Below are positions 1-54,194 of a stretch of DNA of 54,194 nt, one piece after another. Position 1 is the first letter of the stretch. Each line of letters opens with the position of its first letter. Position numbers and translations under genes: made by a program. The stretch comes from a virus: the IMG/VR virus record IMGVR_UViG_3300045988_080883. One strand, 5' to 3'. The notes beneath the pieces were generated by a model that was given only the letters and a program-made list of their open reading frames with translations, had not been told where the DNA came from and made no database searches.

Positions 1-77
1 GTCGTAGTCGTAGACCATCACGGTGACGAGAGTGCCGACGTATACGGCACAATCACCCACAACCGCGCCCGCGGCAC
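1..77. repeat. 77-bp terminal direct repeat, copy 1 (identical to 54118-54194); contig-closure overlap
   Basis: Read directly: bases 1-77 equal bases 54118-54194 with no mismatch. An ORF runs through the junction in phase. Confidence 0.95.
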
Positions 78-276
78 ACACCTGCTCGACCCCATGAAAG
101 CCATCGTGAAGAAGCTTATGGACGAGGGCAAGACCGTGGACGAGATCGGCAAGCAGCTGGGCATGAAGCCCGAAGAGATCTTCCGTCTGTCCGGCTTCAC
201 CAAAGACGAGTTCCTGAACATGATGACCAAAGACCATCCGACATACTCCAAGGCCAAGGTCATCCGTAGCATCTGA
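1..276 (+). CDS. ParB/Srx-fold IbrB-like protein, C-terminal part (CDS wraps from 53866 across the junction)
   Basis: Frame 1 is open from base 1 to TGA 274-276. It is in phase with the ORF starting at ATG 53866 once the 77-bp overlap is removed. The joined product is about 175 aa. Confidence 0.8.
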   Translation, partial: VVVVDHHGDESADVYGTITHNRARGTHLLDPMKAIVKKLMDEGKTVDEIGKQLGMKPEEIFRLSGFTKDEFLNMMTKDHPTYSKAKVIRSI

Positions 277-293
277 GAGAGGAGCGTATCACA

Positions 294-443
294 ATGCCTG
301 TCGTAGACATCTACGTTAATAAGCCTGTACCCGTGCAGGACATGGAGTTCACCTTCGTGTATGACCCTGCAATGGTTGAAGCTGCGCTCCACCCGCCCGA
401 CAGCGGGCAGGAGCAGCCGTTCGGTGCTGAAAAGGTACTGTGA
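294..443 (+). CDS. hypothetical small protein (49 aa)
   Basis: ATG 294 is preceded by GAGAGGAG. It is below the ORF-track cutoff and no family was recognised. Confidence 0.3.
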   Translation: MPVVDIYVNKPVPVQDMEFTFVYDPAMVEAALHPPDSGQEQPFGAEKVL

Positions 444-588
444 CGGGGGTACCCTACCATGAGCGGGCTCGTCGACCCCGAAATCATGCTAGTTAGTAAG
501 GGAAAAATCAGCCATTTCGTTACGCTTTGTATAACGAATTTCAAGGAATTTTCCAGATAGTTTTACCAGAAAAGGAGGTGGTTTCTGG

Positions 589-1161
589 ATGCCTACAAAA
601 GAAAGACTTGCTGACAGAAACGTGACCACCACCGAACTGGCTCTGATACTGGGAATCACAGGCCGCAGAGTGCAGCAGCTAACACAGGATGGTGTGCTTA
701 CCACCGTCAGCCGGGGAAAGTTCGTCTTGTCTGATGCCGTGCAAGCCTACATCGGCAGCATCTCCCGTGGCGGGCTGACCAAGGAAGAAGCGGAGGAGGC
801 CAAGAAGATTGAGCGGGTCAAGGCCAAGGCTGAGGCCACGCTCAAGACCAGCAAGGCCAAAATCGCACAGGCAGAAGCCAAGGAGCTGTCTGGGCAGATG
901 CACCGCAGCGAGGACGTTGCTGCCATGACCGCCGAACTTATCTACACCATCCGGGGTGCGCTGATGGCGTTGCCCAGCCGGGTGGCCATCAATGCTGCTG
1001 CTCTATCTGATCCTGCTGAGGTTGCAGAGTATATGCGCGGCGAGGTCAATCAGATTGCGGAGGAAATCGCTCTGTTCCGCTATGACCCGGCCAAGTATGA
1101 GGCTCGCGTCCGGGAACGCCGGTCGTGGACTGATAAACTGGGCGGTGACGAGGATGAGTGA
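589..1161 (+). CDS. terS: terminase small subunit, Nu1-like (N-terminal HTH)
   Basis: AAAGGAGG RBS. The N-terminal HTH (TTTELALILGITGRRVQQLTQDG) and helical C-part resemble Nu1-type small terminases. It overlaps the terL start. Confidence 0.75.
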   Translation: MPTKERLADRNVTTTELALILGITGRRVQQLTQDGVLTTVSRGKFVLSDAVQAYIGSISRGGLTKEEAEEAKKIERVKAKAEATLKTSKAKIAQAEAKELSGQMHRSEDVAAMTAELIYTIRGALMALPSRVAINAAALSDPAEVAEYMRGEVNQIAEEIALFRYDPAKYEARVRERRSWTDKLGGDEDE

Positions 1162-3073
1162 CAACGCCGCAGTAGACCGCCTGAATGCTCTGGTGTCGAA
1201 GCTGGTGGCAGCTATTCGCCCGCCGCCCAACGAGACGGTCAGCGAGTGGGCAGCACAAAACCGCGTCCTGTCCCCGGAAGCATCTGCTGAACAAGGCCGC
1301 TGGCGCAACAGCAGAACGCCCTATCTGGTGGAAATCATGGACGCATACTCTGACCCTCGCGTCCATCACATTGTTGTCGTTGCGTCCTCGCAGGTCGGCA
1401 AGAGCGAATTTGAAAACAATGTCATCGGCAGAACGATTGACGTTGACCCAGGATCTATCCTTTTTATCCACCCGGTTCAGACTGATGCAAAGGAGTACAG
1501 CAAGCTGCGTATCGCTCCCATGATACGAGATTGCCCTACCCTGCGGGCAAAGGTGGCAGAGAGCAAGAGCCGAGACAGCGGCAACACCATTCTGCAGAAG
1601 TCTTACCCCGGCGGCATCCTGACCATGTGCGGCTCCACCGAGGCGCACGCTCTGGCATCGAAACCCATCCGCTATGTTCTGGGGGATGAACGTGACCGCT
1701 GGGCTGCGAGCGCCGGTACTGAGGGCGACCCTTGGGAACTGGCAATGGCCAGACAGACCACGTTCTATAATTCGAAGGCGGTGGAGGTCAGCACCCCCAC
1801 CATCAAGGGCCACAGTGCCATCGCAAAGTCCTACGTCAAGGGAACGATGGAACGCTGGGTATCCCAGTGCCCGCACTGCAAGGGCTTCCACGAACTGCGC
1901 TGGGAAGATATTCGGTACGATTACGACACCATTGAGACCCACGGCGAGAAAACCTACAAGGTCAAGGATGTGTGGTATCTCTGCCCGGAGTGCGGCTGCA
2001 TTTCGGACGAGGTGACCATGAAGCGGGCACCCGCTCACTGGCAGGCTGAAAATCCGGCAGCCTATGAGAACGGCATCCGCAGCTTCTGGCTGAACAGCTT
2101 CGTCAGTCAATGGGCGGCATGGAAAGACACCGTGCTGAAATACCTGAACGCCTTGGGCGATACCAAGAAGATGCAGGTCGTCTACAACACCCGCCTTGGG
2201 CTGCTGTGGGAAGACCGTGGCGATGTGCAGGACGAGGATACCATGCTGGGCCGCAGGGAGGAATATCCCGCAGAACTGCCGGAGGGTGTTCTGGTGCTGA
2301 CTGCTGGCGTTGACACGCAGGATGACCGCATGGAGTACGAGATCGTGGGCTTCGGCCACTTCGGGGAAACATGGGGCATCGAAAAGGGCATCGTCAGCGG
2401 CAGACCTGACAGCGATGAAGTCTGGCAGCAGCTGGACGAACTGGTGTTTGACCGCAAGCTGAAATTTGCTGATGGCGTGGAACTGCCTGTGTCCATCAAA
2501 TTTGTGGACGAGGGCGGTCATTTCACCCAAGAAATACGCCAGCGGTGCCATGACCGCATAGGCAAAAAGGTTTTCTGCATCAAGGGTTTTCCCGGCTCTG
2601 ATAGGCCATTTACCGGCCCGCCGAAACAGCAGAAAATCACGGTGCAGAACCGCTACATCGGGATGTGCTGGCAGTACCAGCTGGGCGTTGACTCCGGCAA
2701 ACAAATCATCATGGACGACCTGAAAGTACAGGAGCCAGGTGCCCGGTACTGCCACTTCCCGCGCCGGGATGATTACGGCCTTGGCTATTTTAATGGCCTG
2801 CTGTCTGAGCATTTGGTTTACAAGGATGGCCACCGCAATCCGTGGCAGTGGGAGAAAATCTCCGGCCATGAGCGCAACGAGCCATTGGACTGTAGAAACT
2901 ACGCTCTGGCGGCTTTCAAGGTGCTGCCGAAAGACCTCGATGCCATTGACCGCAGGCTGAAACAGCTGCGTGGCAAGGCAGTCGATACCCCGGCAACGGT
3001 AAATATTCAACAACCCATCTCCCGCTCCCAGCCAACCGGCAGAAAGCGGGAGAAACTTTTAGATGACTGGTGA
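1154..3073 (+). CDS. terL: terminase large subunit, lambda GpA family
   Basis: 640-aa product with a Walker-type ASSQVGKSE motif and the GpA-type Cys cluster CPHC...CPECG. The start was moved to ATG 1154 (MSDNAAV), which overlaps the terS stop. Confidence 0.9.
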   Translation: MSDNAAVDRLNALVSKLVAAIRPPPNETVSEWAAQNRVLSPEASAEQGRWRNSRTPYLVEIMDAYSDPRVHHIVVVASSQVGKSEFENNVIGRTIDVDPGSILFIHPVQTDAKEYSKLRIAPMIRDCPTLRAKVAESKSRDSGNTILQKSYPGGILTMCGSTEAHALASKPIRYVLGDERDRWAASAGTEGDPWELAMARQTTFYNSKAVEVSTPTIKGHSAIAKSYVKGTMERWVSQCPHCKGFHELRWEDIRYDYDTIETHGEKTYKVKDVWYLCPECGCISDEVTMKRAPAHWQAENPAAYENGIRSFWLNSFVSQWAAWKDTVLKYLNALGDTKKMQVVYNTRLGLLWEDRGDVQDEDTMLGRREEYPAELPEGVLVLTAGVDTQDDRMEYEIVGFGHFGETWGIEKGIVSGRPDSDEVWQQLDELVFDRKLKFADGVELPVSIKFVDEGGHFTQEIRQRCHDRIGKKVFCIKGFPGSDRPFTGPPKQQKITVQNRYIGMCWQYQLGVDSGKQIIMDDLKVQEPGARYCHFPRRDDYGLGYFNGLLSEHLVYKDGHRNPWQWEKISGHERNEPLDCRNYALAAFKVLPKDLDAIDRRLKQLRGKAVDTPATVNIQQPISRSQPTGRKREKLLDDW

Positions 3074-3083
3074 GGTGTGAGGT

Positions 3084-3338
3084 ATGGATACCGTGACCAT
3101 CAAAAAGCGGCTGGAGTTCCACACGCGGCGGCTTGACAACCTGTATTTGGCCTACAGCAAGCTGCTTTCCGGCGGCGTGAAAAGCTACCGTCTTGATGAC
3201 CGGGAACTTACACGCCTCGACCTCGGCAAATTGAGCGACGAAATCAAGGATGCCGAGGAAAAAGTCGATGAACTGACTGCGCTGCTGAACGGCCAGAGTG
3301 CCCGCAAGGCATTTGCCGTTATTCCGCGCGATTGGTAA
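3084..3338 (+). CDS. head-tail joining protein, gpW-like
   Basis: 84 aa, placed between terL and portal as in lambda. The YRLDDRELTRLDL motif is typical of the gpW family. Confidence 0.65.
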   Translation: MDTVTIKKRLEFHTRRLDNLYLAYSKLLSGGVKSYRLDDRELTRLDLGKLSDEIKDAEEKVDELTALLNGQSARKAFAVIPRDW

Positions 3339-3443
3339 TTTTTTAGGGTGACAGCCCATCTGGGCTTTTGCCGCGGACTGGCTGCTTTTTACTCCTTTCC
3401 CCAGCCAGCCCGCTTAGTTTGAAATTTACGGAGGCGATTACTT

Positions 3444-5048
3444 TTGAGCGTCAGATACCGCGTCACTGCTGCACCGCAAGCCAGCGGATACAGCGAAGCG
3501 GGCGCATCCTACAAGCGGCGCGCGCTGCGGGCATTCTTCCCCAACAGCAACTCGCCGAGCAGCGATATACACGACAACGCCGACACCCTGCGGCAGCGCA
3601 GCCGGATGCTCTACATGAGCGCACCGATTGCCACGAGTGCCATCAACACCAACCGCACAAAGGTGGTCGGCACCGGCCTGACCCTGAAAGCTACTGTTGA
3701 CAGGGACGTGCTGGGACTTTCCCCGGAGGCAGCCAAAGAGTGGCAGACCAAGACTGAGGCAGAGTTCCGGCTTTGGGCAGAGAACCGCCGCAGCTGCGAT
3801 GCCATGGGGCTGAACAACTTCTACGGCTTGCAGCAGCTGGCCTTGAAAAGCTGGCTCATGAGCGGCGATGTGTTCGCCGTTGTGAAAATCCGCAACCCGG
3901 ATAAGCTGCATCCCTATGGCCTGCGGCTGCATCTGGTGGAGGCCGACCGAGTGTCCACCCCGGACAAGTGCGGCGGCCTACTGGACGGTCTGGGCTACAC
4001 CGAGGGCAAGAACCCCAGCAACGGCAATAAAATCTATGACGGCGTGGAAGTGGACAGCAGCGGTGCAATCGTGGCCTACTGGGTGCGCAACACCTACCCG
4101 CACGAGTGGAAGAACGATACAACCACATGGCAGCGGGTGGAAGTGGCTGGCGATAAAACCGGGCTGCCCCAGATCCTGCACATCATGGAATCGGAACGCC
4201 CGGACCAGTACCGCGGCGTTCCGCTCATTGCGCCCATCATCGAACCGCTGCTCCAGCTGCGCAGATACACCGAATCGGAACTGATTGCAGCACTGGTCCA
4301 GAGCTACTTCACAGCGTGGATTGTGTCGCAAACGCCCAAGAGCGCAATTCCGTTCAACGAAGTGGGTGGTGGCGACCTCGGCGGCGTTCCTGTTGACAAC
4401 CCGCAGACCGACAATGCCAGCCATAGCGAGAACGAGTACGAGATGAGCCCCGGTCAGGTGTTCCACCTCGACAAGGACGAGGACATCAAGTTCGGAAGCC
4501 CGAATGTTCCGACCGCGGGCTTTGATACGTTCGTTCGGACGATGTGCAAGCTGATGGGTGGAGCCATCGAGATGCCGTATGAACTGCTGCTGAAAGAGTT
4601 CAACGCCAGCTATTCGGCAAGCCGTGCTGCCCTGCTGGAAGCATGGGAGGCGTTCAAGATGCGCCGCACATGGCTGGTGGACAGCTTCTGCCAGCCCGCG
4701 TATGAAATCTGGCTGGCAGAGGCCGTAGCCCGTGGGCGAGTAATCGCTCCGGGCTTTTTTGATGACCCGCTGCTCCGTGCTGCATGGTGCGGCGCCCGCT
4801 GGATTGGCCCTGTGCAGGGCAGTCTTGACCCCGCCAAGGAAGTCAATGCAGCCATTCTCCAGACGCACCACGCCTTTAAGACCCACGAACAGGTCACCCT
4901 TGAGATGGGCGGCGGCGACTGGGCCGAAAACGCCGAACAGCTGGCTCGTGAAAATGAGCTGCTGAAAGCAGCTGGCAGTGAGGGCGCAATCGAAACCACC
5001 GCCAGCATTACGACACAGGGAGGTAAGCAAAATGCCCAAACCGAATAA
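3444..5048 (+). CDS. portal protein, lambda family
   Basis: 534 aa with a TTG start after GGAGG. The N-terminal YKRRALRAF...LRQRSRMLY and overall profile resemble lambda gpB-type portals. Confidence 0.9.
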   Translation: MSVRYRVTAAPQASGYSEAGASYKRRALRAFFPNSNSPSSDIHDNADTLRQRSRMLYMSAPIATSAINTNRTKVVGTGLTLKATVDRDVLGLSPEAAKEWQTKTEAEFRLWAENRRSCDAMGLNNFYGLQQLALKSWLMSGDVFAVVKIRNPDKLHPYGLRLHLVEADRVSTPDKCGGLLDGLGYTEGKNPSNGNKIYDGVEVDSSGAIVAYWVRNTYPHEWKNDTTTWQRVEVAGDKTGLPQILHIMESERPDQYRGVPLIAPIIEPLLQLRRYTESELIAALVQSYFTAWIVSQTPKSAIPFNEVGGGDLGGVPVDNPQTDNASHSENEYEMSPGQVFHLDKDEDIKFGSPNVPTAGFDTFVRTMCKLMGGAIEMPYELLLKEFNASYSASRAALLEAWEAFKMRRTWLVDSFCQPAYEIWLAEAVARGRVIAPGFFDDPLLRAAWCGARWIGPVQGSLDPAKEVNAAILQTHHAFKTHEQVTLEMGGGDWAENAEQLARENELLKAAGSEGAIETTASITTQGGKQNAQTE

Positions 5049-6264
5049 CGCACCGCAGGTGAATATCCTGCGGCCTTGTTATGCAATGGCCAGCACTGAC
5101 GGCCAGACCGCGGATATTACTATGTACGGCGAAATCGTGGAAACGCAGCCCATCGACTGGTGGACTGACGAGCCGATTCCGGGACAGTACATCATCGAGA
5201 GCGAGTTCCTGTCGGACTTGCAGCAGGTCGAAAACTGCCCGCAGATCATCATCCGCATGGACAGTCTGGGCGGCGATGCGGGCGTTTCCATCCTGATTCA
5301 CAACAGGCTGCGCGAACTGGCCGCCAAGGGCACGAAGCTGACCTGCATTGTGGACGGCGTGGCCATGTCTGGCGGCAGTCTTATCATGTGCGCCTGCGAT
5401 ACGGTAAAGGTGAATCCTTCCAGCCTTGTGATGATTCACAAGTGCTGGACTCCCATTCGAGGCGCGCTCAATGCTGACGAACTTCGCAAGGCTGCGGAAG
5501 CCAATGATGCATGGGATAAGAGCCAAGTCGCCATCTACAAGCGGAAGACTGGCCTGTCTGAAACCGTGCTGCTGCACATGATGGGCGACACCACCTATAT
5601 GACGGGCAAGGAGGCCATCGAAAAAGGCTTTGCCAATGAGCTGCTGGACGATGCCGAGCCCGTGGCAATTTCCGCAAGCGCAGACCGCCAGACCATCTAC
5701 GCAAAGGGTCACGCCCTGCGCCTGATGCCCGGCGTGAAGCTGCCCGACAACATCCCTATGGCGAAAGCGGCTGCACCTGCTGCCGCTGCTGCAAATACAC
5801 CGGCGGCACCCGCCGCCCAGTCCAACGAAGGAGGACAATCCACTATGGCAAACAATGCAAATCCCACCACTGCAACCCCCGCAGCGGAAAACCCGCAGGC
5901 CGCAGTTGACGCAGCCGTGAGCGCGGAGCGCAACCGTCTGGCCGAAATCGATTCGGTGGCAAGCCTGTTTGACCCCGCTCTGGTGCAGGAGGCTAAGTAC
6001 GGCGAGACCGCTTGCGATGCTCGCGAACTGGCATTCCGCGCCGCCAAGGCTGCTGCTGCGCAGGGCCACGAGTTCTTGAAGAATTTGGCAGCGGACAACG
6101 CAGCATCTGGTGCACAGAGTGTGGAAGCTGTTCCGGGCGCGTCTGCATCTGGCAGCCCGGAATCTCTGCCCGATGCAAAGGGCAATGTGCCCAAGACGCA
6201 GGCAGAGCGCATGGCTGCTGCCAAAGCAGTCGTCGATGAGCTGTTCGACGATGACAAGAAGTAA
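5032..6264 (+). CDS. ClpP/S49-type head maturation protease with C-terminal scaffold-like region
   Basis: Start ATG 5032 after GGGAGG. The protease core carries MDSLGGDAG and VDGVAMSGGSLI motifs. An Ala/Pro-rich linker is followed by a helical C-terminus. It sits between portal and capsid genes. Confidence 0.85.
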   Translation: MPKPNNAPQVNILRPCYAMASTDGQTADITMYGEIVETQPIDWWTDEPIPGQYIIESEFLSDLQQVENCPQIIIRMDSLGGDAGVSILIHNRLRELAAKGTKLTCIVDGVAMSGGSLIMCACDTVKVNPSSLVMIHKCWTPIRGALNADELRKAAEANDAWDKSQVAIYKRKTGLSETVLLHMMGDTTYMTGKEAIEKGFANELLDDAEPVAISASADRQTIYAKGHALRLMPGVKLPDNIPMAKAAAPAAAAANTPAAPAAQSNEGGQSTMANNANPTTATPAAENPQAAVDAAVSAERNRLAEIDSVASLFDPALVQEAKYGETACDARELAFRAAKAAAAQGHEFLKNLAADNAASGAQSVEAVPGASASGSPESLPDAKGNVPKTQAERMAAAKAVVDELFDDDKK

Positions 6265-6278
6265 GGAGGAACACAACT

Positions 6279-6686
6279 ATGAGCGAACTGAGCAAATCTC
6301 TTGGCACCATGGAGTATGACGGCCTGATTGCCGACATCAACCCCAAGCTGGTTGTCAGCGGCGGCACTCTCCGTAAGCTGGGCGCTGCTGGCACCATCAA
6401 GCGTGGTACTATTCTGGCAAAGTCCGGCGGTACCGCAGGCGATAACAAGCTGGTGGCACTGGGCACCGCTGCCAGCGGTGATACGGAGACCCTGACCGCA
6501 TACGCCATCCTGTGCGATGATGTTGAGGTTGGCACCACTGATGATGTGACCGTTCCCGTCTATCTGGCCGGCTGCTTCAACCTGAACAAGTGCGTCACCA
6601 TCAATGACCACACTATCACCGAAGCCGAGAAGGATGCCCTGCGTAACGGCGGCATTTTCTTCAAGGCTGCTGCACCTGCACTGTGA
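6279..6686 (+). CDS. head decoration protein, gpD-like
   Basis: 135 aa immediately upstream of the major capsid gene. Gly/Ala-rich beta-type sequence typical of lambda D-like proteins. Confidence 0.7.
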   Translation: MSELSKSLGTMEYDGLIADINPKLVVSGGTLRKLGAAGTIKRGTILAKSGGTAGDNKLVALGTAASGDTETLTAYAILCDDVEVGTTDDVTVPVYLAGCFNLNKCVTINDHTITEAEKDALRNGGIFFKAAAPAL

Positions 6687-6699
6687 GGAGGATATAACA

Positions 6700-7782
6700 A
6701 TGCCTGCTGAACTGAATTTTTTCGATACCTACACTCTGATGGCTGTGGAGCAGCGCGCTGTTCCCAGACAGACCTTCTTCCGTGACCGCTACTTCGGCAC
6801 CGACGACGGCGATATCTTCAATTCTGACAAGGTTCTGACCGAGTACATGGATGGTGACCGCAAGATGGCCGCGTTTGTTGGTCCTCGTGTCGGTGCAATC
6901 CCGATGGAGCGCATGGGCTACGAGATTCACGAGTTCGAGCCTGCTGCTATCGGCGTGAGCCGCGAACTGTCCGCCGATGACCTAACCAAGCGCGGCTTCG
7001 GCGAGGCCATCTACGTCAACAGTTCTCCCGCCCAGCGTGCCGCAAGGCTGGTTCAGAACGACCTCGTGGACATGGACAACCGCATCATCCGCACCGAGGA
7101 GTGGATGTGCGCACAGACCATGCTGGAGAACGGCTGCACCATGCAGGAGATGATCGACAACCAGACCAAGGGCGAGGCCAAGGTCGTGAAGTTCTACAAC
7201 CCCGGCCACGAGAATGACCACCTGTACACTGTGGCACACAAGTGGTCTGAGGATACCGGCGACTTCTTCGGCGATGTTCCTGCCATGTGCCGTCTGCTGT
7301 CCAAGCGCGGCCTGCGCGCCGTTGACCTGCTGCTGGGTGCCGATGTGTATGATGCCGTCCTGAACATGGAAAAGGTTCAGCGTCTGCTGGATAAGAACTC
7401 CGGCATCATCGTCGGCAAAATCGAGCAGGAACTGAGCGCATACGATGGCGTTACCTACGGCGGCACCCTCAACTTCCGCGGCTATAAGCTGAACCTCATT
7501 TCCGTGGATGAAACCTACGTTGACACCGCCAACGCAGAGCAGCGTTACTTCCCGAAGACCGATGCCCTGATTACGGCTCCTGGCTGCGGTCATCTGATGT
7601 ATGGCGCCATCACTCAGATCAACTATGGCGATACCATCCAGTCGACCATCGCTGCCCGCCGCGTTCCTAAGTTCAGCATCGATCAGGAGAACGATGTGCG
7701 TAAGATGAGCCTGAAGACCCGCCCGCTGGCTGCGCCCAAGAACTACATTCCTTGGATTCGCGCCAAGAACGTGGTCGGCTAA
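6700..7782 (+). CDS. major capsid protein, lambda gpE family
   Basis: Start ATG 6700 after GAGGAGG. The N-terminus MPAELNFFDTYTLMAVEQ...FFRDRYF is characteristic of capsid protein E. Confidence 0.9.
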   Translation: MPAELNFFDTYTLMAVEQRAVPRQTFFRDRYFGTDDGDIFNSDKVLTEYMDGDRKMAAFVGPRVGAIPMERMGYEIHEFEPAAIGVSRELSADDLTKRGFGEAIYVNSSPAQRAARLVQNDLVDMDNRIIRTEEWMCAQTMLENGCTMQEMIDNQTKGEAKVVKFYNPGHENDHLYTVAHKWSEDTGDFFGDVPAMCRLLSKRGLRAVDLLLGADVYDAVLNMEKVQRLLDKNSGIIVGKIEQELSAYDGVTYGGTLNFRGYKLNLISVDETYVDTANAEQRYFPKTDALITAPGCGHLMYGAITQINYGDTIQSTIAARRVPKFSIDQENDVRKMSLKTRPLAAPKNYIPWIRAKNVVG

Positions 7783-7806
7783 GTCCGGCCTGAAAGGAGT
7801 ACACCG

Positions 7807-8244
7807 ATGATTGTTGAAATTCTTTGCGGCGGCTACGGCTGCCCCACCAAGACTGGCGTTCACACTGTTTCGCGCGGCGAGCGGTGTGAGGTCAGCGATG
7901 CCGAAGCAGCCCGCCTTATCGGACTGGGTGTGGCGAAATGCGCGTTTTCTGCGCCCACTGCCCCGGAAACCGCCCCTGCGGACGTTCCGGCAACTGCGGA
8001 AGGTAACGACACCCCCGCAGCCGAAGCCTCGCAGAACGGCTCTGAGGCGGCACACCTCGACCCCGACCAGCTGCACGATATGACCGTTGCCAACCTGAAA
8101 AAGCTGGCTGCGGATATGGGCATCGACACCAAGCAGCTCAAGACCAAGGACGCACTCATTCAGGCTATCTGCGCCGAGGACGTTGTGCCCGGTGACGAGT
8201 GCGCCGATGGTCCTGAACTGGCAGCTGCGATGCCCACGGCGTGA
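7807..8244 (+). CDS. hypothetical head-associated protein with Rho-N/SAP-like helix pair
   Basis: AAAGGAG RBS. The segment MTVANLKKLAADMGIDTKQLKTKDALIQAI resembles Rho N-terminal/SAP motifs. Confidence 0.4.
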   Translation: MIVEILCGGYGCPTKTGVHTVSRGERCEVSDAEAARLIGLGVAKCAFSAPTAPETAPADVPATAEGNDTPAAEASQNGSEAAHLDPDQLHDMTVANLKKLAADMGIDTKQLKTKDALIQAICAEDVVPGDECADGPELAAAMPTA

Positions 8245-8600
8245 GTGCCTTTAAAGACGCTGTGCAGGAAGACCTGAACAGCGTCTTTCTGAATCTGGAT
8301 GAGTTCGCCGAAACGCACACGGTCTACTATGATGGAGAGGAATACCCTGACGTTCCTCTGGTTCTGACAGGCCTCTCTGAAAAGGAGCGTGTACGTCAGG
8401 CCATCAGCGACCATGCGCAGGGTCTGTACCGGGTCAGCCGGGTGCTGCACTGCAATATTGCATCCCTCGGTGGAAAGCAGCCTGAAAAGGATTGCAAGCT
8501 GGGCATTGACGAGGATGGATTCGTCCGAAACTACTATGTGGCATCCTCTGTCTGCGAGATGGGGATGCTGCGGGTTGAACTGGAGGCGATTGACGAATGA
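8241..8600 (+). CDS. hypothetical head-tail connector protein
   Basis: Start and stop overlap the flanking genes and the position is in the neck module. No family was recognised. Confidence 0.35.
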   Translation: MSAFKDAVQEDLNSVFLNLDEFAETHTVYYDGEEYPDVPLVLTGLSEKERVRQAISDHAQGLYRVSRVLHCNIASLGGKQPEKDCKLGIDEDGFVRNYYVASSVCEMGMLRVELEAIDE

Positions 8601-9208
8601 GTGATGTGACAACGGACACCATGATGCACAGCGTAGCTGCTGGCATCACCGTTGACATTGCAGAGGAAGGATTTGACCGGGTGTCTGCCCTCCTCGCCGG
8701 AATTCCCGGAGGTGCCAATCGTGCTGTAGGATCTGCGCTGGCTCGCGCCGCTGCCGCCGGAAAAACGGTGGCGAAACGGGCAGTCACGCAGGAGTATGCC
8801 ATCAGCAGCAGCGAATTTTCCAACCGCACAAAGAATATCAACAACATCCAGCGGGGCAGCAATGGCGAGGTTTCTATCAACTTCGGCTACCGTGGCAGCG
8901 TCATCCCTCTTAGAGTTTTCGATACCAAGGTGGACCGCAGCGGCCGCGTGGTAACTCGCGTGAAGAAGTCCGGCGCAAGACAGGCACTGGACCACGCTTT
9001 CGAGGCGAAGATGGGCTCTCACTATGGCATCTATGAGCGGCAAGGAGAAAAACGGTTCCCGGTCAAGGAACTGTTTGGCCCTGCCACCCCGCAGATGATG
9101 TACTCCAACGAGAATGTCATGGACTCCATCGAGGAGAAAATGGCATCCACTTACGAGGAGCGCATTGAGCATGAAATCACGCGAATTTTGAACGGATGGG
9201 GTGTCTGA
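8597..9208 (+). CDS. tail completion protein, lambda gpZ-like (tentative)
   Basis: 203 aa. The pattern NRAVGSALARAA...IPLRVF...RFPVKELFGP resembles minor tail protein Z. Confidence 0.45.
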   Translation: MSDVTTDTMMHSVAAGITVDIAEEGFDRVSALLAGIPGGANRAVGSALARAAAAGKTVAKRAVTQEYAISSSEFSNRTKNINNIQRGSNGEVSINFGYRGSVIPLRVFDTKVDRSGRVVTRVKKSGARQALDHAFEAKMGSHYGIYERQGEKRFPVKELFGPATPQMMYSNENVMDSIEEKMASTYEERIEHEITRILNGWGV

Positions 9209-9740
9209 TATGACCAGCGTTGTTTTGCTTGAGCAGCTGAAAGCATTCACGGAGAAAATCATGGCTGACATGATTCTCCCGGTAGCTATGCAGCAGGGCG
9301 ATACCGAACAGGCCTACCGTGCCCCGGAAGTCTACCTGATGCGGCTGCCCGACAGCCGTTCAGCCAAGAAGAAAGCTCCGTACATCATCCATCGGGTCAT
9401 TCCGCTGGAAACGGAGCAGCAGCCCGGCAGCGAGGAGCGCACGGTGGTTTCTGTGCGCTCTATCTTTTGCTGCTACAACCCGGATGAACAGGAGGGCGAC
9501 CTCGCTCTCCTGAACATGATGGAGCGGTTTCGCGTGGAATTGCTCAAAGTCCGCAAGGTAGGCGGCACTGGCACCGATGGAAAGCGTCGGTATCAGTTTG
9601 CGCTTGACCTGTCTCCCGGTCATAAGCTGGAAAGCGTTCCTTACGACGAGGAAACCAAACCGTATTACGCCGGAGAGATGATTACCTACTGGAAGCTGCC
9701 GACCGTGCAGCAAACGGAGGACATTAAATTATGGCGGTAA
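9201..9740 (+). CDS. hypothetical neck/tail-terminator protein
   Basis: ORF from GTG 9201 (alternative start ATG 9210), upstream of the sheath gene. No family was recognised. Confidence 0.35.
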   Translation: MSDMTSVVLLEQLKAFTEKIMADMILPVAMQQGDTEQAYRAPEVYLMRLPDSRSAKKKAPYIIHRVIPLETEQQPGSEERTVVSVRSIFCCYNPDEQEGDLALLNMMERFRVELLKVRKVGGTGTDGKRRYQFALDLSPGHKLESVPYDEETKPYYAGEMITYWKLPTVQQTEDIKLWR

Positions 9741-10042
9741 AAAAGACCGCGGCGGAACAGCCCGCCGAAACCACCGTAAACGCCGAGCCTGCGCAGAGCA
9801 AGCTCGGCGTTTCCATTTACGTTGGCCCGTCCATTCTGGGCTATATCCAGAAGAACACGATTTACCCCTGCGCTGCTGCGGAGGCTGTGAATCGTGACGA
9901 TGTGAAGATTGCCACCGAGAAATATCCCGGCGTGGCCGACTTCATCATCGATGTGGCCGAACTGAACACTACGCCTGAAAAGGCAAAAGCACGCGGCGAG
10001 GCCATCCTTGCGTATGCCCGGATGCTCGCCAAATCCAAGTAA
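9731..10042 (+). CDS. hypothetical protein
   Basis: ATG 9731 after GGAGGA, 103 aa, in the structural module. Confidence 0.35.
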   Translation: MAVKKTAAEQPAETTVNAEPAQSKLGVSIYVGPSILGYIQKNTIYPCAAAEAVNRDDVKIATEKYPGVADFIIDVAELNTTPEKAKARGEAILAYARMLAKSK

Positions 10043-10057
10043 GGAGGATTACATACT

Positions 10058-11212
10058 ATGGCAGATCATGGTATTAACGTCAGCCGCGCCGACACCGCCG
10101 TGGCGACCCCGAACGCCGCAACCTGCGGCATCCCCTTTGTCGTCGGTACGGCGCCGCTGTCCAAGGCAACTGGCACCGCTGCAACCGCTGGCACTCCTGT
10201 GCTGTGCACCAGCCGCACCGAAGCGGAGGAGCAGTTGGGCTATGACGATGACTGGGCAAAGTTCACCGTTTGCGAGGTGATGTACTATCACTTCAAGCTG
10301 TGCGCTTGCCAGCCGGTCATTTTCCTGCCGCTCGCGGAAAACGCTGAGGCCGAGGCCGTGGCAGCTGCTGTTGAGCAGGTTGAGGCTTGCCTGACTATGT
10401 TCGGCATTGTGCCTGACCTGATTATGGCACCCGGCTTCTCCAAGGAGGCTACCGTTGCTGCTGCGCTGGCTGCGAAGTCGGGCTCCATCAACGGTATGTT
10501 CTCTGGCAAGGCTCTGGTGGACATTTCTGCAAAGACCTATACTGCCGCAGTGCAGGCCAAGAACGCTGGTACTTACGACCAGAAGTCCATTCTGTGCTGG
10601 CCTAACGGCACTCTGGGCGAAAAGAAGTTCCACGGCTCTACCATCATGGCGGGCTGCCTTGCGGAGACCGACATCAAAAATGGCGGCATCCCCTACGAGA
10701 GCCCTTCCAACAAGACTGTCCACATCGACGGCCTGTGCGATGATGACGGTGCAGCCATCAACCTGACCTACAATCAGGCAAACGTGGTCGATGCCGCTGG
10801 CATCTGCACGTTCCTGAACTTCATGGGCAGCTGGACCGCATGGGGCAACCACACTGGCTGCTACCCCAAGTCCACTGACGTGAAGGACTACTTCATCCCC
10901 ATCAGCCGGATGTTCGACTATGTTTCCAACACGCTCATCAAGACGTTCTGGAGCAAGCTGGACAAGCCGATGAACCGCCGCCTGATCGACACCATTGTGG
11001 ACAGCGCAAACGTTTGGTTGAATGGTCTGGTTGGCGCAGGCTACCTGCTGGGCGCCCGCGTGGAGATGCTGGAAAGCGAGAACCCCCTGACCAGCCTGAT
11101 GGCGGGTAAAATCAAGCTGCACGTCTACATGACCCCGCCCTCTCCGGCGCAGGAAATTGACTTCGTGCTGGAGTATGACGCTGACTATGTGACCAGCGCA
11201 CTCCAGTCCTAA
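10058..11212 (+). CDS. contractile tail sheath protein
   Basis: AAGGAGG RBS. 384 aa with N-terminus MADHGINVSR...GIPFVVGTAPL, typical of P2 FI/Mu L-type sheaths. It is followed by the tube gene. Confidence 0.85.
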   Translation: MADHGINVSRADTAVATPNAATCGIPFVVGTAPLSKATGTAATAGTPVLCTSRTEAEEQLGYDDDWAKFTVCEVMYYHFKLCACQPVIFLPLAENAEAEAVAAAVEQVEACLTMFGIVPDLIMAPGFSKEATVAAALAAKSGSINGMFSGKALVDISAKTYTAAVQAKNAGTYDQKSILCWPNGTLGEKKFHGSTIMAGCLAETDIKNGGIPYESPSNKTVHIDGLCDDDGAAINLTYNQANVVDAAGICTFLNFMGSWTAWGNHTGCYPKSTDVKDYFIPISRMFDYVSNTLIKTFWSKLDKPMNRRLIDTIVDSANVWLNGLVGAGYLLGARVEMLESENPLTSLMAGKIKLHVYMTPPSPAQEIDFVLEYDADYVTSALQS

Positions 11213-11227
11213 AGAGGAGGTACTACT

Positions 11228-11743
11228 ATGGCAATCGATCAGAGCATTATCAATTTTGCTGTCTACGAAGACAGCATTGAGTATGCGGGAATGGCAAAAG
11301 CTACACTGCCTGATGTGACTTTTCTGACGCAGTCTATCTCCGGCGCCGGCATCGGCGGCAACATTGATGCCGTTATTTTGGGTCATCTCGAAGCAATGAC
11401 CCTTGGTCTGGAATTTCGCACCACTACGGCACAGTCCATCAAGCTGTCCGAGATTCGCCGCCACCAGATTGATCTGCGTGTTCCTGTTCAGTATGAGGAT
11501 CCCATCAATGGCACTATTGATGCTCGTTCTGAAAAGCACGTTCTTGTCGTTATTCCGAAGTCCACCAAGGGCGGCACTATCGCTCCGGCGACTCCCGCCA
11601 ACGGCTCCGGCGAGTACGCTGTCCGCTACTGGGCAACTTATCTCGATGGCAAGAAGGTGCGTGAACTGGACCCGCTGAACTTCATTTGCTACATCAACGG
11701 CACGGATTATCTGGCAGCTGTCCGCAAGGCGCTGGGCAAGTAA
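11228..11743 (+). CDS. tail tube protein (P2 FII-like)
   Basis: 171 aa. The N-terminus INFAVYEDSIEYAGMAKATLPDV is typical of the major tail tube family. It lies directly after the sheath gene. Confidence 0.85.
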   Translation: MAIDQSIINFAVYEDSIEYAGMAKATLPDVTFLTQSISGAGIGGNIDAVILGHLEAMTLGLEFRTTTAQSIKLSEIRRHQIDLRVPVQYEDPINGTIDARSEKHVLVVIPKSTKGGTIAPATPANGSGEYAVRYWATYLDGKKVRELDPLNFICYINGTDYLAAVRKALGK

Positions 11744-11760
11744 TCAGAGCCAATCGTTAT

Positions 11761-11796
11761 GCCGGGGCTGCATTTTGCGGCTCCGGCCTATTTTTT
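11761..11796 (+). terminator. intrinsic terminator/attenuator between tube and chaperone genes
   Basis: 11-bp stem (11761-11771 pairs with 11777-11787, two G-U pairs), 5-nt loop, then CTATTTTTT. Confidence 0.5.
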
Positions 11797-11818
11797 AACT
11801 GCGAAAGGAGCAGCCGCT

Positions 11819-12187
11819 ATGAACACCACCATCAGCGATAAGGAGTACGATGCAGCCATCGCCGCTGCGAACAAAGCTGCCACCGACCCTTATGTGTACG
11901 TCCACAAGCTTATTCAGCCGTTTGAGTACGAGGGCAAGAAGTACGACACCCTGACGTTTGACTTCGGCAAGCTGACTGGCAATGATTCGCTTGCAATCGA
12001 GGCCGAGATGTCCGCTCTGCGCCAGCCGGTTATCGTGCCGAGCATGAGTGCGGGCTATCTGATTCGGATGGCCTGCCGGGCGTGTACGCAGCCCATCGGC
12101 GTTGACGTTATCGGCGCAATGAGCATTCGGGATTACAACACCATCCGCACCAAAGCAAGAAATTTTTTGATGCTGTCGGATGTGTAA
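11819..12187 (+). CDS. tail assembly chaperone (P2 gpE-like), zero-frame product
   Basis: Start ATG 11819 after AAGGAG. It sits between the tube and tape-measure genes and contains a slippery heptamer near its 3' end. Confidence 0.7.
   Translation: MNTTISDKEYDAAIAAANKAATDPYVYVHKLIQPFEYEGKKYDTLTFDFGKLTGNDSLAIEAEMSALRQPVIVPSMSAGYLIRMACRACTQPIGVDVIGAMSIRDYNTIRTKARNFLMLSDV
12163..12169 (+). promoter_or_regulatory. -1 programmed frameshift slippery heptamer T_TTT_TTG
   Basis: The zero frame reads AAT TTT TTG. The -1 frame is open from here to TAG 12352-12354. The heptamer matches the one I recall for P2 E/E+E'. Confidence 0.65.
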
Positions 12188-12354
12188 CTGATGATGGTGG
12201 AGAGTGGCTGCGGCGGCAAGCCCTTCTGATGGCGCAGGGCAACAACACCCCTGCACCATACTGGCTTGCAATGCCTCTGTATCAACTGCGGCAATGGATT
12301 GATACCAACAATGCCATTGTTGCCGAGCGCGAAAAGGCGAGAAAGGCGAAGTAG
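12163..12354 (+). CDS. -1 frame extension of the tail assembly chaperone (E+E'-like C-terminus)
   Basis: The -1 frame encodes ...GGEWLRRQALLMAQGNNTPAPYWLAMPLYQLRQWIDTNNAIVAEREKARKAK. Its stop overlaps the tape-measure GTG (TAGTG). Confidence 0.65.
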   Translation, partial: FFDAVGCVTDDGGEWLRRQALLMAQGNNTPAPYWLAMPLYQLRQWIDTNNAIVAEREKARKAK

Positions 12355-15300
12355 TGGCTCGAAAAGAATGGGAGTTGCTGTTCAACCTGTCCGCCAAACA
12401 GAACAGCAACTTCTCCAGCACCTTCAAGGCTGCACAGTCTGCCCTTGCGGAAACACAGAACAGAATCCAGCAGCTGAACAAGGTACAGTCCGACATAACT
12501 GCGTACCAGAAGCAGCAGCAAGCCGTTGACTCCACCAAGCAGCGGCTGGCCGTCTTGCAGCAGCAGTACGATAACATCCAGAAAGAGATTCAGGAGACCG
12601 AGGGCTATTCCTCTGCGCTGGAAAACAAGCTGATTTCCAAGCAGGCGCAGATCGACAAGACCACGACCTCCCTGCACACCTATGAGCAGCGTCTGGCTGC
12701 CACCGGGAACACCCTGCGGGAAGCTGGCGTGGACACCACGCAGCTGACAGCAGAAACCACTCGGCTGGAAACCGAGGTCGATAAGCTTAAAGACCAGCAG
12801 GTTGACCTCAAAAAGACCATGGACGAGGCCGGAGAGGGCGCAAAGGGCTTCGGCGAGAAATCTGTCGAAGCCCTCGATGCCGTTGAATCTGTGCTTGCCA
12901 CGGCTGGCATCGCAAAAGCCCTCGACGAAATCAAAGACGCATACATGGACTGCATCAACACCGCAGGTGATTTTGAAGCATCCATGAGCAACGTCGAAGC
13001 CCTGTCCGGCGCATCCGGCGATGAACTGGAAGCCCTGTCCGACAAAGCCAAGGAGATGGGCGCAACCACCAAGTTCACCGCCGGTGAATCTGCGGACGCT
13101 CTGTCTTACATGGCTCTGGCAGGCTGGAACACCCAGTCTATGCTGGAGGGTATCAGCCCGGTGCTGAATCTGGCTGCTGCTGCCAACATGGACTTGGCGC
13201 AGGCATCGGATATTGTCACCGACTATCTGACCGCCTTTGGTCTGAAAGCCTCTGACACCACGCACTTTGTCGATGTGATGGCCTACGCCATGGCTCACTC
13301 CAACACGGATGTGATCCAGCTGGGCGAGGCATACAAGGCATGTGCATCCACCGCCACCTCCCTCGGCTACTCTGTTGAGGAGACCACCGCAGTCCTGGCT
13401 ACCATGGCCAATGCAGGTGTTAAGGGCGGCGAGGCTGGCACAGCCCTGAACGCCATCTTTACCCGCCTTGCCACCAACACGAAAAAGTGCGGTGACGAAC
13501 TGGCAAACTATGGCGTGAACATCTACGATGCACAGGGCAATATGCAGTCCCTGTCCAGCATCCTTACCGGGATTGCCAGTGTCTGGGGCGACCTGACCGA
13601 CCAAGAGCAGGCCAACCTTGCCAAGACCATCGCTGGCACGAACCAGTATTCCAAGCTGCAAACCATCATGGCCGGGTGCAGTGAGGCCGCCGCCGAGGGC
13701 GGGCAGTCGTTCTCAGACTACACCGCAGCCCTGAACAACTGCGCCGGGTCTGCCGACAAGATGGCGGGCACCATGCTCGACAACATGAACGGCAGGCTGG
13801 TTCTGATGCAGTCTGCCGCTGACGGCCTAAAAATCGCCATCGGCGAGGATTTGACCCCGACTTTGTCCAAGCTGTACGATGTCGGGGCTAAAGTTCTGGG
13901 CTGGATGCAGGGCTTCGTTGAGGAACATCCCGGTGTAGTCAAGGCGGTTGCGGCCGGAACTGTCGCTCTTGGAGGGCTCCTTGGCGTTATGACTGCCGCA
14001 TCTGCGGCAATAAAAATTGGCAGCGCAGCTATGGGCCTGTTCTCTGCATCCCTTGGAGTGACGGCTCCTGTTCTTGCGGGCGTTGTCGTTGCAGGAACGG
14101 CTCTCGCTGCCGTAATCGGTGGAATTTCCGGCGCAGCAGACGATGGTGTCCCGCATGTGCGAGAACTGACCAGCGCAGCCCGCGATATGGGCAGTAGCAT
14201 GGACGAGGTCAGCGACACCTACCATTCCACGCTGTCCAACATGGAAGCCACTGCCAGTGTCGCGGACCAGTACATCAGCAAGTTGGAGGCCATCGAAGCT
14301 GCCACCAACGGCAATACTGCCGGGAACGCTGAGTATCACGATACCCTTGCCCGCCTGTCTGCGCTGGTGCCCAGTCTGGCTGATGATATTGACCTTGAAA
14401 CGGATTCCATCAAGGGCGGCACAGAAGCTCTGCGCCAGCACGCGAATGCTTATGCGGACGATGTAAAAGTGCAGGCTCGGCAAGAGTACCTGAACGGAAT
14501 CTACGAGCAGTACAACGATGTGCTGGTCGAAAGTGCGGCGAATGAAGCGAAGCTGGCTGCTGCACAGGCAAAGGTCGAAAAAACCAATGCCGGCATGGAC
14601 GCAACCTACAGCAAGTTGCTTTCCACGCTCGGCATGACGGACGAACAATTCAAGTCCACTTATGGCACAGTTCAGGATATTCCTTGGCGTTCCATGGGCG
14701 AGGATGTGCAGCAGCTGCGCACCGAGTACATGGGCTACTCGGAAGACCTCGCCACTGCCCAGCATGAAGTCGAAAACTACACCGAGGCTGTGGAGAAGGA
14801 TCAAGAGGCCATCGATGCAGCTGAGGCCGAGTATCAAGAAGCCAAGGATGCAGTCGATTCCCTGAACGCAGCGCAGCAGGATGCCGCCAACAGCGCAAAC
14901 GATGTGGCTGCACAGGAGCAGGCCGTCACCGATGTTATCAACAGTGCCGAGGCGGAGATTCAGGAACTCGTTTCGGCATACACGGACGCTTACAATGCGG
15001 CCTATGACAGCATCAGTAAGCAGTACGACCTGTGGGATACCGCTGAGAAGGTCGTCGCCACCTCTGCATCCAGCATCAACTCCGCGCTGGAAAGCCAGAT
15101 CACCTACTGGGACAACTACAACCAGAACCTCGAAAGCCTAACCGAACGCGCTGCCGATATTGACGGTTTGAGCGACGTTATCGCCAGCTTCGCCGATGGC
15201 AGCAAGGATTCTGTGAACGCTATCGCCGGCATGGCTGCTGCATCAGATTCCGACCTCGCAAAGATGGTCGAGAATTACCGCTCCTTGCAGGAGGCGCAGA

Positions 15301-16094
15301 AAACCACCAGCGAGAGCATGGCCGACCTCGAAACCGGCATGAGCAATGCCATGGACGAGATCGCGCAGAATGTAGCCGACAGTGTGGCCGACATGGACTT
15401 GAACGACGAGGCCATGAAGAGCGCACAGTCCACCGTTCAGGGCTTTATCGATGGCGCAGAGGGCATGATGCCTCGTGTCAAGGAGGCATACGAAAAGGTG
15501 GCGAACGCTGCCTCTGATGCGCTGGCCGGAGCGAATAAGCGTTACAATATCGACCAGAAGAACGGAAACATCCCCGGTTATGCAGTCGGTACGGAATCTG
15601 CCGCACCGGGCTTTGCCATTGTTGGTGAGAACGGCCCGGAGCTGGTCTACTTCAACGGCGGCGAAACCGTGCTGACTGCGCCGGAAACCCGCGCAGCGTT
15701 CAACGAGGCGCGGCAGCTGGAACAGACCAGCACAAATGCGATTGACCTGTCTGCCGTCTGGGACACCATCCGGGAGGAGCAAGAAGCACAAACACTGCGT
15801 GAGGAGTACAACCACTACGCAGAAACTATCGATGGCAGCAAGTCGGTCTACTTCAACGGCGGCGAAACCCGCTCCGTTACGGAAGTGCAGCTGCCAGGCG
15901 GCTCTGCATCTGGTGGCTCCAACACCAGCAGCGCGGCTCCTATCACCGTTGCGCCTGTTTACCACATCTACGGTATCCGAGATACGGATGAACTGCGAAG
16001 CGTCCTGAACGCCCAGAATGACGACCTCCGGGAAGCTGTGCTGGAAATCGTGAGCGACAACGACACCGATAATTTCAGGAGGGGTTACGCATGA
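12354..16094 (+). CDS. tail tape measure protein
   Basis: 1246 aa with coiled-coil ends, a core GATTKFTAGESADALSYMALAGW (TP901-type TMP region) and hydrophobic Gly/Ala-rich segments. Confidence 0.9.
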   Translation: MARKEWELLFNLSAKQNSNFSSTFKAAQSALAETQNRIQQLNKVQSDITAYQKQQQAVDSTKQRLAVLQQQYDNIQKEIQETEGYSSALENKLISKQAQIDKTTTSLHTYEQRLAATGNTLREAGVDTTQLTAETTRLETEVDKLKDQQVDLKKTMDEAGEGAKGFGEKSVEALDAVESVLATAGIAKALDEIKDAYMDCINTAGDFEASMSNVEALSGASGDELEALSDKAKEMGATTKFTAGESADALSYMALAGWNTQSMLEGISPVLNLAAAANMDLAQASDIVTDYLTAFGLKASDTTHFVDVMAYAMAHSNTDVIQLGEAYKACASTATSLGYSVEETTAVLATMANAGVKGGEAGTALNAIFTRLATNTKKCGDELANYGVNIYDAQGNMQSLSSILTGIASVWGDLTDQEQANLAKTIAGTNQYSKLQTIMAGCSEAAAEGGQSFSDYTAALNNCAGSADKMAGTMLDNMNGRLVLMQSAADGLKIAIGEDLTPTLSKLYDVGAKVLGWMQGFVEEHPGVVKAVAAGTVALGGLLGVMTAASAAIKIGSAAMGLFSASLGVTAPVLAGVVVAGTALAAVIGGISGAADDGVPHVRELTSAARDMGSSMDEVSDTYHSTLSNMEATASVADQYISKLEAIEAATNGNTAGNAEYHDTLARLSALVPSLADDIDLETDSIKGGTEALRQHANAYADDVKVQARQEYLNGIYEQYNDVLVESAANEAKLAAAQAKVEKTNAGMDATYSKLLSTLGMTDEQFKSTYGTVQDIPWRSMGEDVQQLRTEYMGYSEDLATAQHEVENYTEAVEKDQEAIDAAEAEYQEAKDAVDSLNAAQQDAANSANDVAAQEQAVTDVINSAEAEIQELVSAYTDAYNAAYDSISKQYDLWDTAEKVVATSASSINSALESQITYWDNYNQNLESLTERAADIDGLSDVIASFADGSKDSVNAIAGMAAASDSDLAKMVENYRSLQEAQKTTSESMADLETGMSNAMDEIAQNVADSVADMDLNDEAMKSAQSTVQGFIDGAEGMMPRVKEAYEKVANAASDALAGANKRYNIDQKNGNIPGYAVGTESAAPGFAIVGENGPELVYFNGGETVLTAPETRAAFNEARQLEQTSTNAIDLSAVWDTIREEQEAQTLREEYNHYAETIDGSKSVYFNGGETRSVTEVQLPGGSASGGSNTSSAAPITVAPVYHIYGIRDTDELRSVLNAQNDDLREAVLEIVSDNDTDNFRRGYA

Positions 16095-16303
16095 GCAAAA
16101 CCTACACCACCGTGCAGGGTGACCGCTGGGACAGCGTGGCATACACGCAGCTCGGCAGCTGCGCCCTTGCGCCCCGCCTGATGGCTGCTAACTCACAGTA
16201 CCTGAACTATTTTGAGTTTCCTGCCGGAATCGTTTTGACGCTCCCGGAAATCGAAACCAAGACCAGTTCGACCCTGCCGCCGTGGAAGAAGGTGGTCACA
16301 TGA
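16091..16303 (+). CDS. tail protein X (LysM-like)
   Basis: 70 aa. YTTVQGDRWDSVAY...LTLPEI matches the P2 gpX pattern. ATGA-type overlaps on both sides. Confidence 0.7.
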   Translation: MSKTYTTVQGDRWDSVAYTQLGSCALAPRLMAANSQYLNYFEFPAGIVLTLPEIETKTSSTLPPWKKVVT

Positions 16304-17628
16304 GCGATGAAAATACTGCCCGCCATGCCGAGTGTACGGTGGAGTTTGACGGTGTGGATATTACCAGCAGCATCGCTCCTTACCTGCTCTCCCTGTCCTT
16401 TACGGACAACGAGGAAGATGCCAGCGATGACCTGCAAATCAAACTCCAAGACCGTGAGGGTGTCTGGATGACCGACTGGCTCCAGAAGATGATAGACGGC
16501 GATGTATCGGCTGCATCTTCCGATGGCTACAAGGTCGGCGATGTGGTGCAGTTCCTTGGCGGTCCGCACTATAAGGCATCCACTGATAAAAAGGCAAATG
16601 GCACCCCAAAGGCTGGACCTGCCAAGATCACCATCATCAAGCAGGGCGCGCTTCATCCGTACCACGTCATCCACACCGATGGCACATCTCGCGTCTACGG
16701 CTGGGTGGATGCCAGCGAGATCTCCGGCAAGCCTGGCAGCGGCTCTTCTGGCTCCTCCTCCGGCAGCGGAGAAGAAAGCTTGAAAATCCGGGCTACCATC
16801 ACCGCCTGCAACTGGCACAGTGATGGCAAAGATGAAGCACTGGACTGCGGAACCTTTGAACTGGACAGCGTGGTTGCGTCTGGACCGCCCGGCATTATCA
16901 CCATCAAGGCCATTGGGCTGCCCTACACGAGCCAGATCCGGCAGACCAAGCAGAGCAAGGGCTGGGAAAAGTACAAGCTGTCCGGCATTGCCAATGAAAT
17001 GGCATCCAAGAACGGCATGACGACCCAGTTTCTTGCAAAGAAAGACCCTGAGTACAAGCGTGTGGAGCAGTACCGCTGCGCTGACATCGACTTTTTGCAG
17101 CAGCTTTGCCACGATGCAGGGCTGTCGCTGAAATGCACTGATGGCAAAATCGTCATCTTTGACCAGCAGGAGTACGAGGGCAAGGACGCTGTGTGGACTA
17201 CCACGCTGGGCGACAAAAGCTATATCAAGTATAGTCATTCACTCGGTCAGGCTGGAACACAGTATGCGTCCTGCCGGGTATCTTACGTTGGGCCTGATGG
17301 CAAGGCTATCGAGGGCATTGCCTACGTTAAGGACTACGATGCTAAGAGCAAGACCAATCAGCAGCTGGAAGTCTACGCCCCGGTCACGAGCAAGGCAGAG
17401 GCGAAAGAACTGGCTGCAAAGAAACTCCGGCTCTACAACAAGTATGAGCGTCAGATAAGTTTTACCTATCCGGGCGACCCCGGAAAAGTTGCTGGACTGA
17501 CGTTCAACGCTGACCAGTTCGGACCGTGGGATGGCAAGTACATCGTGAAGCAGTCTAAGCACACAGTATCCGGCTCTGGCGGGTACACCACACAAGTTAC
17601 TGGCCGTCATACGCTGGGAGGTTACTGA
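16300..17628 (+). CDS. baseplate hub / late control gpD-like protein with inserted SH3-like segment
   Basis: Start ATG 16300 (ATGA overlap). The N-terminus ECTVEFDGVDITSSIAPYLLSLSFTDNEED is typical of the P2 D/Mu P family. There is an insert YKVGDVVQFLGGPHY...VYGWVDASEI. Confidence 0.8.
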   Translation: MSDENTARHAECTVEFDGVDITSSIAPYLLSLSFTDNEEDASDDLQIKLQDREGVWMTDWLQKMIDGDVSAASSDGYKVGDVVQFLGGPHYKASTDKKANGTPKAGPAKITIIKQGALHPYHVIHTDGTSRVYGWVDASEISGKPGSGSSGSSSGSGEESLKIRATITACNWHSDGKDEALDCGTFELDSVVASGPPGIITIKAIGLPYTSQIRQTKQSKGWEKYKLSGIANEMASKNGMTTQFLAKKDPEYKRVEQYRCADIDFLQQLCHDAGLSLKCTDGKIVIFDQQEYEGKDAVWTTTLGDKSYIKYSHSLGQAGTQYASCRVSYVGPDGKAIEGIAYVKDYDAKSKTNQQLEVYAPVTSKAEAKELAAKKLRLYNKYERQISFTYPGDPGKVAGLTFNADQFGPWDGKYIVKQSKHTVSGSGGYTTQVTGRHTLGGY

Positions 17629-18023
17629 TGAACGTGAACGTCGATGTTCGCATCGGGAAAGTCACCGATGTGAACAAGAAAAAACGCCTTGTGCGCGTGA
17701 AGTTCGAGGACACCGGGATTACTTCCGGCTGGCTGCCTGTGATGCAGCACTACAAGGCCATTGTGTACACCGAGAAGGCTGGGCAGCATGACCACCAGTT
17801 TACGCACCAGTCTCCGTATCCACTGAAAATCCTTAACACCCAGAACGGCACCCGCCAGATTTGGGACGAAGAGGAAAAGGTCACAGGAGCGGACAACTCG
17901 ACCAACCACCAGCACAAATCCCATGTGGTGTGGTGGGTGCCCGCCATTGATGACATCGTGATCTGTCTGTACCTGCCGTGCTTCAACGCTGACGGCTTCG
18001 TGTTGGGAGGGATTTATCCGTGA
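17628..18023 (+). CDS. baseplate spike protein, gpV-like
   Basis: 131 aa. RIGKVTDVNKKKRLVRVKFEDTGITSGWLPV matches the gpV/Mu gp45 OB-fold N-terminus. Confidence 0.7.
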   Translation: MNVNVDVRIGKVTDVNKKKRLVRVKFEDTGITSGWLPVMQHYKAIVYTEKAGQHDHQFTHQSPYPLKILNTQNGTRQIWDEEEKVTGADNSTNHQHKSHVVWWVPAIDDIVICLYLPCFNADGFVLGGIYP

Positions 18024-18418
18024 TTGTTGGATGCCTTGGAGACATTATCTTTGCCGTGTTCGATGGCTACGTCAAAACCATCAAGGACATGGTGCAGAGC
18101 GTGTCTGCCAGATACACCACCCACCAGCGTGCCGGGGGCAAGGCCCTGGCCGAGTTTACGGGCACGGATGCCGACACCATCACGTTCGATATTGAACTTT
18201 CGGCGTACCTTGGCGTGGCTCCAAGCAAGCAGCGCGAGATCCTGAAGGGGTATGTCGATAATCACACGACGCTGCCGTTTGTCCTCGGCAACGAAGTCTT
18301 CGGCAGCTATCGGTGGGTCATCAAATCCGTGAAATTCAAGACCAAGTACACAGACGCTTTCGGCGTTCCGACATGGATTACTGCGAGCGTCGCTTTACTG
18401 GAGTATCCGAGAGAGTGA
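18020..18418 (+). CDS. tail protein, P2 gpU-like (tentative)
   Basis: GTG start overlaps the preceding stop. 132 aa with a gpU-like pattern (FAVF...TTHQRAGGKALAEFTG...ITFDIEL). Confidence 0.4.
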   Translation: MIVGCLGDIIFAVFDGYVKTIKDMVQSVSARYTTHQRAGGKALAEFTGTDADTITFDIELSAYLGVAPSKQREILKGYVDNHTTLPFVLGNEVFGSYRWVIKSVKFKTKYTDAFGVPTWITASVALLEYPRE

Positions 18419-18427
18419 GGCGATTTT

Positions 18428-18751
18428 ATGAGCAATTATCTGGTGTCGGCAAATGACCTGACCGCCATTTCCCTCGGCGAGCAGGATACCGTGGCCAGCG
18501 TTCTGCAGAACATCGCCGTCATCCTATCCACGCCGAAAGGCACCGTGCCGGGCTACCGGGAGTTTGGCATCGACATCTCGGATATTCTTGACCGCCCGGA
18601 AAACGTGGCGCAGCCTATGCTCTGCGCCGCCATCAAGGAAGCCATCGAACGGTTTGAACCGAGAGCCACCTATATGGGGACTACGTTCAAATCCTCCAAG
18701 GACAACCCCGGAACGATGCTTCCCGTTGTGGAGGTGAGCATCAATGCGTAG
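18428..18751 (+). CDS. baseplate wedge protein, gpW/gp25 family
   Basis: 107 aa. VLQNIAVILSTPKGTVPGYREFGIDISD is typical of the GPW_gp25 family. Confidence 0.8.
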   Translation: MSNYLVSANDLTAISLGEQDTVASVLQNIAVILSTPKGTVPGYREFGIDISDILDRPENVAQPMLCAAIKEAIERFEPRATYMGTTFKSSKDNPGTMLPVVEVSINA

Positions 18752-19898
18752 TACCGCAGACCACCAGTTCATCAGCACCGACGTTGACGAACTGGATGCG
18801 CTGCTCTGTGCGGGGTATGAGCAGTTTTTTGGCACATCCGTGCGCCCCGGCAGCCCGGAACGGCTGTTCATCTCGTGGATTGAGGACGCGATAATCTACG
18901 AGCGTGCCCTCAACAACCACGCTGACAACCAGAATTTGCCCAGCCGGGCAGAGGGCGAGAATCTGGATGCGCTGGCGGAGCTGTTCTACTTGCAGCAGCG
19001 TCCGCAGCCTACCGCAGCAACCTGCACCATGCGTTTCAACATCAGCGAGGCGCGGCAGAGTGCAATCCTCATCCCGTCCGGCACTCGCGTCACGGACGCA
19101 AACGCCTCACTGTATTGGGCGACTGCGGCAGATGAATATGTGCCTATCGGTTCGACCTATACGGACGTTACGGTGGTATGCCAGACCTCCGGCACTGTCG
19201 GAAACGACTTTGCAGTCGGCGACATCAACACCATTGTTGATGTGTACGACTACTATTCTGGCTGCTCCAACGTCACGGCCAGCGCAAACGGCAGCGATGC
19301 CCCGGACGATGACGAGTTCTACCAGCTTCTGCTTGATAGTCAGGCAGCGTGGTCCAGCGCAGGGCCTGTTGGCAGCTACAAGTATTTCGCGAAGAGCGTG
19401 TCTACCAAAATCGCCGATGTGGTGGCGAACAGCCCAAGCCCCGGCACTGTCTGCCTGTACGCCGTCATGGATGATGGCAGCATTGCCCCGGACGAAACCA
19501 AGAAAGCGATGGTGGAGGTTTGTTCTGCCGATGAGGTACGGCCTCTGACGGATCACGTCATTTCTGGTGATCCTGATGTGGTGAACTACAACATCGACCT
19601 GACCTATTACCTGACCCGCGATGGAGATATTTCTGCTGCGGACGCACAGACCCGCGTAAACGAGGCTGTGCAGCAGTACATCAGCTGGCAGTCCGGCAAG
19701 ATGGGCCGGGATATCAACCCGGACAAGCTGCGGTATCTGCTGCTGGAAGTTGGCATCAAGCGCGTGGACTTGCAACAGCCCGTTTTTACCCCGCTGGAAG
19801 ATGGCAAACCGTCCGTTGACCTGACCTCCGACAAGGTGCCGCAGGTAGCAAAGGTGGGCACGGTCACTGTGAAGAGCGGAGGGTACGAGGATGAATAA
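18744..19898 (+). CDS. baseplate protein J-like
   Basis: 384 aa. Placed after the gp25-like gene and before the gpI-like gene. J-like profile. Confidence 0.8.
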   Translation: MRSTADHQFISTDVDELDALLCAGYEQFFGTSVRPGSPERLFISWIEDAIIYERALNNHADNQNLPSRAEGENLDALAELFYLQQRPQPTAATCTMRFNISEARQSAILIPSGTRVTDANASLYWATAADEYVPIGSTYTDVTVVCQTSGTVGNDFAVGDINTIVDVYDYYSGCSNVTASANGSDAPDDDEFYQLLLDSQAAWSSAGPVGSYKYFAKSVSTKIADVVANSPSPGTVCLYAVMDDGSIAPDETKKAMVEVCSADEVRPLTDHVISGDPDVVNYNIDLTYYLTRDGDISAADAQTRVNEAVQQYISWQSGKMGRDINPDKLRYLLLEVGIKRVDLQQPVFTPLEDGKPSVDLTSDKVPQVAKVGTVTVKSGGYEDE

Positions 19899-20904
19899 CA
19901 GTCTGACCGCCGAGCGGATGATGGATTCCTTCCCGCTTGCGCTCCAGAAAGACCCGAAAATGGTTGCTCTGGCGCACTCCATTGCCAACGTGCTGGAGCA
20001 GCGGTTGGACGAAATCAACCTCGGCCAAATCTACACCCGCATCGACCAGCTGCCGGAAGACCTGCTGGACATTTTGGCAAAGGACTTCGCCGTAGACTGG
20101 TACGACCACGACTACGACCTCGCTGCAAAGCGGCGCACCATCAAGTCCGCGCCCTACATCCATCGTCACCGGGGAACCGCCGGGGCTGTGCTGCGGGGCA
20201 TCCGGGCTATCTATCCCGGCTCCCGGCTGGAGGAATGGTGGCAGTATGGCGGCGAGCCGTACCACTTCCGGGTCATGCTGGACATGAGCGGCTCCGATGC
20301 GTCCTACGTCAGCACCGAACGTGTGCTGTGGGCCATCGGCTACTACAAGAGCCTGCGGTCGCACAACGATGGTGTGTACTACCAGAGCACGTTCGGCATC
20401 GAGATCGTGACCAGCAGCGGCTATATCGTGTATGCGGTGCGCCGCTGCGGCACTTTCCCCAAAACGGCCACACAGGGCGGCATCTCCGCTGGGAATGTCA
20501 TCATCGTTACGGACGAGTTCGGCGGCAGCTACGCTCACCCCCGCACCGGGCAGCTTGACGCTGGCACGTTCCCGGCCATAGCCACACAGGGGCACACTGC
20601 CGCCTCGGAAATCGAGGTTTTGACGGTAGACAATGGTGGAGCCTATGCACCGGAGAAACTGGCTGGAACCTACCCGGAGACGGCCACGCAGGGCTTCGAT
20701 GATGCGGGGTATGTTGTTGTGCAGACCGCAGACGGCAGCAGCACATACGCGGCCCCGGCATCCGGCGACCTGACAGCCGGTCTGCATCCGGCAACCGCCA
20801 CATCCGGCGGTACATCAGGCGGAGGGCTTGTTGCCGAGGAATCCGGCCTCGGCGTTTCCTACATCGCAAAGGTGTGCGGCAGCGCACCGGGAATAAATTT
20901 TTAA
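19891..20904 (+). CDS. tail protein I-like (P2 gpI) with repeat-bearing C-terminal extension
   Basis: The N-terminal 130 aa (LPEDLLDILAKDFAVDWYD...KRRTIK...HRHRGTAGAV) match Tail_P2_I. The C-terminus carries four G-T-[FY]-P-x-x-A-T-[QS]-G motifs. Confidence 0.8.
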   Translation: MNNSLTAERMMDSFPLALQKDPKMVALAHSIANVLEQRLDEINLGQIYTRIDQLPEDLLDILAKDFAVDWYDHDYDLAAKRRTIKSAPYIHRHRGTAGAVLRGIRAIYPGSRLEEWWQYGGEPYHFRVMLDMSGSDASYVSTERVLWAIGYYKSLRSHNDGVYYQSTFGIEIVTSSGYIVYAVRRCGTFPKTATQGGISAGNVIIVTDEFGGSYAHPRTGQLDAGTFPAIATQGHTAASEIEVLTVDNGGAYAPEKLAGTYPETATQGFDDAGYVVVQTADGSSTYAAPASGDLTAGLHPATATSGGTSGGGLVAEESGLGVSYIAKVCGSAPGINF

Positions 20905-20916
20905 GGAGGTAGCAGC

Positions 20917-21228
20917 ATGATTGATTCGGCTGGCTTCGCAGACCTGCGAGGCTATCTCAAACGGCGCATTGCCTGTGCGCGTTTCCGTGTCGGCTCGACC
21001 TACTACACCGTTCCGCTTTCCGGCATCGACATTCTGGCTGATGGTACTGTCCGCGCCAGAGTGTCCATCACCGGGCTGGGCGAGATTACGGTGAACCGTG
21101 TGGAACTGCTCAACTCGGACAATCAGGTCTGGGCGCACGAGGACGTAAACATCAAAATCTCGACAGGTCAGACTGGTATCCTGTACTGGTTTGACTTCAC
21201 GTTCACCGAGAAAAAGAAGGAGGAGTGA
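20917..21228 (+). CDS. hypothetical tail-fibre module protein
   Basis: AAGGAGG RBS, 103 aa. No family was recognised. Confidence 0.35.
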   Translation: MIDSAGFADLRGYLKRRIACARFRVGSTYYTVPLSGIDILADGTVRARVSITGLGEITVNRVELLNSDNQVWAHEDVNIKISTGQTGILYWFDFTFTEKKKEE

Positions 21229-21746
21229 CCGTGTATCAGAAAACTGATTGGCGTGACCATGTTACGGACAAGCCCGGTCTGTACATCATCACCGACAATA
21301 AAGACGGAACGTGTACCATTACCCCTGCTGGCAAGGTGATGCAGCAGGGCACCCCGCAGGATCAGGAGCACTTCAACAACATCGAAAACGGCGTATGGGA
21401 TATTTACGTCGCTCTCGGCATGATGTTCAATACCGTTCGGCAGCAGGGCTGGCAGCTGAACGAAACTGTGGCCACTATCGATAACTCGTGGCAGATCGTG
21501 TCCGGCAGCGTTGACCTGACCAACGCCCGCACCTATCCCTGTAACAACTCCAAAAAGAGCGTGTCGCTGGGCAAGAACATGGGTAGCACCAGCTATCTGG
21601 TTATGACCGAACTGGTCAAATCCGATGGCCCTGTCGGGGATATTGAAGTCAGCGAGAAGCTGGTCAACGGCTTCAAACTGGCCTACAACGGCTCCGCAAA
21701 GTCTGCCACCATCAAATACATCGCAATCGGAGGTACTCTGAAATGA
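21225..21746 (+). CDS. putative tail fibre protein
   Basis: 173 aa. GTPQDQEHFNNIENGVWD resembles conserved N-terminal motifs of Firmicutes phage fibre proteins. GTG start at 21225 or 21231. Confidence 0.45.
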   Translation: MTVYQKTDWRDHVTDKPGLYIITDNKDGTCTITPAGKVMQQGTPQDQEHFNNIENGVWDIYVALGMMFNTVRQQGWQLNETVATIDNSWQIVSGSVDLTNARTYPCNNSKKSVSLGKNMGSTSYLVMTELVKSDGPVGDIEVSEKLVNGFKLAYNGSAKSATIKYIAIGGTLK

Positions 21747-22105
21747 CCGTTATCGAGAAAAATTCCGGCACCAAGATTCCCTACGAGGTCGTCAAGAACA
21801 AAATCTGCTTCGATGATGACCTGACCATCAACCTCGCCAAGCGCGAGGACGACCGTGACGTTCACATTGATGTGTGCTACGACAACTATGGCGAACTGGT
21901 CATCGGCGCAGCTGCCGGCCGCAGCTATGTGGCGGAAATCGATATCCCTGCCCGCCGGTACACCCAGCCGGAGCCCATTGAGGAAGTGACCGCAGACGGC
22001 GAGGAGAACGCCGAGGGCGGAGCCCGCATGGGCAACAGCACCCCGGCGGAGCCGATTCCGTTCTCTATGGACAATGTGACCCTGACCCTGTGGGCCATCG
22101 ACTGA
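21743..22105 (+). CDS. hypothetical tail-fibre module protein
   Basis: ATGA overlap with the preceding gene, 120 aa. Confidence 0.35.
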   Translation: MTVIEKNSGTKIPYEVVKNKICFDDDLTINLAKREDDRDVHIDVCYDNYGELVIGAAAGRSYVAEIDIPARRYTQPEPIEEVTADGEENAEGGARMGNSTPAEPIPFSMDNVTLTLWAID

Positions 22106-22120
22106 TAGGAGGTAACTACT

Positions 22121-23200
22121 ATGGCTGCAAATTTTGACCTGACCAATCTGGCCGTCACTGGCCTTGCACCCGGCAATGAGCTGATTTATGACAACGCCGG
22201 TATGCCGTCCATCATGGTGAAGATCCCGAAGATGACCTACAAGCAGCTGGGCATGGGCGAAAGCACCGCTGTACACCCTGCCTTTATCGTCAACGGCACT
22301 GAGGTGGACGCTATCTACATCTCCAAGTATCTGAACATCGTGCAGGATGGTCGTGCCTATTCCATCGGCGGTGTTGACCCCGCTGCCGGCATGAACTTTG
22401 ACCAGGCACGGCAGTATTGTGAGGCGAAGGGCGAGGGCTGGCATTGCATGACCCGCATCGAATGGGGACTGATTCTGCGCTGGTGCATTGCCAACGGCTT
22501 TCTGCCCAAGGGCAACACCAGTTGGGGCAAGCATCCCAGTGAGAACGTCTACAAGGCGATTCCGACCTACAAGGATGGCGACAAAGGTACTGGCCGTACT
22601 GCAACTGGCACCGGCCCTCTGACTTGGTATCACGACCAGACTCCGTCTGGCATTGCTGACCTCACCGGCAACATCTGGGAGTGGTCTGGCGGTGTGCGCA
22701 TGGTATACGGCGAACTTCAGGTTCTGGCCAATAACAACGGCGCGGATTCCGCACACAGCCAGTCTGCAACTTCTGCGGAGTGGAAAGCCATCAACGCTGC
22801 GGACGGCACTCTGATTACCCCCAACGGCAGCGGCACCACTTCCGGTTCTGTCAAGGCTGACCATATCAGTGGTAAGCTGGTCTGGTCCACCAACATTACC
22901 GTCAAGAAGGATGAATCTGACTACGAAACTGAGGCACAGATCGAGTGCGACAGCACCATCAAGGACGGTGCGAAGCTTTGGCTGTACAATCTCGGCTTCT
23001 TGGAGTATCCCGGTGATACGCTGGAAGACGGCAACGGCTGCTGGTTCAACAATGGTGCTGCCGAACGGTGCTTCTTCTCCGCTGGCCTCTGGAACTACTC
23101 CTCTTTCGGCCTCGCCTCGTTCGACGGCAACGGCCCGCGTTCCGGCACGTGGGCGGACTTGGGCTTCCGCTCCGCTTTTGTAAAACTGCCCACTGCCTGA
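22121..23200 (+). CDS. DGR variable (target) protein, FGE/C-type-lectin-fold receptor-binding tail fibre protein
   Basis: TAGGAGG RBS, 359 aa. The FGE-sulfatase-type core carries a GNIWEWSGG motif. The C-terminus RCFFSAGLWNYSSFGLASFDGNGPRSGTWADLGFRSAF is encoded by VR. Confidence 0.9.
   Translation: MAANFDLTNLAVTGLAPGNELIYDNAGMPSIMVKIPKMTYKQLGMGESTAVHPAFIVNGTEVDAIYISKYLNIVQDGRAYSIGGVDPAAGMNFDQARQYCEAKGEGWHCMTRIEWGLILRWCIANGFLPKGNTSWGKHPSENVYKAIPTYKDGDKGTGRTATGTGPLTWYHDQTPSGIADLTGNIWEWSGGVRMVYGELQVLANNNGADSAHSQSATSAEWKAINAADGTLITPNGSGTTSGSVKADHISGKLVWSTNITVKKDESDYETEAQIECDSTIKDGAKLWLYNLGFLEYPGDTLEDGNGCWFNNGAAERCFFSAGLWNYSSFGLASFDGNGPRSGTWADLGFRSAFVKLPTA
23068..23178 (+). repeat. DGR variable region (VR)
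   Basis: 97/111 identical to TR. 12 of the 14 differences lie at TR adenines. VR ends 22 nt before the stop codon. Confidence 0.9.
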
Positions 23201-23213
23201 CTGTAACCTGTTT

Positions 23214-23231
23214 GCTGTGCGATAGCACAGC
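23214..23231 (+). other. hairpin (7-bp stem, GATA loop) downstream of VR
   Basis: GCTGTGC GATA GCACAGC, starting 36 nt after the end of VR/TR homology. Confidence 0.4.
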
Positions 23232-23240
23232 ACGTTCCCT

Positions 23241-23280
23241 CGACCCCGCTTCGCGGGGTCGTTTATAAAATTGATTTTTT
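23241..23280 (+). terminator. GC-rich hairpin plus T-rich tail after the target gene
   Basis: CGACCCCGC/GCGGGGTCG 9-bp stem with a 3-nt loop, followed by TTTATAAAATTGATTTTTT. Confidence 0.7.
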
Positions 23281-23281
23281 G

Positions 23282-23326
23282 CTTTTCGGTGGATTTCTCC
23301 GAAAACCGGAAGAATCCACCGAAAGG
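23282..23326 (+). other. long hairpin upstream of avd
   Basis: 14-bp outer stem (23282-23295 pairs with 23313-23326, one G-U pair) plus a 4-bp inner stem. Confidence 0.4.
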
Positions 23327-23346
23327 CAGATTTTCAATGCAAATCT

Positions 23347-23355
23347 TGTTATACT
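23347..23355 (+). promoter_or_regulatory. candidate extended -10 promoter element (TGtTATACT) for avd-TR-RT
   Basis: TG at 23347-23348 and TATACT at 23350-23355. No good -35 box. Confidence 0.3.
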
Positions 23356-23383
23356 ATCCCGCGTTCGGAGGAGGGTCTACCGC

Positions 23384-23749
23384 ATGGCAGAAGAATTGAA
23401 ACTTATGCAGAAAGTATACGACATGATGGAGTATGCTTATCCGGCTTTGGCCCAGTATCCGAAATCGGAAAAATTTGCGCTTTGCACGGATATAAAGCAC
23501 TGCATGGATATCATGTTGGAGCGTACCATCGAGGCGCAGAAAAAGTATTACAAGAAGACTACCTTGCAGGAACTGGACGTTGAGATTATGAAGCTCCGCG
23601 CATATCTCCGGCTATCCCATGAGTTAGGATTCCTGCCTATGAAGAAATACGAAGTCTGGTCTGGCATGGTGGTCGAAATCGGAAAGATGTTGGGCGGCTG
23701 GCTGAAAACCGTCAACGGTCAGCCGAAAAACATAGGGAATCGGCCGTAG
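23384..23749 (+). CDS. avd: DGR accessory variability determinant (Avd), four-helix-bundle family
   Basis: Start ATG 23384 after GGAGGAGG. 121 aa, helical and basic (KFALCTDIKHCMDIMLERTIEAQKKYYK). Its stop lies 2 nt before TR. Confidence 0.8.
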   Translation: MAEELKLMQKVYDMMEYAYPALAQYPKSEKFALCTDIKHCMDIMLERTIEAQKKYYKKTTLQELDVEIMKLRAYLRLSHELGFLPMKKYEVWSGMVVEIGKMLGGWLKTVNGQPKNIGNRP

Positions 23750-23750
23750 C

Positions 23751-23861
23751 GTGCTTCTACTCCGGCGGCAACTGGAACAACTCCTCTTACGGCCTCGCCT
23801 CGTTCAACGGCAACAACCCGCGTTCCAACACGAGGGCGAACTTGGGCTTCCGCTCCGCTTT
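23751..23861 (+). repeat. DGR template repeat (TR)
   Basis: Non-coding copy of VR with 20 adenines. In the VR frame these fall in 8 AAC, 2 TAC, 1 ACG and 1 AGG codons. Confidence 0.9.
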
Positions 23862-24030
23862 GCCTCATCGTCAGATACTGCAAGCTCATGGGCTTGCTCT
23901 CAGTACAGAGGGATAAAGGGGTCGATTCCCTTGGTTGCAATATGCAGCCTGAAAACACCAGTATTCTGGCCAGTGTTCCGGCGTGTTGGGCGCACGGCAC
24001 TCGTCAGGGTGCGACCTCAGGAGGGATTTG
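23862..24030 (+). ncRNA. DGR RNA spacer region between TR and RT
   Basis: About 170 nt, non-coding. Contains hairpins and a 12-nt segment (23920-23931) complementary to 23734-23745 just upstream of TR. Confidence 0.4.
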
Positions 24031-25128
24031 TTGGAAAAATACAGACACGTTTTTGAACGTTTTGCAACGTTCGACAATATGTATGACGGTTATCTGAAAG
24101 CCCGCAAACACAAGCGGCAACAGGATTGCGTACTCCAGTACACAAATCTCCTTGAGGATAATTTGATAGATTCGGTGAATCGGCTCCAGTGGCATGAATA
24201 CCACACCGGGCGGCTTCACCAGTTTTATGAATACTATCCGAAGCTGCGACTTATCAGCAGCTTGCCGTTCTACGACAGAGTTATCAACTGTGCAGCGCAC
24301 AATGTCCTGTGGCCGATCTACCGCAAGTCGATGTATGAGTACAGTTTTGGCAGCATCGAGGAGAAAGGTCCTATCCGCGCATCAAGGACTGTTCAGCAGT
24401 GGATGCGAAGCTATGCCCGCAAGCCGGGTGACTGGTACATCGTCAAGATGGACATTGCCAAGTTCTTTTTCCGTATCCCGGTGGATGTTCAGCTAAGGGA
24501 GCTTTCCAAACCGCTGGATGACCCGGACATGGTGTGGTTTCTGGAACAGGCTATCCGCTGCGATGGTCGGCCGCTGGGATTGCCCGTGTACTGCACGGAT
24601 GTGACCACCGCCGAGCGGATCTCCGGCATCGGGATGCAAGTCGGCAGCCTCATTTCGCAGATGACCGCCAATGTGGTTATGACCCCAACGGACTACTACA
24701 TCAAGCGGGAGCTGCAGGTGCCGGAACACGCTCGGTTCATGGATGACATGATGTGCATTGTCGATGGCAAAAAGGCGGCATGGGAAGTCGTGGGGTATGT
24801 CGATGACTACCTGCGTACCAATGTTGGTTTGCAGCTGAACGACAAAACAGCGGTTATCCCGCTTGGCAAACCTGTTGAATTTGTCGGGCGAAAAATCACC
24901 CCTGATAAAATCGAGCTGCGGCGGCAGACCTCTCTCGGCATGAAGAAACATCTTCGATATGTCAGAGAGGCCTACGGTCGTGGCGAGGTTCCACTTGAGT
25001 ACGCCCTGAGCGTGATTCAGAGCTATCTGGGCTTGATGCAGGACTGCAACAACGATGCCCTGCGAAATCAGATTCTGGAGGACTACGTTCTGGTTCGCCA
25101 CTCAGATATGCTGGATGCAGCAGAATAA
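24031..25128 (+). CDS. DGR-type reverse transcriptase
   Basis: TTG 24031 (or 24028) follows AGGAGGG; the maximal ORF starts at GTG 23983. RT motifs include RFMDD (YxDD box) and QVGSLISQ, the [LIV]GxxxSQ signature of DGR RTs. Confidence 0.9.
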   Translation: MEKYRHVFERFATFDNMYDGYLKARKHKRQQDCVLQYTNLLEDNLIDSVNRLQWHEYHTGRLHQFYEYYPKLRLISSLPFYDRVINCAAHNVLWPIYRKSMYEYSFGSIEEKGPIRASRTVQQWMRSYARKPGDWYIVKMDIAKFFFRIPVDVQLRELSKPLDDPDMVWFLEQAIRCDGRPLGLPVYCTDVTTAERISGIGMQVGSLISQMTANVVMTPTDYYIKRELQVPEHARFMDDMMCIVDGKKAAWEVVGYVDDYLRTNVGLQLNDKTAVIPLGKPVEFVGRKITPDKIELRRQTSLGMKKHLRYVREAYGRGEVPLEYALSVIQSYLGLMQDCNNDALRNQILEDYVLVRHSDMLDAAE

Positions 25129-25136
25129 AATCAAAA

Positions 25137-25172
25137 GGCAGCTTCACCCGCCGGGGTGTGGCTGCCTTTTTT
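25137..25172 (+). terminator. intrinsic terminator ending the DGR cassette
   Basis: The 30-nt hairpin 25137-25166 forms 12 pairs (one a G-U pair) with one internal mismatch and a GCCG loop, followed by TTTTTT. Confidence 0.8.
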
Positions 25173-25187
25173 GTGCAGGAGGACACA

Positions 25188-25610
25188 ATGAGTATCCAAG
25201 AAATACTGACGGCGGGGGGCGGGACGCTGATAGTCCTCCTTACGCTGGTCCAGATCGCCCCCATCAAACTGAATCCGTGGTCGGCCATTGTCAAATGGAT
25301 CGGGCACGCTCTTAACGCCGAGGTGTTGGAGAAGCAGCAGGAAACTCAAAAGAAGCTGGATGAACACATCCGGGTCGATGATGAGCGGAATGCGAACCTT
25401 CTTCGCACCCAGATTCTGCGCTTCAATGACGAACTGATTGACGATAAGCACCACACGAGGGAGCATTTTATCGAGACTTTGGCCATCATTGATGCCTATG
25501 AGGACTACTGCCGCAGCCACCCCAACTACAAAAACAACCGCTGCATCTGTGCGGTAGCGAATATCAAGCGGGTGTACAACGAGCGGCTTCAAAAGCACGA
25601 CTTCTCTTAA
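25188..25610 (+). CDS. membrane-anchored lysis-module protein (possible holin/antiholin)
   Basis: Start ATG 25188 after AGGAGG. One N-terminal TM (GGGTLIVLLTLVQIAPI) followed by a helical domain. It lies directly upstream of the endolysin. Confidence 0.35.
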   Translation: MSIQEILTAGGGTLIVLLTLVQIAPIKLNPWSAIVKWIGHALNAEVLEKQQETQKKLDEHIRVDDERNANLLRTQILRFNDELIDDKHHTREHFIETLAIIDAYEDYCRSHPNYKNNRCICAVANIKRVYNERLQKHDFS

Positions 25611-25624
25611 AGGAGGTTTTCTAC

Positions 25625-26281
25625 ATGAGAGTCATCGTCTATCAGGCCAGCGACACATCTGCACTGAGCAAGAACTTCACCCGCAAGGACTTCAAGTGCC
25701 CCTGCGGGTGTACTCGCCAGATGGTCGATTCGGAACTGGTCGAAAAACTTCAGGCCATCCGGGACAAGCTGGGCAAGGCCATCAAGGTGACCAGCGGATA
25801 CCGCTGCATTACGCACAATGCCAGCAAAACCGTTGGCGGAAGCCCAAATTCCAAGCACCGCTATGGTATGGCGGCAGACTGGCGCATGGTGGACCGCAGC
25901 ATCAATCCTGTGGCCTTGGGCATCATCGCCGCCCAGTATTTCAAGGCGGTGGGCATCTACTGGTATGACGGCTGCGCCATCGTACACACCGATACCCGCG
26001 ATGCAAAGGCAACGTGGCTGTGCGATGCCCCGCGGCACTACCCCAGCACCACCTACCAGAAGTTCATTCTGCCGACCATCCGCAGGGGCTGCACCGGGGA
26101 TGCAAACCGTGCAGCCACGAAGATGCTCCAGCGGCTGCTGGGGCTGACCCCGGACGGCATTTTCGGCGAGGGCACCGAGAACGCTCTGCTGAAAGCGCAG
26201 GAGGCGCACGGACTGGCCGTGGACGGCATCTGCGGTCCTGCCAGCTGGAAGGCCATCTCCGGGGCTTCCAAGTACCTGTGA
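25625..26281 (+). CDS. endolysin: peptidase M15-type domain plus PG_binding_1 domain
   Basis: SGYRCITHNASKTVGGSPNSKHRYGMAAD and VHTD zinc-peptidase motifs. The C-terminus LQRLLGLTPDGIFGEGTENALLKAQEAHGLAVDGICG is a peptidoglycan-binding repeat. Confidence 0.85.
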   Translation: MRVIVYQASDTSALSKNFTRKDFKCPCGCTRQMVDSELVEKLQAIRDKLGKAIKVTSGYRCITHNASKTVGGSPNSKHRYGMAADWRMVDRSINPVALGIIAAQYFKAVGIYWYDGCAIVHTDTRDAKATWLCDAPRHYPSTTYQKFILPTIRRGCTGDANRAATKMLQRLLGLTPDGIFGEGTENALLKAQEAHGLAVDGICGPASWKAISGASKYL

Positions 26282-26359
26282 AACATCCGATATAACCAAC
26301 ACGACAAAACGGCGCAGGGGTGGTTCCCCGCGCCGCTGATACTTATAGGAGGAAATACC

Positions 26360-26677
26360 ATGGAAGCTATGCTGAACTTCGTCCCTGCTCCCGTCGCCAT
26401 CGTCCTGATGCTGGCGGGCTTTATCGCTTTGGCAGTCGGTGGCATCCGGCTGGGCTACAAGGCCACCGTCAAGGATCTGGCGCTGGAGCTGGTCGAAAAA
26501 GCCGAACGGTCCATCATGGGCAGCGGGCAGGGTGCCAAAAAGAAGAAGCAGGTGTTCGCGGCTCTCCGCGCCAAGTGCCCGGCGGCTATCCGCTGGGCTA
26601 TCACCGACGAGGTGCTGGACGCAGTCATCGAACACGCCTTTGATGTTATGACCGCAGCACTGAGCAAAAAGTCTTGA
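26360..26677 (+). CDS. holin, LL-H-like
   Basis: 105 aa with an N-terminal TM (PAPVAIVLMLAGFIALAVGGI) and a charged helical tail with GSGQGAKKKKQV, as in the Holin_LLH family. Confidence 0.6.
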   Translation: MEAMLNFVPAPVAIVLMLAGFIALAVGGIRLGYKATVKDLALELVEKAERSIMGSGQGAKKKKQVFAALRAKCPAAIRWAITDEVLDAVIEHAFDVMTAALSKKS

Positions 26678-26790
26678 CTGCTGCATGAGTGCCGTGTAAA
26701 ATAGAGGCACTTGAAAAGCTTCGGCTTTTGTAGAGAGCGGCCCGGCATGGTCCACTCTTGATTTTATATTTGGCTACCTCGGTAGCGCGC

Positions 26791-26837
26791 AAAAATCCCC
26801 CTGCATTGACCTTCAGGCCAGTGTAGGGGGATTTTTT
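26791..26837. terminator. bidirectional intrinsic terminator between the lysis genes and the leftward accessory operon
   Basis: AAAAATCCCCCT pairs with AGGGGGATTTTT, with further internal pairing. There is an A-tract on one side and a T-tract on the other. Confidence 0.75.
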
Positions 26838-26843
26838 GTTTGT

Positions 26844-27023
26844 TTAGAACTTCATCTGTGCAGCATCTTCAACGCTCACATCGTCAAAACACCGGGTCAG
26901 TTCATCAAGGACTTTGCGCTGTGTTTTCTCACTCAAACCGGCGTTGCGCATCGCCATGACACAGTAGCCGATGCAGGCTGCGTTTGACCACGGTCCATTC
27001 AGTGACAGGAGCATTTCTTCCAT
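26844..27023 (-). CDS. hypothetical small protein (59 aa)
   Basis: ATG is preceded by GGAGGT. MEEMLLSLNGPWSNAACIGYCVMAMRNAGL... It is the last gene of the leftward operon and falls below the ORF-track cutoff. Confidence 0.45.
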   Translation of the reverse strand: MEEMLLSLNGPWSNAACIGYCVMAMRNAGLSEKTQRKVLDELTRCFDDVSVEDAAQMKF

Positions 27024-27028
27024 ATCGA

Positions 27029-27274
27029 TTACCTCCGAAGATCTCCATTGTATACGCGAACCAGCACCCAGTCGGACAGCGGTTTGACGTTCCCGGTCCA
27101 GTCCCGGAGAGCTTCATCTGTGCCGCAGGCCTCACAGATGTACACGCCCTTGGCGTGGCGGCTCAGTGCTCCGTGGGTCAGTTTGTCCGGCATCCTCTCG
27201 CCGCAGCGGGGGCACAGCGGCCAGCCCTGCTGCTGGTCATAGAGCATCTTTTCGATAGCTTTTTCGTCCGTCAT
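27029..27274 (-). CDS. zinc-ribbon protein, function unknown
   Basis: 81 aa with CPRCG...CEACG Cys pairs. AGGAGG RBS. Confidence 0.55.
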   Translation of the reverse strand: MTDEKAIEKMLYDQQQGWPLCPRCGERMPDKLTHGALSRHAKGVYICEACGTDEALRDWTGNVKPLSDWVLVRVYNGDLRR

Positions 27275-27286
27275 TGTACTTCCTCC

Positions 27287-27688
27287 TTAAACATCTCGGC
27301 TAACCGAGTGATATGCAAACCAGTGACCGTGCCGCCGGAACAGATAGAACCAATTCGTGAACTCCTGCCCTGTGCAGTCATAGGGGCTGTTGTAACTCTT
27401 CAAATAATGATGGTTAAGAAACCAGCTGGTAGCGTCCATCTCGTGCGCCTCGTCCAGCTTATCGGGCAGCTGAACAAGCTCCAGACGGCCGTCATAGTCG
27501 GCACTGATAATGCGCACATTGGAAACGGGGCGGTTATTGTAGGTCCGGATCTCCATCTTGACGGTTGCGGCCAAGTTCTTCACAGCGGCTTTCTTTTCGG
27601 CAGAGGCTGAAATATCGCACTGCATGAACATCAGGAGTGCATACGCATCCCGCAATCTCTCATTATCGGTAATGCTGAACATGGTCAT
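27287..27688 (-). CDS. hypothetical protein
   Basis: 133 aa, tightly packed in the operon. No family was recognised with confidence. Confidence 0.5.
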   Translation of the reverse strand: MTMFSITDNERLRDAYALLMFMQCDISASAEKKAAVKNLAATVKMEIRTYNNRPVSNVRIISADYDGRLELVQLPDKLDEAHEMDATSWFLNHHYLKSYNSPYDCTGQEFTNWFYLFRRHGHWFAYHSVSRDV

Positions 27689-27695
27689 GACCTCC

Positions 27696-28097
27696 TTACT
27701 TCATGTTCTGGCGTTCCCACATCAGCCAGCGGTTCATTTCCTCGCCGGGCATCGACTTCGGCTTGCTGGTTTCGATGTACTCCCGCTCTCCGAAGATCTC
27801 CAGCTGGTCGATGTCGTCAGGCGACTGGGTGATAATCTTTGCCGGCCAATCGCCCACGCCGGGGACTTCAATGCGGCGCAGATACAGGTTGCTGTCAAAG
27901 TACCAATCACTCTTGATGTACCGCTCTTCTGCATCGGTGCCCTCGATGGCCTCAATGTACTTGCCGAGCGCACCGAAGACTTCCAGTCTGGTTGGTGCTT
28001 TGTCGAAGTCGGTCACATCAAAGAGTTTGATATAGGAGATTCGGCCGCGTTCAACGGCAAGCTCCTCGATGGTGCCGGAGTATTTGTAAAGTTTCAT
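27696..28097 (-). CDS. hypothetical protein
   Basis: Start placed at ATG 28097 (MKLYKYSG), 6 nt after GGAGGA. The maximal ORF reaches TTG 28112. Confidence 0.5.
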   Translation of the reverse strand: MKLYKYSGTIEELAVERGRISYIKLFDVTDFDKAPTRLEVFGALGKYIEAIEGTDAEERYIKSDWYFDSNLYLRRIEVPGVGDWPAKIITQSPDDIDQLEIFGEREYIETSKPKSMPGEEMNRWLMWERQNMK

Positions 28098-28148
28098 TGT
28101 CATATCCTCCAAATGCCCGTATAGCCAGATAGCGCAGCTTTTCGGTTT

Positions 28149-29087
28149 TTAGGCGGCGGTATTTTCACTCTCAGCCTCTGTCAAAAATGCAGAGGTGAGA
28201 TGCAACCGGGCGGTCTTGAATTCCGGGCCTCTCATGCCCAGACGCTTTGTAAGCACCCGCATCATCAAATCGTGCTTCTGCTGCTGGGTGTACCCGCTGA
28301 TGGACTTGAAGTGAAGGTTGTCGTGGTCACAGTTGATAGCCCATGCGCTCATTGCCAAGCAGAACTGAACGTATGCTTTGATGCGCCCGGCGTGGGTGGT
28401 TCCGTTGAACAGCCGGAACTCCACGGTGCCCTTTGTGAAGAATGCATGGAGGTTGATTCCGTGATACCGGGTGCTGTTGTAGTGGGAAGAATCCACGCCT
28501 CCATCATATCCGTCATTCACCACGCTGTACCAGATGCGCTCTGCATCGTTCCGGCTTGCCCGGCCGTTCTTCTTCATTTCACGGAACAGTGCAGGGTTGA
28601 TTTTGTGGCACCAGTGGTCTGCGCGGTTGCCGATCTGCAGGGCTTCGTAGAACAGATCCTGCCGCCCGGTGGCGAAGTTCAGCAGCCGGCAGAGGCTTTC
28701 GGGCGTGTGGTTCGCACCGTCAACGTGGACGTGGATACCACAGGAGCTGTTCGCCATGGCACCCTTCTTGACCAGTGCCCGGATGACCTCTTGCAGGTCG
28801 GTGATGTCCTCGTACTGGAGAACCGGGGTCACGACCTCGCAGCGGTAGGTATCGTCTGCCTCTACGATTGCACCACCTCTGCGCCGCCGGGGAGTGATGG
28901 AACCGTCTCTCATGCACTTCCATACGCGGCCTTTGCTATCCTTGGCCTCGTACGTCTGGTAGGTACCACCTGCAAAGTGGATGCCGCCGACACCGAAGTA
29001 GTTGGCGATGACGGAGGCGGCTGTTCCGCGGGAAACGCCCGTCATTTCAATCTCAACGCCGAAGTTCTGGCTCTGAATCGTGACCAT
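28149..29087 (-). CDS. amidoligase (Amidoligase_2 / glutamine-synthetase-like carboxylate-amine ligase fold)
   Basis: 312 aa. FGVEIEMTG, CGIHVHVDG and RYHGINLH...VEFRLFNGT motifs are characteristic of the putative amidoligase family of mobile elements. Confidence 0.75.
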   Translation of the reverse strand: MVTIQSQNFGVEIEMTGVSRGTAASVIANYFGVGGIHFAGGTYQTYEAKDSKGRVWKCMRDGSITPRRRRGGAIVEADDTYRCEVVTPVLQYEDITDLQEVIRALVKKGAMANSSCGIHVHVDGANHTPESLCRLLNFATGRQDLFYEALQIGNRADHWCHKINPALFREMKKNGRASRNDAERIWYSVVNDGYDGGVDSSHYNSTRYHGINLHAFFTKGTVEFRLFNGTTHAGRIKAYVQFCLAMSAWAINCDHDNLHFKSISGYTQQQKHDLMMRVLTKRLGMRGPEFKTARLHLTSAFLTEAESENTAA

Positions 29088-29102
29088 CTTTGCGCCCTCC
29101 CC

Positions 29103-29666
29103 TTAGTGCAGCTGTGCAGCGTGCTTGTGGTAGGTGACGGTGTAGCGGCCACCGTGCTTGACGACCTTGATATCGTCCATCTTCACGCGCCGGACACCGA
29201 ACTTCTCGTGGATGTACTTTTTGACCATCGGAGCGGCCTTTGTGGTCACATCCACCGCACTGTCATTGCTGCGGCGGCTCTTGTAGCGGTCAAACCGCTT
29301 CTCCTCGGCGGCGTTTGCTTCCTCCTCTGTGCCGTAGAATCCATCCTGTGCACGGTTGTTCAGACGGTAGAACTTCTTGCTGCTGATGACCTCCAGACGC
29401 TCATTCCAGACGGTGCTCCAGCGGTCTTCCTGATTGGGCTTGATGTCGTCCTTGACCCGGCCAACAATCAGCTCCACACCCTCGGTGCCGAGGTAGTTGT
29501 TGAACGTGGTGAGCAGCACCCGGATAATCTCGGCGCCGTTGGTGAGGTCAATGTGAGCGACCTCGCCCTGGCTTCCGCCCATCGTTCCGGCGTTGATGTA
29601 GTAGCCCTGCGCCATGTAGCTGCTGGCTGCGGCGGTGAACTCGCGGTTAATGTCAATGAACTTCAT
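29103..29666 (-). CDS. hypothetical protein
   Basis: 187 aa, 15 nt upstream of the amidoligase gene. No family was recognised. Confidence 0.5.
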   Translation of the reverse strand: MKFIDINREFTAAASSYMAQGYYINAGTMGGSQGEVAHIDLTNGAEIIRVLLTTFNNYLGTEGVELIVGRVKDDIKPNQEDRWSTVWNERLEVISSKKFYRLNNRAQDGFYGTEEEANAAEEKRFDRYKSRRSNDSAVDVTTKAAPMVKKYIHEKFGVRRVKMDDIKVVKHGGRYTVTYHKHAAQLH

Positions 29667-29792
29667 GCTGTTACCCTCTTGTCTTTCTGGCCTTACTCTG
29701 TTAAAATAGAGGGCGGCCGGGGTAAGGCTCCCGGCTCGCCGTTGGTTCGGTGTTGAAGATCAGTTGCTTTGGACGGTGGCTGGTCTTCTTTT

Positions 29793-29906
29793 TTACTCTT
29801 CCATAATCTTCTTGACGCTCTCACGGAGCTCTTCCAGCGTTTCACACTTCTCGATGAGTTCGAGGATTGCTTTGAGCAACGCCTTGGTTACGTTCATGTC
29901 TTCCAT
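29793..29906 (-). CDS. hypothetical small helical protein (37 aa)
   Basis: ATG after GGAGTGAGGTG. MEDMNVTKALLKAILELIEKCETLEELRESVKKIMEE. First ORF after the leftward promoter. Confidence 0.35.
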   Translation of the reverse strand: MEDMNVTKALLKAILELIEKCETLEELRESVKKIMEE

Positions 29907-29956
29907 TCACCTCACTCCTTTCTGTAAGGGGCTTTCGCTCTCTGCCTTACATCTAC

Positions 29957-29985
29957 ATTGTACACCTTTTCGGTTTACTTGTCAA
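29957..29985 (-). promoter_or_regulatory. sigma70-type promoter of the leftward accessory operon
   Basis: On the minus strand: TTGACA (29985-29980), 17-nt spacer, TACAAT (29962-29957). Confidence 0.6.
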
Positions 29986-30039
29986 TAGTTTTGATAAACT
30001 TTTTTGATTTACTTTGAAATAAAAGAGGTTGACAAGTAA
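29975..30039. repeat. 11-bp inverted repeat TTACTTGTCAA / TTGACAAGTAA framing a divergent promoter region
   Basis: The arms are at 29975-29985 and 30029-30039. The AT-rich spacer contains TTTGATAAAC (29990-29999) and TTTGATTTAC (30003-30012). Confidence 0.6.
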
Positions 30040-30057
30040 TTGATTTTGGTGTACCCT
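30029..30057 (+). promoter_or_regulatory. weaker rightward promoter for the HTH gene
   Basis: TTGACA 30029-30034, 17-nt spacer, TACCCT 30052-30057. Confidence 0.4.
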
Positions 30058-30082
30058 ATACATGAAAGGAGTGGATGAACAC

Positions 30083-30328
30083 ATGACAGTGTCGGACATC
30101 ATCAAGGGGTTGCTTTCCATGACAGGGAAGAAGCAGACAGATCTGGCCGAAGTCCTCGGTATGAGCAGCAAGCAGGCAATGAGCAACAAGGTGCGCATGA
30201 ACCGCTGGTCGGCGGATGACCTTATCAAGGCAGCAGAACTGTGCGGCGGCAAGGTTGCAATCATCATGCCGGATGGGCAGACTATCCAGCTGCGCAATGA
30301 TGAAGATGAAAAAAGCCCGGACGCATAA
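30083..30328 (+). CDS. HTH transcriptional regulator (XRE/Cro-like)
   Basis: Start ATG 30083 (the maximal ORF starts at 30062). KKQTDLAEVLGMSSKQAMSNKV is an HTH. Confidence 0.65.
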   Translation: MTVSDIIKGLLSMTGKKQTDLAEVLGMSSKQAMSNKVRMNRWSADDLIKAAELCGGKVAIIMPDGQTIQLRNDEDEKSPDA

Positions 30329-30354
30329 CGTGCATCCGGGCAGGAGATGGGGGG

Positions 30355-30621
30355 TTACTTCTTGCGAGACTTGCTCACGGTCTGGGGGATATGACGCACC
30401 TCTTTGACCCTGCGCTCGATGTTGGGCTCTCGCACAATGAGGTCTTCGAGGTCACAGTCCAGTGCCTCACAGATGAGGTCGAGGTCGTCCAGATTTACAC
30501 GCTCCGCAAAATCGTGGTACAACTCGTTGATAGTCTGACTGCGAATCCCTGTGACACGAGCAAGGTCGCTCTGTGTCATCCGCCGTTCGCCAAGGCGGGT
30601 TGACAGCAAAATCCTAATCAT
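30355..30621 (-). CDS. XRE-family HTH regulator
   Basis: 88 aa. RRMTQSDLARVTGIRSQTINELYH is a classic XRE HTH. AAGGAG RBS. Confidence 0.75.
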   Translation of the reverse strand: MIRILLSTRLGERRMTQSDLARVTGIRSQTINELYHDFAERVNLDDLDLICEALDCDLEDLIVREPNIERRVKEVRHIPQTVSKSRKK

Positions 30622-30741
30622 AGCCTTTGGTCTCCTTTGTTGCTGATTTTAGCCGATTTGTGGTCGGCTTGTCTGCATTTTGGCAGGAAACTCTCTATTT
30701 CGGCAAGTTTTTCCGAAATACGGAAAATTCTAACACAAAAG

Positions 30742-30786
30742 GAAAATGCCCGCACAATCCAAAATGGAAAGTGCGGGCATTTTTTG
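30742..30786. terminator. bidirectional intrinsic terminator downstream of the integrase gene
   Basis: 10-bp perfect stem ATGCCCGCAC/GTGCGGGCAT with a 15-nt loop, flanked by GGAAAA and TTTTT. Confidence 0.75.
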
Positions 30787-30823
30787 TTTGTGCGATCTTG
30801 CTTAGAACTTGATTAAAACTTGC

Positions 30824-32446
30824 TTAAACGCTTGGAATCTCACAAAACAAAACGAACACGTTGCCGACCATTTGAATGGTGACCTCGTGTTCGTTTTGCT
30901 CTTCATTGGTGGAGCAATCAGGAGTCAAAACGAACATTTTGGCATCTGGCGAATCCTCGCCATCCGGCGGGTCTTCCTCGGTCTCCAGAGGGATCTCAAC
31001 GCTATTGTCCTTGCCCATAAAGGAAAAGACCAGCTTCAGGCGGTTGTCATCGTAGATGTAGGCTGCGACAAGGAAGTCTTTGAAAAGCTCTGCCTGAACC
31101 TCCCTGTCGTGTACATCCTTGCTGCGAAGAACGTGGAGTTCGTCAATCAAGTCCTCCCGATTGATTTTGACCACATCCCTCTTGGCTGCGCTCAACTGGG
31201 CGGTCAGCTTTGAGTTCTCAGTCTCCAATTCAACCATCCGGCTGCGGGTGGCCTCTGTGATAATTCCCATCTCGATGGCTTTCAGCATATTCGAGGTGGC
31301 CTTTTTGTTTTCGGCCAGCTGCTGCTCCAACGCCTCGATCTGGAGGTCATTGTCGTGCTTTTTCCAATACTGGACCGTCTGATCTGCCATCCACTCGATA
31401 ACGTCATCGGTCAGGCAGTACATCTTGATGGCCTGTGCGATGGCGGGCTCGATAACATCCCGGCGGACATTCTTCTTGTTGCAGGCGTGTTCGGTGCGCC
31501 GTTTCTGGCAGGTGTAGTAGTAATGCAGCTCTCCGTTTCTACTGGTGCCGGATACGCCCGTCATGTAGCTGCCGCAATGCCCGCAGCGAAGCTTCCCGGT
31601 CAGCAGGTAATCTTCCGCACCAACACGGTGCCGGGTTCCAACTGGATTCTTTTTCACCCTCATGGCCTCCTGTACCTTGTACCACAATTCATCGCTCACA
31701 ATGCGTGGAATCCCATCCACAATGCGGACGTTGCCGTAAATGTAGATGCCCTTGTACCGCTCGTTCTGGCAAATGCTCTGGAAACTGCCCTTATTCCACG
31801 CAGCTCCCTTGCTGGTCTTGATGCCCTTTGCGTTGAGGTCTCGCGCGATATCCACGAACAGATCCCCGGCGGCAACACGGGTGAAGATTTCCCGGACAAC
31901 AGCTGCTGCGGGCTCGTCCAGCATGACCTTCCCGTCTGCACCGCGCTTGTACCCCAACGGCTGCCGGCCGTTCGCCATGCACTTGTTGGCGTTGTCGTAC
32001 AGACCGCGGGTGATGTCCTCTGCCATGTTCTCGCTGTAAAACTGGTTGACGTTCATCATGTTCCGCAGTGCAAAACGCCCGGCGGCAGTATCGTCAAAAT
32101 CTTCCTCGGCGTAAAACACCTTTACGCCGTAATCGTCCAGCTTCGCCTCGTTGACCATGGCTTGCAGCATATTGCGCCCGATGCGGTTGGACTTCCACGC
32201 CACGACGGCCTGAAACTTCCCTTTTTCAGCATCCCGCATCATCTGCTGGAAACGAGGCCGGTTATCCGTCTTGCCGCTGATTGCCCTGTCCTCGTATGTA
32301 CCAACAATGCGCAGTCCAAGCGCAGCCGCGTGCTTCGTACACTCTGCGATCTGCTGCTCGATGCTGACCTCTCGCTGGTTATGCGATGAGTACCGGGCAT
32401 AGATGACGGCATCGAGGCCAGCAGCAATATTCTTTTTTCTGGCCAT
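30824..32446 (-). CDS. int: large serine recombinase (integrase)
   Basis: 540 aa. The resolvase catalytic N-terminus (AVIYARYSSHNQ...), recombinase domain and Zn-ribbon (CGHCGS...YYTC) with a coiled-coil C-terminus are all present. Confidence 0.92.
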   Translation of the reverse strand: MARKKNIAAGLDAVIYARYSSHNQREVSIEQQIAECTKHAAALGLRIVGTYEDRAISGKTDNRPRFQQMMRDAEKGKFQAVVAWKSNRIGRNMLQAMVNEAKLDDYGVKVFYAEEDFDDTAAGRFALRNMMNVNQFYSENMAEDITRGLYDNANKCMANGRQPLGYKRGADGKVMLDEPAAAVVREIFTRVAAGDLFVDIARDLNAKGIKTSKGAAWNKGSFQSICQNERYKGIYIYGNVRIVDGIPRIVSDELWYKVQEAMRVKKNPVGTRHRVGAEDYLLTGKLRCGHCGSYMTGVSGTSRNGELHYYYTCQKRRTEHACNKKNVRRDVIEPAIAQAIKMYCLTDDVIEWMADQTVQYWKKHDNDLQIEALEQQLAENKKATSNMLKAIEMGIITEATRSRMVELETENSKLTAQLSAAKRDVVKINREDLIDELHVLRSKDVHDREVQAELFKDFLVAAYIYDDNRLKLVFSFMGKDNSVEIPLETEEDPPDGEDSPDAKMFVLTPDCSTNEEQNEHEVTIQMVGNVFVLFCEIPSV

Positions 32447-32793
32447 CAGCTTTCACCGCCCACTTCAACACGGTAGATGCCATCATTGTCCGCAAACAGA
32501 ATTTGCTTTCCGTTCCACATTCCAACGGCTTCAAGTTCTGGCATGAGTTCATACCATTGCTGCTCTGAAATGATTGGAATATTCAAGGCATCGGCTCTGT
32601 CAATTTTCTTTTGCGCCGGGTCACTACACACAATCAAAAGACCTGTCTTTTTTGACACGCTCGCGTCCGCAGTTAGGCCGTACGCCGAAAAAATATCAAG
32701 AAAATCCGTTCTATTTCTCAGCATGACTGGATTCCCAGTCACACAAGCACTCTTAAATTCCTGCAAGCGCGATGCGATTTCTTTCAGATTCAT
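32446..32793 (-). CDS. stand-alone BRCT-domain protein
   Basis: 115 aa. VTGNPVMLRNRTDFLDIFSAYGLTADASVSKKTGLLIVCSDPAQKKIDRADALNIPIISEQQW resembles the LigA-type BRCT domain. Its stop overlaps the int ATG (TGATG). Confidence 0.6.
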   Translation of the reverse strand: MNLKEIASRLQEFKSACVTGNPVMLRNRTDFLDIFSAYGLTADASVSKKTGLLIVCSDPAQKKIDRADALNIPIISEQQWYELMPELEAVGMWNGKQILFADNDGIYRVEVGGES

Positions 32794-32806
32794 ATAGAAA
32801 CACCCA

Positions 32807-33064
32807 TCAGCTTAACTTCACAGCGGTTCCAAGCAGCATGAAATTGTTGCCCTGCGTGGCAAATTTCAATCCGATAACGGCATCTGCGCCCAACTTGGCC
32901 GCCTTTTTCTCCAAATCATCCTGCGCCTGTTTCGTGAAATTGTCGATGGCATTACCCATCATCTTGTTTCCGCCCGGCAGGACGGTCAAAATAACGGATG
33001 CAACAATGCCCAGATATTGAGACACATTTTTCCCTTGGATGCTATCAGTTGTAGTCAAAATCAT
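32807..33064 (-). CDS. YbjQ/UPF0145-family protein
   Basis: Start ATG 33064 after GGGGGA. MILTTTDSIQGKNV...GADAVIGLKF is typical of YbjQ-like (DUF74) proteins. Confidence 0.65.
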   Translation of the reverse strand: MILTTTDSIQGKNVSQYLGIVASVILTVLPGGNKMMGNAIDNFTKQAQDDLEKKAAKLGADAVIGLKFATQGNNFMLLGTAVKLS

Positions 33065-33177
33065 AGTTGTTCCCCCTCGTTTCGGCATTTTTTCACAAAC
33101 AGCTGAAAATAGCCGTGCATTCTGTTATAATTCAACTAACCTGCCGACAGTAATCTTCAAGAAAGGAGCGGAAGATT

Positions 33178-33306
33178 ATGGATATTTCCATTGATTCCGA
33201 TGATGCTCAAGAGCGGCTTCGTGCTATGCTGGCACTTGAACTGTTCTTGCATCTGTCGGCAGAAGATCAAGAACGTGTCATTGATTTTTCAAAAAGCCTT
33301 TCATAA
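33178..33306 (+). CDS. questionable small ORF (42 aa) convergent with the repressor gene
   Basis: ATG after AAAGGAG. A TGtTATAAT extended -10 lies upstream (33122-33130). It overlaps the 3' end of the CI-like gene. Confidence 0.2.
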   Translation: MDISIDSDDAQERLRAMLALELFLHLSAEDQERVIDFSKSLS

Positions 33307-33652
33307 CGTACAAGACTGCCTTTTTCTGATCGTCACCAAGTTGATTAAATAGTTTGACAAACTCTTTGCTGCGCTCATCCTCTTCCGCGGGGATGGGCGC
33401 AGTTTTTCTTTCCATTGGAACATCGTATCCCATCAGCCAAACTTCCGAAACGTCGAGAGCCAAGCCCAAGATGGTCAACTTGTCCTGTCGCGGAATAATT
33501 TTTCCAGAAACGTATTGAGTTAACGCGGTCTTTCCAAGATTGACACCGTAAGCGCGGCAGTACGGCTCAGCAAGCCTCAAAACATCGACCTGTTTTAAAC
33601 CTCTGATATTCATAGCCTCTTGCAGCCGTTCTGCGGTCGTTGATGACTTCAT
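33278..33652 (-). CDS. CI-like repressor (XRE HTH)
   Basis: Start ATG 33652 after GGAGGTG. TAERLQEAMNIRGLKQVDVLRLA...GKTALTQYVSGK is an HTH. It is divergent from a Cro-like gene. Confidence 0.8.
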   Translation of the reverse strand: MKSSTTAERLQEAMNIRGLKQVDVLRLAEPYCRAYGVNLGKTALTQYVSGKIIPRQDKLTILGLALDVSEVWLMGYDVPMERKTAPIPAEEDERSKEFVKLFNQLGDDQKKAVLYVMKGFLKNQ

Positions 33653-33676
33653 TAGGTTCACCTCCGGTATGGTTAC

Positions 33677-33705
33677 ATCATAACATGGCATAAACAAAAG
33701 TTCAA
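33677..33705 (-). promoter_or_regulatory. candidate repressor promoter
   Basis: On the minus strand: TTGAAC (33705-33700), 17-nt spacer, TATGAT (33682-33677), with a TG at the extended -10 position. Confidence 0.5.
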
Positions 33706-33729
33706 GAGTTGCAGCCAAAAAGTTCAAGA
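33696..33729. repeat. two direct 12-mers AAAAGTTCAAGA (candidate operators)
   Basis: Copies at 33696-33707 and 33718-33729, 22 nt apart. The first overlaps the -35 box of the repressor promoter. Confidence 0.5.
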
Positions 33730-33745
33730 AAAATGAATTTTTATA

Positions 33746-33774
33746 TTGACAAGGGCAAATCATTGTGGTAAAGT
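33746..33774 (+). promoter_or_regulatory. candidate early rightward promoter
   Basis: TTGACA 33746-33751, 17-nt spacer ending in TGG, TAAAGT 33769-33774. Confidence 0.6.
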
Positions 33775-33781
33775 GTGAACA

Positions 33782-33798
33782 GTTCAGTTAAACTGAAC
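33782..33798. promoter_or_regulatory. 17-bp perfect palindrome GTTCAGTTAAACTGAAC (operator candidate O1)
   Basis: It lies 8 nt downstream of the -10 box of the rightward promoter. An identical copy is at 34032-34048. Confidence 0.6.
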
Positions 33799-33821
33799 CG
33801 AACGGAAAAGAGGTGAAATTG

Positions 33822-34031
33822 ATGCAGAGGAGCTATAACAAACTGCTGGGCCGAATCGTTGAGATTTTCGGAACCAGAGGGGCATTTGGCAAGAGTATGG
33901 GGTGGTCGGATCGTACCACTTCCCTCAAACTCAACGGTAAGGTTGACTGGAAACAGGACGAAATCGAGGCTGCGTGTCAGGCACTGAAAATTGAAGTGTC
34001 GGACATTCCAGACTATTTTTTTGCCCTGTAA
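33822..34031 (+). CDS. Cro-like small regulator
   Basis: Start ATG 33822 after AGAGGTG (maximal ORF from GTG 33813). 69 aa and divergent from the CI-like gene. Confidence 0.55.
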   Translation: MQRSYNKLLGRIVEIFGTRGAFGKSMGWSDRTTSLKLNGKVDWKQDEIEAACQALKIEVSDIPDYFFAL

Positions 34032-34048
34032 GTTCAGTTAAACTGAAC
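34032..34048. promoter_or_regulatory. second copy of the 17-bp palindrome (O2)
   Basis: It starts the base after the cro-like stop codon. The 18-mer AGTTCAGTTAAACTGAAC is identical to 33781-33798. Confidence 0.6.
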
Positions 34049-34061
34049 AATGGAGGTTTAC

Positions 34062-34235
34062 ATGAACGCCAACATTCACATCAATGTGGACGAAATACCG
34101 CCAGAGGTCGCAGAGCGAATCGGTTGCGTATTTCTCGGATTCCACAAGCGTTTCCAGCAGAGCCCCGAACTCATGGCTGAGCTGGAAGCCTACCGAGCCA
34201 CCAAAAAGGCATCTGAAAGGAAGTGTGCAGAATGA
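34062..34235 (+). CDS. hypothetical protein
   Basis: ATG 34062 lies 5 nt after GGAGG. 57 aa. Confidence 0.4.
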   Translation: MNANIHINVDEIPPEVAERIGCVFLGFHKRFQQSPELMAELEAYRATKKASERKCAE

Positions 34236-34429
34236 CGAAGATCCTGATGACCGTGTATGGCATCACCGCAGAGCAGGCAGCAGCCCGGCTCCCGACGGCG
34301 CAGTTCGTTTTGACTGCTGCCGTTGCAGCCGTATTCGTCTGGCTGGACAGCAACGGCGCACTGGACGACGTAGGCCGCTGGATTGGCCGGACACTCCGGG
34401 AGGTGCTGGATGCTGTATCCGAGGACTGA
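34232..34429 (+). CDS. hypothetical membrane-associated protein
   Basis: ATGA overlap with the preceding gene. One hydrophobic segment (FVLTAAVAAVFVWL). Confidence 0.4.
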   Translation: MTKILMTVYGITAEQAAARLPTAQFVLTAAVAAVFVWLDSNGALDDVGRWIGRTLREVLDAVSED

Positions 34430-34589
34430 TGCGGAGGCTGGCTACCCTGACCCTCCTGTGTGCCCCATCTGCCACCAGCGGTGCGATATCATCTATCGCG
34501 CCGAGGATGGAACAATCGTAGGCTGCGACCGCTGCATAGAGGCCGCAGACGCATGGGAAGTCAACGAGTGCTTCCCGGAAAAGGAGTAA
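34410..34589 (+). CDS. hypothetical Zn-ribbon protein
   Basis: ATG 34410 after GGGAGG. CPIC...CDRC motifs. Confidence 0.4.
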   Translation: MLYPRTDAEAGYPDPPVCPICHQRCDIIYRAEDGTIVGCDRCIEAADAWEVNECFPEKE

Positions 34590-34593
34590 CCCT

Positions 34594-35652
34594 ATGAAAT
34601 ATGGAAGAAGTTTGCAGGAATTGGCGATTGAACTTGATCGGCAAGCCAAGGTCAAAAAGGACTACGTTGCCACGGCGGGTGCTATGCAGATGACCGCCGT
34701 CAACGAGAACTTTGACCTCGTGATTGGCAACACCCCATTCCAGCTGAATGAGAATGCTCACCGTCAGCTGGGATTGCAGCTGAAAATCCCGGCGCCCTAC
34801 TACGAGCGGATGCGGGCAGAGAACCCCGGCTTGCTGATGGCAAACGTCAATGGCTGGTTCCAGCAGTCCCCGGACACCCGCCGCATGGTTCGCACCCTTG
34901 ATGGCACCGCCCGCGCCATTCTCTCCGACCGTTACCGCCGCATCGACAATTACGAGGTCGCCCAGAAGGTCCTGCCGATTATCTCTGAAATGCAGGGTGC
35001 CCGCATTGAAAGCTGTGAACTGACCGATACCCGTATGTACATCAAGGTTGTCAACGAGCGCATCCAGACCGAGGTAGTGCCGGGGGACATTGTTCAGGCC
35101 GGCATCTTGATTTCCAATTCTGAGGTCGGCATGGGCAGCGTGTCCGTGAAGCCGCTGATTTACCGGCTTGTCTGCACCAATGGCATGGTGGCGGATGTGG
35201 GCGTTGGCAAACGCCACGTTGGCCGCATCAACGAAAGCGTGGATGGTGATTTCAGGATTTTCCGGGATGAGACCATCGAAGCTGAAGACCGGGCATTCCT
35301 GATGAAGATTGAGGACACCGTCCGGGCAGCGGTCGATGAAGCCCGGTTCAATACGCTGGTGCAGAAACTCCGGGATGCCAAGAAAGCTCCCATTCTCCCG
35401 GCGGCGGCTCCCAAGGTAGTTGAGCTTGCGGCCAAGGAGTTCGACATCCGCCAGAGCGAGAGCGAGGGCATTCTGGGACATCTTATTGCGGGCGGTGACC
35501 TTTCCCTCTATGGTCTGGCAAATGCTGTTACCCGGCATGCGCAGGATGTACAAAGCTATGATCGCAGCACTGAACTGGAGGCCACTGGCTACAAGATTAT
35601 CACCATGCAGCCCGCGCTGTTGAAGCGTTGGAACGAGGAGGTGATCTTTTGA
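34594..35652 (+). CDS. DUF932-family phage/plasmid protein
   Basis: 352 aa. RAILSDRYRRIDNYEV...ISNSEVGMGSVSV..LIYRLVCTNGMV matches the DUF932 pattern. Confidence 0.7.
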   Translation: MKYGRSLQELAIELDRQAKVKKDYVATAGAMQMTAVNENFDLVIGNTPFQLNENAHRQLGLQLKIPAPYYERMRAENPGLLMANVNGWFQQSPDTRRMVRTLDGTARAILSDRYRRIDNYEVAQKVLPIISEMQGARIESCELTDTRMYIKVVNERIQTEVVPGDIVQAGILISNSEVGMGSVSVKPLIYRLVCTNGMVADVGVGKRHVGRINESVDGDFRIFRDETIEAEDRAFLMKIEDTVRAAVDEARFNTLVQKLRDAKKAPILPAAAPKVVELAAKEFDIRQSESEGILGHLIAGGDLSLYGLANAVTRHAQDVQSYDRSTELEATGYKIITMQPALLKRWNEEVIF

Positions 35653-35804
35653 AAGTGAGAGGTAGAAAGCTGACCCGCCGCCAGAAGGAAGCCCTCTCTG
35701 CTGCCGGTTGGGACTGCACCGCATATCTCTGGGTTCGGAATATCCCGAACGGTATGGTGCTCCTGAATAAGGACACCGGGAAAACCATCATTTTTGGAAA
35801 GTAA
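35649..35804 (+). CDS. small DUF6906-like protein (51 aa)
   Basis: TTG 35649 lies 8 nt after GGAGG. KLTRRQKEALSAAGWDCTAYLWVRN is a pattern common in Firmicutes phages. Confidence 0.45.
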   Translation: MKVRGRKLTRRQKEALSAAGWDCTAYLWVRNIPNGMVLLNKDTGKTIIFGK

Positions 35805-35818
35805 AAGGAGGATGCCAC

Positions 35819-36721
35819 ATGGCACAGGAAACCGCATTGCAGGTTATCGAACTGCAGCAGTTGCCCATCATCGTTGAGCGGCTGCACAGCGTAAAAGCTG
35901 ACATCGAGCAGCGCACGGCTGACGCGCTCTCGCTGGTCTGCACAGAGCAGACTTATAAGAGCGTCAAGGATGCTCGCGCACAGCTGACCAAGGAATTCAA
36001 GGAATACGAAGCCCAGCGCATTGCCGTCAAGGAAAAAATCCTTGAACCATATACCGAGTTTGAAAAGGTTTATCGTGAGTGTGTGACGGTGCCGTTCCAG
36101 ACCGCAGACGCAGAACTGAAGCGTAAAATCACGGACGTTACTTCCGGCATCGTGGCGCAGAAGTCGGATGCTGTTCAGGAGTATTACAACGAGTTGGTGG
36201 CGGCTGCGGGCATTGACTGGATGGATGACTTGACCTACCGGCCGAAAGTCAACATGAGCGACAGTGTCACTGCCCTGAAAAAACAGGCAAAGGCGTTTGT
36301 GGATGGCATCGTGTCCGATGTTACTGCAATCGACGCTATGGAAAGTTCTGCGGAGGTCATGGTGGAATACCGGAAGAACCTCGACCTGCCCACAGCGATT
36401 AAAGTTGTGGATAACCGTCACAAGGCTCTCGAAGAGCAGCGGCGGCTGGAAGAAGAACGCCGTGTCAGGCAGGCAGAACGTGAAGCTGCGGCAGAAAAAG
36501 TTCGCGCCGCTGCTGCCGTAGCAGCCCAGACGCAGCCTGAACCAGCGCAGGAAATTTCAGTAGACCCGGAAATGCCTGTGCAGCCCGATGTCAAACCGGT
36601 CTCGCAGCCCAAGCCGGAACCCATTCTGATGACCCGCTTCTACGCAAAGGGCACGAAAGCGCAGCTTATCGGCCTGAAAAATTATCTTGAAAAGGAAGGT
36701 ATCGAATATGGCAACGTATAA
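35819..36721 (+). CDS. DUF1351-family protein (recombination module)
   Basis: 300 aa, directly upstream of recT, as is usual for DUF1351. Confidence 0.55.
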   Translation: MAQETALQVIELQQLPIIVERLHSVKADIEQRTADALSLVCTEQTYKSVKDARAQLTKEFKEYEAQRIAVKEKILEPYTEFEKVYRECVTVPFQTADAELKRKITDVTSGIVAQKSDAVQEYYNELVAAAGIDWMDDLTYRPKVNMSDSVTALKKQAKAFVDGIVSDVTAIDAMESSAEVMVEYRKNLDLPTAIKVVDNRHKALEEQRRLEEERRVRQAEREAAAEKVRAAAAVAAQTQPEPAQEISVDPEMPVQPDVKPVSQPKPEPILMTRFYAKGTKAQLIGLKNYLEKEGIEYGNV

Positions 36722-37685
36722 CAACCAGCTGCAAGCGCAGCAGAAGCCTAAGTTTTCTGTGGCGATAACCACTAAGGGCTATCAGTCTTTGATTGCCAAC
36801 ACCCTGCGTGACCCCGCCCGCGTTCGTCGCTTTACGGCAAGCATCACCTCAGCAGTCGCGGTCAATCCGGCTTTGCAGGAGTGCGATGCCGGCACGATTT
36901 TGGCCGGTGCCCTGCTGGGTGAAAGCCTGAACCTCAGCCCGTCCCCTCAGCTGGGGCAGTACTGCCTCGTGCCTTTCAAGCAGAAAGCCAAGTATGACCG
37001 CAACAACAGGCTGATCCGCCAGGAGAGTGTTACGGCACAGTTTGTTCTGGGCTATAAGGGCTACATCCAGCTGGCCTTACGCAGCGGTCAGTATGCGGAT
37101 CTCGATGTTACCGAGATTAAGCAGGGCGAGTATCTGGGCAAAGATTCGATGACCGGCAAGCCCAAGTTCCAGTTCATCGAAGACGATGACCAGCGGGATG
37201 CGCTACCTACCGTTGGCTACATGGCTTACTTTGAGTACATGAACGGTTTCCGCAAGGTGCTGTACTGGTCCAAAGAAAAAATGATGAACCACGCAGATAC
37301 CTACTCCAAGGCGTTCAGTCGGCAGAAGTACGAGGAATTGCTGGCTGGCAAAATCCCGGAGAGCGAAATGTGGAAGTATTCGTCCTTTTGGTATAAGTCG
37401 TTCGATGACATGGCAAAGAAAACCATGCTTCGACAGCTTATTTCTCGCTGGGGTGTTATGAGCATCGAAATGACCAAGGCTTTGGAAAGCGATAATGCCG
37501 TGGCAGCGGTAGCAGATAATGGCGAAATCCTTACTACGCAGGAGGTCGTGTCTGACGCACAGGAGCAGCCAGAACTTCATACTGGAAAGCCCGAAGTGGA
37601 CGCAGGACAGGCCTTGCCGCACGGTGATATTTCGCAGGGCGAGCCCACTGCCGTCGAAGAGGTTGTTGACCTCAGCTCGTTATGA
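36708..37685 (+). CDS. recT: RecT-family single-strand annealing protein
   Basis: Start ATG 36708. FTASITSAVAVNPALQECDAGTILAGALLGESLNLSPSPQLGQYCLVPF is RecT-like. Confidence 0.85.
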   Translation: MATYNNQLQAQQKPKFSVAITTKGYQSLIANTLRDPARVRRFTASITSAVAVNPALQECDAGTILAGALLGESLNLSPSPQLGQYCLVPFKQKAKYDRNNRLIRQESVTAQFVLGYKGYIQLALRSGQYADLDVTEIKQGEYLGKDSMTGKPKFQFIEDDDQRDALPTVGYMAYFEYMNGFRKVLYWSKEKMMNHADTYSKAFSRQKYEELLAGKIPESEMWKYSSFWYKSFDDMAKKTMLRQLISRWGVMSIEMTKALESDNAVAAVADNGEILTTQEVVSDAQEQPELHTGKPEVDAGQALPHGDISQGEPTAVEEVVDLSSL

Positions 37686-38332
37686 TCAGCTACAACATCA
37701 TCGCAACAGGCAGCAAGGGAAACGCCGTGGTGATTGAGCATGAGATTCTGATTGACTGTGGTGTTCCGTTCAAGGCTTTGGCCGCAGAATGGAAAACTCT
37801 GAAGCTGGTTCTCTTGACCCACATCCACTGTGACCACTTCCAGCCGTCAACGCTTCGACTACTGGCATCCAATCGCCCAACACTGCGATTCGCCTGCTGC
37901 GACTGGTTGTGCAAACCGCTGGTGGATGCAGGGGTGCAAATTTCCCAGATTGATGTTTTGACACCGGGAACTATGTACGGTTACGGCATCTGCAATGTCA
38001 TTCCGAACATGGTGAAGCACAATGTTCCGAACTGCGGATGGAAGGTCTGGCTCCCCGCCGGAAAGCTGTTCTACTGCACCGACATGAACAATCTGAACGG
38101 TATAGCCGCTCCGAACTATGACCTCTACATGGTCGAAGCCAACTACGAGGACGAGGAGATTCAGGCAAAAATCGCTGAGAAAAAGCTGACTGGTGAGTAT
38201 ATCTATGAAAAACGTGTCTTGCGTGACCACATGAGCGTTGCAAAAATCAATGATTGGCTCTATGCCAACATGGGGTCAAACAGTGCGTACATCTATATGC
38301 ACTGCCATCAGGACAAGGAGGATATCACATGA
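37682..38332 (+). CDS. metallo-beta-lactamase-fold hydrolase (putative recombination exonuclease partner)
   Basis: ATGA overlap with recT. The HIHCDH motif is the MBL H-x-H-x-D-H signature. Confidence 0.75.
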   Translation: MISYNIIATGSKGNAVVIEHEILIDCGVPFKALAAEWKTLKLVLLTHIHCDHFQPSTLRLLASNRPTLRFACCDWLCKPLVDAGVQISQIDVLTPGTMYGYGICNVIPNMVKHNVPNCGWKVWLPAGKLFYCTDMNNLNGIAAPNYDLYMVEANYEDEEIQAKIAEKKLTGEYIYEKRVLRDHMSVAKINDWLYANMGSNSAYIYMHCHQDKEDIT

Positions 38333-38859
38333 CCGGGCGGCTGGTGGATATGGCTTTTACCCTTGGCGGAAAGCAGCGTGTCACATTGGAACTCAACGGC
38401 GACTTCCGAGAAATCTGGGACAAGCTGCATCTGGAGCCGATTCTGGATGTGGAAGTCAAAAAGCACAGGGAGAAGCGCAGCCACAGTGCAAACGCCTACT
38501 TCCATGTTTTGGTCAACAAGATCGCCGCCGAAACTGGCGAATCGGACGACCTTGTGAAAGAGCGGCTGGTTGTGGCCTACGGCACGGTTGCGAGAGATAA
38601 GGATGGCTGCACCGTGGGCTTCAAACTTCCGGTCAGCGTGGATGTTCACGACCTCTACAAATACACCCGCTGCTTTGATGTGCGGGAAGAGGACGGAAAA
38701 TGGTTCAACTGCTACTTGGTTTACAAGGACACCAGCAAGATGGACACGAAAGAATTTTCACACCTGATTGACGGTGCGATTGATGAAGCCAAGGCTCTGG
38801 GTATCGAGACGGATACCCCGGAGCAGTTGGCCCGGTACAAGGAGGAATGGTCACGATGA
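38329..38859 (+). CDS. hypothetical protein (NinB-like motif, tentative)
   Basis: Start ATG 38329 after AAGGAGG. The KRSHSANAYFHVLVNKIA motif is present. Confidence 0.35.
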   Translation: MTGRLVDMAFTLGGKQRVTLELNGDFREIWDKLHLEPILDVEVKKHREKRSHSANAYFHVLVNKIAAETGESDDLVKERLVVAYGTVARDKDGCTVGFKLPVSVDVHDLYKYTRCFDVREEDGKWFNCYLVYKDTSKMDTKEFSHLIDGAIDEAKALGIETDTPEQLARYKEEWSR

Positions 38860-39245
38860 AAGGCCGAATCGTCATCTGCGACTACTGCGGAACGCCCGCA
38901 GACTTCGTAGACAGTTCGGTGGTTTACCACGGCCACAGCTTCGGCATGATTTACCTCTGCCCTCGCTGCGGCGCCTATGTCGGCGTACACAAGGGGTCTG
39001 ACAAACCCCTTGGCCGCTTGGCAAATTCGGAGTTGCGCAACTGGAAAAAGGCAGCTCATGCAGCATTTGACCCGCTCTGGAAATACGGTCCCTACCGTGG
39101 CCGCCGGAATGAGGCCTACCGCTGGCTGTCCGAAAAGATGGGCACCCCGATTGAATTTACGCATATTGGAATGTTCGATGTGGACCAGTGCCGCAAGGTG
39201 GTCCGCATCATGCGAGAAGAAAGGAACCAGTTATGGAAGATTTGA
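38856..39245 (+). CDS. zinc-finger protein (DUF3268-like)
   Basis: CDYCG...CPRCG motifs followed by NWKKAAHAAFDPLW. ATGA-type overlap with the preceding gene. Confidence 0.45.
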   Translation: MKGRIVICDYCGTPADFVDSSVVYHGHSFGMIYLCPRCGAYVGVHKGSDKPLGRLANSELRNWKKAAHAAFDPLWKYGPYRGRRNEAYRWLSEKMGTPIEFTHIGMFDVDQCRKVVRIMREERNQLWKI

Positions 39246-39433
39246 ACGTCCAGACCATCGCTATCCCGGTTGAGGAGTACAAGGAACTGCTCCAGAAGCA
39301 GGCCGAACTCAGCCTCATTTATCACAAGGGTGCACGCGGCAGCGTTTACGACATTGGTAACTTTGTGCTGGATTTGATGCTTGCGGTTCATCCGGAGCTG
39401 ATTACCAAGCAGGAGGACACCGATGCTGAATAA
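39233..39433 (+). CDS. hypothetical protein
   Basis: 66 aa, in the early operon. Confidence 0.35.
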   Translation: MEDLNVQTIAIPVEEYKELLQKQAELSLIYHKGARGSVYDIGNFVLDLMLAVHPELITKQEDTDAE

Positions 39434-39962
39434 TTGCACATTTCAGGGCCGCTTCGCCGCTGATCCTGAAATGCGGACCACACAGAGCGGCCTGACAGTT
39501 GCCAGCTTTCGCATGGCCGTTGACCGGGATAATATCGGTCAGGATGGCCGGCGGGCTACCGATTGGCTGAATTTCGTGGCATGGCGTAAAACAGCAGAGT
39601 TCGTTTGCCAGTATTTCCGCAAGGGTAGCACGGCTCTTGTGGAGTGCCAGTGCCAAACCCGCTCCTACGAGGACAAGAACGGTCAGAAGCGCACCGCCAC
39701 CGAGTTTGTGGTCCAGAAGATTCACTTCTGTGGTCCCAAGACTGAGCAGCGTGTCGATGACAGCGGCGAAGCACCGCCGCCGGGCTACCAGCAGCCGTCC
39801 TATCAGAACCAGCAGCCGCAGCAGACGGGCTTTAACACCCAGAGCCAGCGGCAGCAGTGGCAGGGCGCAGAAGCTGCTCCCGAAGTTGCACAACCCAGTT
39901 ACTCGCAGGGCAATCCCGATGATTTCTCTGAAATTGACGATGGCGATGACCTGCCGTTCTAA
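39423..39962 (+). CDS. ssb: single-stranded DNA-binding protein
   Basis: OB-fold N-terminus (FQGRFAADPEMRTTQSGLTVASFRMAV), Gln/Pro-rich linker and acidic DDGDDLPF tail. Confidence 0.9.
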   Translation: MLNNCTFQGRFAADPEMRTTQSGLTVASFRMAVDRDNIGQDGRRATDWLNFVAWRKTAEFVCQYFRKGSTALVECQCQTRSYEDKNGQKRTATEFVVQKIHFCGPKTEQRVDDSGEAPPPGYQQPSYQNQQPQQTGFNTQSQRQQWQGAEAAPEVAQPSYSQGNPDDFSEIDDGDDLPF

Positions 39963-39972
39963 GGAGGTTTGA

Positions 39973-40836
39973 ATGGCAACAGGTAAGCGGTACTACTGGA
40001 TAAAACTCAAAGATAGCTTCATGTCCTCGGACGCAATCGACTACCTGATGAGCCAGCCAGATGGCGCCAACTATGTTGTTCTCTATCAAATGCTCTGCCT
40101 TAAAACCATAAACACGGGCGGCTGTCTGGTGTCAAAAATCGGAGAGATGCTCATTCCCTATGATGTTGAAAAGATTCAGAGAGAATGCAAATGGTTTTCT
40201 CTGGCAACCGTCCGTGTGGCTCTTGAGGTGTACAAGCAAATCGGCCTTGTTTTTGAAAACCCAGACGGAACGCTGTCGATTTCCGATTATTCGGAAATGA
40301 TAGGCAGTGAAACTGACTGGGCGGCCAAGAAGCGCAGGCAGACACTACAAGCCGCAAATTCTCCTCTTTCCATTGGGGAAAGTGGTAGGGATACCACTGG
40401 GGAAAATCTCCCCATAGAGAAAGAGATAGATAAAGATAAAGAGAAAGATAAAGAGATAGAGAACAGAGTAAGAGATAACGGCAGCGGCGGTTTTCCGGCT
40501 GCCGACCCCGGATTGGCCGAGATTATCCGGTCTTTCGAGGACAACATCGGCAGCTTTCCCCCAGCTGCAAGGGATGCCCTGACGGGCTGGCGGGAGATTT
40601 TCGCGGACGACCTCATTCTGCTGGCTATCAAAAAGGCTGCTCTGTCCGGCGTTCGCAAGTGGAACTACATCAACGGCATTTTGAAGGCATGGAAAAACGA
40701 GGGCGTGAAAACCCTTGGTGATGTGCAAGCCCGCGACCAGCGGCGTAAGCCCCCGGCGGGTCAGCAGCCAAAGCGTTCTGCTGCTGATGACTACGATGAA
40801 ATTTTTGGAGAACTTTTAGGAGGCTCGACAACATGA
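39973..40836 (+). CDS. phage replisome organizer with DnaD-like C-terminal domain
   Basis: The N-terminus YYWIKLKDSFMSSDAIDYLMSQPDGANYVVLYQMLCL is the replisome-organizer N-region. The C-terminus WNYINGILKAWKNEGVKTLGDV is DnaD-like. Confidence 0.8.
   Translation: MATGKRYYWIKLKDSFMSSDAIDYLMSQPDGANYVVLYQMLCLKTINTGGCLVSKIGEMLIPYDVEKIQRECKWFSLATVRVALEVYKQIGLVFENPDGTLSISDYSEMIGSETDWAAKKRRQTLQAANSPLSIGESGRDTTGENLPIEKEIDKDKEKDKEIENRVRDNGSGGFPAADPGLAEIIRSFEDNIGSFPPAARDALTGWREIFADDLILLAIKKAALSGVRKWNYINGILKAWKNEGVKTLGDVQARDQRRKPPAGQQPKRSAADDYDEIFGELLGGSTT
40414..40480. repeat. purine-rich degenerate tandem repeats (AGATAAAGA units) inside the replisome organizer gene; candidate origin iterons
   Basis: ATAGAGAAAGAGATAGATAAAGATAAAGAGAAAGATAAAGAGATAGAGAACAGAGTAAGAGATAACGG. 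The first 50 nt (40414-40463) contain no cytosine. Confidence 0.4.
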
Positions 40837-41423
40837 CCGATATGAAATTGCGTGAGCTGCTGGTGGTGATTGATGACCACTACGGCCGTGCCCGCAGCTT
40901 GGAGGAGCGCAGGGCTGACACGCAAATCTACATCCGGGCGTTTGGCACCATCCCGGACGAGATTGTGGAAAAGGCACTGTATACGGCCTTTACACAGTGC
41001 AGATTCCAGAACCAGCTGATTGTGGACTGGTGTGCTGAAATCAAAAAGCTGCTGTCAGCCCAGCAGCCCTCGGCAAATGACCTCTGGGCGCAGGCTGCGG
41101 CAGCTGCCCGGAAAATCGAGGCCAATCTGTACTACCAGACCCACGGCGGATTCATTGCCCCCGATGGGCGCAAGCTGAAAGGCGAAGATTTCAAAAAGGA
41201 AAACGCGAAAATCTTCGCCGCCCTCCCGATGGTAGTACAGCGGTGGGCTGGCTCCCCGGCAGATCTGTCAGAGATTTTCAGCAGCCGCAGCAGCGCGGAT
41301 CTGCGCCAGTTCGTCCGTCCGGGTTTTGACCGGGCTGTGCAGGATGCCCCGGTTGAGAATTTGCAGCCCCCGGCTCTGCCCGGCGGCGCAGCTCCGGCAC
41401 AGATTGGAGGTGGCACGGCATGA
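40833..41423 (+). CDS. hypothetical replication-module protein
   Basis: ATGA overlap with the organizer gene, 196 aa. A helicase-loader role is only a positional guess. Confidence 0.3.
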   Translation: MTDMKLRELLVVIDDHYGRARSLEERRADTQIYIRAFGTIPDEIVEKALYTAFTQCRFQNQLIVDWCAEIKKLLSAQQPSANDLWAQAAAAARKIEANLYYQTHGGFIAPDGRKLKGEDFKKENAKIFAALPMVVQRWAGSPADLSEIFSSRSSADLRQFVRPGFDRAVQDAPVENLQPPALPGGAAPAQIGGGTA

Positions 41424-41980
41424 GATTGGAAAGACCATTCCGCAGCCTGATCGTGTGCGTTTCGTGTGCGATGGTTGGCTGCATCCTCGCAAGCACGGCC
41501 TACTCCCGGCGGGTGGACGAGTTGGAAATCGAGCGGGATATCTACGCCAGCAAGTCATCCAACTGGGAGCGCATGGCCGGAGAACGTGATGAAACCATTG
41601 ACCAACTCCAAACCGAGGTAGACAAGCTGACCGCAGAACTGAACGCCCAGACCGATTTGACCCTTACATACGCCGGGGCGTTCAGCTGCACGGCCTATTG
41701 TTCCGAGGAATACGCCCACATCTGTGGCGAGGGGCACGGCATCACATCCAGCGGCGCGAAGGTGCAGCCGGGTGTAACCGTAGCTGCTGACACCAGCGTT
41801 CTGCCCTACGGCACAGTGGTCTATATCGAGGGCGTAGGCCTCCGGGTCGTTCAGGACACTGGCGGAGCGGTAAAAGGTAACAAGCTGGATGTGGCGGTAA
41901 ACACCCATGCAGAGGCTCTAAGCTGGTCTGGGTGGGGCTCCCGCCGGGTCTGGATTATTTCGGGAGGTGTTGAACCGTGA
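41420..41980 (+). CDS. 3D-domain protein with N-terminal TM and coiled coil
   Basis: The TM is SLIVCVSCAMVGCILAS. The C-terminus TAYCSEE...GITSSGAKVQPGVTVAADTSVLPYGTVVYIEG...VVQDTGGAVKGNKLDV matches the 3D (MltA-like barrel) domain. Confidence 0.7.
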   Translation: MRLERPFRSLIVCVSCAMVGCILASTAYSRRVDELEIERDIYASKSSNWERMAGERDETIDQLQTEVDKLTAELNAQTDLTLTYAGAFSCTAYCSEEYAHICGEGHGITSSGAKVQPGVTVAADTSVLPYGTVVYIEGVGLRVVQDTGGAVKGNKLDVAVNTHAEALSWSGWGSRRVWIISGGVEP

Positions 41981-42729
41981 AAAAACCGTTTGAGACCGAA
42001 ATGGACGATACCAGACAGGCGGTCGGACAAATCGTGTGTTTGTGCACCACCATTGCGCTGCATCAGGAGTTCGGCGTCGGCAAGACCAGACTGGAGCGCA
42101 TTAAAGCTAGAATTGACGAGTTGGAGAACCAGAACACCGAGGTCATTATGACCCCGGATGCAAACGGCAGACCCTCCAAGAACAAGGCCGAGGCAATCCG
42201 GGAAAGCTGGTTGGCTGGGTGCGTTTCTTCTGACTACCGAATCCCGATGGTGAGAATGCCTCGTGGGCGCAAAGAGCAGCAGTACCGCATGGCTGGCGAC
42301 AGAGCCGCCAAAATTGCTTGGCAGATTTACGCCAAGGCGGTTATTGATGTGCTGCACTACGGTCCAGACCGCTTGGAACGGTTGCGCAAGGAAAGCCATG
42401 CCAACTATGAGCAGCTGAACAAGTGGGGGCATGAGGATGGTCTGGACGTTGCGATGGAAAAGCTGCGCCGCTGCGCTGCCGATGCCATGCAAGCCCCGGA
42501 TCTGGAAGTTGCTGATATCGATGGCAGCAAGGATGCCGTGGAAGTGGACAAAGAATTCCGTAAGCAGCAGCTGAATTTCATCAAGCGTGTCCGGGCACAG
42601 ACACTTGGTCGCATCGGTGCCACCTCACAGCCCGTCAACGTACTGGCTGAGCAGGGTGTGCAGAACAAGGTTCAGCTGATTATGCAGCAGGTTTCCCAGC
42701 AGTCTTTTGAGCGTAGGAGGAGACGTTGA
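41977..42729 (+). CDS. hypothetical protein
   Basis: GTG start overlaps the preceding stop. 250 aa. No family was recognised. Confidence 0.35.
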   Translation: MKKPFETEMDDTRQAVGQIVCLCTTIALHQEFGVGKTRLERIKARIDELENQNTEVIMTPDANGRPSKNKAEAIRESWLAGCVSSDYRIPMVRMPRGRKEQQYRMAGDRAAKIAWQIYAKAVIDVLHYGPDRLERLRKESHANYEQLNKWGHEDGLDVAMEKLRRCAADAMQAPDLEVADIDGSKDAVEVDKEFRKQQLNFIKRVRAQTLGRIGATSQPVNVLAEQGVQNKVQLIMQQVSQQSFERRRRR

Positions 42730-42730
42730 T

Positions 42731-43054
42731 ATGGCACAAAATGAGTACGGCGAGAAGCTGGACAGCAATGGCTATGCGCCCAGCATCCTCAGCAAGAGCC
42801 CCACCTGTCTGATTTGCGGGCGGTATCGCACCGCCCGGCACGAAGTCTTTTTCGGACCGTACCGGGATAAGAGCAAGCGGCTTGGCCTGTGGGCAAACCT
42901 CTGCCCTTGGTGCCACCAGAACGGCGTGACTGCCGTACATACAAATAGAGAGGCCGATCTCCGCTTAAAAAAGTGGGCGCAGAAAAAGGCCATGGAGTAT
43001 TACGGCTGGCCAGAGGCGCGGTTCATCCAAGAGTTTGGGAGGTCGTACCTGTGA
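42731..43054 (+). CDS. Cys/His-rich zinc-finger protein (HNH-like, tentative)
   Basis: CLICG...RHEVFFG...CPWCH..GVTAVH motifs. It lies upstream of the resolvase gene. Confidence 0.4.
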   Translation: MAQNEYGEKLDSNGYAPSILSKSPTCLICGRYRTARHEVFFGPYRDKSKRLGLWANLCPWCHQNGVTAVHTNREADLRLKKWAQKKAMEYYGWPEARFIQEFGRSYL

Positions 43055-43560
43055 GCACCTTTCCGATTATCGCTATCGACCCCGGCAACACCCAGTCTGG
43101 CTACTGCGTGATTGATCGCAGCACCCTGCGCCCTCTGGAATTTGGAAAAATCGACAATGCAGAGCTGCTGCAAAAGCTTTCCTCTGCCGGGGCACAGGGC
43201 TGGCGGTGGGCGGTCATCGAGATGGTGGCCTCCTACGGAATGTCGGTTGGTCGGGACGTTTTCGACACTACGGTCTGGATCGGCCGCTTTTACCAAGTTC
43301 TTTCCGACCAATGCCCGGTGCGAATGCTGTGCCGCATCGAGGAGAAAAAGCACATTTGCCACGACAGCAGAGCCAACGATACCGCCATCCGGCGGGCGTT
43401 GATTGACCGATTTGCAGCCCATGACCTGAAAAACGGCAAGGGCACAAAGAAAAAGCCGGATTTCTTCTATGGCTTTAAGGCCGATGTGTGGGCAGCCTAC
43501 GCACTTGGCCTGACCGCCATCGAGAACCGGGAGAACGACTACAAATTTTCGACTACTTAA
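43051..43560 (+). CDS. RuvC-like Holliday junction resolvase
   Basis: GTG 43051 after GGGAGG. IIAIDPGNTQSGYCVID and AVIEMVASYG fit the RuvC-fold catalytic Asp and Glu. Confidence 0.6.
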   Translation: MSTFPIIAIDPGNTQSGYCVIDRSTLRPLEFGKIDNAELLQKLSSAGAQGWRWAVIEMVASYGMSVGRDVFDTTVWIGRFYQVLSDQCPVRMLCRIEEKKHICHDSRANDTAIRRALIDRFAAHDLKNGKGTKKKPDFFYGFKADVWAAYALGLTAIENRENDYKFSTT

Positions 43561-43584
43561 AAGCTACTTGAAAGGAGCTTCATC

Positions 43585-44298
43585 ATGGATAATTCTCTGT
43601 CTGAATCCGCACGTTTCGCAGTCTACCGTGAAAAACTCAAGGGCATCTGCGAGGCCAATAACCTGAGTTATGTGTTCATCAAGAACGCATACCCCATCAA
43701 GCTGGTTATTCGTCCGTTGGGCGGCGTTGGTGAACAGATGTCGATGCTGGAGGAGGCATCCGAGGATAACTACATCTCGCCGGGTGCATCCATCCTGTTC
43801 ACCGTCAAGGATGGGAACCTGACCTACCGCATGAGCAAGACGTTCACCATCTCCGACACCCTGTTCAACAAAATCAAGAACATCTTCAAGAATATGCACT
43901 ACCTCTGGCTCCAGTTCTTCTTCCGGGATTTGGTCGAGGGTGGAAAGCTGGCAGCTCTCGGCTACAAAATGCCGGATATTCCGGAATCCGGTGGGCAGCA
44001 GGATGCGCCCCGGAAAAATGAGCCTGATTCTTCGAATCTCCCAGGGGAGGCCGAACCGCTGGAAGAAGTTGATGCCGAGGAACTGGACGATGCGGAGGAA
44101 CCCGCAGCCGATGAACTGACCAAGGCCACCGAGATTGCCCGGAAGAACGGCGGTGTTACGCAGGCCATGTTGGAGCAGCAGATGGGCGTGACCGCAGAAA
44201 AGGCCATCGCACTGCTGGATGATATGGAATCCGCAGGCGTGATCGAGTTCTCCAACGGGCACTACACCATCGCCGCTGCTGACAGCGAGGAGGAGTAA
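43585..44298 (+). CDS. hypothetical protein with FtsK-gamma-like winged-helix C-terminus
   Basis: An acidic linker is followed by GGVTQAMLEQQMGVTAEKAIALLDDMESAGVIEF. Confidence 0.4.
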   Translation: MDNSLSESARFAVYREKLKGICEANNLSYVFIKNAYPIKLVIRPLGGVGEQMSMLEEASEDNYISPGASILFTVKDGNLTYRMSKTFTISDTLFNKIKNIFKNMHYLWLQFFFRDLVEGGKLAALGYKMPDIPESGGQQDAPRKNEPDSSNLPGEAEPLEEVDAEELDDAEEPAADELTKATEIARKNGGVTQAMLEQQMGVTAEKAIALLDDMESAGVIEFSNGHYTIAAADSEEE

Positions 44299-44301
44299 CC
44301 T

Positions 44302-45195
44302 ATGGCAAAGGCAGCAGTGACCCACAGCATCCGGGATGACCACCAGAAGAACTTCCTCAAAATCTTCAATAGCCTGACTGGAAAGCACAGCCGCTGGGAG
44401 ATTTGGGAGGACTTCGTCACCCTGACGGCCATCGAGATCTCGAACAGCACGGACAAGGTAAATGCCCCAGAGCGCACCAAGATGTATCAGACCATCGTTT
44501 CCAAATACTCCGCCAAGGAGCGGGAGGGCATGGCTGAAATGCTGGGCGAGGTAATCATGGGTATGGAGCAGAATCCTGACCAAGACTTCCTCGGTTCGCT
44601 GTACATGATGTGCGAGTTGGGCAACTCGCACGCCGGGCAGTTCTTCACTCCCTACGATGTGTGCCGCTGCATGGCCGAGATTACGTTCGACCCGAAGCTG
44701 CACCCGGACATGGAGGGATTCATCTCGGTATCTGACCCGGCCTGTGGTGCTGGGGCCACGCTGCTTGCCTTTTTGAACGTCTGCAAAAGACGGAATATCT
44801 GCTACCACAACAAAATCCTTGTCATTGCCCAAGACATTGACTTCATCGTTGGGCTGATGTGCTACATCCAATGCAGCTTCATGGGCTGCGCTGGATATGT
44901 AGTCATCGGTGACACACTCGTGAACCCAGCAACGGCCTACGACAGCCGCGGATTGCTGCCCGCAGGACCGCAAAACCGCATCTGGTATATGCCGCTTTTC
45001 TCAACCGATGTGTGGTATATGCGCCGCCAGATAGCGCAGATGAACCTGCTGTTTGAACCGAAAGGCGAACCGGCAAAAATCGAAAAAACCGATATTAAAC
45101 CCGCAAATTTGCAAAAATCTATCAAAAACGAGCCTAAAGCCACGGAAAACGAGCCCCTTAACGAAACCAAAACCGGGCAGCTCACGTTTTTCTAA
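44302..45195 (+). CDS. N6-adenine methyltransferase-like protein lacking a recognisable catalytic (D/N)PP(Y/F) motif
   Basis: GQFFTP (motif X) and VSDPACGAGATLL (motif I) are present. No PP dipeptide occurs anywhere in the 297 aa. Confidence 0.6.
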   Translation: MAKAAVTHSIRDDHQKNFLKIFNSLTGKHSRWEIWEDFVTLTAIEISNSTDKVNAPERTKMYQTIVSKYSAKEREGMAEMLGEVIMGMEQNPDQDFLGSLYMMCELGNSHAGQFFTPYDVCRCMAEITFDPKLHPDMEGFISVSDPACGAGATLLAFLNVCKRRNICYHNKILVIAQDIDFIVGLMCYIQCSFMGCAGYVVIGDTLVNPATAYDSRGLLPAGPQNRIWYMPLFSTDVWYMRRQIAQMNLLFEPKGEPAKIEKTDIKPANLQKSIKNEPKATENEPLNETKTGQLTFF

Positions 45196-45220
45196 CCCGA
45201 AATAAGAAAGGAGTATCCCT

Positions 45221-46759
45221 ATGGCAGACATTACTTACATCCCTATCCGGCAGTTGTACCCTCACCCCGATAACCCCCGCAAGGAACTGGGCGACCTGTC
45301 CGAACTTGCCGCCAGCATCAAGGAAAACGGCGTGTACCAGAACTTGACCGTAATCCCCGGCCACTACCTCAACAGCCGGGAGTACATCGCAAAGTGCGTT
45401 GACGAGGGCGGGGATGCAGCCGCAGCAGCGGCAGCATGGACACCCAAGGCTGTGTGGTCCAGTGAGGACTACACCATCATCATCGGCCACCGCCGGGCAG
45501 CAGCAGCGCAGCAGGCCGGGCTGTACGAGTTGCCCTGCGCCATCGTAGAGATGGACGAGCGGGAGCAGATGCAGACCATGATGATTGAAAATATGCAGCG
45601 GTCAGACCTCACCGTCTACGAACAGGCCCAGGGCTTCCAGATGATGATGGACTTCGGACAGACGGTGGAGCAGATCTCCGACAAGTCAGGGTTCTCCCAG
45701 TCCACTATCCGGCGGCGCATCAAGCTGCTGGAACTGAACCACGACAGCTTCAAGAAAGCCGAAAAGCGCGGTGCCACCCTTTCCGATTTTGTTGAACTTA
45801 ACAAAATCGAGGACTTGGATGCCCGGAACAAGGTGCTGGAAACCCTCGGCACAGCTAATTTTAACCGTGAGATGCAGAACGCCTTGTCTAACCAGAAATA
45901 CCAGCACAGAAAGGCTGAATGGATTGAGCAGCTTCGCCAATTTGCAGTGGAAAATCCTGATGCCAATTACAGCACTCACGCGCACGTTGCTGGGTACGGA
46001 TATTGGAACACTAGCAAGGACGTTGAAGTGCCGGACGATGCCGATAGCGTAGCGTACTGCTACAAGGTCAGCCAAAACCAGATTGACCTCTACAAAGAGC
46101 GTGATTTGGGAAAAGAGAATGCGGAAACGGCTAAGCGAGAGGAAAAGCGGCAGCGGGAACAGTTCTATAAGGACCAACTTTCCGCCCTCACAAACTATAT
46201 GTTTGAACTGCGCCGGGACTTTGTGACGCAGCTTTCCACGGCAGAGTGCAAAAAGCATCTGGGCGAAATCGTCCGCTTTGCCGTGGATGCGTTCGATTCA
46301 AATTACGATGGCGAGTTGACAATCAAGCTGCTGGGCATTGCTCCACCGGAAACGGACAGCATTGACCTGCTTGATTATCTGGAAAGCGTTTCGGTGTTCA
46401 ACGACCAGCCGGAAAAGGCACTGCTCTCCTTGGCCTATTCGGCCGCTGACGATGGCAGCAACGGATACTGGGGCTGGGTCTGGCAACCCGACTGCCAGAG
46501 CGGCGGGTACGGCTGGGAGGAAAATGGCAGTCTCGACGCTATTTACACTCTGCTGGTAGCTTTGGGCTATGAAATGTCTGACGAAGAAAAGGCGTTACAG
46601 AACGGAACCCATGCCATCTTTTCCACCAATGTCCCTAAAAAGGCAGATGTGCCCTGCGAACGTTGCAAGGCGGCACATCCCGGATGCGACAAGTGCTGCA
46701 GAACTTGCGATAACCACTGCAATGCGTTCCAGTTGTGCAGAAAGGAGCAGGCAGAATGA
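45221..46759 (+). CDS. ParB/Srx N-terminal domain protein with Cys-rich C-terminus
   Basis: LYPHPDNPRKELG...IIIGHRRAAAA...TVYEQA are the ParB boxes. The C-terminus is CERCKAAHPGCDKCCRTCDNHCNAFQLC. Confidence 0.8.
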   Translation: MADITYIPIRQLYPHPDNPRKELGDLSELAASIKENGVYQNLTVIPGHYLNSREYIAKCVDEGGDAAAAAAAWTPKAVWSSEDYTIIIGHRRAAAAQQAGLYELPCAIVEMDEREQMQTMMIENMQRSDLTVYEQAQGFQMMMDFGQTVEQISDKSGFSQSTIRRRIKLLELNHDSFKKAEKRGATLSDFVELNKIEDLDARNKVLETLGTANFNREMQNALSNQKYQHRKAEWIEQLRQFAVENPDANYSTHAHVAGYGYWNTSKDVEVPDDADSVAYCYKVSQNQIDLYKERDLGKENAETAKREEKRQREQFYKDQLSALTNYMFELRRDFVTQLSTAECKKHLGEIVRFAVDAFDSNYDGELTIKLLGIAPPETDSIDLLDYLESVSVFNDQPEKALLSLAYSAADDGSNGYWGWVWQPDCQSGGYGWEENGSLDAIYTLLVALGYEMSDEEKALQNGTHAIFSTNVPKKADVPCERCKAAHPGCDKCCRTCDNHCNAFQLCRKEQAE

Positions 46760-47100
46760 CAGATCTTGTAAAGTGTGACCACTGCGGCAGGCCGTTCAGC
46801 ATTCAGACCGCCGGCATCCGCAGCACATGGAGTGGCGATTACATGGTGCAGTATTTCACCTGCCCAGGCTGCCACCATCGCTATCAGATTCTGACCACGG
46901 ACACCGAACTGCGCCAGACCGTTGAACGGCACAAGAAAATCGCCGCAAAAATCCGTATGGGGCAGAGCAAGCATTTCCGGCCGGGAACGCTGAAAAAGTA
47001 TCAGGCTGAAATGGAAAAGCTGGAGGCCGAGCAGAAAAAGCGGCGAGATGAACTGCTAGACAAGGGCGACGAGATCCTTGCCCGGCTGGGAGAGGAGTAA
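46756..47100 (+). CDS. Zn-ribbon/coiled-coil protein
   Basis: ATGA overlap. CDHCG...CPGCHH motifs followed by a Lys/Glu-rich helix. Confidence 0.45.
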   Translation: MTDLVKCDHCGRPFSIQTAGIRSTWSGDYMVQYFTCPGCHHRYQILTTDTELRQTVERHKKIAAKIRMGQSKHFRPGTLKKYQAEMEKLEAEQKKRRDELLDKGDEILARLGEE

Positions 47101-47103
47101 ACC

Positions 47104-47232
47104 ATGGATGACCTGAAAGAATACGCTGACCGCCTCAAGTTTGAAATCATGGCGGCTGACTTTCTGACCACCGAAGACCGAGAAATGGTCTTTGACCTCA
47201 TCGAGAAAGTGCTGGGTGATGACAATGCCTGA
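47104..47232 (+). CDS. hypothetical small protein (42 aa)
   Basis: ATG 47104 after GGAGAGGAG. Below the ORF-track cutoff. Confidence 0.3.
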   Translation: MDDLKEYADRLKFEIMAADFLTTEDREMVFDLIEKVLGDDNA

Positions 47233-47437
47233 CCAGATTTTCATCGACATTGCGCTGCTGGCTGTTGGCGTGGCAATCGGTGCCCTCTTGGGCGAAACCA
47301 GCCGGCAGCAGCATGACCGTCAGCTGTTCCGGGAGTACATCAACTTTATGACCGAATCGGAACACAACAACGAGCTGCTGTTCCGGGAAGTGATTCGGTT
47401 TCAGACCGAGAAAGGAGCCAACCATGAGAAAGAGTAA
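47225..47437 (+). CDS. hypothetical single-TM protein
   Basis: The TM is IFIDIALLAVGVAIGALLG. Confidence 0.35.
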   Translation: MPDQIFIDIALLAVGVAIGALLGETSRQQHDRQLFREYINFMTESEHNNELLFREVIRFQTEKGANHEKE

Positions 47438-47726
47438 TCGCCCGCCGGAGCCCGGCGCACGAGGCCTGCTGCGCCTGTGCTGCCCCTGCTGCGGCAAGGA
47501 GTTCGGTACATACCTCCACGTTGCGCAAATGTCCATCGGCTGCCGCTGCGGGGCTACGATTTCACTGGAACGTGGCCTTGCGCCGTATGAGTTCCAATGC
47601 AGCTGTTGCGAGTTCCACGCCAAGGGCAAGACCAACATTGCGGAACAGGAATTTACAGTGCCGTGCAAGTGCGGCAACCCAATCACGCTGCACTGGAACA
47701 AAGACACACGGAGGTACACGGAATGA
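47424..47726 (+). CDS. Cys-rich (multi Zn-ribbon) protein
   Basis: CCPCCG, CRCG, CSCC and CKCG motifs. Confidence 0.4.
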   Translation: MRKSNRPPEPGARGLLRLCCPCCGKEFGTYLHVAQMSIGCRCGATISLERGLAPYEFQCSCCEFHAKGKTNIAEQEFTVPCKCGNPITLHWNKDTRRYTE

Positions 47727-48055
47727 ACTGGGCAATTGTAATTCCTGTCGGCATCGGCATCGCGGTGCTGCTGTCCATCGCGCTTGTCGCAATCAATGTT
47801 TCCGGGCAGATTAGCCGGCAGGAAGAACTGGACGAGGTAGAGTTCTACTGGGACAGCATGTTTATGTACTCCAAGAGAGTCAGCCCTGATGCCCCGCCGG
47901 ACTATGAGGCCAAAACACTTTACGAGAACCGCAAGGATTTTTGTGCGGGATGTGCAGAGTACCACTTCTGCCGCAGCGCAACGATGGTTTACACGCATAG
48001 CCCGCGCAGAAACGGTTATCCATGGATCTGTCTGAAAAGGGGGTGTTCAAAATGA
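47723..48055 (+). CDS. hypothetical single-TM protein
   Basis: ATGA overlap. The TM is WAIVIPVGIGIAVLLSIALVAI. Confidence 0.35.
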   Translation: MNWAIVIPVGIGIAVLLSIALVAINVSGQISRQEELDEVEFYWDSMFMYSKRVSPDAPPDYEAKTLYENRKDFCAGCAEYHFCRSATMVYTHSPRRNGYPWICLKRGCSK

Positions 48056-48450
48056 CACTGGAAGAAGCACTGCGCTTTATCGACCCGGAAACCGATATGG
48101 ACGCTCTGGCCGAGGCTGAGTATTATGGCGGATTCAATGGCAAGGAACAAGCTGCTCAAAAGCTGAAAGAAGCATCCCGCATGGTCGTTGACTTTATTCG
48201 CCGCGTATCGTGGCACGATGCCAAAACCCCGCCGCCTGTCCACGATGAAAGTTGGGAGAATGCGGGAGAAAAGCACTGCTGCATTATGAGCGAAATGGTG
48301 TGGGTCTGCTGCGAGAGCCGGAACACCATGAAGGGCTGGCTTGAAAACGGCAAGTGGTACATCGAGGATGGCCGCCCAGCGGCAGATACGCCCTATGGTG
48401 CTGTGAAGTTCTGGGCTCCGCTGCTGGAGCCGCCGGAGGTGGTGAAATGA
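48052..48450 (+). CDS. hypothetical protein (DUF551-like C-terminus, tentative)
   Basis: ATGA overlap. VSWHDAKTPPPV...KFWAPL pattern. Confidence 0.35.
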   Translation: MTLEEALRFIDPETDMDALAEAEYYGGFNGKEQAAQKLKEASRMVVDFIRRVSWHDAKTPPPVHDESWENAGEKHCCIMSEMVWVCCESRNTMKGWLENGKWYIEDGRPAADTPYGAVKFWAPLLEPPEVVK

Positions 48451-49010
48451 GCAAAGCTGTGCTTTTAAGTGTCCGGCCTGAATGGTGCAGCCGTATCTTT
48501 TCGGGCTGGAAAACGGTGGAAATCCGTAAGACAAGACCGGTCTCATTGAAAGAACCTTTTAAGTGCTACATATATTGCACGAAAGGAACGAAATTTTTCT
48601 GCTGGAAAGCCGTTGACCATTTATATTTCGACGATAGGTCTCATAATCTATTCGACCGCAGGGTTGACGGAATGGTTGTCGGCGAATTTATCTGCGATGA
48701 CATCCGACGCATTGGCCCTGAATACTGTGTCGTCAAAGAAGATATCGAATCTGCAATTGCTGGAAGCTGTCTCACAGTACCGCAAGTCAAAGACTATGCC
48801 GGATGGAAGTCCGGGATGAGTTATGCAGATTTGAAAGACTTGTATGGCTGGCACATTTCCGACCTGAAAATTTATGACAATCCGCGCGAGCTGCGGCCGT
48901 TCACGGGCTTGCTAAACACGCGGTTTGGTGTGCGGCCTGTGGAAGCGCAGCGACCGCCCCAGAGTTGGTGCTATGTGCAGGAAATGGAGGTTGCCGATGG
49001 TAAAGCCTGA
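48447..49010 (+). CDS. ASCH-domain protein
   Basis: KAVLLSVRPEWCSRIFSGWKTVEIRKTRP is a typical ASCH/PUA-like N-terminus. Confidence 0.6.
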   Translation: MSKAVLLSVRPEWCSRIFSGWKTVEIRKTRPVSLKEPFKCYIYCTKGTKFFCWKAVDHLYFDDRSHNLFDRRVDGMVVGEFICDDIRRIGPEYCVVKEDIESAIAGSCLTVPQVKDYAGWKSGMSYADLKDLYGWHISDLKIYDNPRELRPFTGLLNTRFGVRPVEAQRPPQSWCYVQEMEVADGKA

Positions 49011-49287
49011 ACCATGGGAAAACCCGATGCTGGATACCATGTGGAGCTTTATGCAGATGGGCGGGCTGAAAGCCAACTACCCGGCTCTCAAAGAGGCCTG
49101 CATGGAACTGCGTCAGATGCTGATGCAGAAGACCGCCGGGCAGCGCAAGGACAGGCCGAAAGACCTGTCATGGGAAAACCTTGAACGGGTCAAGGTAACC
49201 ATCATCTGTGAGGCCATGGCTCTGGTGCTGTCCGGCGAATACGAAGGAGGTAAGCAAACAGATGGAAATGTACATGGCAATCTATAA
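48997..49287 (+). CDS. hypothetical protein
   Basis: ATG 48997 lies 6 nt after GGAGG. Confidence 0.35.
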   Translation: MVKPEPWENPMLDTMWSFMQMGGLKANYPALKEACMELRQMLMQKTAGQRKDRPKDLSWENLERVKVTIICEAMALVLSGEYEGGKQTDGNVHGNL

Positions 49288-49522
49288 ATGCCGCCTCTGC
49301 GGAAAAGAATTCTGTCACTCTGGAACAGGCGACAAGGACACGGCGGCCACGGTCACTATGTATACAGTTCTCGAATCTTCTGGCATCACCCCGCAGTTTG
49401 AATCTCCAAACGCGCCAACACAGTTTGAATTTCACAGCTGCAAGGATGGAAGCTACGGGATGGGTGATTTCTTGGGCATGAGAAAAACGGAAAAGGACGA
49501 TGAAAATGAAGTACCGCATTGA
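49262..49522 (+). CDS. hypothetical protein
   Basis: ATG 49262 after AAGGAGG. Confidence 0.35.
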   Translation: MEMYMAIYKCRLCGKEFCHSGTGDKDTAATVTMYTVLESSGITPQFESPNAPTQFEFHSCKDGSYGMGDFLGMRKTEKDDENEVPH

Positions 49523-49931
49523 GATCTCGGAAGAGCAGCTGCGCGTCATCGGGCTGGCTGTGGACGAGTATATGAGGGTTCGCATGGGGCAGTTCGATGC
49601 TCTGGCCGAAGATCTGACATATGACGGCATACCCCGCGTTGAAGCTTGCGGGGGTGAGTACATTTATGATACCGCTCTCAAAAAGCGGTGCGACAGCATT
49701 GAAAAATTGTTTGAGGCCGCCTACAAAATGGCGTTTCCACCGCTTGGCTACCGTGGACGGCAGCACGATTCATGGGGAACGTGTATCGACATTGTACACG
49801 CCATCGAGCACCAGCGGTGGCTGGACAGTCCGAAAGACAAGCGGGAAAAGCCACGCACAACAAACCGTTCTTTCGAACCCGTTCCGCTGGGGCATGAGCC
49901 GTTCCCGAAAATTGAGAGGGTGGAAGAATGA
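49500..49931 (+). CDS. hypothetical protein
   Basis: 143 aa, in the early/late transition operon. Confidence 0.35.
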   Translation: MKMKYRIEISEEQLRVIGLAVDEYMRVRMGQFDALAEDLTYDGIPRVEACGGEYIYDTALKKRCDSIEKLFEAAYKMAFPPLGYRGRQHDSWGTCIDIVHAIEHQRWLDSPKDKREKPRTTNRSFEPVPLGHEPFPKIERVEE

Positions 49932-50122
49932 GCTGCCTGTCTTGTGAGAACTACATACCCCTCGACCCGCCTATCCAACGCACCGATTCGCACGGCCAGA
50001 CCTACAAGGTGCCGGGATTGTGCAAAATTGGAGCGGACCACATAATTTCTGGGTTTCCTGTCTATCTTCCAACGGCAAAATGTGATAAAATAACAGAAGC
50101 ACCGTTGCAAAACGGCAGCTGA
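49928..50122 (+). CDS. hypothetical protein
   Basis: ATGA overlap, 64 aa. Confidence 0.3.
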   Translation: MSCLSCENYIPLDPPIQRTDSHGQTYKVPGLCKIGADHIISGFPVYLPTAKCDKITEAPLQNGS

Positions 50123-50141
50123 ATTATGACGGAGGTAGGCT

Positions 50142-50537
50142 GTGACACTACAGGAATTGTCCAAGTATTATGACATTCAGATGACCCTCGAAAAAGACCG
50201 TGAAGCCTTGGAGAATCTTCGGCAGAAAATCAATCCTGCCTCCCCACAGCTAACGGGTATGCCACATACGCCCGGTGTTCGGGACAAGGTGGCGGATCTG
50301 GCTGTGGAACTGGCTGACATGGATGAACGTGTCCGCTGGTTGGAGGAACAGGCAGCGGAAGAAAAGCCCAAGGTCGAGGCGTACTGCAAGAGCATCATGG
50401 ATGCCCGGCTTTATCTGATCTTCCGGCTGCGGTTTGTCCGCTGCTACTCGTGGGCAGAAGTTGCTGGAGCACTCGGAAAGTGTTACACGGAAGCCGGGGT
50501 CAGCCGGATGGCCTACAACTACCTCGAATCACATTGA
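50142..50537 (+). CDS. late-gene transcriptional activator (ArpU/RinA/DUF1492-like, sigma region-4-type HTH)
   Basis: GTG 50142 lies 6 nt after GGAGG. The C-terminus LIFRLRFVRCYSWAEVAGALGKCYTEAGVSRMAYNYL is HTH-like. It is the last gene before the packaging region. Confidence 0.55.
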   Translation: MTLQELSKYYDIQMTLEKDREALENLRQKINPASPQLTGMPHTPGVRDKVADLAVELADMDERVRWLEEQAAEEKPKVEAYCKSIMDARLYLIFRLRFVRCYSWAEVAGALGKCYTEAGVSRMAYNYLESH

Positions 50538-50544
50538 CCGATAA

Positions 50545-50573
50545 GCCCTGCATTTGCGGGGCTTTTTATTTTT
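50545..50573 (+). terminator. intrinsic terminator after the late regulator gene
   Basis: GCCCTGC ATTT GCGGGGC hairpin (one G-U pair) followed by TTTTTATTTTT. Confidence 0.8.
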
Positions 50574-50696
50574 GCCCGAAAAACTCAAATTCAACCTCAA
50601 ATTATTATAAAATACGGCCAAATATAGAAATGAGTTTTACATTTTGGCTGCCAAAAGTTAAATTCAAACTGAAAATATCAAAAGTCAATGCAGATT

Positions 50697-50737
50697 GTTT
50701 CACACGGTGATGGACGGTGTAGGACGGTTTCACACGG
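50697..50737. repeat. direct repeats GTTTCACACGG (x2) interleaved with GGACGGT (x2)
   Basis: GTTTCACACGG at 50697-50707 and 50727-50737. GGACGGT at 50712-50718 and 50722-50728. Confidence 0.5.
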
Positions 50738-50755
50738 CGCGTAATGCCGTGCAAT

Positions 50756-50817
50756 AAACAAGAACGACCAGCAACGAAGAAGAACGAAAGCCAACGAGCA
50801 GCAACGAGCAGCAACGC
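50756..50817 (+). repeat. 62-nt thymine-free tract with reiterated AGCAACG motifs
   Basis: No T from 50756 to 50817. It contains CAGCAACGAAG...CCAACGAGCAGCAACGAGCAGCAACGC. Confidence 0.5.
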
Positions 50818-50888
50818 TTTGATATGGATTCAGATGACAACGGATGCTCCCGGTGATATGATTAGGATGCAAAATCCGAATCAAGCCA

Positions 50889-50928
50889 AGCGGTGCCTGC
50901 CAGAAATGGCGGGTGCCGCTATTTTTAT
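50889..50928 (+). terminator. terminator-like hairpin inside the leader (possible attenuator)
   Basis: 13-bp stem (50889-50901 pairs with 50908-50920, three G-U pairs), loop AGAAAT, then ATTTTTAT. Confidence 0.5.
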
Positions 50929-51058
50929 ACCTGAAAGGAGGATTCCGAGCCGCACGCTGCTCTCCTTTGCGTGTGGCATTACCGCAGCACCCCGAAAAGC
51001 TGAGGTGCTGCAAGCTGGACATTTCGCCGTGTCCAGCCGCAAAGAAGGAGATTTTTCC

Positions 51059-52060
51059 ATGTATCAGAAAATCAAGGCGAAATTCAAGGCAAGTCCCACT
51101 ATTTTCTACGCCTGCTCCATCGTTGCATCGTGGGCAGGAGTAGGCAGCTTGATGAACTTCCGCACCATTGCATTGCGATACGGAGCAGTTCCGGCAATCA
51201 TCTGGGCAGTGTTCAATTCCCTGGCATGTATCACGTTCGGTTTGTTCGCTGACCGTGTTCCGTCCATTCGGCGCATCATGCAGAGCAAGGTGATGTTCTA
51301 CTTCATCGGTCTGCTGACGCTGTTTCAGACGTGGACTCAGATGAGCGGCATCTACGAGATCTTTGGCGATACACCCGTTGGAACCAAGGGCGGCATGATT
51401 ATCGTGTACGTCACCTGTGTGGCGTTCCTGATTATGTTGCTCAAAGACGGCATGATTCGCAACGTGCTGTCCGATGGCTTTTCATGGGTGGTCGTTTATG
51501 GCCTGCTGGCCGTAGTAGTGGCTGCTGCTCTGGTGTACACTGGCGGCACGTTCGCCGTCATCGACCCCGGTGTAAACGCCGCTGGCATTAAGGCTGGCGT
51601 GTACAACGGCTTACTTCTGCTGCCCGGCCCATTTGCTTGTCCGTATTACTATTCGCTGTTTGAGTACAACGATAAAAATGCAGACGGCACCAAGCGCGGC
51701 AACATGAAAAAGGCCTTCGTGCTGGCGGGCGTGATGTTTGGCATCTACATGGTGCTGGCTGCGCTGCTCACGTGGGTGCACTTCAGCCCGGTGCTGAACG
51801 TAATGAAAGCTATTTTGATTACGGTCATCGCCATTTCCTCGCTGTCTACCTATCTCTACTGCGAATATCTGGTTTTCGGCAAGAAGTTTGGCTTCGCACT
51901 GGATGTTCTCACCGTGGCCTCGTGGCAGATCCTGATTCCGCTTGGCGTTATGGGCATCTGGCAGCTGATGAGCACGATCCGCATCTACGTTGTCGTAGCC
52001 GCCGTCCTGTTCTCCATCGTTCTGGACCTCGTTTCTGACAGAAAGGAGGCCGCACGATGA
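51059..52060 (+). CDS. 10-TM integral membrane protein, transporter-like (family not recognised)
   Basis: Start ATG 51059 lies 8 nt after AAGGAG. 333 aa with about ten hydrophobic helices. The RBS of the next gene lies inside its 3' end (ATGA overlap). Confidence 0.7.
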   Translation: MYQKIKAKFKASPTIFYACSIVASWAGVGSLMNFRTIALRYGAVPAIIWAVFNSLACITFGLFADRVPSIRRIMQSKVMFYFIGLLTLFQTWTQMSGIYEIFGDTPVGTKGGMIIVYVTCVAFLIMLLKDGMIRNVLSDGFSWVVVYGLLAVVVAAALVYTGGTFAVIDPGVNAAGIKAGVYNGLLLLPGPFACPYYYSLFEYNDKNADGTKRGNMKKAFVLAGVMFGIYMVLAALLTWVHFSPVLNVMKAILITVIAISSLSTYLYCEYLVFGKKFGFALDVLTVASWQILIPLGVMGIWQLMSTIRIYVVVAAVLFSIVLDLVSDRKEAAR

Positions 52061-52740
52061 ACATCACGGTAAAGAAGCTGGCAGAGCTGCATAAGCCTGC
52101 CCACAACATCCGCCGGCACTCCGACAAGCAAATCACCGAGTACATCCGCAGCATTGAGATGTTCGGTCAGGTGAAGCCGCTGGTCGTTGCCGAGGATGGC
52201 GAAATCATTGCCGGCAACGGTCTGTACGAAGCCCTGCTCCGCATGGGTCGGGAAACCTGCGACTGTTATGTGATGGTCGGGCTGACCGATGTGCAGAAGA
52301 AAAAGCTGATGATGGCCGACAACAAGGTCTATGAACTCGGCTTTACCGATGTGGATGCCATCGAAGAACTGGTCAAGGAACTGGACGGCGATGTGGACGT
52401 TCCGGGCTGGGATGCTGACCTGCTGGAAATGCTGAACAGCACCACGGATGAAGCTGATGAAGTAATCAGTTCCTACGGCGATTTCCCGGAAAACGAGATC
52501 GCACCCATCAGCCGCCATCAGGCAGAGGAACACGTTCCGTATGCCGAAACACCGACCTACCCGGTGGCTCCCGCCCCGCAGCCTGCTCCTACCGTCTCCG
52601 CTGCCCCGCAGCAGCCCTCCACAGTGCTGGAGGTGTCTACACCTTCTGAACCGCAAACAGCTGCTCCAGAGGCGGACAGCGGCGTGGAGCAGCGCAGGTG
52701 CATCCGTTGCCCGAAGTGTGGTGAACTGATATGCCTGTGA
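52057..52740 (+). CDS. ParB/Srx-fold protein with degenerate GxxR box and C-terminal Zn-ribbon
   Basis: LHKPAHNIRRHSDKQI...VKPLVVAEDGEIIAGNGLYEAL is a ParB N-domain with NG in place of HR. A Pro/Ala-rich linker is followed by CIRCPKCG. Confidence 0.7.
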   Translation: MNITVKKLAELHKPAHNIRRHSDKQITEYIRSIEMFGQVKPLVVAEDGEIIAGNGLYEALLRMGRETCDCYVMVGLTDVQKKKLMMADNKVYELGFTDVDAIEELVKELDGDVDVPGWDADLLEMLNSTTDEADEVISSYGDFPENEIAPISRHQAEEHVPYAETPTYPVAPAPQPAPTVSAAPQQPSTVLEVSTPSEPQTAAPEADSGVEQRRCIRCPKCGELICL

Positions 52741-53879
52741 AAGTAGTGGAAAGCAGCATGAACGTGCTGCAAGCGGCGAAAATCCGCATCCGCAATGTGT
52801 TCGCAAACGGCTGCAAAATCTATCTGTCGTTTTCCTCCGGCAAGGACAGCCTGTGCATGGCCAACCTCGTGTATGAGATGATTCTCTCCGGCGAACTCGA
52901 CCCCAAGCAGCTGACGGTGACATTCATTGACGAAGAAGGGCTTTACCCCTCCATGGTCGATGCAGCGCACCGCTGGCGGCGCAACTTCCTGTCGGTCGGC
53001 GCGAAATTCCTGTGGTTTTGCTTGCCGTTCAAGCAGGTGTGCGTGATAGACCACCTTTCCGCGTCAGAATCGTGGATAACATGGGAGCCGGGCAAAGAAG
53101 ATGTGTGGATGCGTACCCCACCCGATTTTGCCATCAGGTACAGCCCATACCTGCACCACCCCGGAGAGATGAACTACCAGACGTTCTGCGAAAAGGCGTT
53201 CCGCGACGGCATTCAGCTGGTCGGCCTACGCACGGCAGAAAGCCTGACCCGCTTTAAGTGCATCGCCAACACCAAGATGGAGCGTATCACAAAAGGCGGC
53301 AAGTTCTATCCCATCTACGATTGGGCTGATTCCGATGTTTGGCTGTACATCAAAGAGCGAAACCTTGAATTCCCTGAAATCTATATGCGTTTGTACGAAG
53401 CTGGTGTGCATAAAAATGCACTCCGGCTTTGTGCTTTCTTTGGAGATACCAGCACACAAGGCCTACGGTGGGTTGCAGAAACCGACAACGACCTGTGGGA
53501 GCGTATCCAGCGGCGAGAGCCAAACGCCTACCTAGTTCTGCTTTACTGGGATTCCGAGATGTTCCGGCGCAGCACCCGCAAGCGGCGTGAGCTGGAAGCA
53601 GATACCGAACAGAAGGATTATAAAGCCCTCTGCAAAGACCTGCTGTTCCTCCACCCGGAGCGGTACACCATCGCCAAGGACACCTTATCCCACATCGACC
53701 ACTGGCGAGGCCTGTTCATAAAGACCTATGGTATCGCTGAACAGAAGCACTACAAGACCATGTATGAGGGGCTGCTGTACGGAGATCCCAAGATGCGTAT
53801 CCTGCGCATCCTCTGGACCACCATCTACAACGACCACAACGCCCGCATCAAAGAGGAGCAGAACCATGGAAAACATTGA
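52731..53879 (+). CDS. PAPS reductase-family PP-loop protein, IbrA/YbdN-like
   Basis: SFSSGKDSLCM is a PP-loop. The C-terminal region (LRLCAFFGDTSTQGLRWVAETDNDLWERI...) resembles the DUF3440 extension of IbrA-type proteins. It overlaps both neighbours. Confidence 0.85.
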   Translation: MPVKVVESSMNVLQAAKIRIRNVFANGCKIYLSFSSGKDSLCMANLVYEMILSGELDPKQLTVTFIDEEGLYPSMVDAAHRWRRNFLSVGAKFLWFCLPFKQVCVIDHLSASESWITWEPGKEDVWMRTPPDFAIRYSPYLHHPGEMNYQTFCEKAFRDGIQLVGLRTAESLTRFKCIANTKMERITKGGKFYPIYDWADSDVWLYIKERNLEFPEIYMRLYEAGVHKNALRLCAFFGDTSTQGLRWVAETDNDLWERIQRREPNAYLVLLYWDSEMFRRSTRKRRELEADTEQKDYKALCKDLLFLHPERYTIAKDTLSHIDHWRGLFIKTYGIAEQKHYKTMYEGLLYGDPKMRILRILWTTIYNDHNARIKEEQNHGKH

Positions 53880-54194
53880 CGTATTCGCACCGCTGGCATC
53901 CCTCCAGTGGGTAGACCGCAACACCATCCACGCCAACGACTACAACCCCAACAAGGTCAGTGAGGAGAACCTGAAGCTGCTGGTGCAGTCCATCCTGACC
54001 AACGGCTGGACGCTGCCCATCGTGGTACGCCCGGACGGAACCATCATTGACGGCTTCCACCGCTGGACAGTATCAGGCCGTGAACCGCTGCTGTCCCTGC
54101 TGGGCGGCAAGGTGCCTGTCGTAGTCGTAGACCATCACGGTGACGAGAGTGCCGACGTATACGGCACAATCACCCACAACCGCGCCCGCGGCAC
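53866..54194 (+). CDS. ParB/Srx-fold IbrB/YbdM-like protein, N-terminal part (continues at 78-276 after the overlap)
   Basis: ATG 53866 overlaps the IbrA-like stop. LQWVDRNTIHANDYNPNKV...IIDGFHRW is the ParB/IbrB signature. The ORF is open to the window end. Confidence 0.8.
   Translation, partial: MENIDVFAPLASLQWVDRNTIHANDYNPNKVSEENLKLLVQSILTNGWTLPIVVRPDGTIIDGFHRWTVSGREPLLSLLGGKVPVVVVDHHGDESADVYGTITHNRARG
54118..54194. repeat. 77-bp terminal direct repeat, copy 2
   Basis: Identical to 1-77. Confidence 0.95.

Follow-up and report, generated by a model that had tools for sequence, protein, structure and literature searches.

A Bordetella-phage-type diversity-generating retroelement behind the tail genes of a temperate gut phage

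The stretch of DNA analysed here (the window; 54,194 nucleotides of IMG/VR virus record IMGVR_UViG_3300045988_080883) almost certainly carries a complete diversity-generating retroelement (DGR) of the Bordetella phage type, in the order target-avd-TR-RT. It is well supported, and among the members of this well-known system it is an ordinary one. Its carrier is a temperate contractile-tailed phage (myovirus) with a human-gut Clostridia host, and the phage genome assembles as a circle. An earlier note on this DNA had read the layout of the phage BPP-1 element from the sequence, and the repeats, Avd, RT, target fold and cis elements all bear that reading out. The coding parts and the repeats are as follows.

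22121..23200, plus strand: DGR target gene, 359 aa, last gene of the tail/baseplate block
23068..23178, plus strand: VR (variable repeat), in the 3' end of the target CDS, residues 317-352
23157..23178, plus strand: adenine-free GC-rich 3' end of VR, CTTGGGCTTCCGCTCCGCTTT, identical in TR
23384..23749, plus strand: avd, 121 aa, accessory variability determinant
23751..23861, plus strand: TR (template repeat), non-coding, 20 adenines
24028..25128, plus strand: DGR reverse transcriptase (RT), 366 aa, TTG start at 24028 with a GGAGGG Shine-Dalgarno site at 24020-25

VR and TR form a direct repeat with an offset of 683 nt and are identical at 97/111 positions. Twelve of the 14 mismatches fall on TR adenines (12 of the 20 adenines; A>G 6, A>T 5, A>C 1), a bias with P = 2.5e-9 (hypergeometric/Fisher, at least 12 of 14 mismatches on 20 of 111 sites), and there are no mismatches to TR at VR adenines. 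The two remaining mismatches are adjacent and change Gly to Ala (TR GC at 23765-6, VR CT at 23082-3). In the VR frame, the TR adenines lie in eight AAC, two TAC, one ACG and one AGG codons. They occupy codon positions 1 and 2 only, and stop codons are therefore impossible. The repeat coordinates, mismatch counts and codon context of the earlier note were reproduced on realignment, and its ceiling of 4^20 = 1.1e12 DNA variants is arithmetically right; the corresponding ceiling for the protein is about 4.9e11 (15^8 x 4^2 x 4 x 3, from the residue sets per codon). No third repeat copy or second VR was found in the window. In every lineage VR keeps the motif GGYTTCCGCKCCGCTT at its 3' end, and the adenine-free segment occupies the position of the GC-rich/IMH segment of BPP-1, whose function it probably shares by analogy (PMC3240598). 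A BPP-1-like IMH/IMH* pair cannot be delimited in VR and TR because their homology simply ends at 23178/23861, which is one difference from the prototype.

The target CDS ends 22 nt past VR, and the diversified positions are 12 codons, residues 319-346. The target reached 24.3 bits with the Pfam FGE-sulfatase model (cut-off 23.3) and belongs to PHROGs family phrog_2889. Its best relative by both sequence and structure is TaqVP of a Thermus aquaticus prophage (PDB 5VF4). Residues 21-243 match TaqVP in sequence (E = 1.6e-50), whereas the C-terminal 120 residues had no significant sequence match in PDB and the VR-bearing C-terminal third is matched by fold only. An AlphaFold model of the target (pLDDT 78.5, pTM 0.81) superposes on TaqVP over the full length (TM 0.83/0.79, E = 8e-32, 30% identity). 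By sequence and predicted structure, the target is thus a TaqVP-like, FGE-subtype C-type-lectin-fold variable protein. The two proteins share the fold, a VR at the extreme C-terminus and the prophage DGR layout; TaqVP has nine variable residues, and the window target 12. In BPP-1, too, VR lies at the very 3' end of a gene for a C-type-lectin-fold protein, and TR is AAC-rich. The BPP-1 target Mtd is a three-domain trimeric protein, however, whereas the window's target is a single TaqVP-like domain, and the structural match to Mtd is weak (TM about 0.3).

The earlier note named the target the last tail-fibre gene, encoding the receptor-binding protein. Its place as the last gene of the tail/baseplate block stands; no fibre domain is detectable in it, and a tail-fibre or receptor-binding role is suggested only by its slot after P2 J-like and I-like baseplate genes and by analogy with Mtd. 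The target may instead be another surface or secreted ligand binder, such as an adhesin of the virion that binds mucus or glycans, or a protein that serves the lysogen, a reading that we regard as the less probable but worth keeping in mind. It would fit a single TaqVP-like domain in which no fibre, trimerisation or baseplate-attachment domain was recognisable, as well as the fact that TaqVP is monomeric, unlike trimeric Mtd (PMC6328139). Other Faecalibacterium phage DGRs diversify proteins that are not fibres; in phage Mushu, for example, the target is a Hoc-like Ig protein. On the other hand, the co-oriented series of P2 J-like gene, P2 I-like gene and three small ORFs upstream, with lysis genes downstream, is the usual setting of tail fibres; the gene order in Faecalibacterium phage FP_Lagaffe is identical, and the homologue there is annotated as Mtd-like. 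A weak partial match to a 'tail protein' PHROG family points the same way.

Relatives of the window provide direct evidence of diversification. An identical TR (111/111) was found in 10 public contigs, yet these carry 10 distinct VRs, and their flanking genes are only about 96% identical. Among these contigs, VR varies at all 20 adenine columns and at 2 of the 91 others, the latter being solely the CT dinucleotide of the window. Across 53 VR/TR pairs, adenine sites differ in 564 of 1125 cases (50.1%) versus 7 of 4846 for non-adenine sites (0.14%). The 90%-identity protein cluster of the target holds 1,545 distinct sequences, in which the 10 most variable of the 359 columns are all TR-adenine codons (entropy 2.34 vs 0.10 bits). 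The excess variation at TR adenines that the earlier note had asked of related genomes is therefore present, and this genome comparison demonstrates activity for the lineage rather than for this individual genome.

Two hairpins lie between the target and avd genes, downstream of VR.

23213..23232, plus strand: target-recognition hairpin/cruciform, 8-bp stem with a GATA (5'-GRNA-3') loop
23241..23261, plus strand: terminator-like GC hairpin, then TTTATAAAATTGATTTTTT; end of the tail operon

The GATA hairpin begins 34 nt past the end of VR and 12 nt past the stop codon, and folds as DNA at -9.5 kcal/mol (z = -4.4). A GRNA hairpin was present in 59 of 59 loci, with 15 distinct stems and GATA, GGTA, GGGA, GGCA or GGAA loops; 99.1% of cells are paired, and six of the eight pairs are compensatory. 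It agrees with the consensus of Guo et al. 2011, who gave a distance range of 4-34 bp for phage DGRs, so that the window hairpin stands at the far end, and BPP-1 also has an 8-bp GRNA-tetraloop hairpin downstream of VR. The terminator-like hairpin (-12.2 kcal/mol, z = -5.3) is conserved in relatives.

Expression and template elements were located upstream of avd and around TR, and at the end of the cassette.

23280..23328, no strand assigned: imperfect palindrome of 49 nt, an inverted repeat (fold z = -5.2) directly upstream of the putative avd promoter
23347..23355, plus strand: putative extended -10 promoter element for an avd-TR-spacer-RT transcript, TGTTATACT, as read from sequence
23367-23375, plus strand: Shine-Dalgarno site of avd, GGAGGAGGG
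23734..23745, plus strand: upstream strand of the duplex, AGGGAATCGGCC, in the avd 3' end; inverted repeat
23858..24012, plus strand: structured spacer (Sp) RNA from TR to RT, resembling Rfam RT-14 (RF02921)
23920..23931, plus strand: spacer strand of the duplex, GGTCGATTCCCT, spacer nt 59-70
25133..25170, no strand assigned: hairpin terminator of the DGR cassette, an inverted repeat with 17-nt arms, 88% complementary, then TTTT

All lineages have a TATAAT-like box at 25-35 nt before avd, and a generic promoter scan made no call at the putative -10 element of the window. Every lineage has an inverted repeat at the position of the 49-nt palindrome, each with a lineage-specific sequence; the palindrome may act as an operator or form an RNA hairpin. 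The cassette terminator directly precedes the lysis genes.

A full-length match to the RT-14 model (1-144) lies exactly in the spacer between TR and RT. The window copy scores 42.4 bits (E = 1.3e-4), below the gathering score of 48.1, whereas spacers at the same position in relatives score 49.4-72.8 bits, and 24 of 39 pairs show compensatory change (RNAalifold). Among the RT motifs of Weinberg et al. 2017, who described RT-14, a DGR link was drawn for RT-10 alone, and the rest were the subject of speculation; the RT-10 family covers BPP-1, whereas the window spacer resembles RT-14. The 3' end of avd can pair with the spacer. RNAduplex found this pairing in 16 lineages, with a mean dG of -24.5 kcal/mol for own pairs versus -18.0 kcal/mol for cross-lineage pairs. 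In an alignment of the duplex compiled manually from RNAduplex output, a procedure biased towards pairing, 98.8% of the central 6 bp are paired and six of six pairs are compensatory. A conserved AUAAAGG (23913-23919) lies upstream of the spacer strand, and a stem-loop (23933-23949) and an invariant AAAA (23952-23955) lie downstream. In BPP-1, the segment paired with avd is Sp59-70; a stem-loop and adenosines come next on its downstream side, and priming A56 and G57 lie shortly before it (10.1101/2023.10.23.563531); spacer nt 56 and 57 of the window are A23917 and G23918. The duplex thus resembles the avd:Sp 'cPRT Stop' duplex of BPP-1, and by this analogy AUAAAGG, at A23917, may have a priming role.

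A DGR that is complete but now silent or recently inactivated, with VR a frozen past product drifting by mutation, appears unlikely to us. The two adjacent non-adenine VR differences occur in no relative (neither the nine identical-TR relatives nor 23 cluster members), and imply at least one ordinary mutation, RT error or assembly error since the last homing. The lineage-specific palindrome abutting the putative avd promoter is compatible with repression, and in several prophage DGRs of Faecalibacterium, Lagaffe_CP among them, Gulyaeva et al. saw no DGR signal at the read level. However, a lone change of two neighbouring bases is to be expected between one homing event and the next, and RT or assembly error would explain it equally well. 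Moreover, the RT, Avd and target ORFs are all intact and full length, TR is the same as in relatives, and none of the cis structures (hairpin, spacer fold, avd:spacer duplex) is disrupted.

The two proteins of the cassette are of DGR type. Avd, which had been described as an Avd-like product encoded between the repeats, scored 120.2 bits with the NCBIfam equivalog NF033474 (DivGenRetAVD; cut-off 80) and 111 bits with Pfam bAvd, and its PHROG (phrog_3206) is 'Avd protein of DGR'. Its stop codon occupies 23747-23749 and TR begins at the second base beyond it, as noted earlier. The RT (Pfam RVT_1, 64 bits; phrog_1423) contains HARFMDD and MQVGSLISQ, in which the RFMDD box and QVGSLISQ of the earlier note lie, and its nearest solved relative is the BPP-1 bRT (PDB 8ub7_A, E = 5.2e-24; next match 2.4e-9). 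The alignment to bRT is distant. The DGR-specific motif VGSLISQ (IGSLTSQ in BPP-1) is kept, as are the catalytic FMDD (YMDD in BPP-1), KMD and the fingertip residues K, F, R and I. The RT ORF proposed earlier was confirmed and its start refined: TTG 24028 is most likely, rather than GTG 23983 of the mechanical ORF, and independent gene calls in near-identical contigs also give 366 aa. The idea that the repeats are an ordinary duplication or gene-conversion relic, biased by chance, beside an unrelated RT (from a retron, group II intron or defence system) is refuted: generic RT models (group II intron RT, DRT and retron families) do match weakly, but non-DGR models remain far under their cut-offs (group II, 69.5 vs 300 bits), the adenine bias is strong in the window and across the family, and Avd, GRNA hairpin and spacer RNA are features specific to DGRs.

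For the complete DGR, the BPP-1 paradigm suggests how the parts would act. A promoter upstream of avd would drive an avd-TR-spacer-RT transcript, the spacer RNA of which would be bound by RT and Avd. The avd 23734-45:spacer 23920-31 duplex, with the stem-loop and adenosines, would set the TR 3' end against the priming adenosine of AUAAAGG, probably A23917. TR would be copied to cDNA with random misincorporation opposite adenines, and the cDNA would replace VR; the GATA hairpin and the GC-rich, adenine-free segment that ends VR would direct this step. In this way the 12 codons, which lie in the ligand-binding face at the target's C-terminus, would be re-randomised without stops. Change of receptor or host range is the likely benefit, since the target gene closes the baseplate/tail block.

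BPP-1 (mtd-avd-TR-brt) is the prototype, with which the window shares the order target, avd, TR, spacer, RT, although its own phage is a temperate myovirus of a gut Clostridia host. The nearest described system is the published DGR of Faecalibacterium phage FP_Lagaffe (Lagaffevirus; Cornuault 2018, PMC5883640; Gulyaeva 2024, PMC11792537), also a temperate human-gut phage. In addition to the gene series from the P2 J-like gene through the Mtd-like target, Avd and RT to the lysis genes, the two share targets 47% identical over 98% of their length. In contrast, the RTs are only 33% identical, and there is no match at the nucleotide level. Variable regions and targets number two each in Lagaffe, the targets being paralogues; in the window a single VR is present, and the target has no paralogue. 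Hypervariation of the Lagaffe VR among cognate IMG/VR genomes was reported by Gulyaeva 2024.

The element whose target gene closes the tail/baseplate block almost certainly belongs to the diversity-generating retroelements (DGRs); every defining DGR feature that could be tested was found. This interpretation, proposed in the earlier note, is supported by the bias of the repeat differences, the accessory variability determinant (Avd), the reverse transcriptase (RT), the fold of the target, the cis elements and the variation seen in relatives. Within 21000-26500 the repeat finder picked out a single strong direct repeat, its copies offset by 683 nt, which links a variable repeat (VR) in the target gene to a template repeat (TR):

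22121-23200, plus strand: target gene, 359 aa
23068-23178: VR, codons 317-352 of the 359-codon target, inside its 3' end
23751-23861: TR, non-coding and next to the RT; it follows the avd stop codon and precedes the RT start

Base-by-base comparison of the two copies gave 97/111 identical positions, and 12 of the 14 mismatches hit TR adenines, as A>G (6), A>T (5) or A>C (1), out of 20 such adenines; these values exactly reproduce the counts of the earlier note. None of the mismatches falls on the 8 VR adenines, and the probability of placing at least 12 of 14 mismatches on 20 of 111 sites by chance is 2.5e-9. The remaining two mismatches are adjacent and non-adenine (TR GC versus VR CT at 23082-3) and result in Gly321Ala. 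At 23082-23083, the TR and the VRs of all relatives read GC instead of CT, and the CT is the sole non-adenine VR/TR difference across ten contigs that share an identical TR. It could have arisen by ordinary mutation after the most recent homing event, by an RT error at a non-adenine position or by an assembly error.

In the frame of CDS 22121-23200, the codons of the TR adenines are 8 AAC, 2 TAC, 1 ACG and 1 AGG. The adenines are restricted to codon positions 1 and 2, and adenine randomisation therefore cannot create a stop codon. The theoretical repertoire amounts to 4^20 = 1.1e12 DNA sequences and to 15^8 x 4 x 4 x 4 x 3, or ~4.9e11, peptides. A scan of both strands of the window revealed no third copy of the repeat. 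Because the DGR of Faecalibacterium phage FP_Lagaffe (hereafter Lagaffe) has two VRs, a second VR or target was also sought in the window: no match was obtained when up to 12 substitutions at non-adenine positions were allowed, the best match elsewhere agreed at only 0.49 of the non-adenine positions, and tblastn yielded no paralogue of the target.

Related loci were used to follow diversification in nature. In IMG/VR, 72 such loci were collected, with RTs 58-100% identical to that of the window, and in nearly all of them a VR/TR pair is present with mismatches almost exclusively at TR adenines. Ten contigs, including the window, share one TR (111/111 identical) despite target and RT genes that average only ~96% identity; each of the ten VRs is different. 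Among these contigs, variation was found in 20/20 TR-adenine columns versus 2/91 others, and both of the varying non-adenine columns are the window's own CT. The excess variation at adenine sites in related genomes on which the earlier note had staked its reading is thus present. A pooled family set of 53 distinct VR/TR pairs with 28 distinct TRs showed the same behaviour, with differences at 564/1125 adenine sites (50.1%) versus 7/4846 other sites (0.14%) and a spectrum of A>G 318, A>T 143 and A>C 103. Changes at TR-adenine sites are skewed to G (69% in the ten identical-TR loci, 56% in the 53 pairs), and C is the rarest product; this skew could reflect which base the RT prefers to misincorporate, or else selection favouring codons for Gly, Asp or Ser.

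The same pattern was observed at the protein level. The 90%-identity cluster that holds the window's exact target protein has 1,545 distinct members, and 24 members of this and two neighbouring clusters were aligned over 359 columns for entropy. The ten most variable columns are all TR-adenine codons, all twelve TR-adenine codons rank within the top fourteen, and mean entropy is 2.34 bits at these codons versus 0.10 elsewhere; the VR peptides of all 24 members are distinct. These data show that adenine-specific diversification is active in the lineage, which need not mean that this genome diversifies its VR at present. One protein of the target's 90% cluster (P0132, from an ENA contig of 3,032 nt) ends in ...LGFRAALPHRQIL in place of the VR's ...LGFRSAFVKLPTA, and LGFRAALPHRQIL corresponds to the translated 3' end of the TR continuing into the spacer. 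P0132 either stems from an assembly that fused VR and TR or, with lower probability, is an aberrant product of homing that carries spacer sequence.

The target itself resembles known DGR variable proteins. Its residues 21-243 match PDB 5vf4 (E = 1.6e-50). This structure is that of TaqVP, the variable protein from the DGR of a Thermus aquaticus prophage; it has an FGE-subtype C-type-lectin fold and carries its VR at the extreme C-terminus (PMC6328139). When the VR-bearing C-terminal 120 residues were compared by sequence with the PDB, chance matches alone came back (E ~1), and structure prediction was therefore used to show the fold of this part. The AlphaFold model, built with 50 homologues (pLDDT 78.5, pTM 0.81), superimposed on TaqVP over the whole length (TM 0.83/0.79, E = 8e-32), with weaker structural matches to FGE enzymes, TvpA and Mtd, the protein that the DGR in Bordetella phage BPP-1 targets. 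Pfam FGE-sulfatase was barely over its cut-off. From sequence and model together, the target is predicted to have the FGE-type C-type-lectin fold of the DGR variable proteins Mtd, TvpA and TaqVP. The variable residues are C-terminal (319-346 of 359), and model pLDDT falls to 56-79 across the VR. The gene lies 3' of the Baseplate_J and Tail_P2_I genes, a position that would suit a tail fibre; the sole match bearing on such a role was a weak, partial one to phrog_5302 'tail protein' (E = 3.9e-10, target residues 51-115). Gene position and the analogy with Mtd point to receptor or host-range switching as the presumed biological role.

The protein machinery of the cassette consists of two genes:

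23384-23749: avd, 121 aa, NCBI DGR-Avd equivalog model
24028: most likely RT start (TTG), with a GGAGGG site ahead; the RT is 366 aa long by gene callers in near-identical contigs

Avd scored 120.2 bits against NF033474 DivGenRetAVD (cut-off 80) and E = 3.9e-32 against Pfam bAvd. The RT matched Pfam RVT_1, and its closest solved structure was 8ub7_A (E = 5.2e-24), with Cas-linked, retron and group II RTs in the PDB at 2.4e-9 or weaker. A literature search for "8UB7" returned no match, and the structure was instead identified by tblastn, in which 8ub7_A was 100% identical to BPP-1 brt, the gene of the prototype DGR RT (bRT). VGSLISQ of the window RT aligned to IGSLTSQ of bRT and RFMDD to RYMDD, and the equivalents of bRT K29, F66, R74, I76 and D138, residues singled out by the bRT structure paper, are kept. 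Judged by its sequence, the RT carries the signatures of the DGR clade ([LIV]GxxxSQ motif, YxDD-type box, here FMDD), and models for group II, retron and defence/DRT RTs were far under their cut-offs. A defence-system reading was dropped: PADLOC returned only generic or sub-family RT matches, and nothing for Avd or the target.

Around the end of the VR, the following DNA elements were located:

23213-23232: hairpin with an 8-bp stem and a GATA loop, 34 nt past the VR and 12 nt past the stop codon
23241-23261: terminator-like hairpin, next after the recognition hairpin

Guo et al. 2011 described a target-recognition hairpin/cruciform with a 7-10 bp GC-rich stem and a 4-nt 5'-GRNA loop, located 4-34 bp from the VR, in which stem structure matters and stem sequence does not (PMC3240598). 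The hairpin at 23213-23232 is exactly this element. In 59/59 loci the same position holds a hairpin with a perfect stem of 7-10 bp and a loop of 4 nt; 15 stem sequences occur among them, with the loops GATA, GGTA, GGGA, GGCA and GGAA. Across 14 distinct stems, 99.1% of cells are paired and 6/8 pairs show compensatory change, versus 29-46% paired in slid controls. VR and TR both close with an adenine-free, GC-rich segment of 21 nt, beyond which homology ends abruptly; a diverged pair resembling IMH and IMH*, the elements of the BPP-1 VR and TR that determine in which direction transfer runs, could not be delimited from sequence alone.

The interval between TR and RT corresponds to a structured spacer RNA that also pairs with the end of avd:

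23858-24012: spacer RNA, full-length match to Rfam RT-14 (RF02921)
23734-23745: avd strand of the duplex, AGGGAATCGGCC, pairing with the spacer strand
23920-23931: spacer strand of the duplex, spacer nt 59-70
23933-23949: stem-loop 3' of the spacer strand
23952-23955: invariant AAAA 3' of the stem-loop

At gathering thresholds, Rfam returned no match in the whole window. The spacer scored 42.4 bits (E = 1.3e-4) against RT-14, below the gathering score of 48.1, while six orthologous spacers from related loci (L069, L033, L072, L078, L025 and L040) exceeded this threshold with 49.4-72.8 bits; position and structure therefore mark the window's copy as a diverged relative of RT-14, whereas its score falls short of formal membership. 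RNAalifold on 16 lineages found compensatory change in 24/39 spacer pairs. Weinberg et al. 2017 assigned RT-10 to the BPP-1 spacer and proposed, as speculation, that other RT-n motifs serve other DGRs. In the present element, RT-14 takes the TR-RT spacer slot, as RT-10 does in BPP-1. A literature search for "RT-14" together with DGR found nothing, and to our knowledge the motif was previously without an assigned function. In one related locus with an RT 80% identical to that of the window (L033), a DUF3800-VIII RNA (RF03075, 68.4 bits) was observed at 6647-6709, ~1.5 kb 3' of the RT.

In the bRT-Avd-RNA structure, a TR:spacer template-primer duplex ends at the priming nucleotide A56, followed by G57, an avd:spacer "cPRT Stop" duplex at spacer nt 59-70, a short stem-loop and unpaired adenosines. 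The window repeats this geometry (A56-G57, duplex at nt 59-70, stem-loop, adenosines) almost nucleotide for nucleotide, although the two RTs are only distantly related. A conserved AUAAAGG lies directly 5' of the spacer strand, with A23917 as spacer nt 56 and G23918 as nt 57, and we infer that A23917 primes cDNA synthesis. The avd:spacer duplex was present in 16/16 lineages examined, and its mean dG was -24.5 kcal/mol for own pairs versus -18.0 for cross-lineage pairs. The variable central six pairs were 98.8% paired with 6/6 compensatory, versus 14-44% in slid controls, values obtained from hand-extracted segments, which favours pairing.

Sequence reading and conservation are the basis of the promoter and terminators proposed for the cassette, in which a generic promoter/terminator scan gave nothing convincing:

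23280-23328: imperfect palindrome of 49 nt, directly abutting the extended -10 box
23347-55: putative extended -10, TGTTATACT
25133-25170: hairpin terminator closing the cassette

A TATAAT-like box is found upstream of avd in every lineage, and every related lineage has an inverted repeat at the position of the palindrome, with a sequence that differs by lineage (AATAACG-N5-CGTTATT in the more distant ones). Weak Rfam matches to mir-876 and rox1 at 23278-23330 were rejected as chance matches to the palindrome. These features suggest a dedicated, possibly regulated, predicted promoter for avd, and the palindrome may be a candidate operator of DGR expression. If true, the DGR would be controlled by a repressor, and hypermutation would be switched on only at particular stages, such as induction. 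It is conceivable, and we lean slightly against it as a whole, that RT-14 serves a large DGR clade in gut Clostridia phages as cis-priming spacer RNA and that the avd palindromes place DGR expression under repressor control.

All parts of the cassette are present and intact, its DNA and RNA structures covary, and VR variation is restricted to adenines against an invariant TR. By the scheme established for BPP-1, the avd-TR-spacer-RT unit would be transcribed and an RT-Avd-RNA particle assembled; cis-primed cDNA synthesis over the TR would then misincorporate opposite adenines, and the cDNA would replace the VR, guided by its adenine-free, GC-rich end and the GRNA hairpin.

Among annotated relatives, Lagaffe comes closest, with a target 47% and an RT 33% identical and the same gene order (J-like, I-like, three small ORFs, Mtd-like target, Avd, RT, lysis). 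The Lagaffe DGR was described in 2018, and its second VR was found on re-examination in 2024; the window, in contrast, has one VR and a very diverged RT. The window also differs from BPP-1 in its single-domain, TaqVP-like target, in a spacer of RT-14 rather than RT-10 type, and in host and phage type. The element is already known in that near-identical copies lie in public metagenome collections and DGRs of the same architecture in gut Firmicutes phages have been published, and the present results leave the current understanding of DGRs unchanged. Their added value is modest: covariation now supports the hairpin and the cPRT-Stop-like duplex, both previously defined by experiment in BPP-1 only, and RT-14 receives a likely function. 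For annotation, the region is settled as a DGR cassette that looks functional, in which each protein and cis element is placed to the base, and it offers a well-populated example from gut Clostridia phages in which natural VR diversity can be read against an invariant TR.

The genome that carries the cassette has an exact 77-bp terminal direct repeat (1-77 and 54118-54194), which marks it as a complete phage genome of ~54.1 kb, assembled as a closed circle (or with terminal redundancy). The phage is temperate and myovirus-like, with genes for large terminase, portal, major head protein, tail sheath, tape measure, Baseplate_J-like and Tail_P2_I-like proteins, besides the DGR, an M15 endolysin and a ParB-like gene; a block on the reverse strand includes a large serine integrase. 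No match emerged when 21700-25400 was compared by megablast with 50,697 GenBank phage records, where relatives were found at the protein level only. Searching the GTDB species genomes with the RT gave only three loci, in Clostridia MAGs, at 65% identity; a bacterium of the gut Clostridia is therefore the probable host. Two genes of the reverse-strand block are listed here:

30824-32446, reverse strand: serine integrase ORF
28149-29087, reverse strand: amidoligase-like gene (phrog_2443, E = 4.9e-92), with the lysis module on one side and the integrase on the other

A near-identical element in a human-gut metagenome contig (L090) is an integrated prophage that adjoins bacterial plsY, der and a radical-SAM gene. 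Synteny with it (L090 ~18229) ends at window ~30918, ~95 nt inside the integrase 3' end; since host genes follow in L090, attP probably lies at or within this 3' end. The amidoligase-like gene may be a moron or accessory gene. In the C-terminal half of the Tail_P2_I-like protein (19891-20904), residues 187-306 contain four copies of a G[TL][FYH]Px[TI]AT[QS]G motif, 34-38 residues apart; these repeats extend the protein past the gpI domain and may be fibre-like.

Follow-up and report, generated by a model that had tools for sequence, protein, structure and literature searches.

The analysed stretch of 54,194 nt (hereafter the window) comes from a gut phage whose probable late, DNA-packaging operon opens with a cassette of four overlapping, co-directional + strand genes, running from 51059 across the circular junction to 276. 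Immediately 5′ lies a gene for a RinA-like late transcriptional activator (50142..50537, + strand; phrog_36 'transcriptional regulator', E 3.5e-12; the orthologue in Faecalibacterium phage FP_Taranis is annotated 'RinA-like transcriptional activator'), and terS and terL flank the other side. In order, the cassette encodes a membrane protein of 333 aa, here termed MEMB (51059..52060); ParB-like-1, of 227 aa (52057..52740), which shares an ATGA overlap with MEMB; an IbrA-like protein of 382 aa (52731..53879), overlapping the preceding gene by 10 nt; and an IbrB-like protein of 175 aa (53866..54194 + 78..276), with a 14-nt overlap. A previous sequence-only reading had described the same four genes, with overlaps at 52057/52060, 52731/52740 and 53866/53879, and this description stands.

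Window bases 1-77 are identical to 54118-54194, a 77-bp assembly overlap, and the true circle therefore measures 54117 bp. A naive end-to-end join breaks the IbrB frame; with the duplicate removed the frame is intact and stops at 276, where the sequence-only reading had placed it. As also recognized there, a 49-aa ORF and then terS follow on the + strand. The ORF (294..443) has a good RBS, and Pfam, NCBIfam and PHROG searches assigned it no family; terS (589..1161) matches the annotated terS of FP_Taranis in size and position. A GpA-type terL comes next (~1154..3073, + strand, start codon uncertain; GpA_ATPase 1e-76, GpA_nuclease 8e-71). No promoter- or terminator-like site is present in the window between IbrB and terS. 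Strong AGGAGG-type ribosome sites precede every cassette gene except IbrA, whose weak site is expected because of translational coupling. The third ParB/Srx-fold gene previously proposed at 45221 encodes a canonical ParB_N + HTH_ParB protein (45221..46759).

A conserved structured leader precedes the cassette

The RinA-like gene is closed by a terminator-like hairpin and T-run (50543..50564, + strand) that is kept in relatives. A direct-repeat region lies 5′ of the promoter (50697..50815, + strand), read from the sequence as two copies of GTTTCACACGG, two of GGACGGTG and three of (A/C)AGCAACGA; it is partly conserved in relatives and may hold activator-binding sites. The promoter-like site itself (50834..50862, + strand) comprises ATGACA, 17 nt and an extended -10, TG-TATGAT, which is kept even in the distant cassettes L004 and L008, and is the probable start of the late operon.

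Between this site and MEMB lies a conserved, structured 5′ leader RNA (50866..51058, + strand), for which RNAalifold analysis of 18 leaders predicts four hairpins: P1 (50889-50920), with a 14-bp stem and U-tract; P2 (50949-50977), with an anti-SD-like CUCCUUU in its loop; P3 (50984-51011); and P4 (51014-51037). The same strand carries a pseudo-SD, GAAAGGAGG, at 50933-50941 and the true SD, AAGGAG, at 51045-51050. Compensatory changes on both sides were seen in 18 of the 37 pairs, and 95.2% of leader cells are paired, whereas shuffles gave 86.7% and slid controls 32-51%; no Rfam family matched the leader. Three features favour the MEMB start at 51059 over an upstream ATG at 50744: its RBS, the size of homologues (331-333 aa) and the conserved leader 5′ of it.

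MEMB resembles a minimal LeuT-fold transporter

MEMB, previously read as a protein of 333 aa with about ten TM helices, is predicted from its AF2 model (pLDDT 86, pTM 0.86) to be a minimal 10-TM LeuT-fold, SSS/SLC5-like secondary transporter. It matched nothing in Pfam, NCBIfam, PHROG or PADLOC; its only sequence-profile match is SLC5A6 (E 8e-4), and its Foldseek neighbours include CHT1, LAT1, Nramp, AdiC, CodB and BetP. The modelled LeuT fold and 5+5 inverted repeat are common to MEMB and the SSS/SLC5 sodium:solute symporters (CHT1, SMVT; LeuT/APC superfamily), of which CHT1 is the best structural match (TMq 0.65, the highest found). However, those symporters possess 13-14 TM helices, as opposed to 10 within ~330 aa, and MEMB lacks a Pfam SSF match. 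The family is small (169 clusters among 1.8e9 representatives) and apparently confined to phage or viral cassettes.

The soluble proteins pair ParB folds with a PP-loop enzyme lacking conserved cysteines

In ParB-like-1, a ParB/Srx-fold N-domain whose Box II is degenerate (GNG) is joined through a Pro/Ala-rich linker to a Cys4 knuckle at the C-terminus. Pfam returned only a weak ParB_N match (E 0.03), while phrog_620 matched at 9e-48, and phage ParB-methyltransferase fusions were matched over their N-terminal domains as well (phrog_498, 2e-28; PADLOC MTase_II, 8.5e-17). The C-terminal cysteine cluster noted earlier is present, in the form of a compact CxxCxxCx4C (C215, C218, C221, C226) rather than CxxC...CxxC, and CPxCG alone is semi-conserved. 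The IbrB-like protein (PF02195, 27.0 bits against a cut-off of 26.3; phrog_2159, 8e-72) consists of ParB_N and an HTH, with a Spo0J match spanning both; its NTP-pocket motifs (DGFHRW, HNRARGxH) and HTH are strongly conserved. Both ParB-fold assignments of the sequence-only reading are borne out, as are its motifs AGNG in ParB-like-1, DGFHRW in IbrB and SSGKDS (as FSSGKDS) in IbrA.

The IbrA-like protein was rightly placed in the PAPS_reduct family (PF01507, E 4e-11; phrog_2302, 3.7e-93) and has a helical C-terminal extension, but the DUF3440 suggested for it was undetected by Pfam at E<=0.1; residues ~213-278 are the sole part that aligns to a DUF3440-bearing homologue. Its conservation profile retains the PP-loop SxSxGKDS, GxRxxESxxR and PxxDW..DxWxY. 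The predicted model is of moderate quality (pLDDT 70), and its structural neighbours belong generically to the PP-loop superfamily, including the FAD synthase PAPS domain and CysD. CysD-type adenylyltransferases are likewise the best sub-threshold NCBIfam matches of IbrA and of a second, short PP-loop enzyme that is present in many relatives.

Membership of PF01507 raises the prospect of a sulfur pathway, in which IbrA would be an auxiliary 'cysH' for assimilatory sulfate reduction, or would act in Dnd-like phosphorothioation, and the transporter would import a sulfur compound. Phage PAPS reductases are usually annotated 'cysH' and, DUF3440 clade included, treated as organosulfur auxiliary genes (bioRxiv 10.1101/2021.01.05.425418; PMC12323421). 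The likeness to Dnd drawn in the sequence-only reading holds for the two folds, which are those of DndB and DndC, and weak profile matches to DndC and BrxP were found (NCBIfam, PADLOC). However, no Cys reaches 90% in the conservation profiles of IbrA, of the short PP-loop enzyme or of the enzyme linked to type IV CRISPR-Cas (below); the catalytic Cys of CysH, the CC..CxxC of APS reductases and the Cys set of DndC are therefore all absent. A retained PP-loop with no conserved cysteine argues against both PAPS reduction and Dnd-type phosphorothioation. Moreover, IbrA scores far under the curated cut-offs (cysH, 22 against 154; DndC, 16 against 290), the cassette has no DndA-, DndD- or DndE-like genes, and we know of no sulfate transporter with a LeuT fold. 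Overall, a sulfur pathway is very unlikely.

MEMB is almost invariably linked to PP-loop and nucleic-acid-binding genes

The sequence-only reading knew of no described system containing either the membrane protein or the degenerate ParB, yet both have precedents. FP_Taranis already carries the same four annotated genes, so the genes themselves are not new, and ParB-like-1 is a regular partner of IbrA and IbrB: the three lie, in varying order, upstream of the terminase genes in the unrelated Arthrobacter phage Laroye and Riemerella phage PJN03. Among the new results are the fold assignment of MEMB, its near-exclusive linkage to the cassette, and its link to type IV CRISPR-Cas. Among loci of species-representative genomes, MEMB-family genes stand beside ParB/IbrA/IbrB genes in 43 of 44 cases, with identities as low as ~25%; for the metagenomic or viral loci that could be evaluated, the count is 101 of 102. 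Members of only 22-43% identity, and phages that differ in terminase and portal type, are covered by these counts. The typical order is MEMB-[short PP-loop enzyme]-ParB-like-1-IbrA-IbrB, the short enzyme often directly following the transporter.

Type IV CRISPR-Cas loci borne by viruses (csf1-cas11-csf2-csf3-(cas6)-cysH-like-MEMB) supply a second, independent context: here, a MEMB-family gene overlaps a CysH-like PP-loop gene in all 7 of the 7 pairs having upstream sequence. These CysH-like enzymes are very divergent from the window IbrA, and the transporter is missing from plasmid type IV-B loci, e.g. that of Rhodococcus pREL1. The phage cassettes and the virus-borne type IV loci alike place a PP-loop enzyme and a MEMB-family transporter next to a nuclease-free nucleic-acid-binding module.

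These data effectively refute the idea, entertained in the sequence-only reading, that MEMB has no connection with the IbrAB module and is a moron lying ahead of it by chance. IbrAB modules are commonly found without MEMB, and 161 phage records contain IbrA/IbrB, whereas MEMB, among cultured phages, is restricted to the Taranis/Pioen group, so the transporter is dispensable for core IbrAB function. Nevertheless, linkage persists in members of 22-56% identity, across phages of differing terminase and portal types and in type IV loci, the MEMB stop overlaps the next start, and only one locus with adequate flank lacks the partners; chance association is barely credible.

The location of the cassette could also speak for a regulatory or packaging-accessory role, in which IbrA and IbrB co-activate (pro)phage late genes, or the ParB-like 'nuclease' proteins help terminase at cos as HNH proteins do, with a separate role for the membrane protein. 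To our knowledge, IbrAB has been tied to a single phenotype, in which it activates the expression of prophage genes; the name derives from prophage eib gene activation, the basis of the SEED label 'co-activator of prophage gene expression'. A RinA-like activator lies on one side of the cassette and terS/terL on the other, phages from three phyla have the soluble trio next to their terminase genes, and IbrB possesses an HTH, its E. coli homolog YbdM being listed as a predicted transcription factor (PMC9068703). A pure regulator, however, would not be expected to keep a conserved PP-loop active site. IbrAB is moreover patchy among related phages and, in Streptococcus thermophilus phages, located after the lysis genes and away from terminase, and is therefore not a core packaging function. 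A regulatory role, which also leaves the near-obligate transporter linkage and the type IV CRISPR reuse unexplained, is improbable.

A putative pathway for DNA modification before packaging

That MEMB-family genes are so rarely found away from the cassette suggests that phage DNA is modified enzymatically, with a small molecule brought into the cell. We tentatively propose, at somewhat less than an even chance, that a PP-loop enzyme, expressed late and aided by ParB-like proteins, modifies the phage genome ahead of packaging with an imported co-substrate, the chemistry being modelled on related enzymes. A RinA-dependent late promoter at ~50834 would yield a single transcript comprising the structured leader, MEMB, ParB-like-1, IbrA, IbrB, terS and terL. 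MEMB may bring in the small-molecule co-substrate as a minimal Na+/H+-coupled SSS-like symporter. IbrA, as a putative PP-loop ATP pyrophosphatase, would spend ATP on adenylating an acceptor group, which most likely belongs to DNA; the imported nucleophile would then displace AMP, along the lines of TilS, GMP synthase and tRNA thiolases. IbrB, with its ParB_N, intact NTP pocket and HTH, and ParB-like-1, whose degenerate ParB domain is of the type fused to phage DNA methyltransferases, may load or activate IbrA on double-stranded DNA. The genome would thereby acquire its mark shortly before packaging, and with it protection in the next host; Mu Mom is likewise expressed late, immediately before packaging.

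We favour DNA modification because MEMB is near-obligately linked to ParB-like-1, IbrA and IbrB and recurs in an independent type IV CRISPR-Cas context; because IbrA retains its PP-loop motifs and fold, IbrB its NTP-pocket motifs, HTH and 40% identity to YbdM, and ParB-like-1 its resemblance to ParB-methyltransferase fusions; because ParB-dependent precedents exist (PMC13229309, PMC12839542); and because the soluble trio adjoins the terminase genes with no terminator-like site before terS, under translational coupling and a shared conserved leader. Against it stand the moderate IbrA model with its generic structural neighbours, the frequency of IbrAB without MEMB, its location in S. thermophilus phages, the IbrAB phenotype, and the plasmid type IV-B loci without a transporter.

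ParB/Srx-fold proteins can be small-molecule kinases, e.g. SerK and sulfiredoxin, and PAPS_reduct-family enzymes can use small molecules, e.g. CysD and FAD synthetase; a purely metabolic pathway is therefore conceivable. If the cassette serves the metabolism of such a small molecule (a nucleotide or cofactor), or anti-defence, without DNA modification, MEMB would import a metabolite, the PP-loop enzyme(s) would adenylylate it, as CysD does sulfate and FAD synthetase FMN, and the ParB/Srx-fold proteins would be NTP-dependent kinases or regulators, with a product that aids late infection or counters host defence. A dedicated importer fits a soluble substrate most naturally, and the frequent insertion of a second PP-loop enzyme directly after the transporter, together with the CysD and FAD synthase likenesses described above, points the same way, as does the binding of ATP, GTP or CTP by ParB-CTPase-fold proteins, some of which are metabolic enzymes (PMC12704722). 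The conserved HTH of IbrB and its Spo0J-like span, the clustering of ParB-like-1 with ParB domains of DNA methyltransferase fusions, the nucleic-acid-binding Csf complex of the second context and the adjoining packaging genes all argue otherwise. We consider a metabolic pathway unlikely, if by no means far-fetched.

Relationship to known systems

The closest known cassette is gp35-gp38 of FP_Taranis, annotated transporter / nuclease-ParB / IbrA / IbrB, which lies in the same order between the RinA-like gene and terS/terL at 84% nucleotide identity to the window (MEMB 78%, IbrA 94% identical); orf75-78 of phage Pioen correspond to it. FP_Taranis is a different phage species, with two small ORFs between IbrB and terS in place of one 49-aa ORF. 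Its published annotation provides names only, and we found no functional study of the cassette in the literature. In E. coli, YbdM is 40% identical to the IbrB-like protein (E 1e-29), sharing NDYNPN, DGFHR, HNRARGxH and the HTH, and YbdN is 28% identical to the IbrA-like protein over residues 1-262 (E 2e-29), while the window IbrA C-terminus (~290-382) does not align to it. In the IbrA/IbrB and YbdN/YbdM pairs, too, the enzyme gene comes first and its stop overlaps the start of the ParB gene, but the pairs are chromosomal and CitR-regulated and lack the transporter, second ParB and short PP-loop enzyme.

DndB and DndC combine the same two folds and act on DNA (PMC12839542), as a ParB/Srx-fold DGxHR protein and a PAPS_reduct-family PP-loop ATP pyrophosphatase (also SspD, BrxP). 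The cassette differs in lacking the cysteine desulfurase DndA, DndD and DndE, in an IbrA without conserved Cys or Fe-S motif, and in its transporter, which Dnd systems lack. A phage DNA base-modifying enzyme is activated by ParB-like proteins specifically on dsDNA (PMC13229309), and DpdB is a ParB-like ATPase required by DpdA (PMC12839542). In both cases (5mYOX T-dioxygenase with ParB, DpdA with DpdB), a ParB-fold protein of a phage or MGE, required for dsDNA activity, is encoded beside the DNA-modifying enzyme. Catalysis is there carried out by a dioxygenase or transglycosylase rather than a PP-loop enzyme, there is no transporter, and 5mYOX-associated ParBs lack the HTH seen in IbrB. Finally, the CysH-like protein of type IV-B CRISPR-Cas (CasCysH) is a PAPS_reduct-family PP-loop enzyme without the catalytic Cys (PMC8175902). 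In virus-borne type IV loci a MEMB-family transporter directly adjoins it. The window has no csf or cas genes, and there the ParB-like proteins fill the role of 'DNA-binding partner'.

Organization of the cassette and its leader

The window is a closed phage genome in which bases 1-77 exactly repeat 54118-54194. This duplication is the assembler's k-mer overlap of a circular contig, and the true genome is therefore 54117 bp. Joining the ends naively frameshifts the IbrB-like gene; its frame is continuous after removal of the duplicate. Four plus-strand genes then overlap in succession, with the coordinates and overlaps described in the sequence-only reading: MEMB, encoding the 333-aa predicted 10-TM membrane protein (51059..52060), ParB-like-1, encoding a degenerate ParB-fold protein (52057..52740), the IbrA-like gene (52731..53879) and the IbrB-like gene (53866..54194, resuming at 78..276 without the duplicate), the last two overlapping by 14 nt. 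Strong AGGAGG-type ribosome sites accompany every cassette gene but IbrA. A 49-aa ORF (294..443), terS (589..1161) and a GpA-type terL follow, and no promoter- or terminator-like site was found in the IbrB-terS interval of the window. In Faecalibacterium phage FP_Taranis, this spacer holds two small ORFs (L001:7631-8071), encoding an 87-aa DUF6275 protein and a 53-aa product, versus the single, unrelated-looking 49-aa ORF of the window (294-443); the spacer is thus variable. Very long antisense ORFs also occur on the minus strand, at 1046-3013 (655 aa, opposite terL), 51985-52923 (312 aa, opposite ParB-like-1/IbrA) and 43564-44973 (469 aa, opposite the gene upstream of a third ParB gene); these most likely arise from codon and GC bias and do not represent genes.

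The gap of ~520 bp 5' of MEMB comprises, in order, the terminator of a RinA-like gene, a repeat-rich segment, a promoter-like site and a leader of ~190 nt. The promoter-like site (50834-50862), from which the cassette would be transcribed as a unit, has an extended -10 and is kept even in distant cassettes. Short direct repeats cluster just 5' of it, at 50697-50815 (GTTTCACACGG twice, GGACGGTG twice and (A/C)AGCAACGA three times), and may serve the adjacent RinA-like activator as binding sites. The conserved leader RNA (50866-51058) comprises the predicted hairpins P1 (50889-50920, with a U-tract), P2 (50949-50977), P3 (50984-51011) and P4 (51014-51037). Double-sided compensatory change was seen in 18 of 37 pairs, and 95% of cells are paired, versus 87% in shuffles and 32-51% in slid controls; because the alignment scored is the one that gave the structure, and because its members are related, these values lend support but do not amount to proof. 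Rfam returned nothing at the gathering threshold across the whole window, and only chance-level matches to the leader at E<=5. The terminator-like P1 begins so soon (~20 nt) after the transcription start predicted near 50868 that an aptamer could not fit ahead of it, and a classical riboswitch was therefore set aside. A CUCCUUU loop in the leader can pair with either a pseudo-SD or the true SD, and the leader possibly exerts antitermination or translational control of the late operon.

MEMB is a predicted transporter and an integral cassette member

MEMB has no match in Pfam or NCBIfam (E<=0.1), PHROGs or PADLOC. Its AlphaFold model (pLDDT 86, pTM 0.86) adopts a LeuT/APC 5+5 fold, which Foldseek matched with prob 1.00 to CHT1, LAT1, AdiC, Nramp, CodB and BetP (TMq 0.59-0.65). 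The sole sequence-profile match of the family is to the sodium-dependent multivitamin transporter SLC5A6 (E 8e-4, ~130 residues). Taking the modeled fold together with this match, we describe MEMB as a predicted secondary transporter of minimal, 10-TM, SSS-like form. The family is small and, with 364 word-indexed homologues and 169 clusters among 1.8 billion representatives, has not been recognised before.

The sequence-only reading had allowed that MEMB might be an unrelated moron without recurrent linkage to the IbrA/IbrB-like genes. Our neighborhood census retains the linkage. The same four genes, with a MEMB of 56% identity, are present in phages with different packaging and head modules (L004, L008), and linkage extends to far more divergent homologues. 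At 43% identity (L096) the order is MEMB, a 246-aa product, a short PAPS_reduct-family enzyme, ParB-like-1, IbrA, IbrB and terS; at 26% (L012) it is MEMB, the short PAPS_reduct-family enzyme, ParB-like-1, IbrA and IbrB; and at 24% (L095), IbrA (DUF3440), a 130-aa product, IbrB, MEMB, a 216-aa product and terL. In a local census using stop-to-stop ORFs and non-overlapping jackhmmer classes, MEMB-ParB1-IbrA-IbrB was found in 67 of 102 evaluable loci, the same cassette with the short enzyme after MEMB in 21/102 and MEMB alone in only 1/102, many of these loci being close relatives and the observations therefore not independent. A more independent sample was provided by 53 species-representative genomes, mostly from Oscillospiraceae and other gut and rumen Clostridia (41-52% identity). 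Here, 44 loci extended far enough downstream to be assessed, and 43 of them carried the full cassette, usually with a recognisable large terminase next in line. Loci lacking the partners are L105, with MEMB by itself, and L169, with MEMB and a fragmentary short enzyme. New here is the evidence that the cassette recurrently includes both the transporter and the second ParB as integral parts, and the linkage effectively refutes the moron explanation, to which we give almost no credence.

The short enzyme (SPAPS; ~265 aa) is a second PP-loop protein with WxxGKDS and GxRxxDGN motifs and no conserved Cys among its sequences. Roughly one cassette in three carries it, placed after the transporter and before ParB-like-1 (L053:8984-9784, L056, L059, L068-L078, L096:1920-2705, L012:8053-8832 and others), close relatives of the window phage included. 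As these relatives carry SPAPS and the window does not, the window represents the shorter form of a cassette that comprises either four or five genes.

IbrA and the ParB-fold proteins

IbrA matches PF01507 in Pfam at 43.7 bits (cut-off 22.5, E 4e-11) and the phage family phrog_2302 in PHROGs at 4e-93, and shares 28% identity with E. coli YbdN across residues 1-262 (E 2e-29). IbrB scores just over the Pfam cut-off for PF02195 (27.0 bits against 26.3), matches phrog_2159 in PHROGs at 8e-72, aligns to Spo0J across its N-domain and HTH, and is 40% identical to E. coli YbdM over 144 aa (E 1e-29). These matches support membership of the IbrA/YbdN and IbrB/YbdM families, respectively, with the exception of the DUF3440 C-terminal domain. 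DUF3440 (PF11922) gave no Pfam match in the window's IbrA at E<=0.1; a homologue fragment that does match DUF3440 can be aligned, weakly, with residues 213-278 (E 3e-5), and the last ~100 residues align neither to YbdN nor to the Streptococcus thermophilus phage IbrA. Family and structure comparisons uphold the folds assigned in the sequence-only reading, and the motifs it quoted (AGNG, FSSGKDS and DGFHRW) are all present.

Conservation was compared among divergent sequences, less than 80% identical to one another. In the IbrA set (n=17), the PP-loop SxSxGKDS, GxRxxESxxR and PxxDW..DxWxY are kept, and no Cys is conserved at >=90%. In CysH, the catalytic C-terminal cysteine lies in ECGLH, with or without a CC..CxxC Fe-S motif. 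IbrA was rejected as a true PAPS/APS reductase of the CysH type, since the conserved Cys is absent and scores reach only 22 bits against 154 for NF002537 and 19.4 against 165 for TIGR00434. It was likewise rejected as DndC, again for want of a conserved Cys, with 16 bits against 290.4 for TIGR03183 and ~24 bits, with no significant stretch, for the PADLOC DndC. The predicted IbrA model is of moderate confidence (pLDDT 70), and its structural neighbors span the PP-loop superfamily broadly (NcsA/TtuA, the FAD synthase PAPS domain, PAPS reductase, GMP synthase, LarE, CysD and TilS); the fold search with this model gives no subfamily, and a sequence search of solved structures returned nothing significant. 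Given the missing cysteines, the CysH and DndC scores far under their cut-offs and these generic structural matches, IbrA is best described as a putative PP-loop ATP pyrophosphatase or adenylyltransferase, rather than a PAPS reductase or DndC. Sulfur assimilation or phosphorothioation, which the usual annotation would imply, is very improbable, because the cysteines required for that chemistry are absent; this evidence against the annotated chemistry is likewise new here. The resemblances to CysD and FAD synthetase, and the presence of the importer itself, could instead point to small-molecule adenylylation or an anti-defence pathway; we regard this as unlikely, given the HTH in IbrB and the DNA-centered partners.

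The two ParB-fold proteins that normally accompany IbrA, at the head of the packaging operon, are distinct. In IbrB, DGFHRW and HNRARGxH are conserved at >=90%, and the HTH is also strongly conserved. ParB-like-1 belongs with phrog_620 (9e-48), matches the ParB domains at the N-termini of phage ParB-methyltransferase fusions and has no relation to YbdM past the shared fold. GNG replaces Box II throughout its family. It was rejected as a partition ParB (CTPase clamp), as the Box II GxxRxxA arginine is absent and the scores fall short (TIGR00180, 12.6 bits against 58.45; PF02195, 14.8 against 26.3). A C-terminal Cys cluster noticed in the sequence-only reading exists, although its pattern is CxxCxxCx4C and not CxxC...CxxC. 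The third ParB gene, at 45221, encodes a canonical protein of the ParB_N + HTH_ParB type, 512 aa long with a Cys-rich end (CERC...CDKCCRTCDNHC). Directly 5' of it, a 297-aa protein with a DPACGAG motif matches only the N-terminal third of N6_Mtase (PF02384 positions 21-121); the two together span window 44302-46759 and are another ParB and methyltransferase-like pairing in this genome. Some metagenomic gene calls join MEMB or IbrA to ParB_N (PF02195) or N6_Mtase (PF02384) (P0025, P0080, P0032, P0273, P0275 and P0368). These could be true fusions or merged calls over overlapping genes; if real, they would lend Rosetta-stone support to a role in DNA modification.

Distribution and prior annotation

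Pairs of IbrA/IbrB (YbdN/YbdM) occur widely among phages and enterobacteria, and activation of prophage (eib) gene expression by IbrA/IbrB is known from genetics alone. IbrA-like matches were found in 161 of 50,697 phage records, from many hosts, and MEMB matches among the same records in the Taranis group only. In Arthrobacter phage Laroye, ParB-like-1, IbrA and IbrB are genes 5-7, in the order of the window and directly upstream of the terminase genes; Riemerella phage PJN03 has ParB-like-1, IbrB and IbrA in the same location, and S. thermophilus phages carry an IbrA-IbrB pair after the lysis genes. Together, these layouts indicate that IbrAB is a widespread accessory module, with ParB-like-1 as a frequent third member, to which one large clade has added the transporter: among phages of gut and rumen Clostridia, the IbrA module has acquired a dedicated transporter in a large group. 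The family name and the cassette's position could suggest a regulatory or packaging accessory, which is nonetheless improbable, as it squares poorly with the conserved active site and the patchy distribution and leaves the transporter unexplained.

The closest cultured relatives are FP_Taranis and phage Pioen (84% nucleotide identity across the module), in both of which a RinA-like activator and terS/terL flank the same four genes. In FP_Taranis they are labeled 'transporter membrane protein', 'nuclease / ParB-like', IbrA and IbrB; the cassette genes are thus annotated already in a cultured phage and are not themselves new. Our literature search found no paper treating the cassette or assigning a function to IbrA/IbrB, YbdN/YbdM or DUF3440 proteins, and work on PAPS reductase with ParB, and on type IV-B CysH, yielded annotations only, with no function found. 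PAPS-reductase-linked ParBs go unmentioned in a recent survey of the ParB-CTPase fold (PMC12704722).

The transporter family recurs in viral type IV CRISPR-Cas loci

Eight deep-branch loci comprise a minimal pair, in which a PAPS_reduct-family gene encoding 255-287 aa overlaps the MEMB gene. All seven pairs with upstream sequence are in type IV CRISPR-Cas loci, ordered csf1-cas11-csf2-csf3-(cas6)-cysH-like-MEMB, on IMG/VR and Logan contigs (L093:332-5067; L125:3590-8927; L124, L126, L127, L129 and L130). No CRISPR arrays were found beside these loci by TRF and a repeat finder. On L125, a few kb from the type IV locus, a ~42-nt repeat occurs in three copies 72-85 nt apart (13731-13929), directly 3' of a 570-aa protein (11894-13606) with a Cas12f1-like TNB domain. 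The window cassette was rejected as a type IV-B locus: it is flanked by the RinA-like gene and terS, and csf genes are confined to L093, L124-L127, L129 and L130.

Classic type IV-B loci on plasmids, Rhodococcus pREL1 (L190) being one example, encode full-length relatives of the type-IV-linked CysH-like enzyme but no transporter, and a search of 72,556 plasmids detected no MEMB family member. The type IV-B CysH-like protein has been described as a strictly conserved PP-loop protein that lacks the catalytic cysteine and whose function is unknown (PMC8175902). Taken with the cassette linkage, these pairs reveal two settings in which the transporter family occurs together with a cysteine-less PP-loop enzyme, and both settings include a nuclease-free partner that binds nucleic acid. 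This reappearance of the transporter-enzyme pair in viral type IV CRISPR loci is new, and no description of the association was found in the literature searched. It ties together two long-standing unknowns, and the transporter link suggests a testable idea, that of a small-molecule co-substrate.

A tentative model and its precedents

We tentatively favor, with less than even confidence, the cassette being a late-expressed accessory DNA-modification module. In this model, IbrA would adenylate an acceptor at the expense of ATP, with phage DNA as the most plausible site; IbrB and ParB-like-1 would load or activate IbrA on dsDNA; and the co-substrate displacing AMP would be imported by MEMB, assuming that it transports inward. 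The genome would be marked, and perhaps thereby protected, just ahead of packaging. More speculatively, and with a likelihood we place well below that of the model itself, an SSS-like transporter and a cysteine-less PP-loop enzyme may comprise a portable 'import-and-attach' unit shared with type IV-B, placing an imported metabolite on DNA by adenylation and aimed either by ParB-fold proteins (IbrB, ParB-like-1) or by RNA-guided, nuclease-free type IV Csf complexes. If true, such a unit would represent a class of DNA hypermodification not yet described, and one experiment on the culturable FP_Taranis (F. prausnitzii) would settle the function of both IbrA/IbrB-YbdN/YbdM and the type IV-B CysH-like protein. 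Cultures of FP_Taranis and Pioen, and of their hosts, already exist, so both nucleoside mass spectrometry and modification calling from long reads could be undertaken at present. Many counts of 'cysH' auxiliary genes in gut viromes, meanwhile, probably include such non-reductase proteins.

Among known systems, ybdN and ybdM of K-12 overlap, as do the window's IbrA gene and the IbrB gene directly 3' of it. DndC phosphorothioation features DndA/D/E partners, whereas the cassette's PP-loop enzyme neighbors only ParB-like proteins and a transporter. The proposed division of labor between enzyme and ParB-fold loader has precedents, in the pairing of DpdB with DpdA and of DndB with DndC (PMC12839542), and in the ParB-like activators of phage thymine dioxygenase on dsDNA (PMC13229309).
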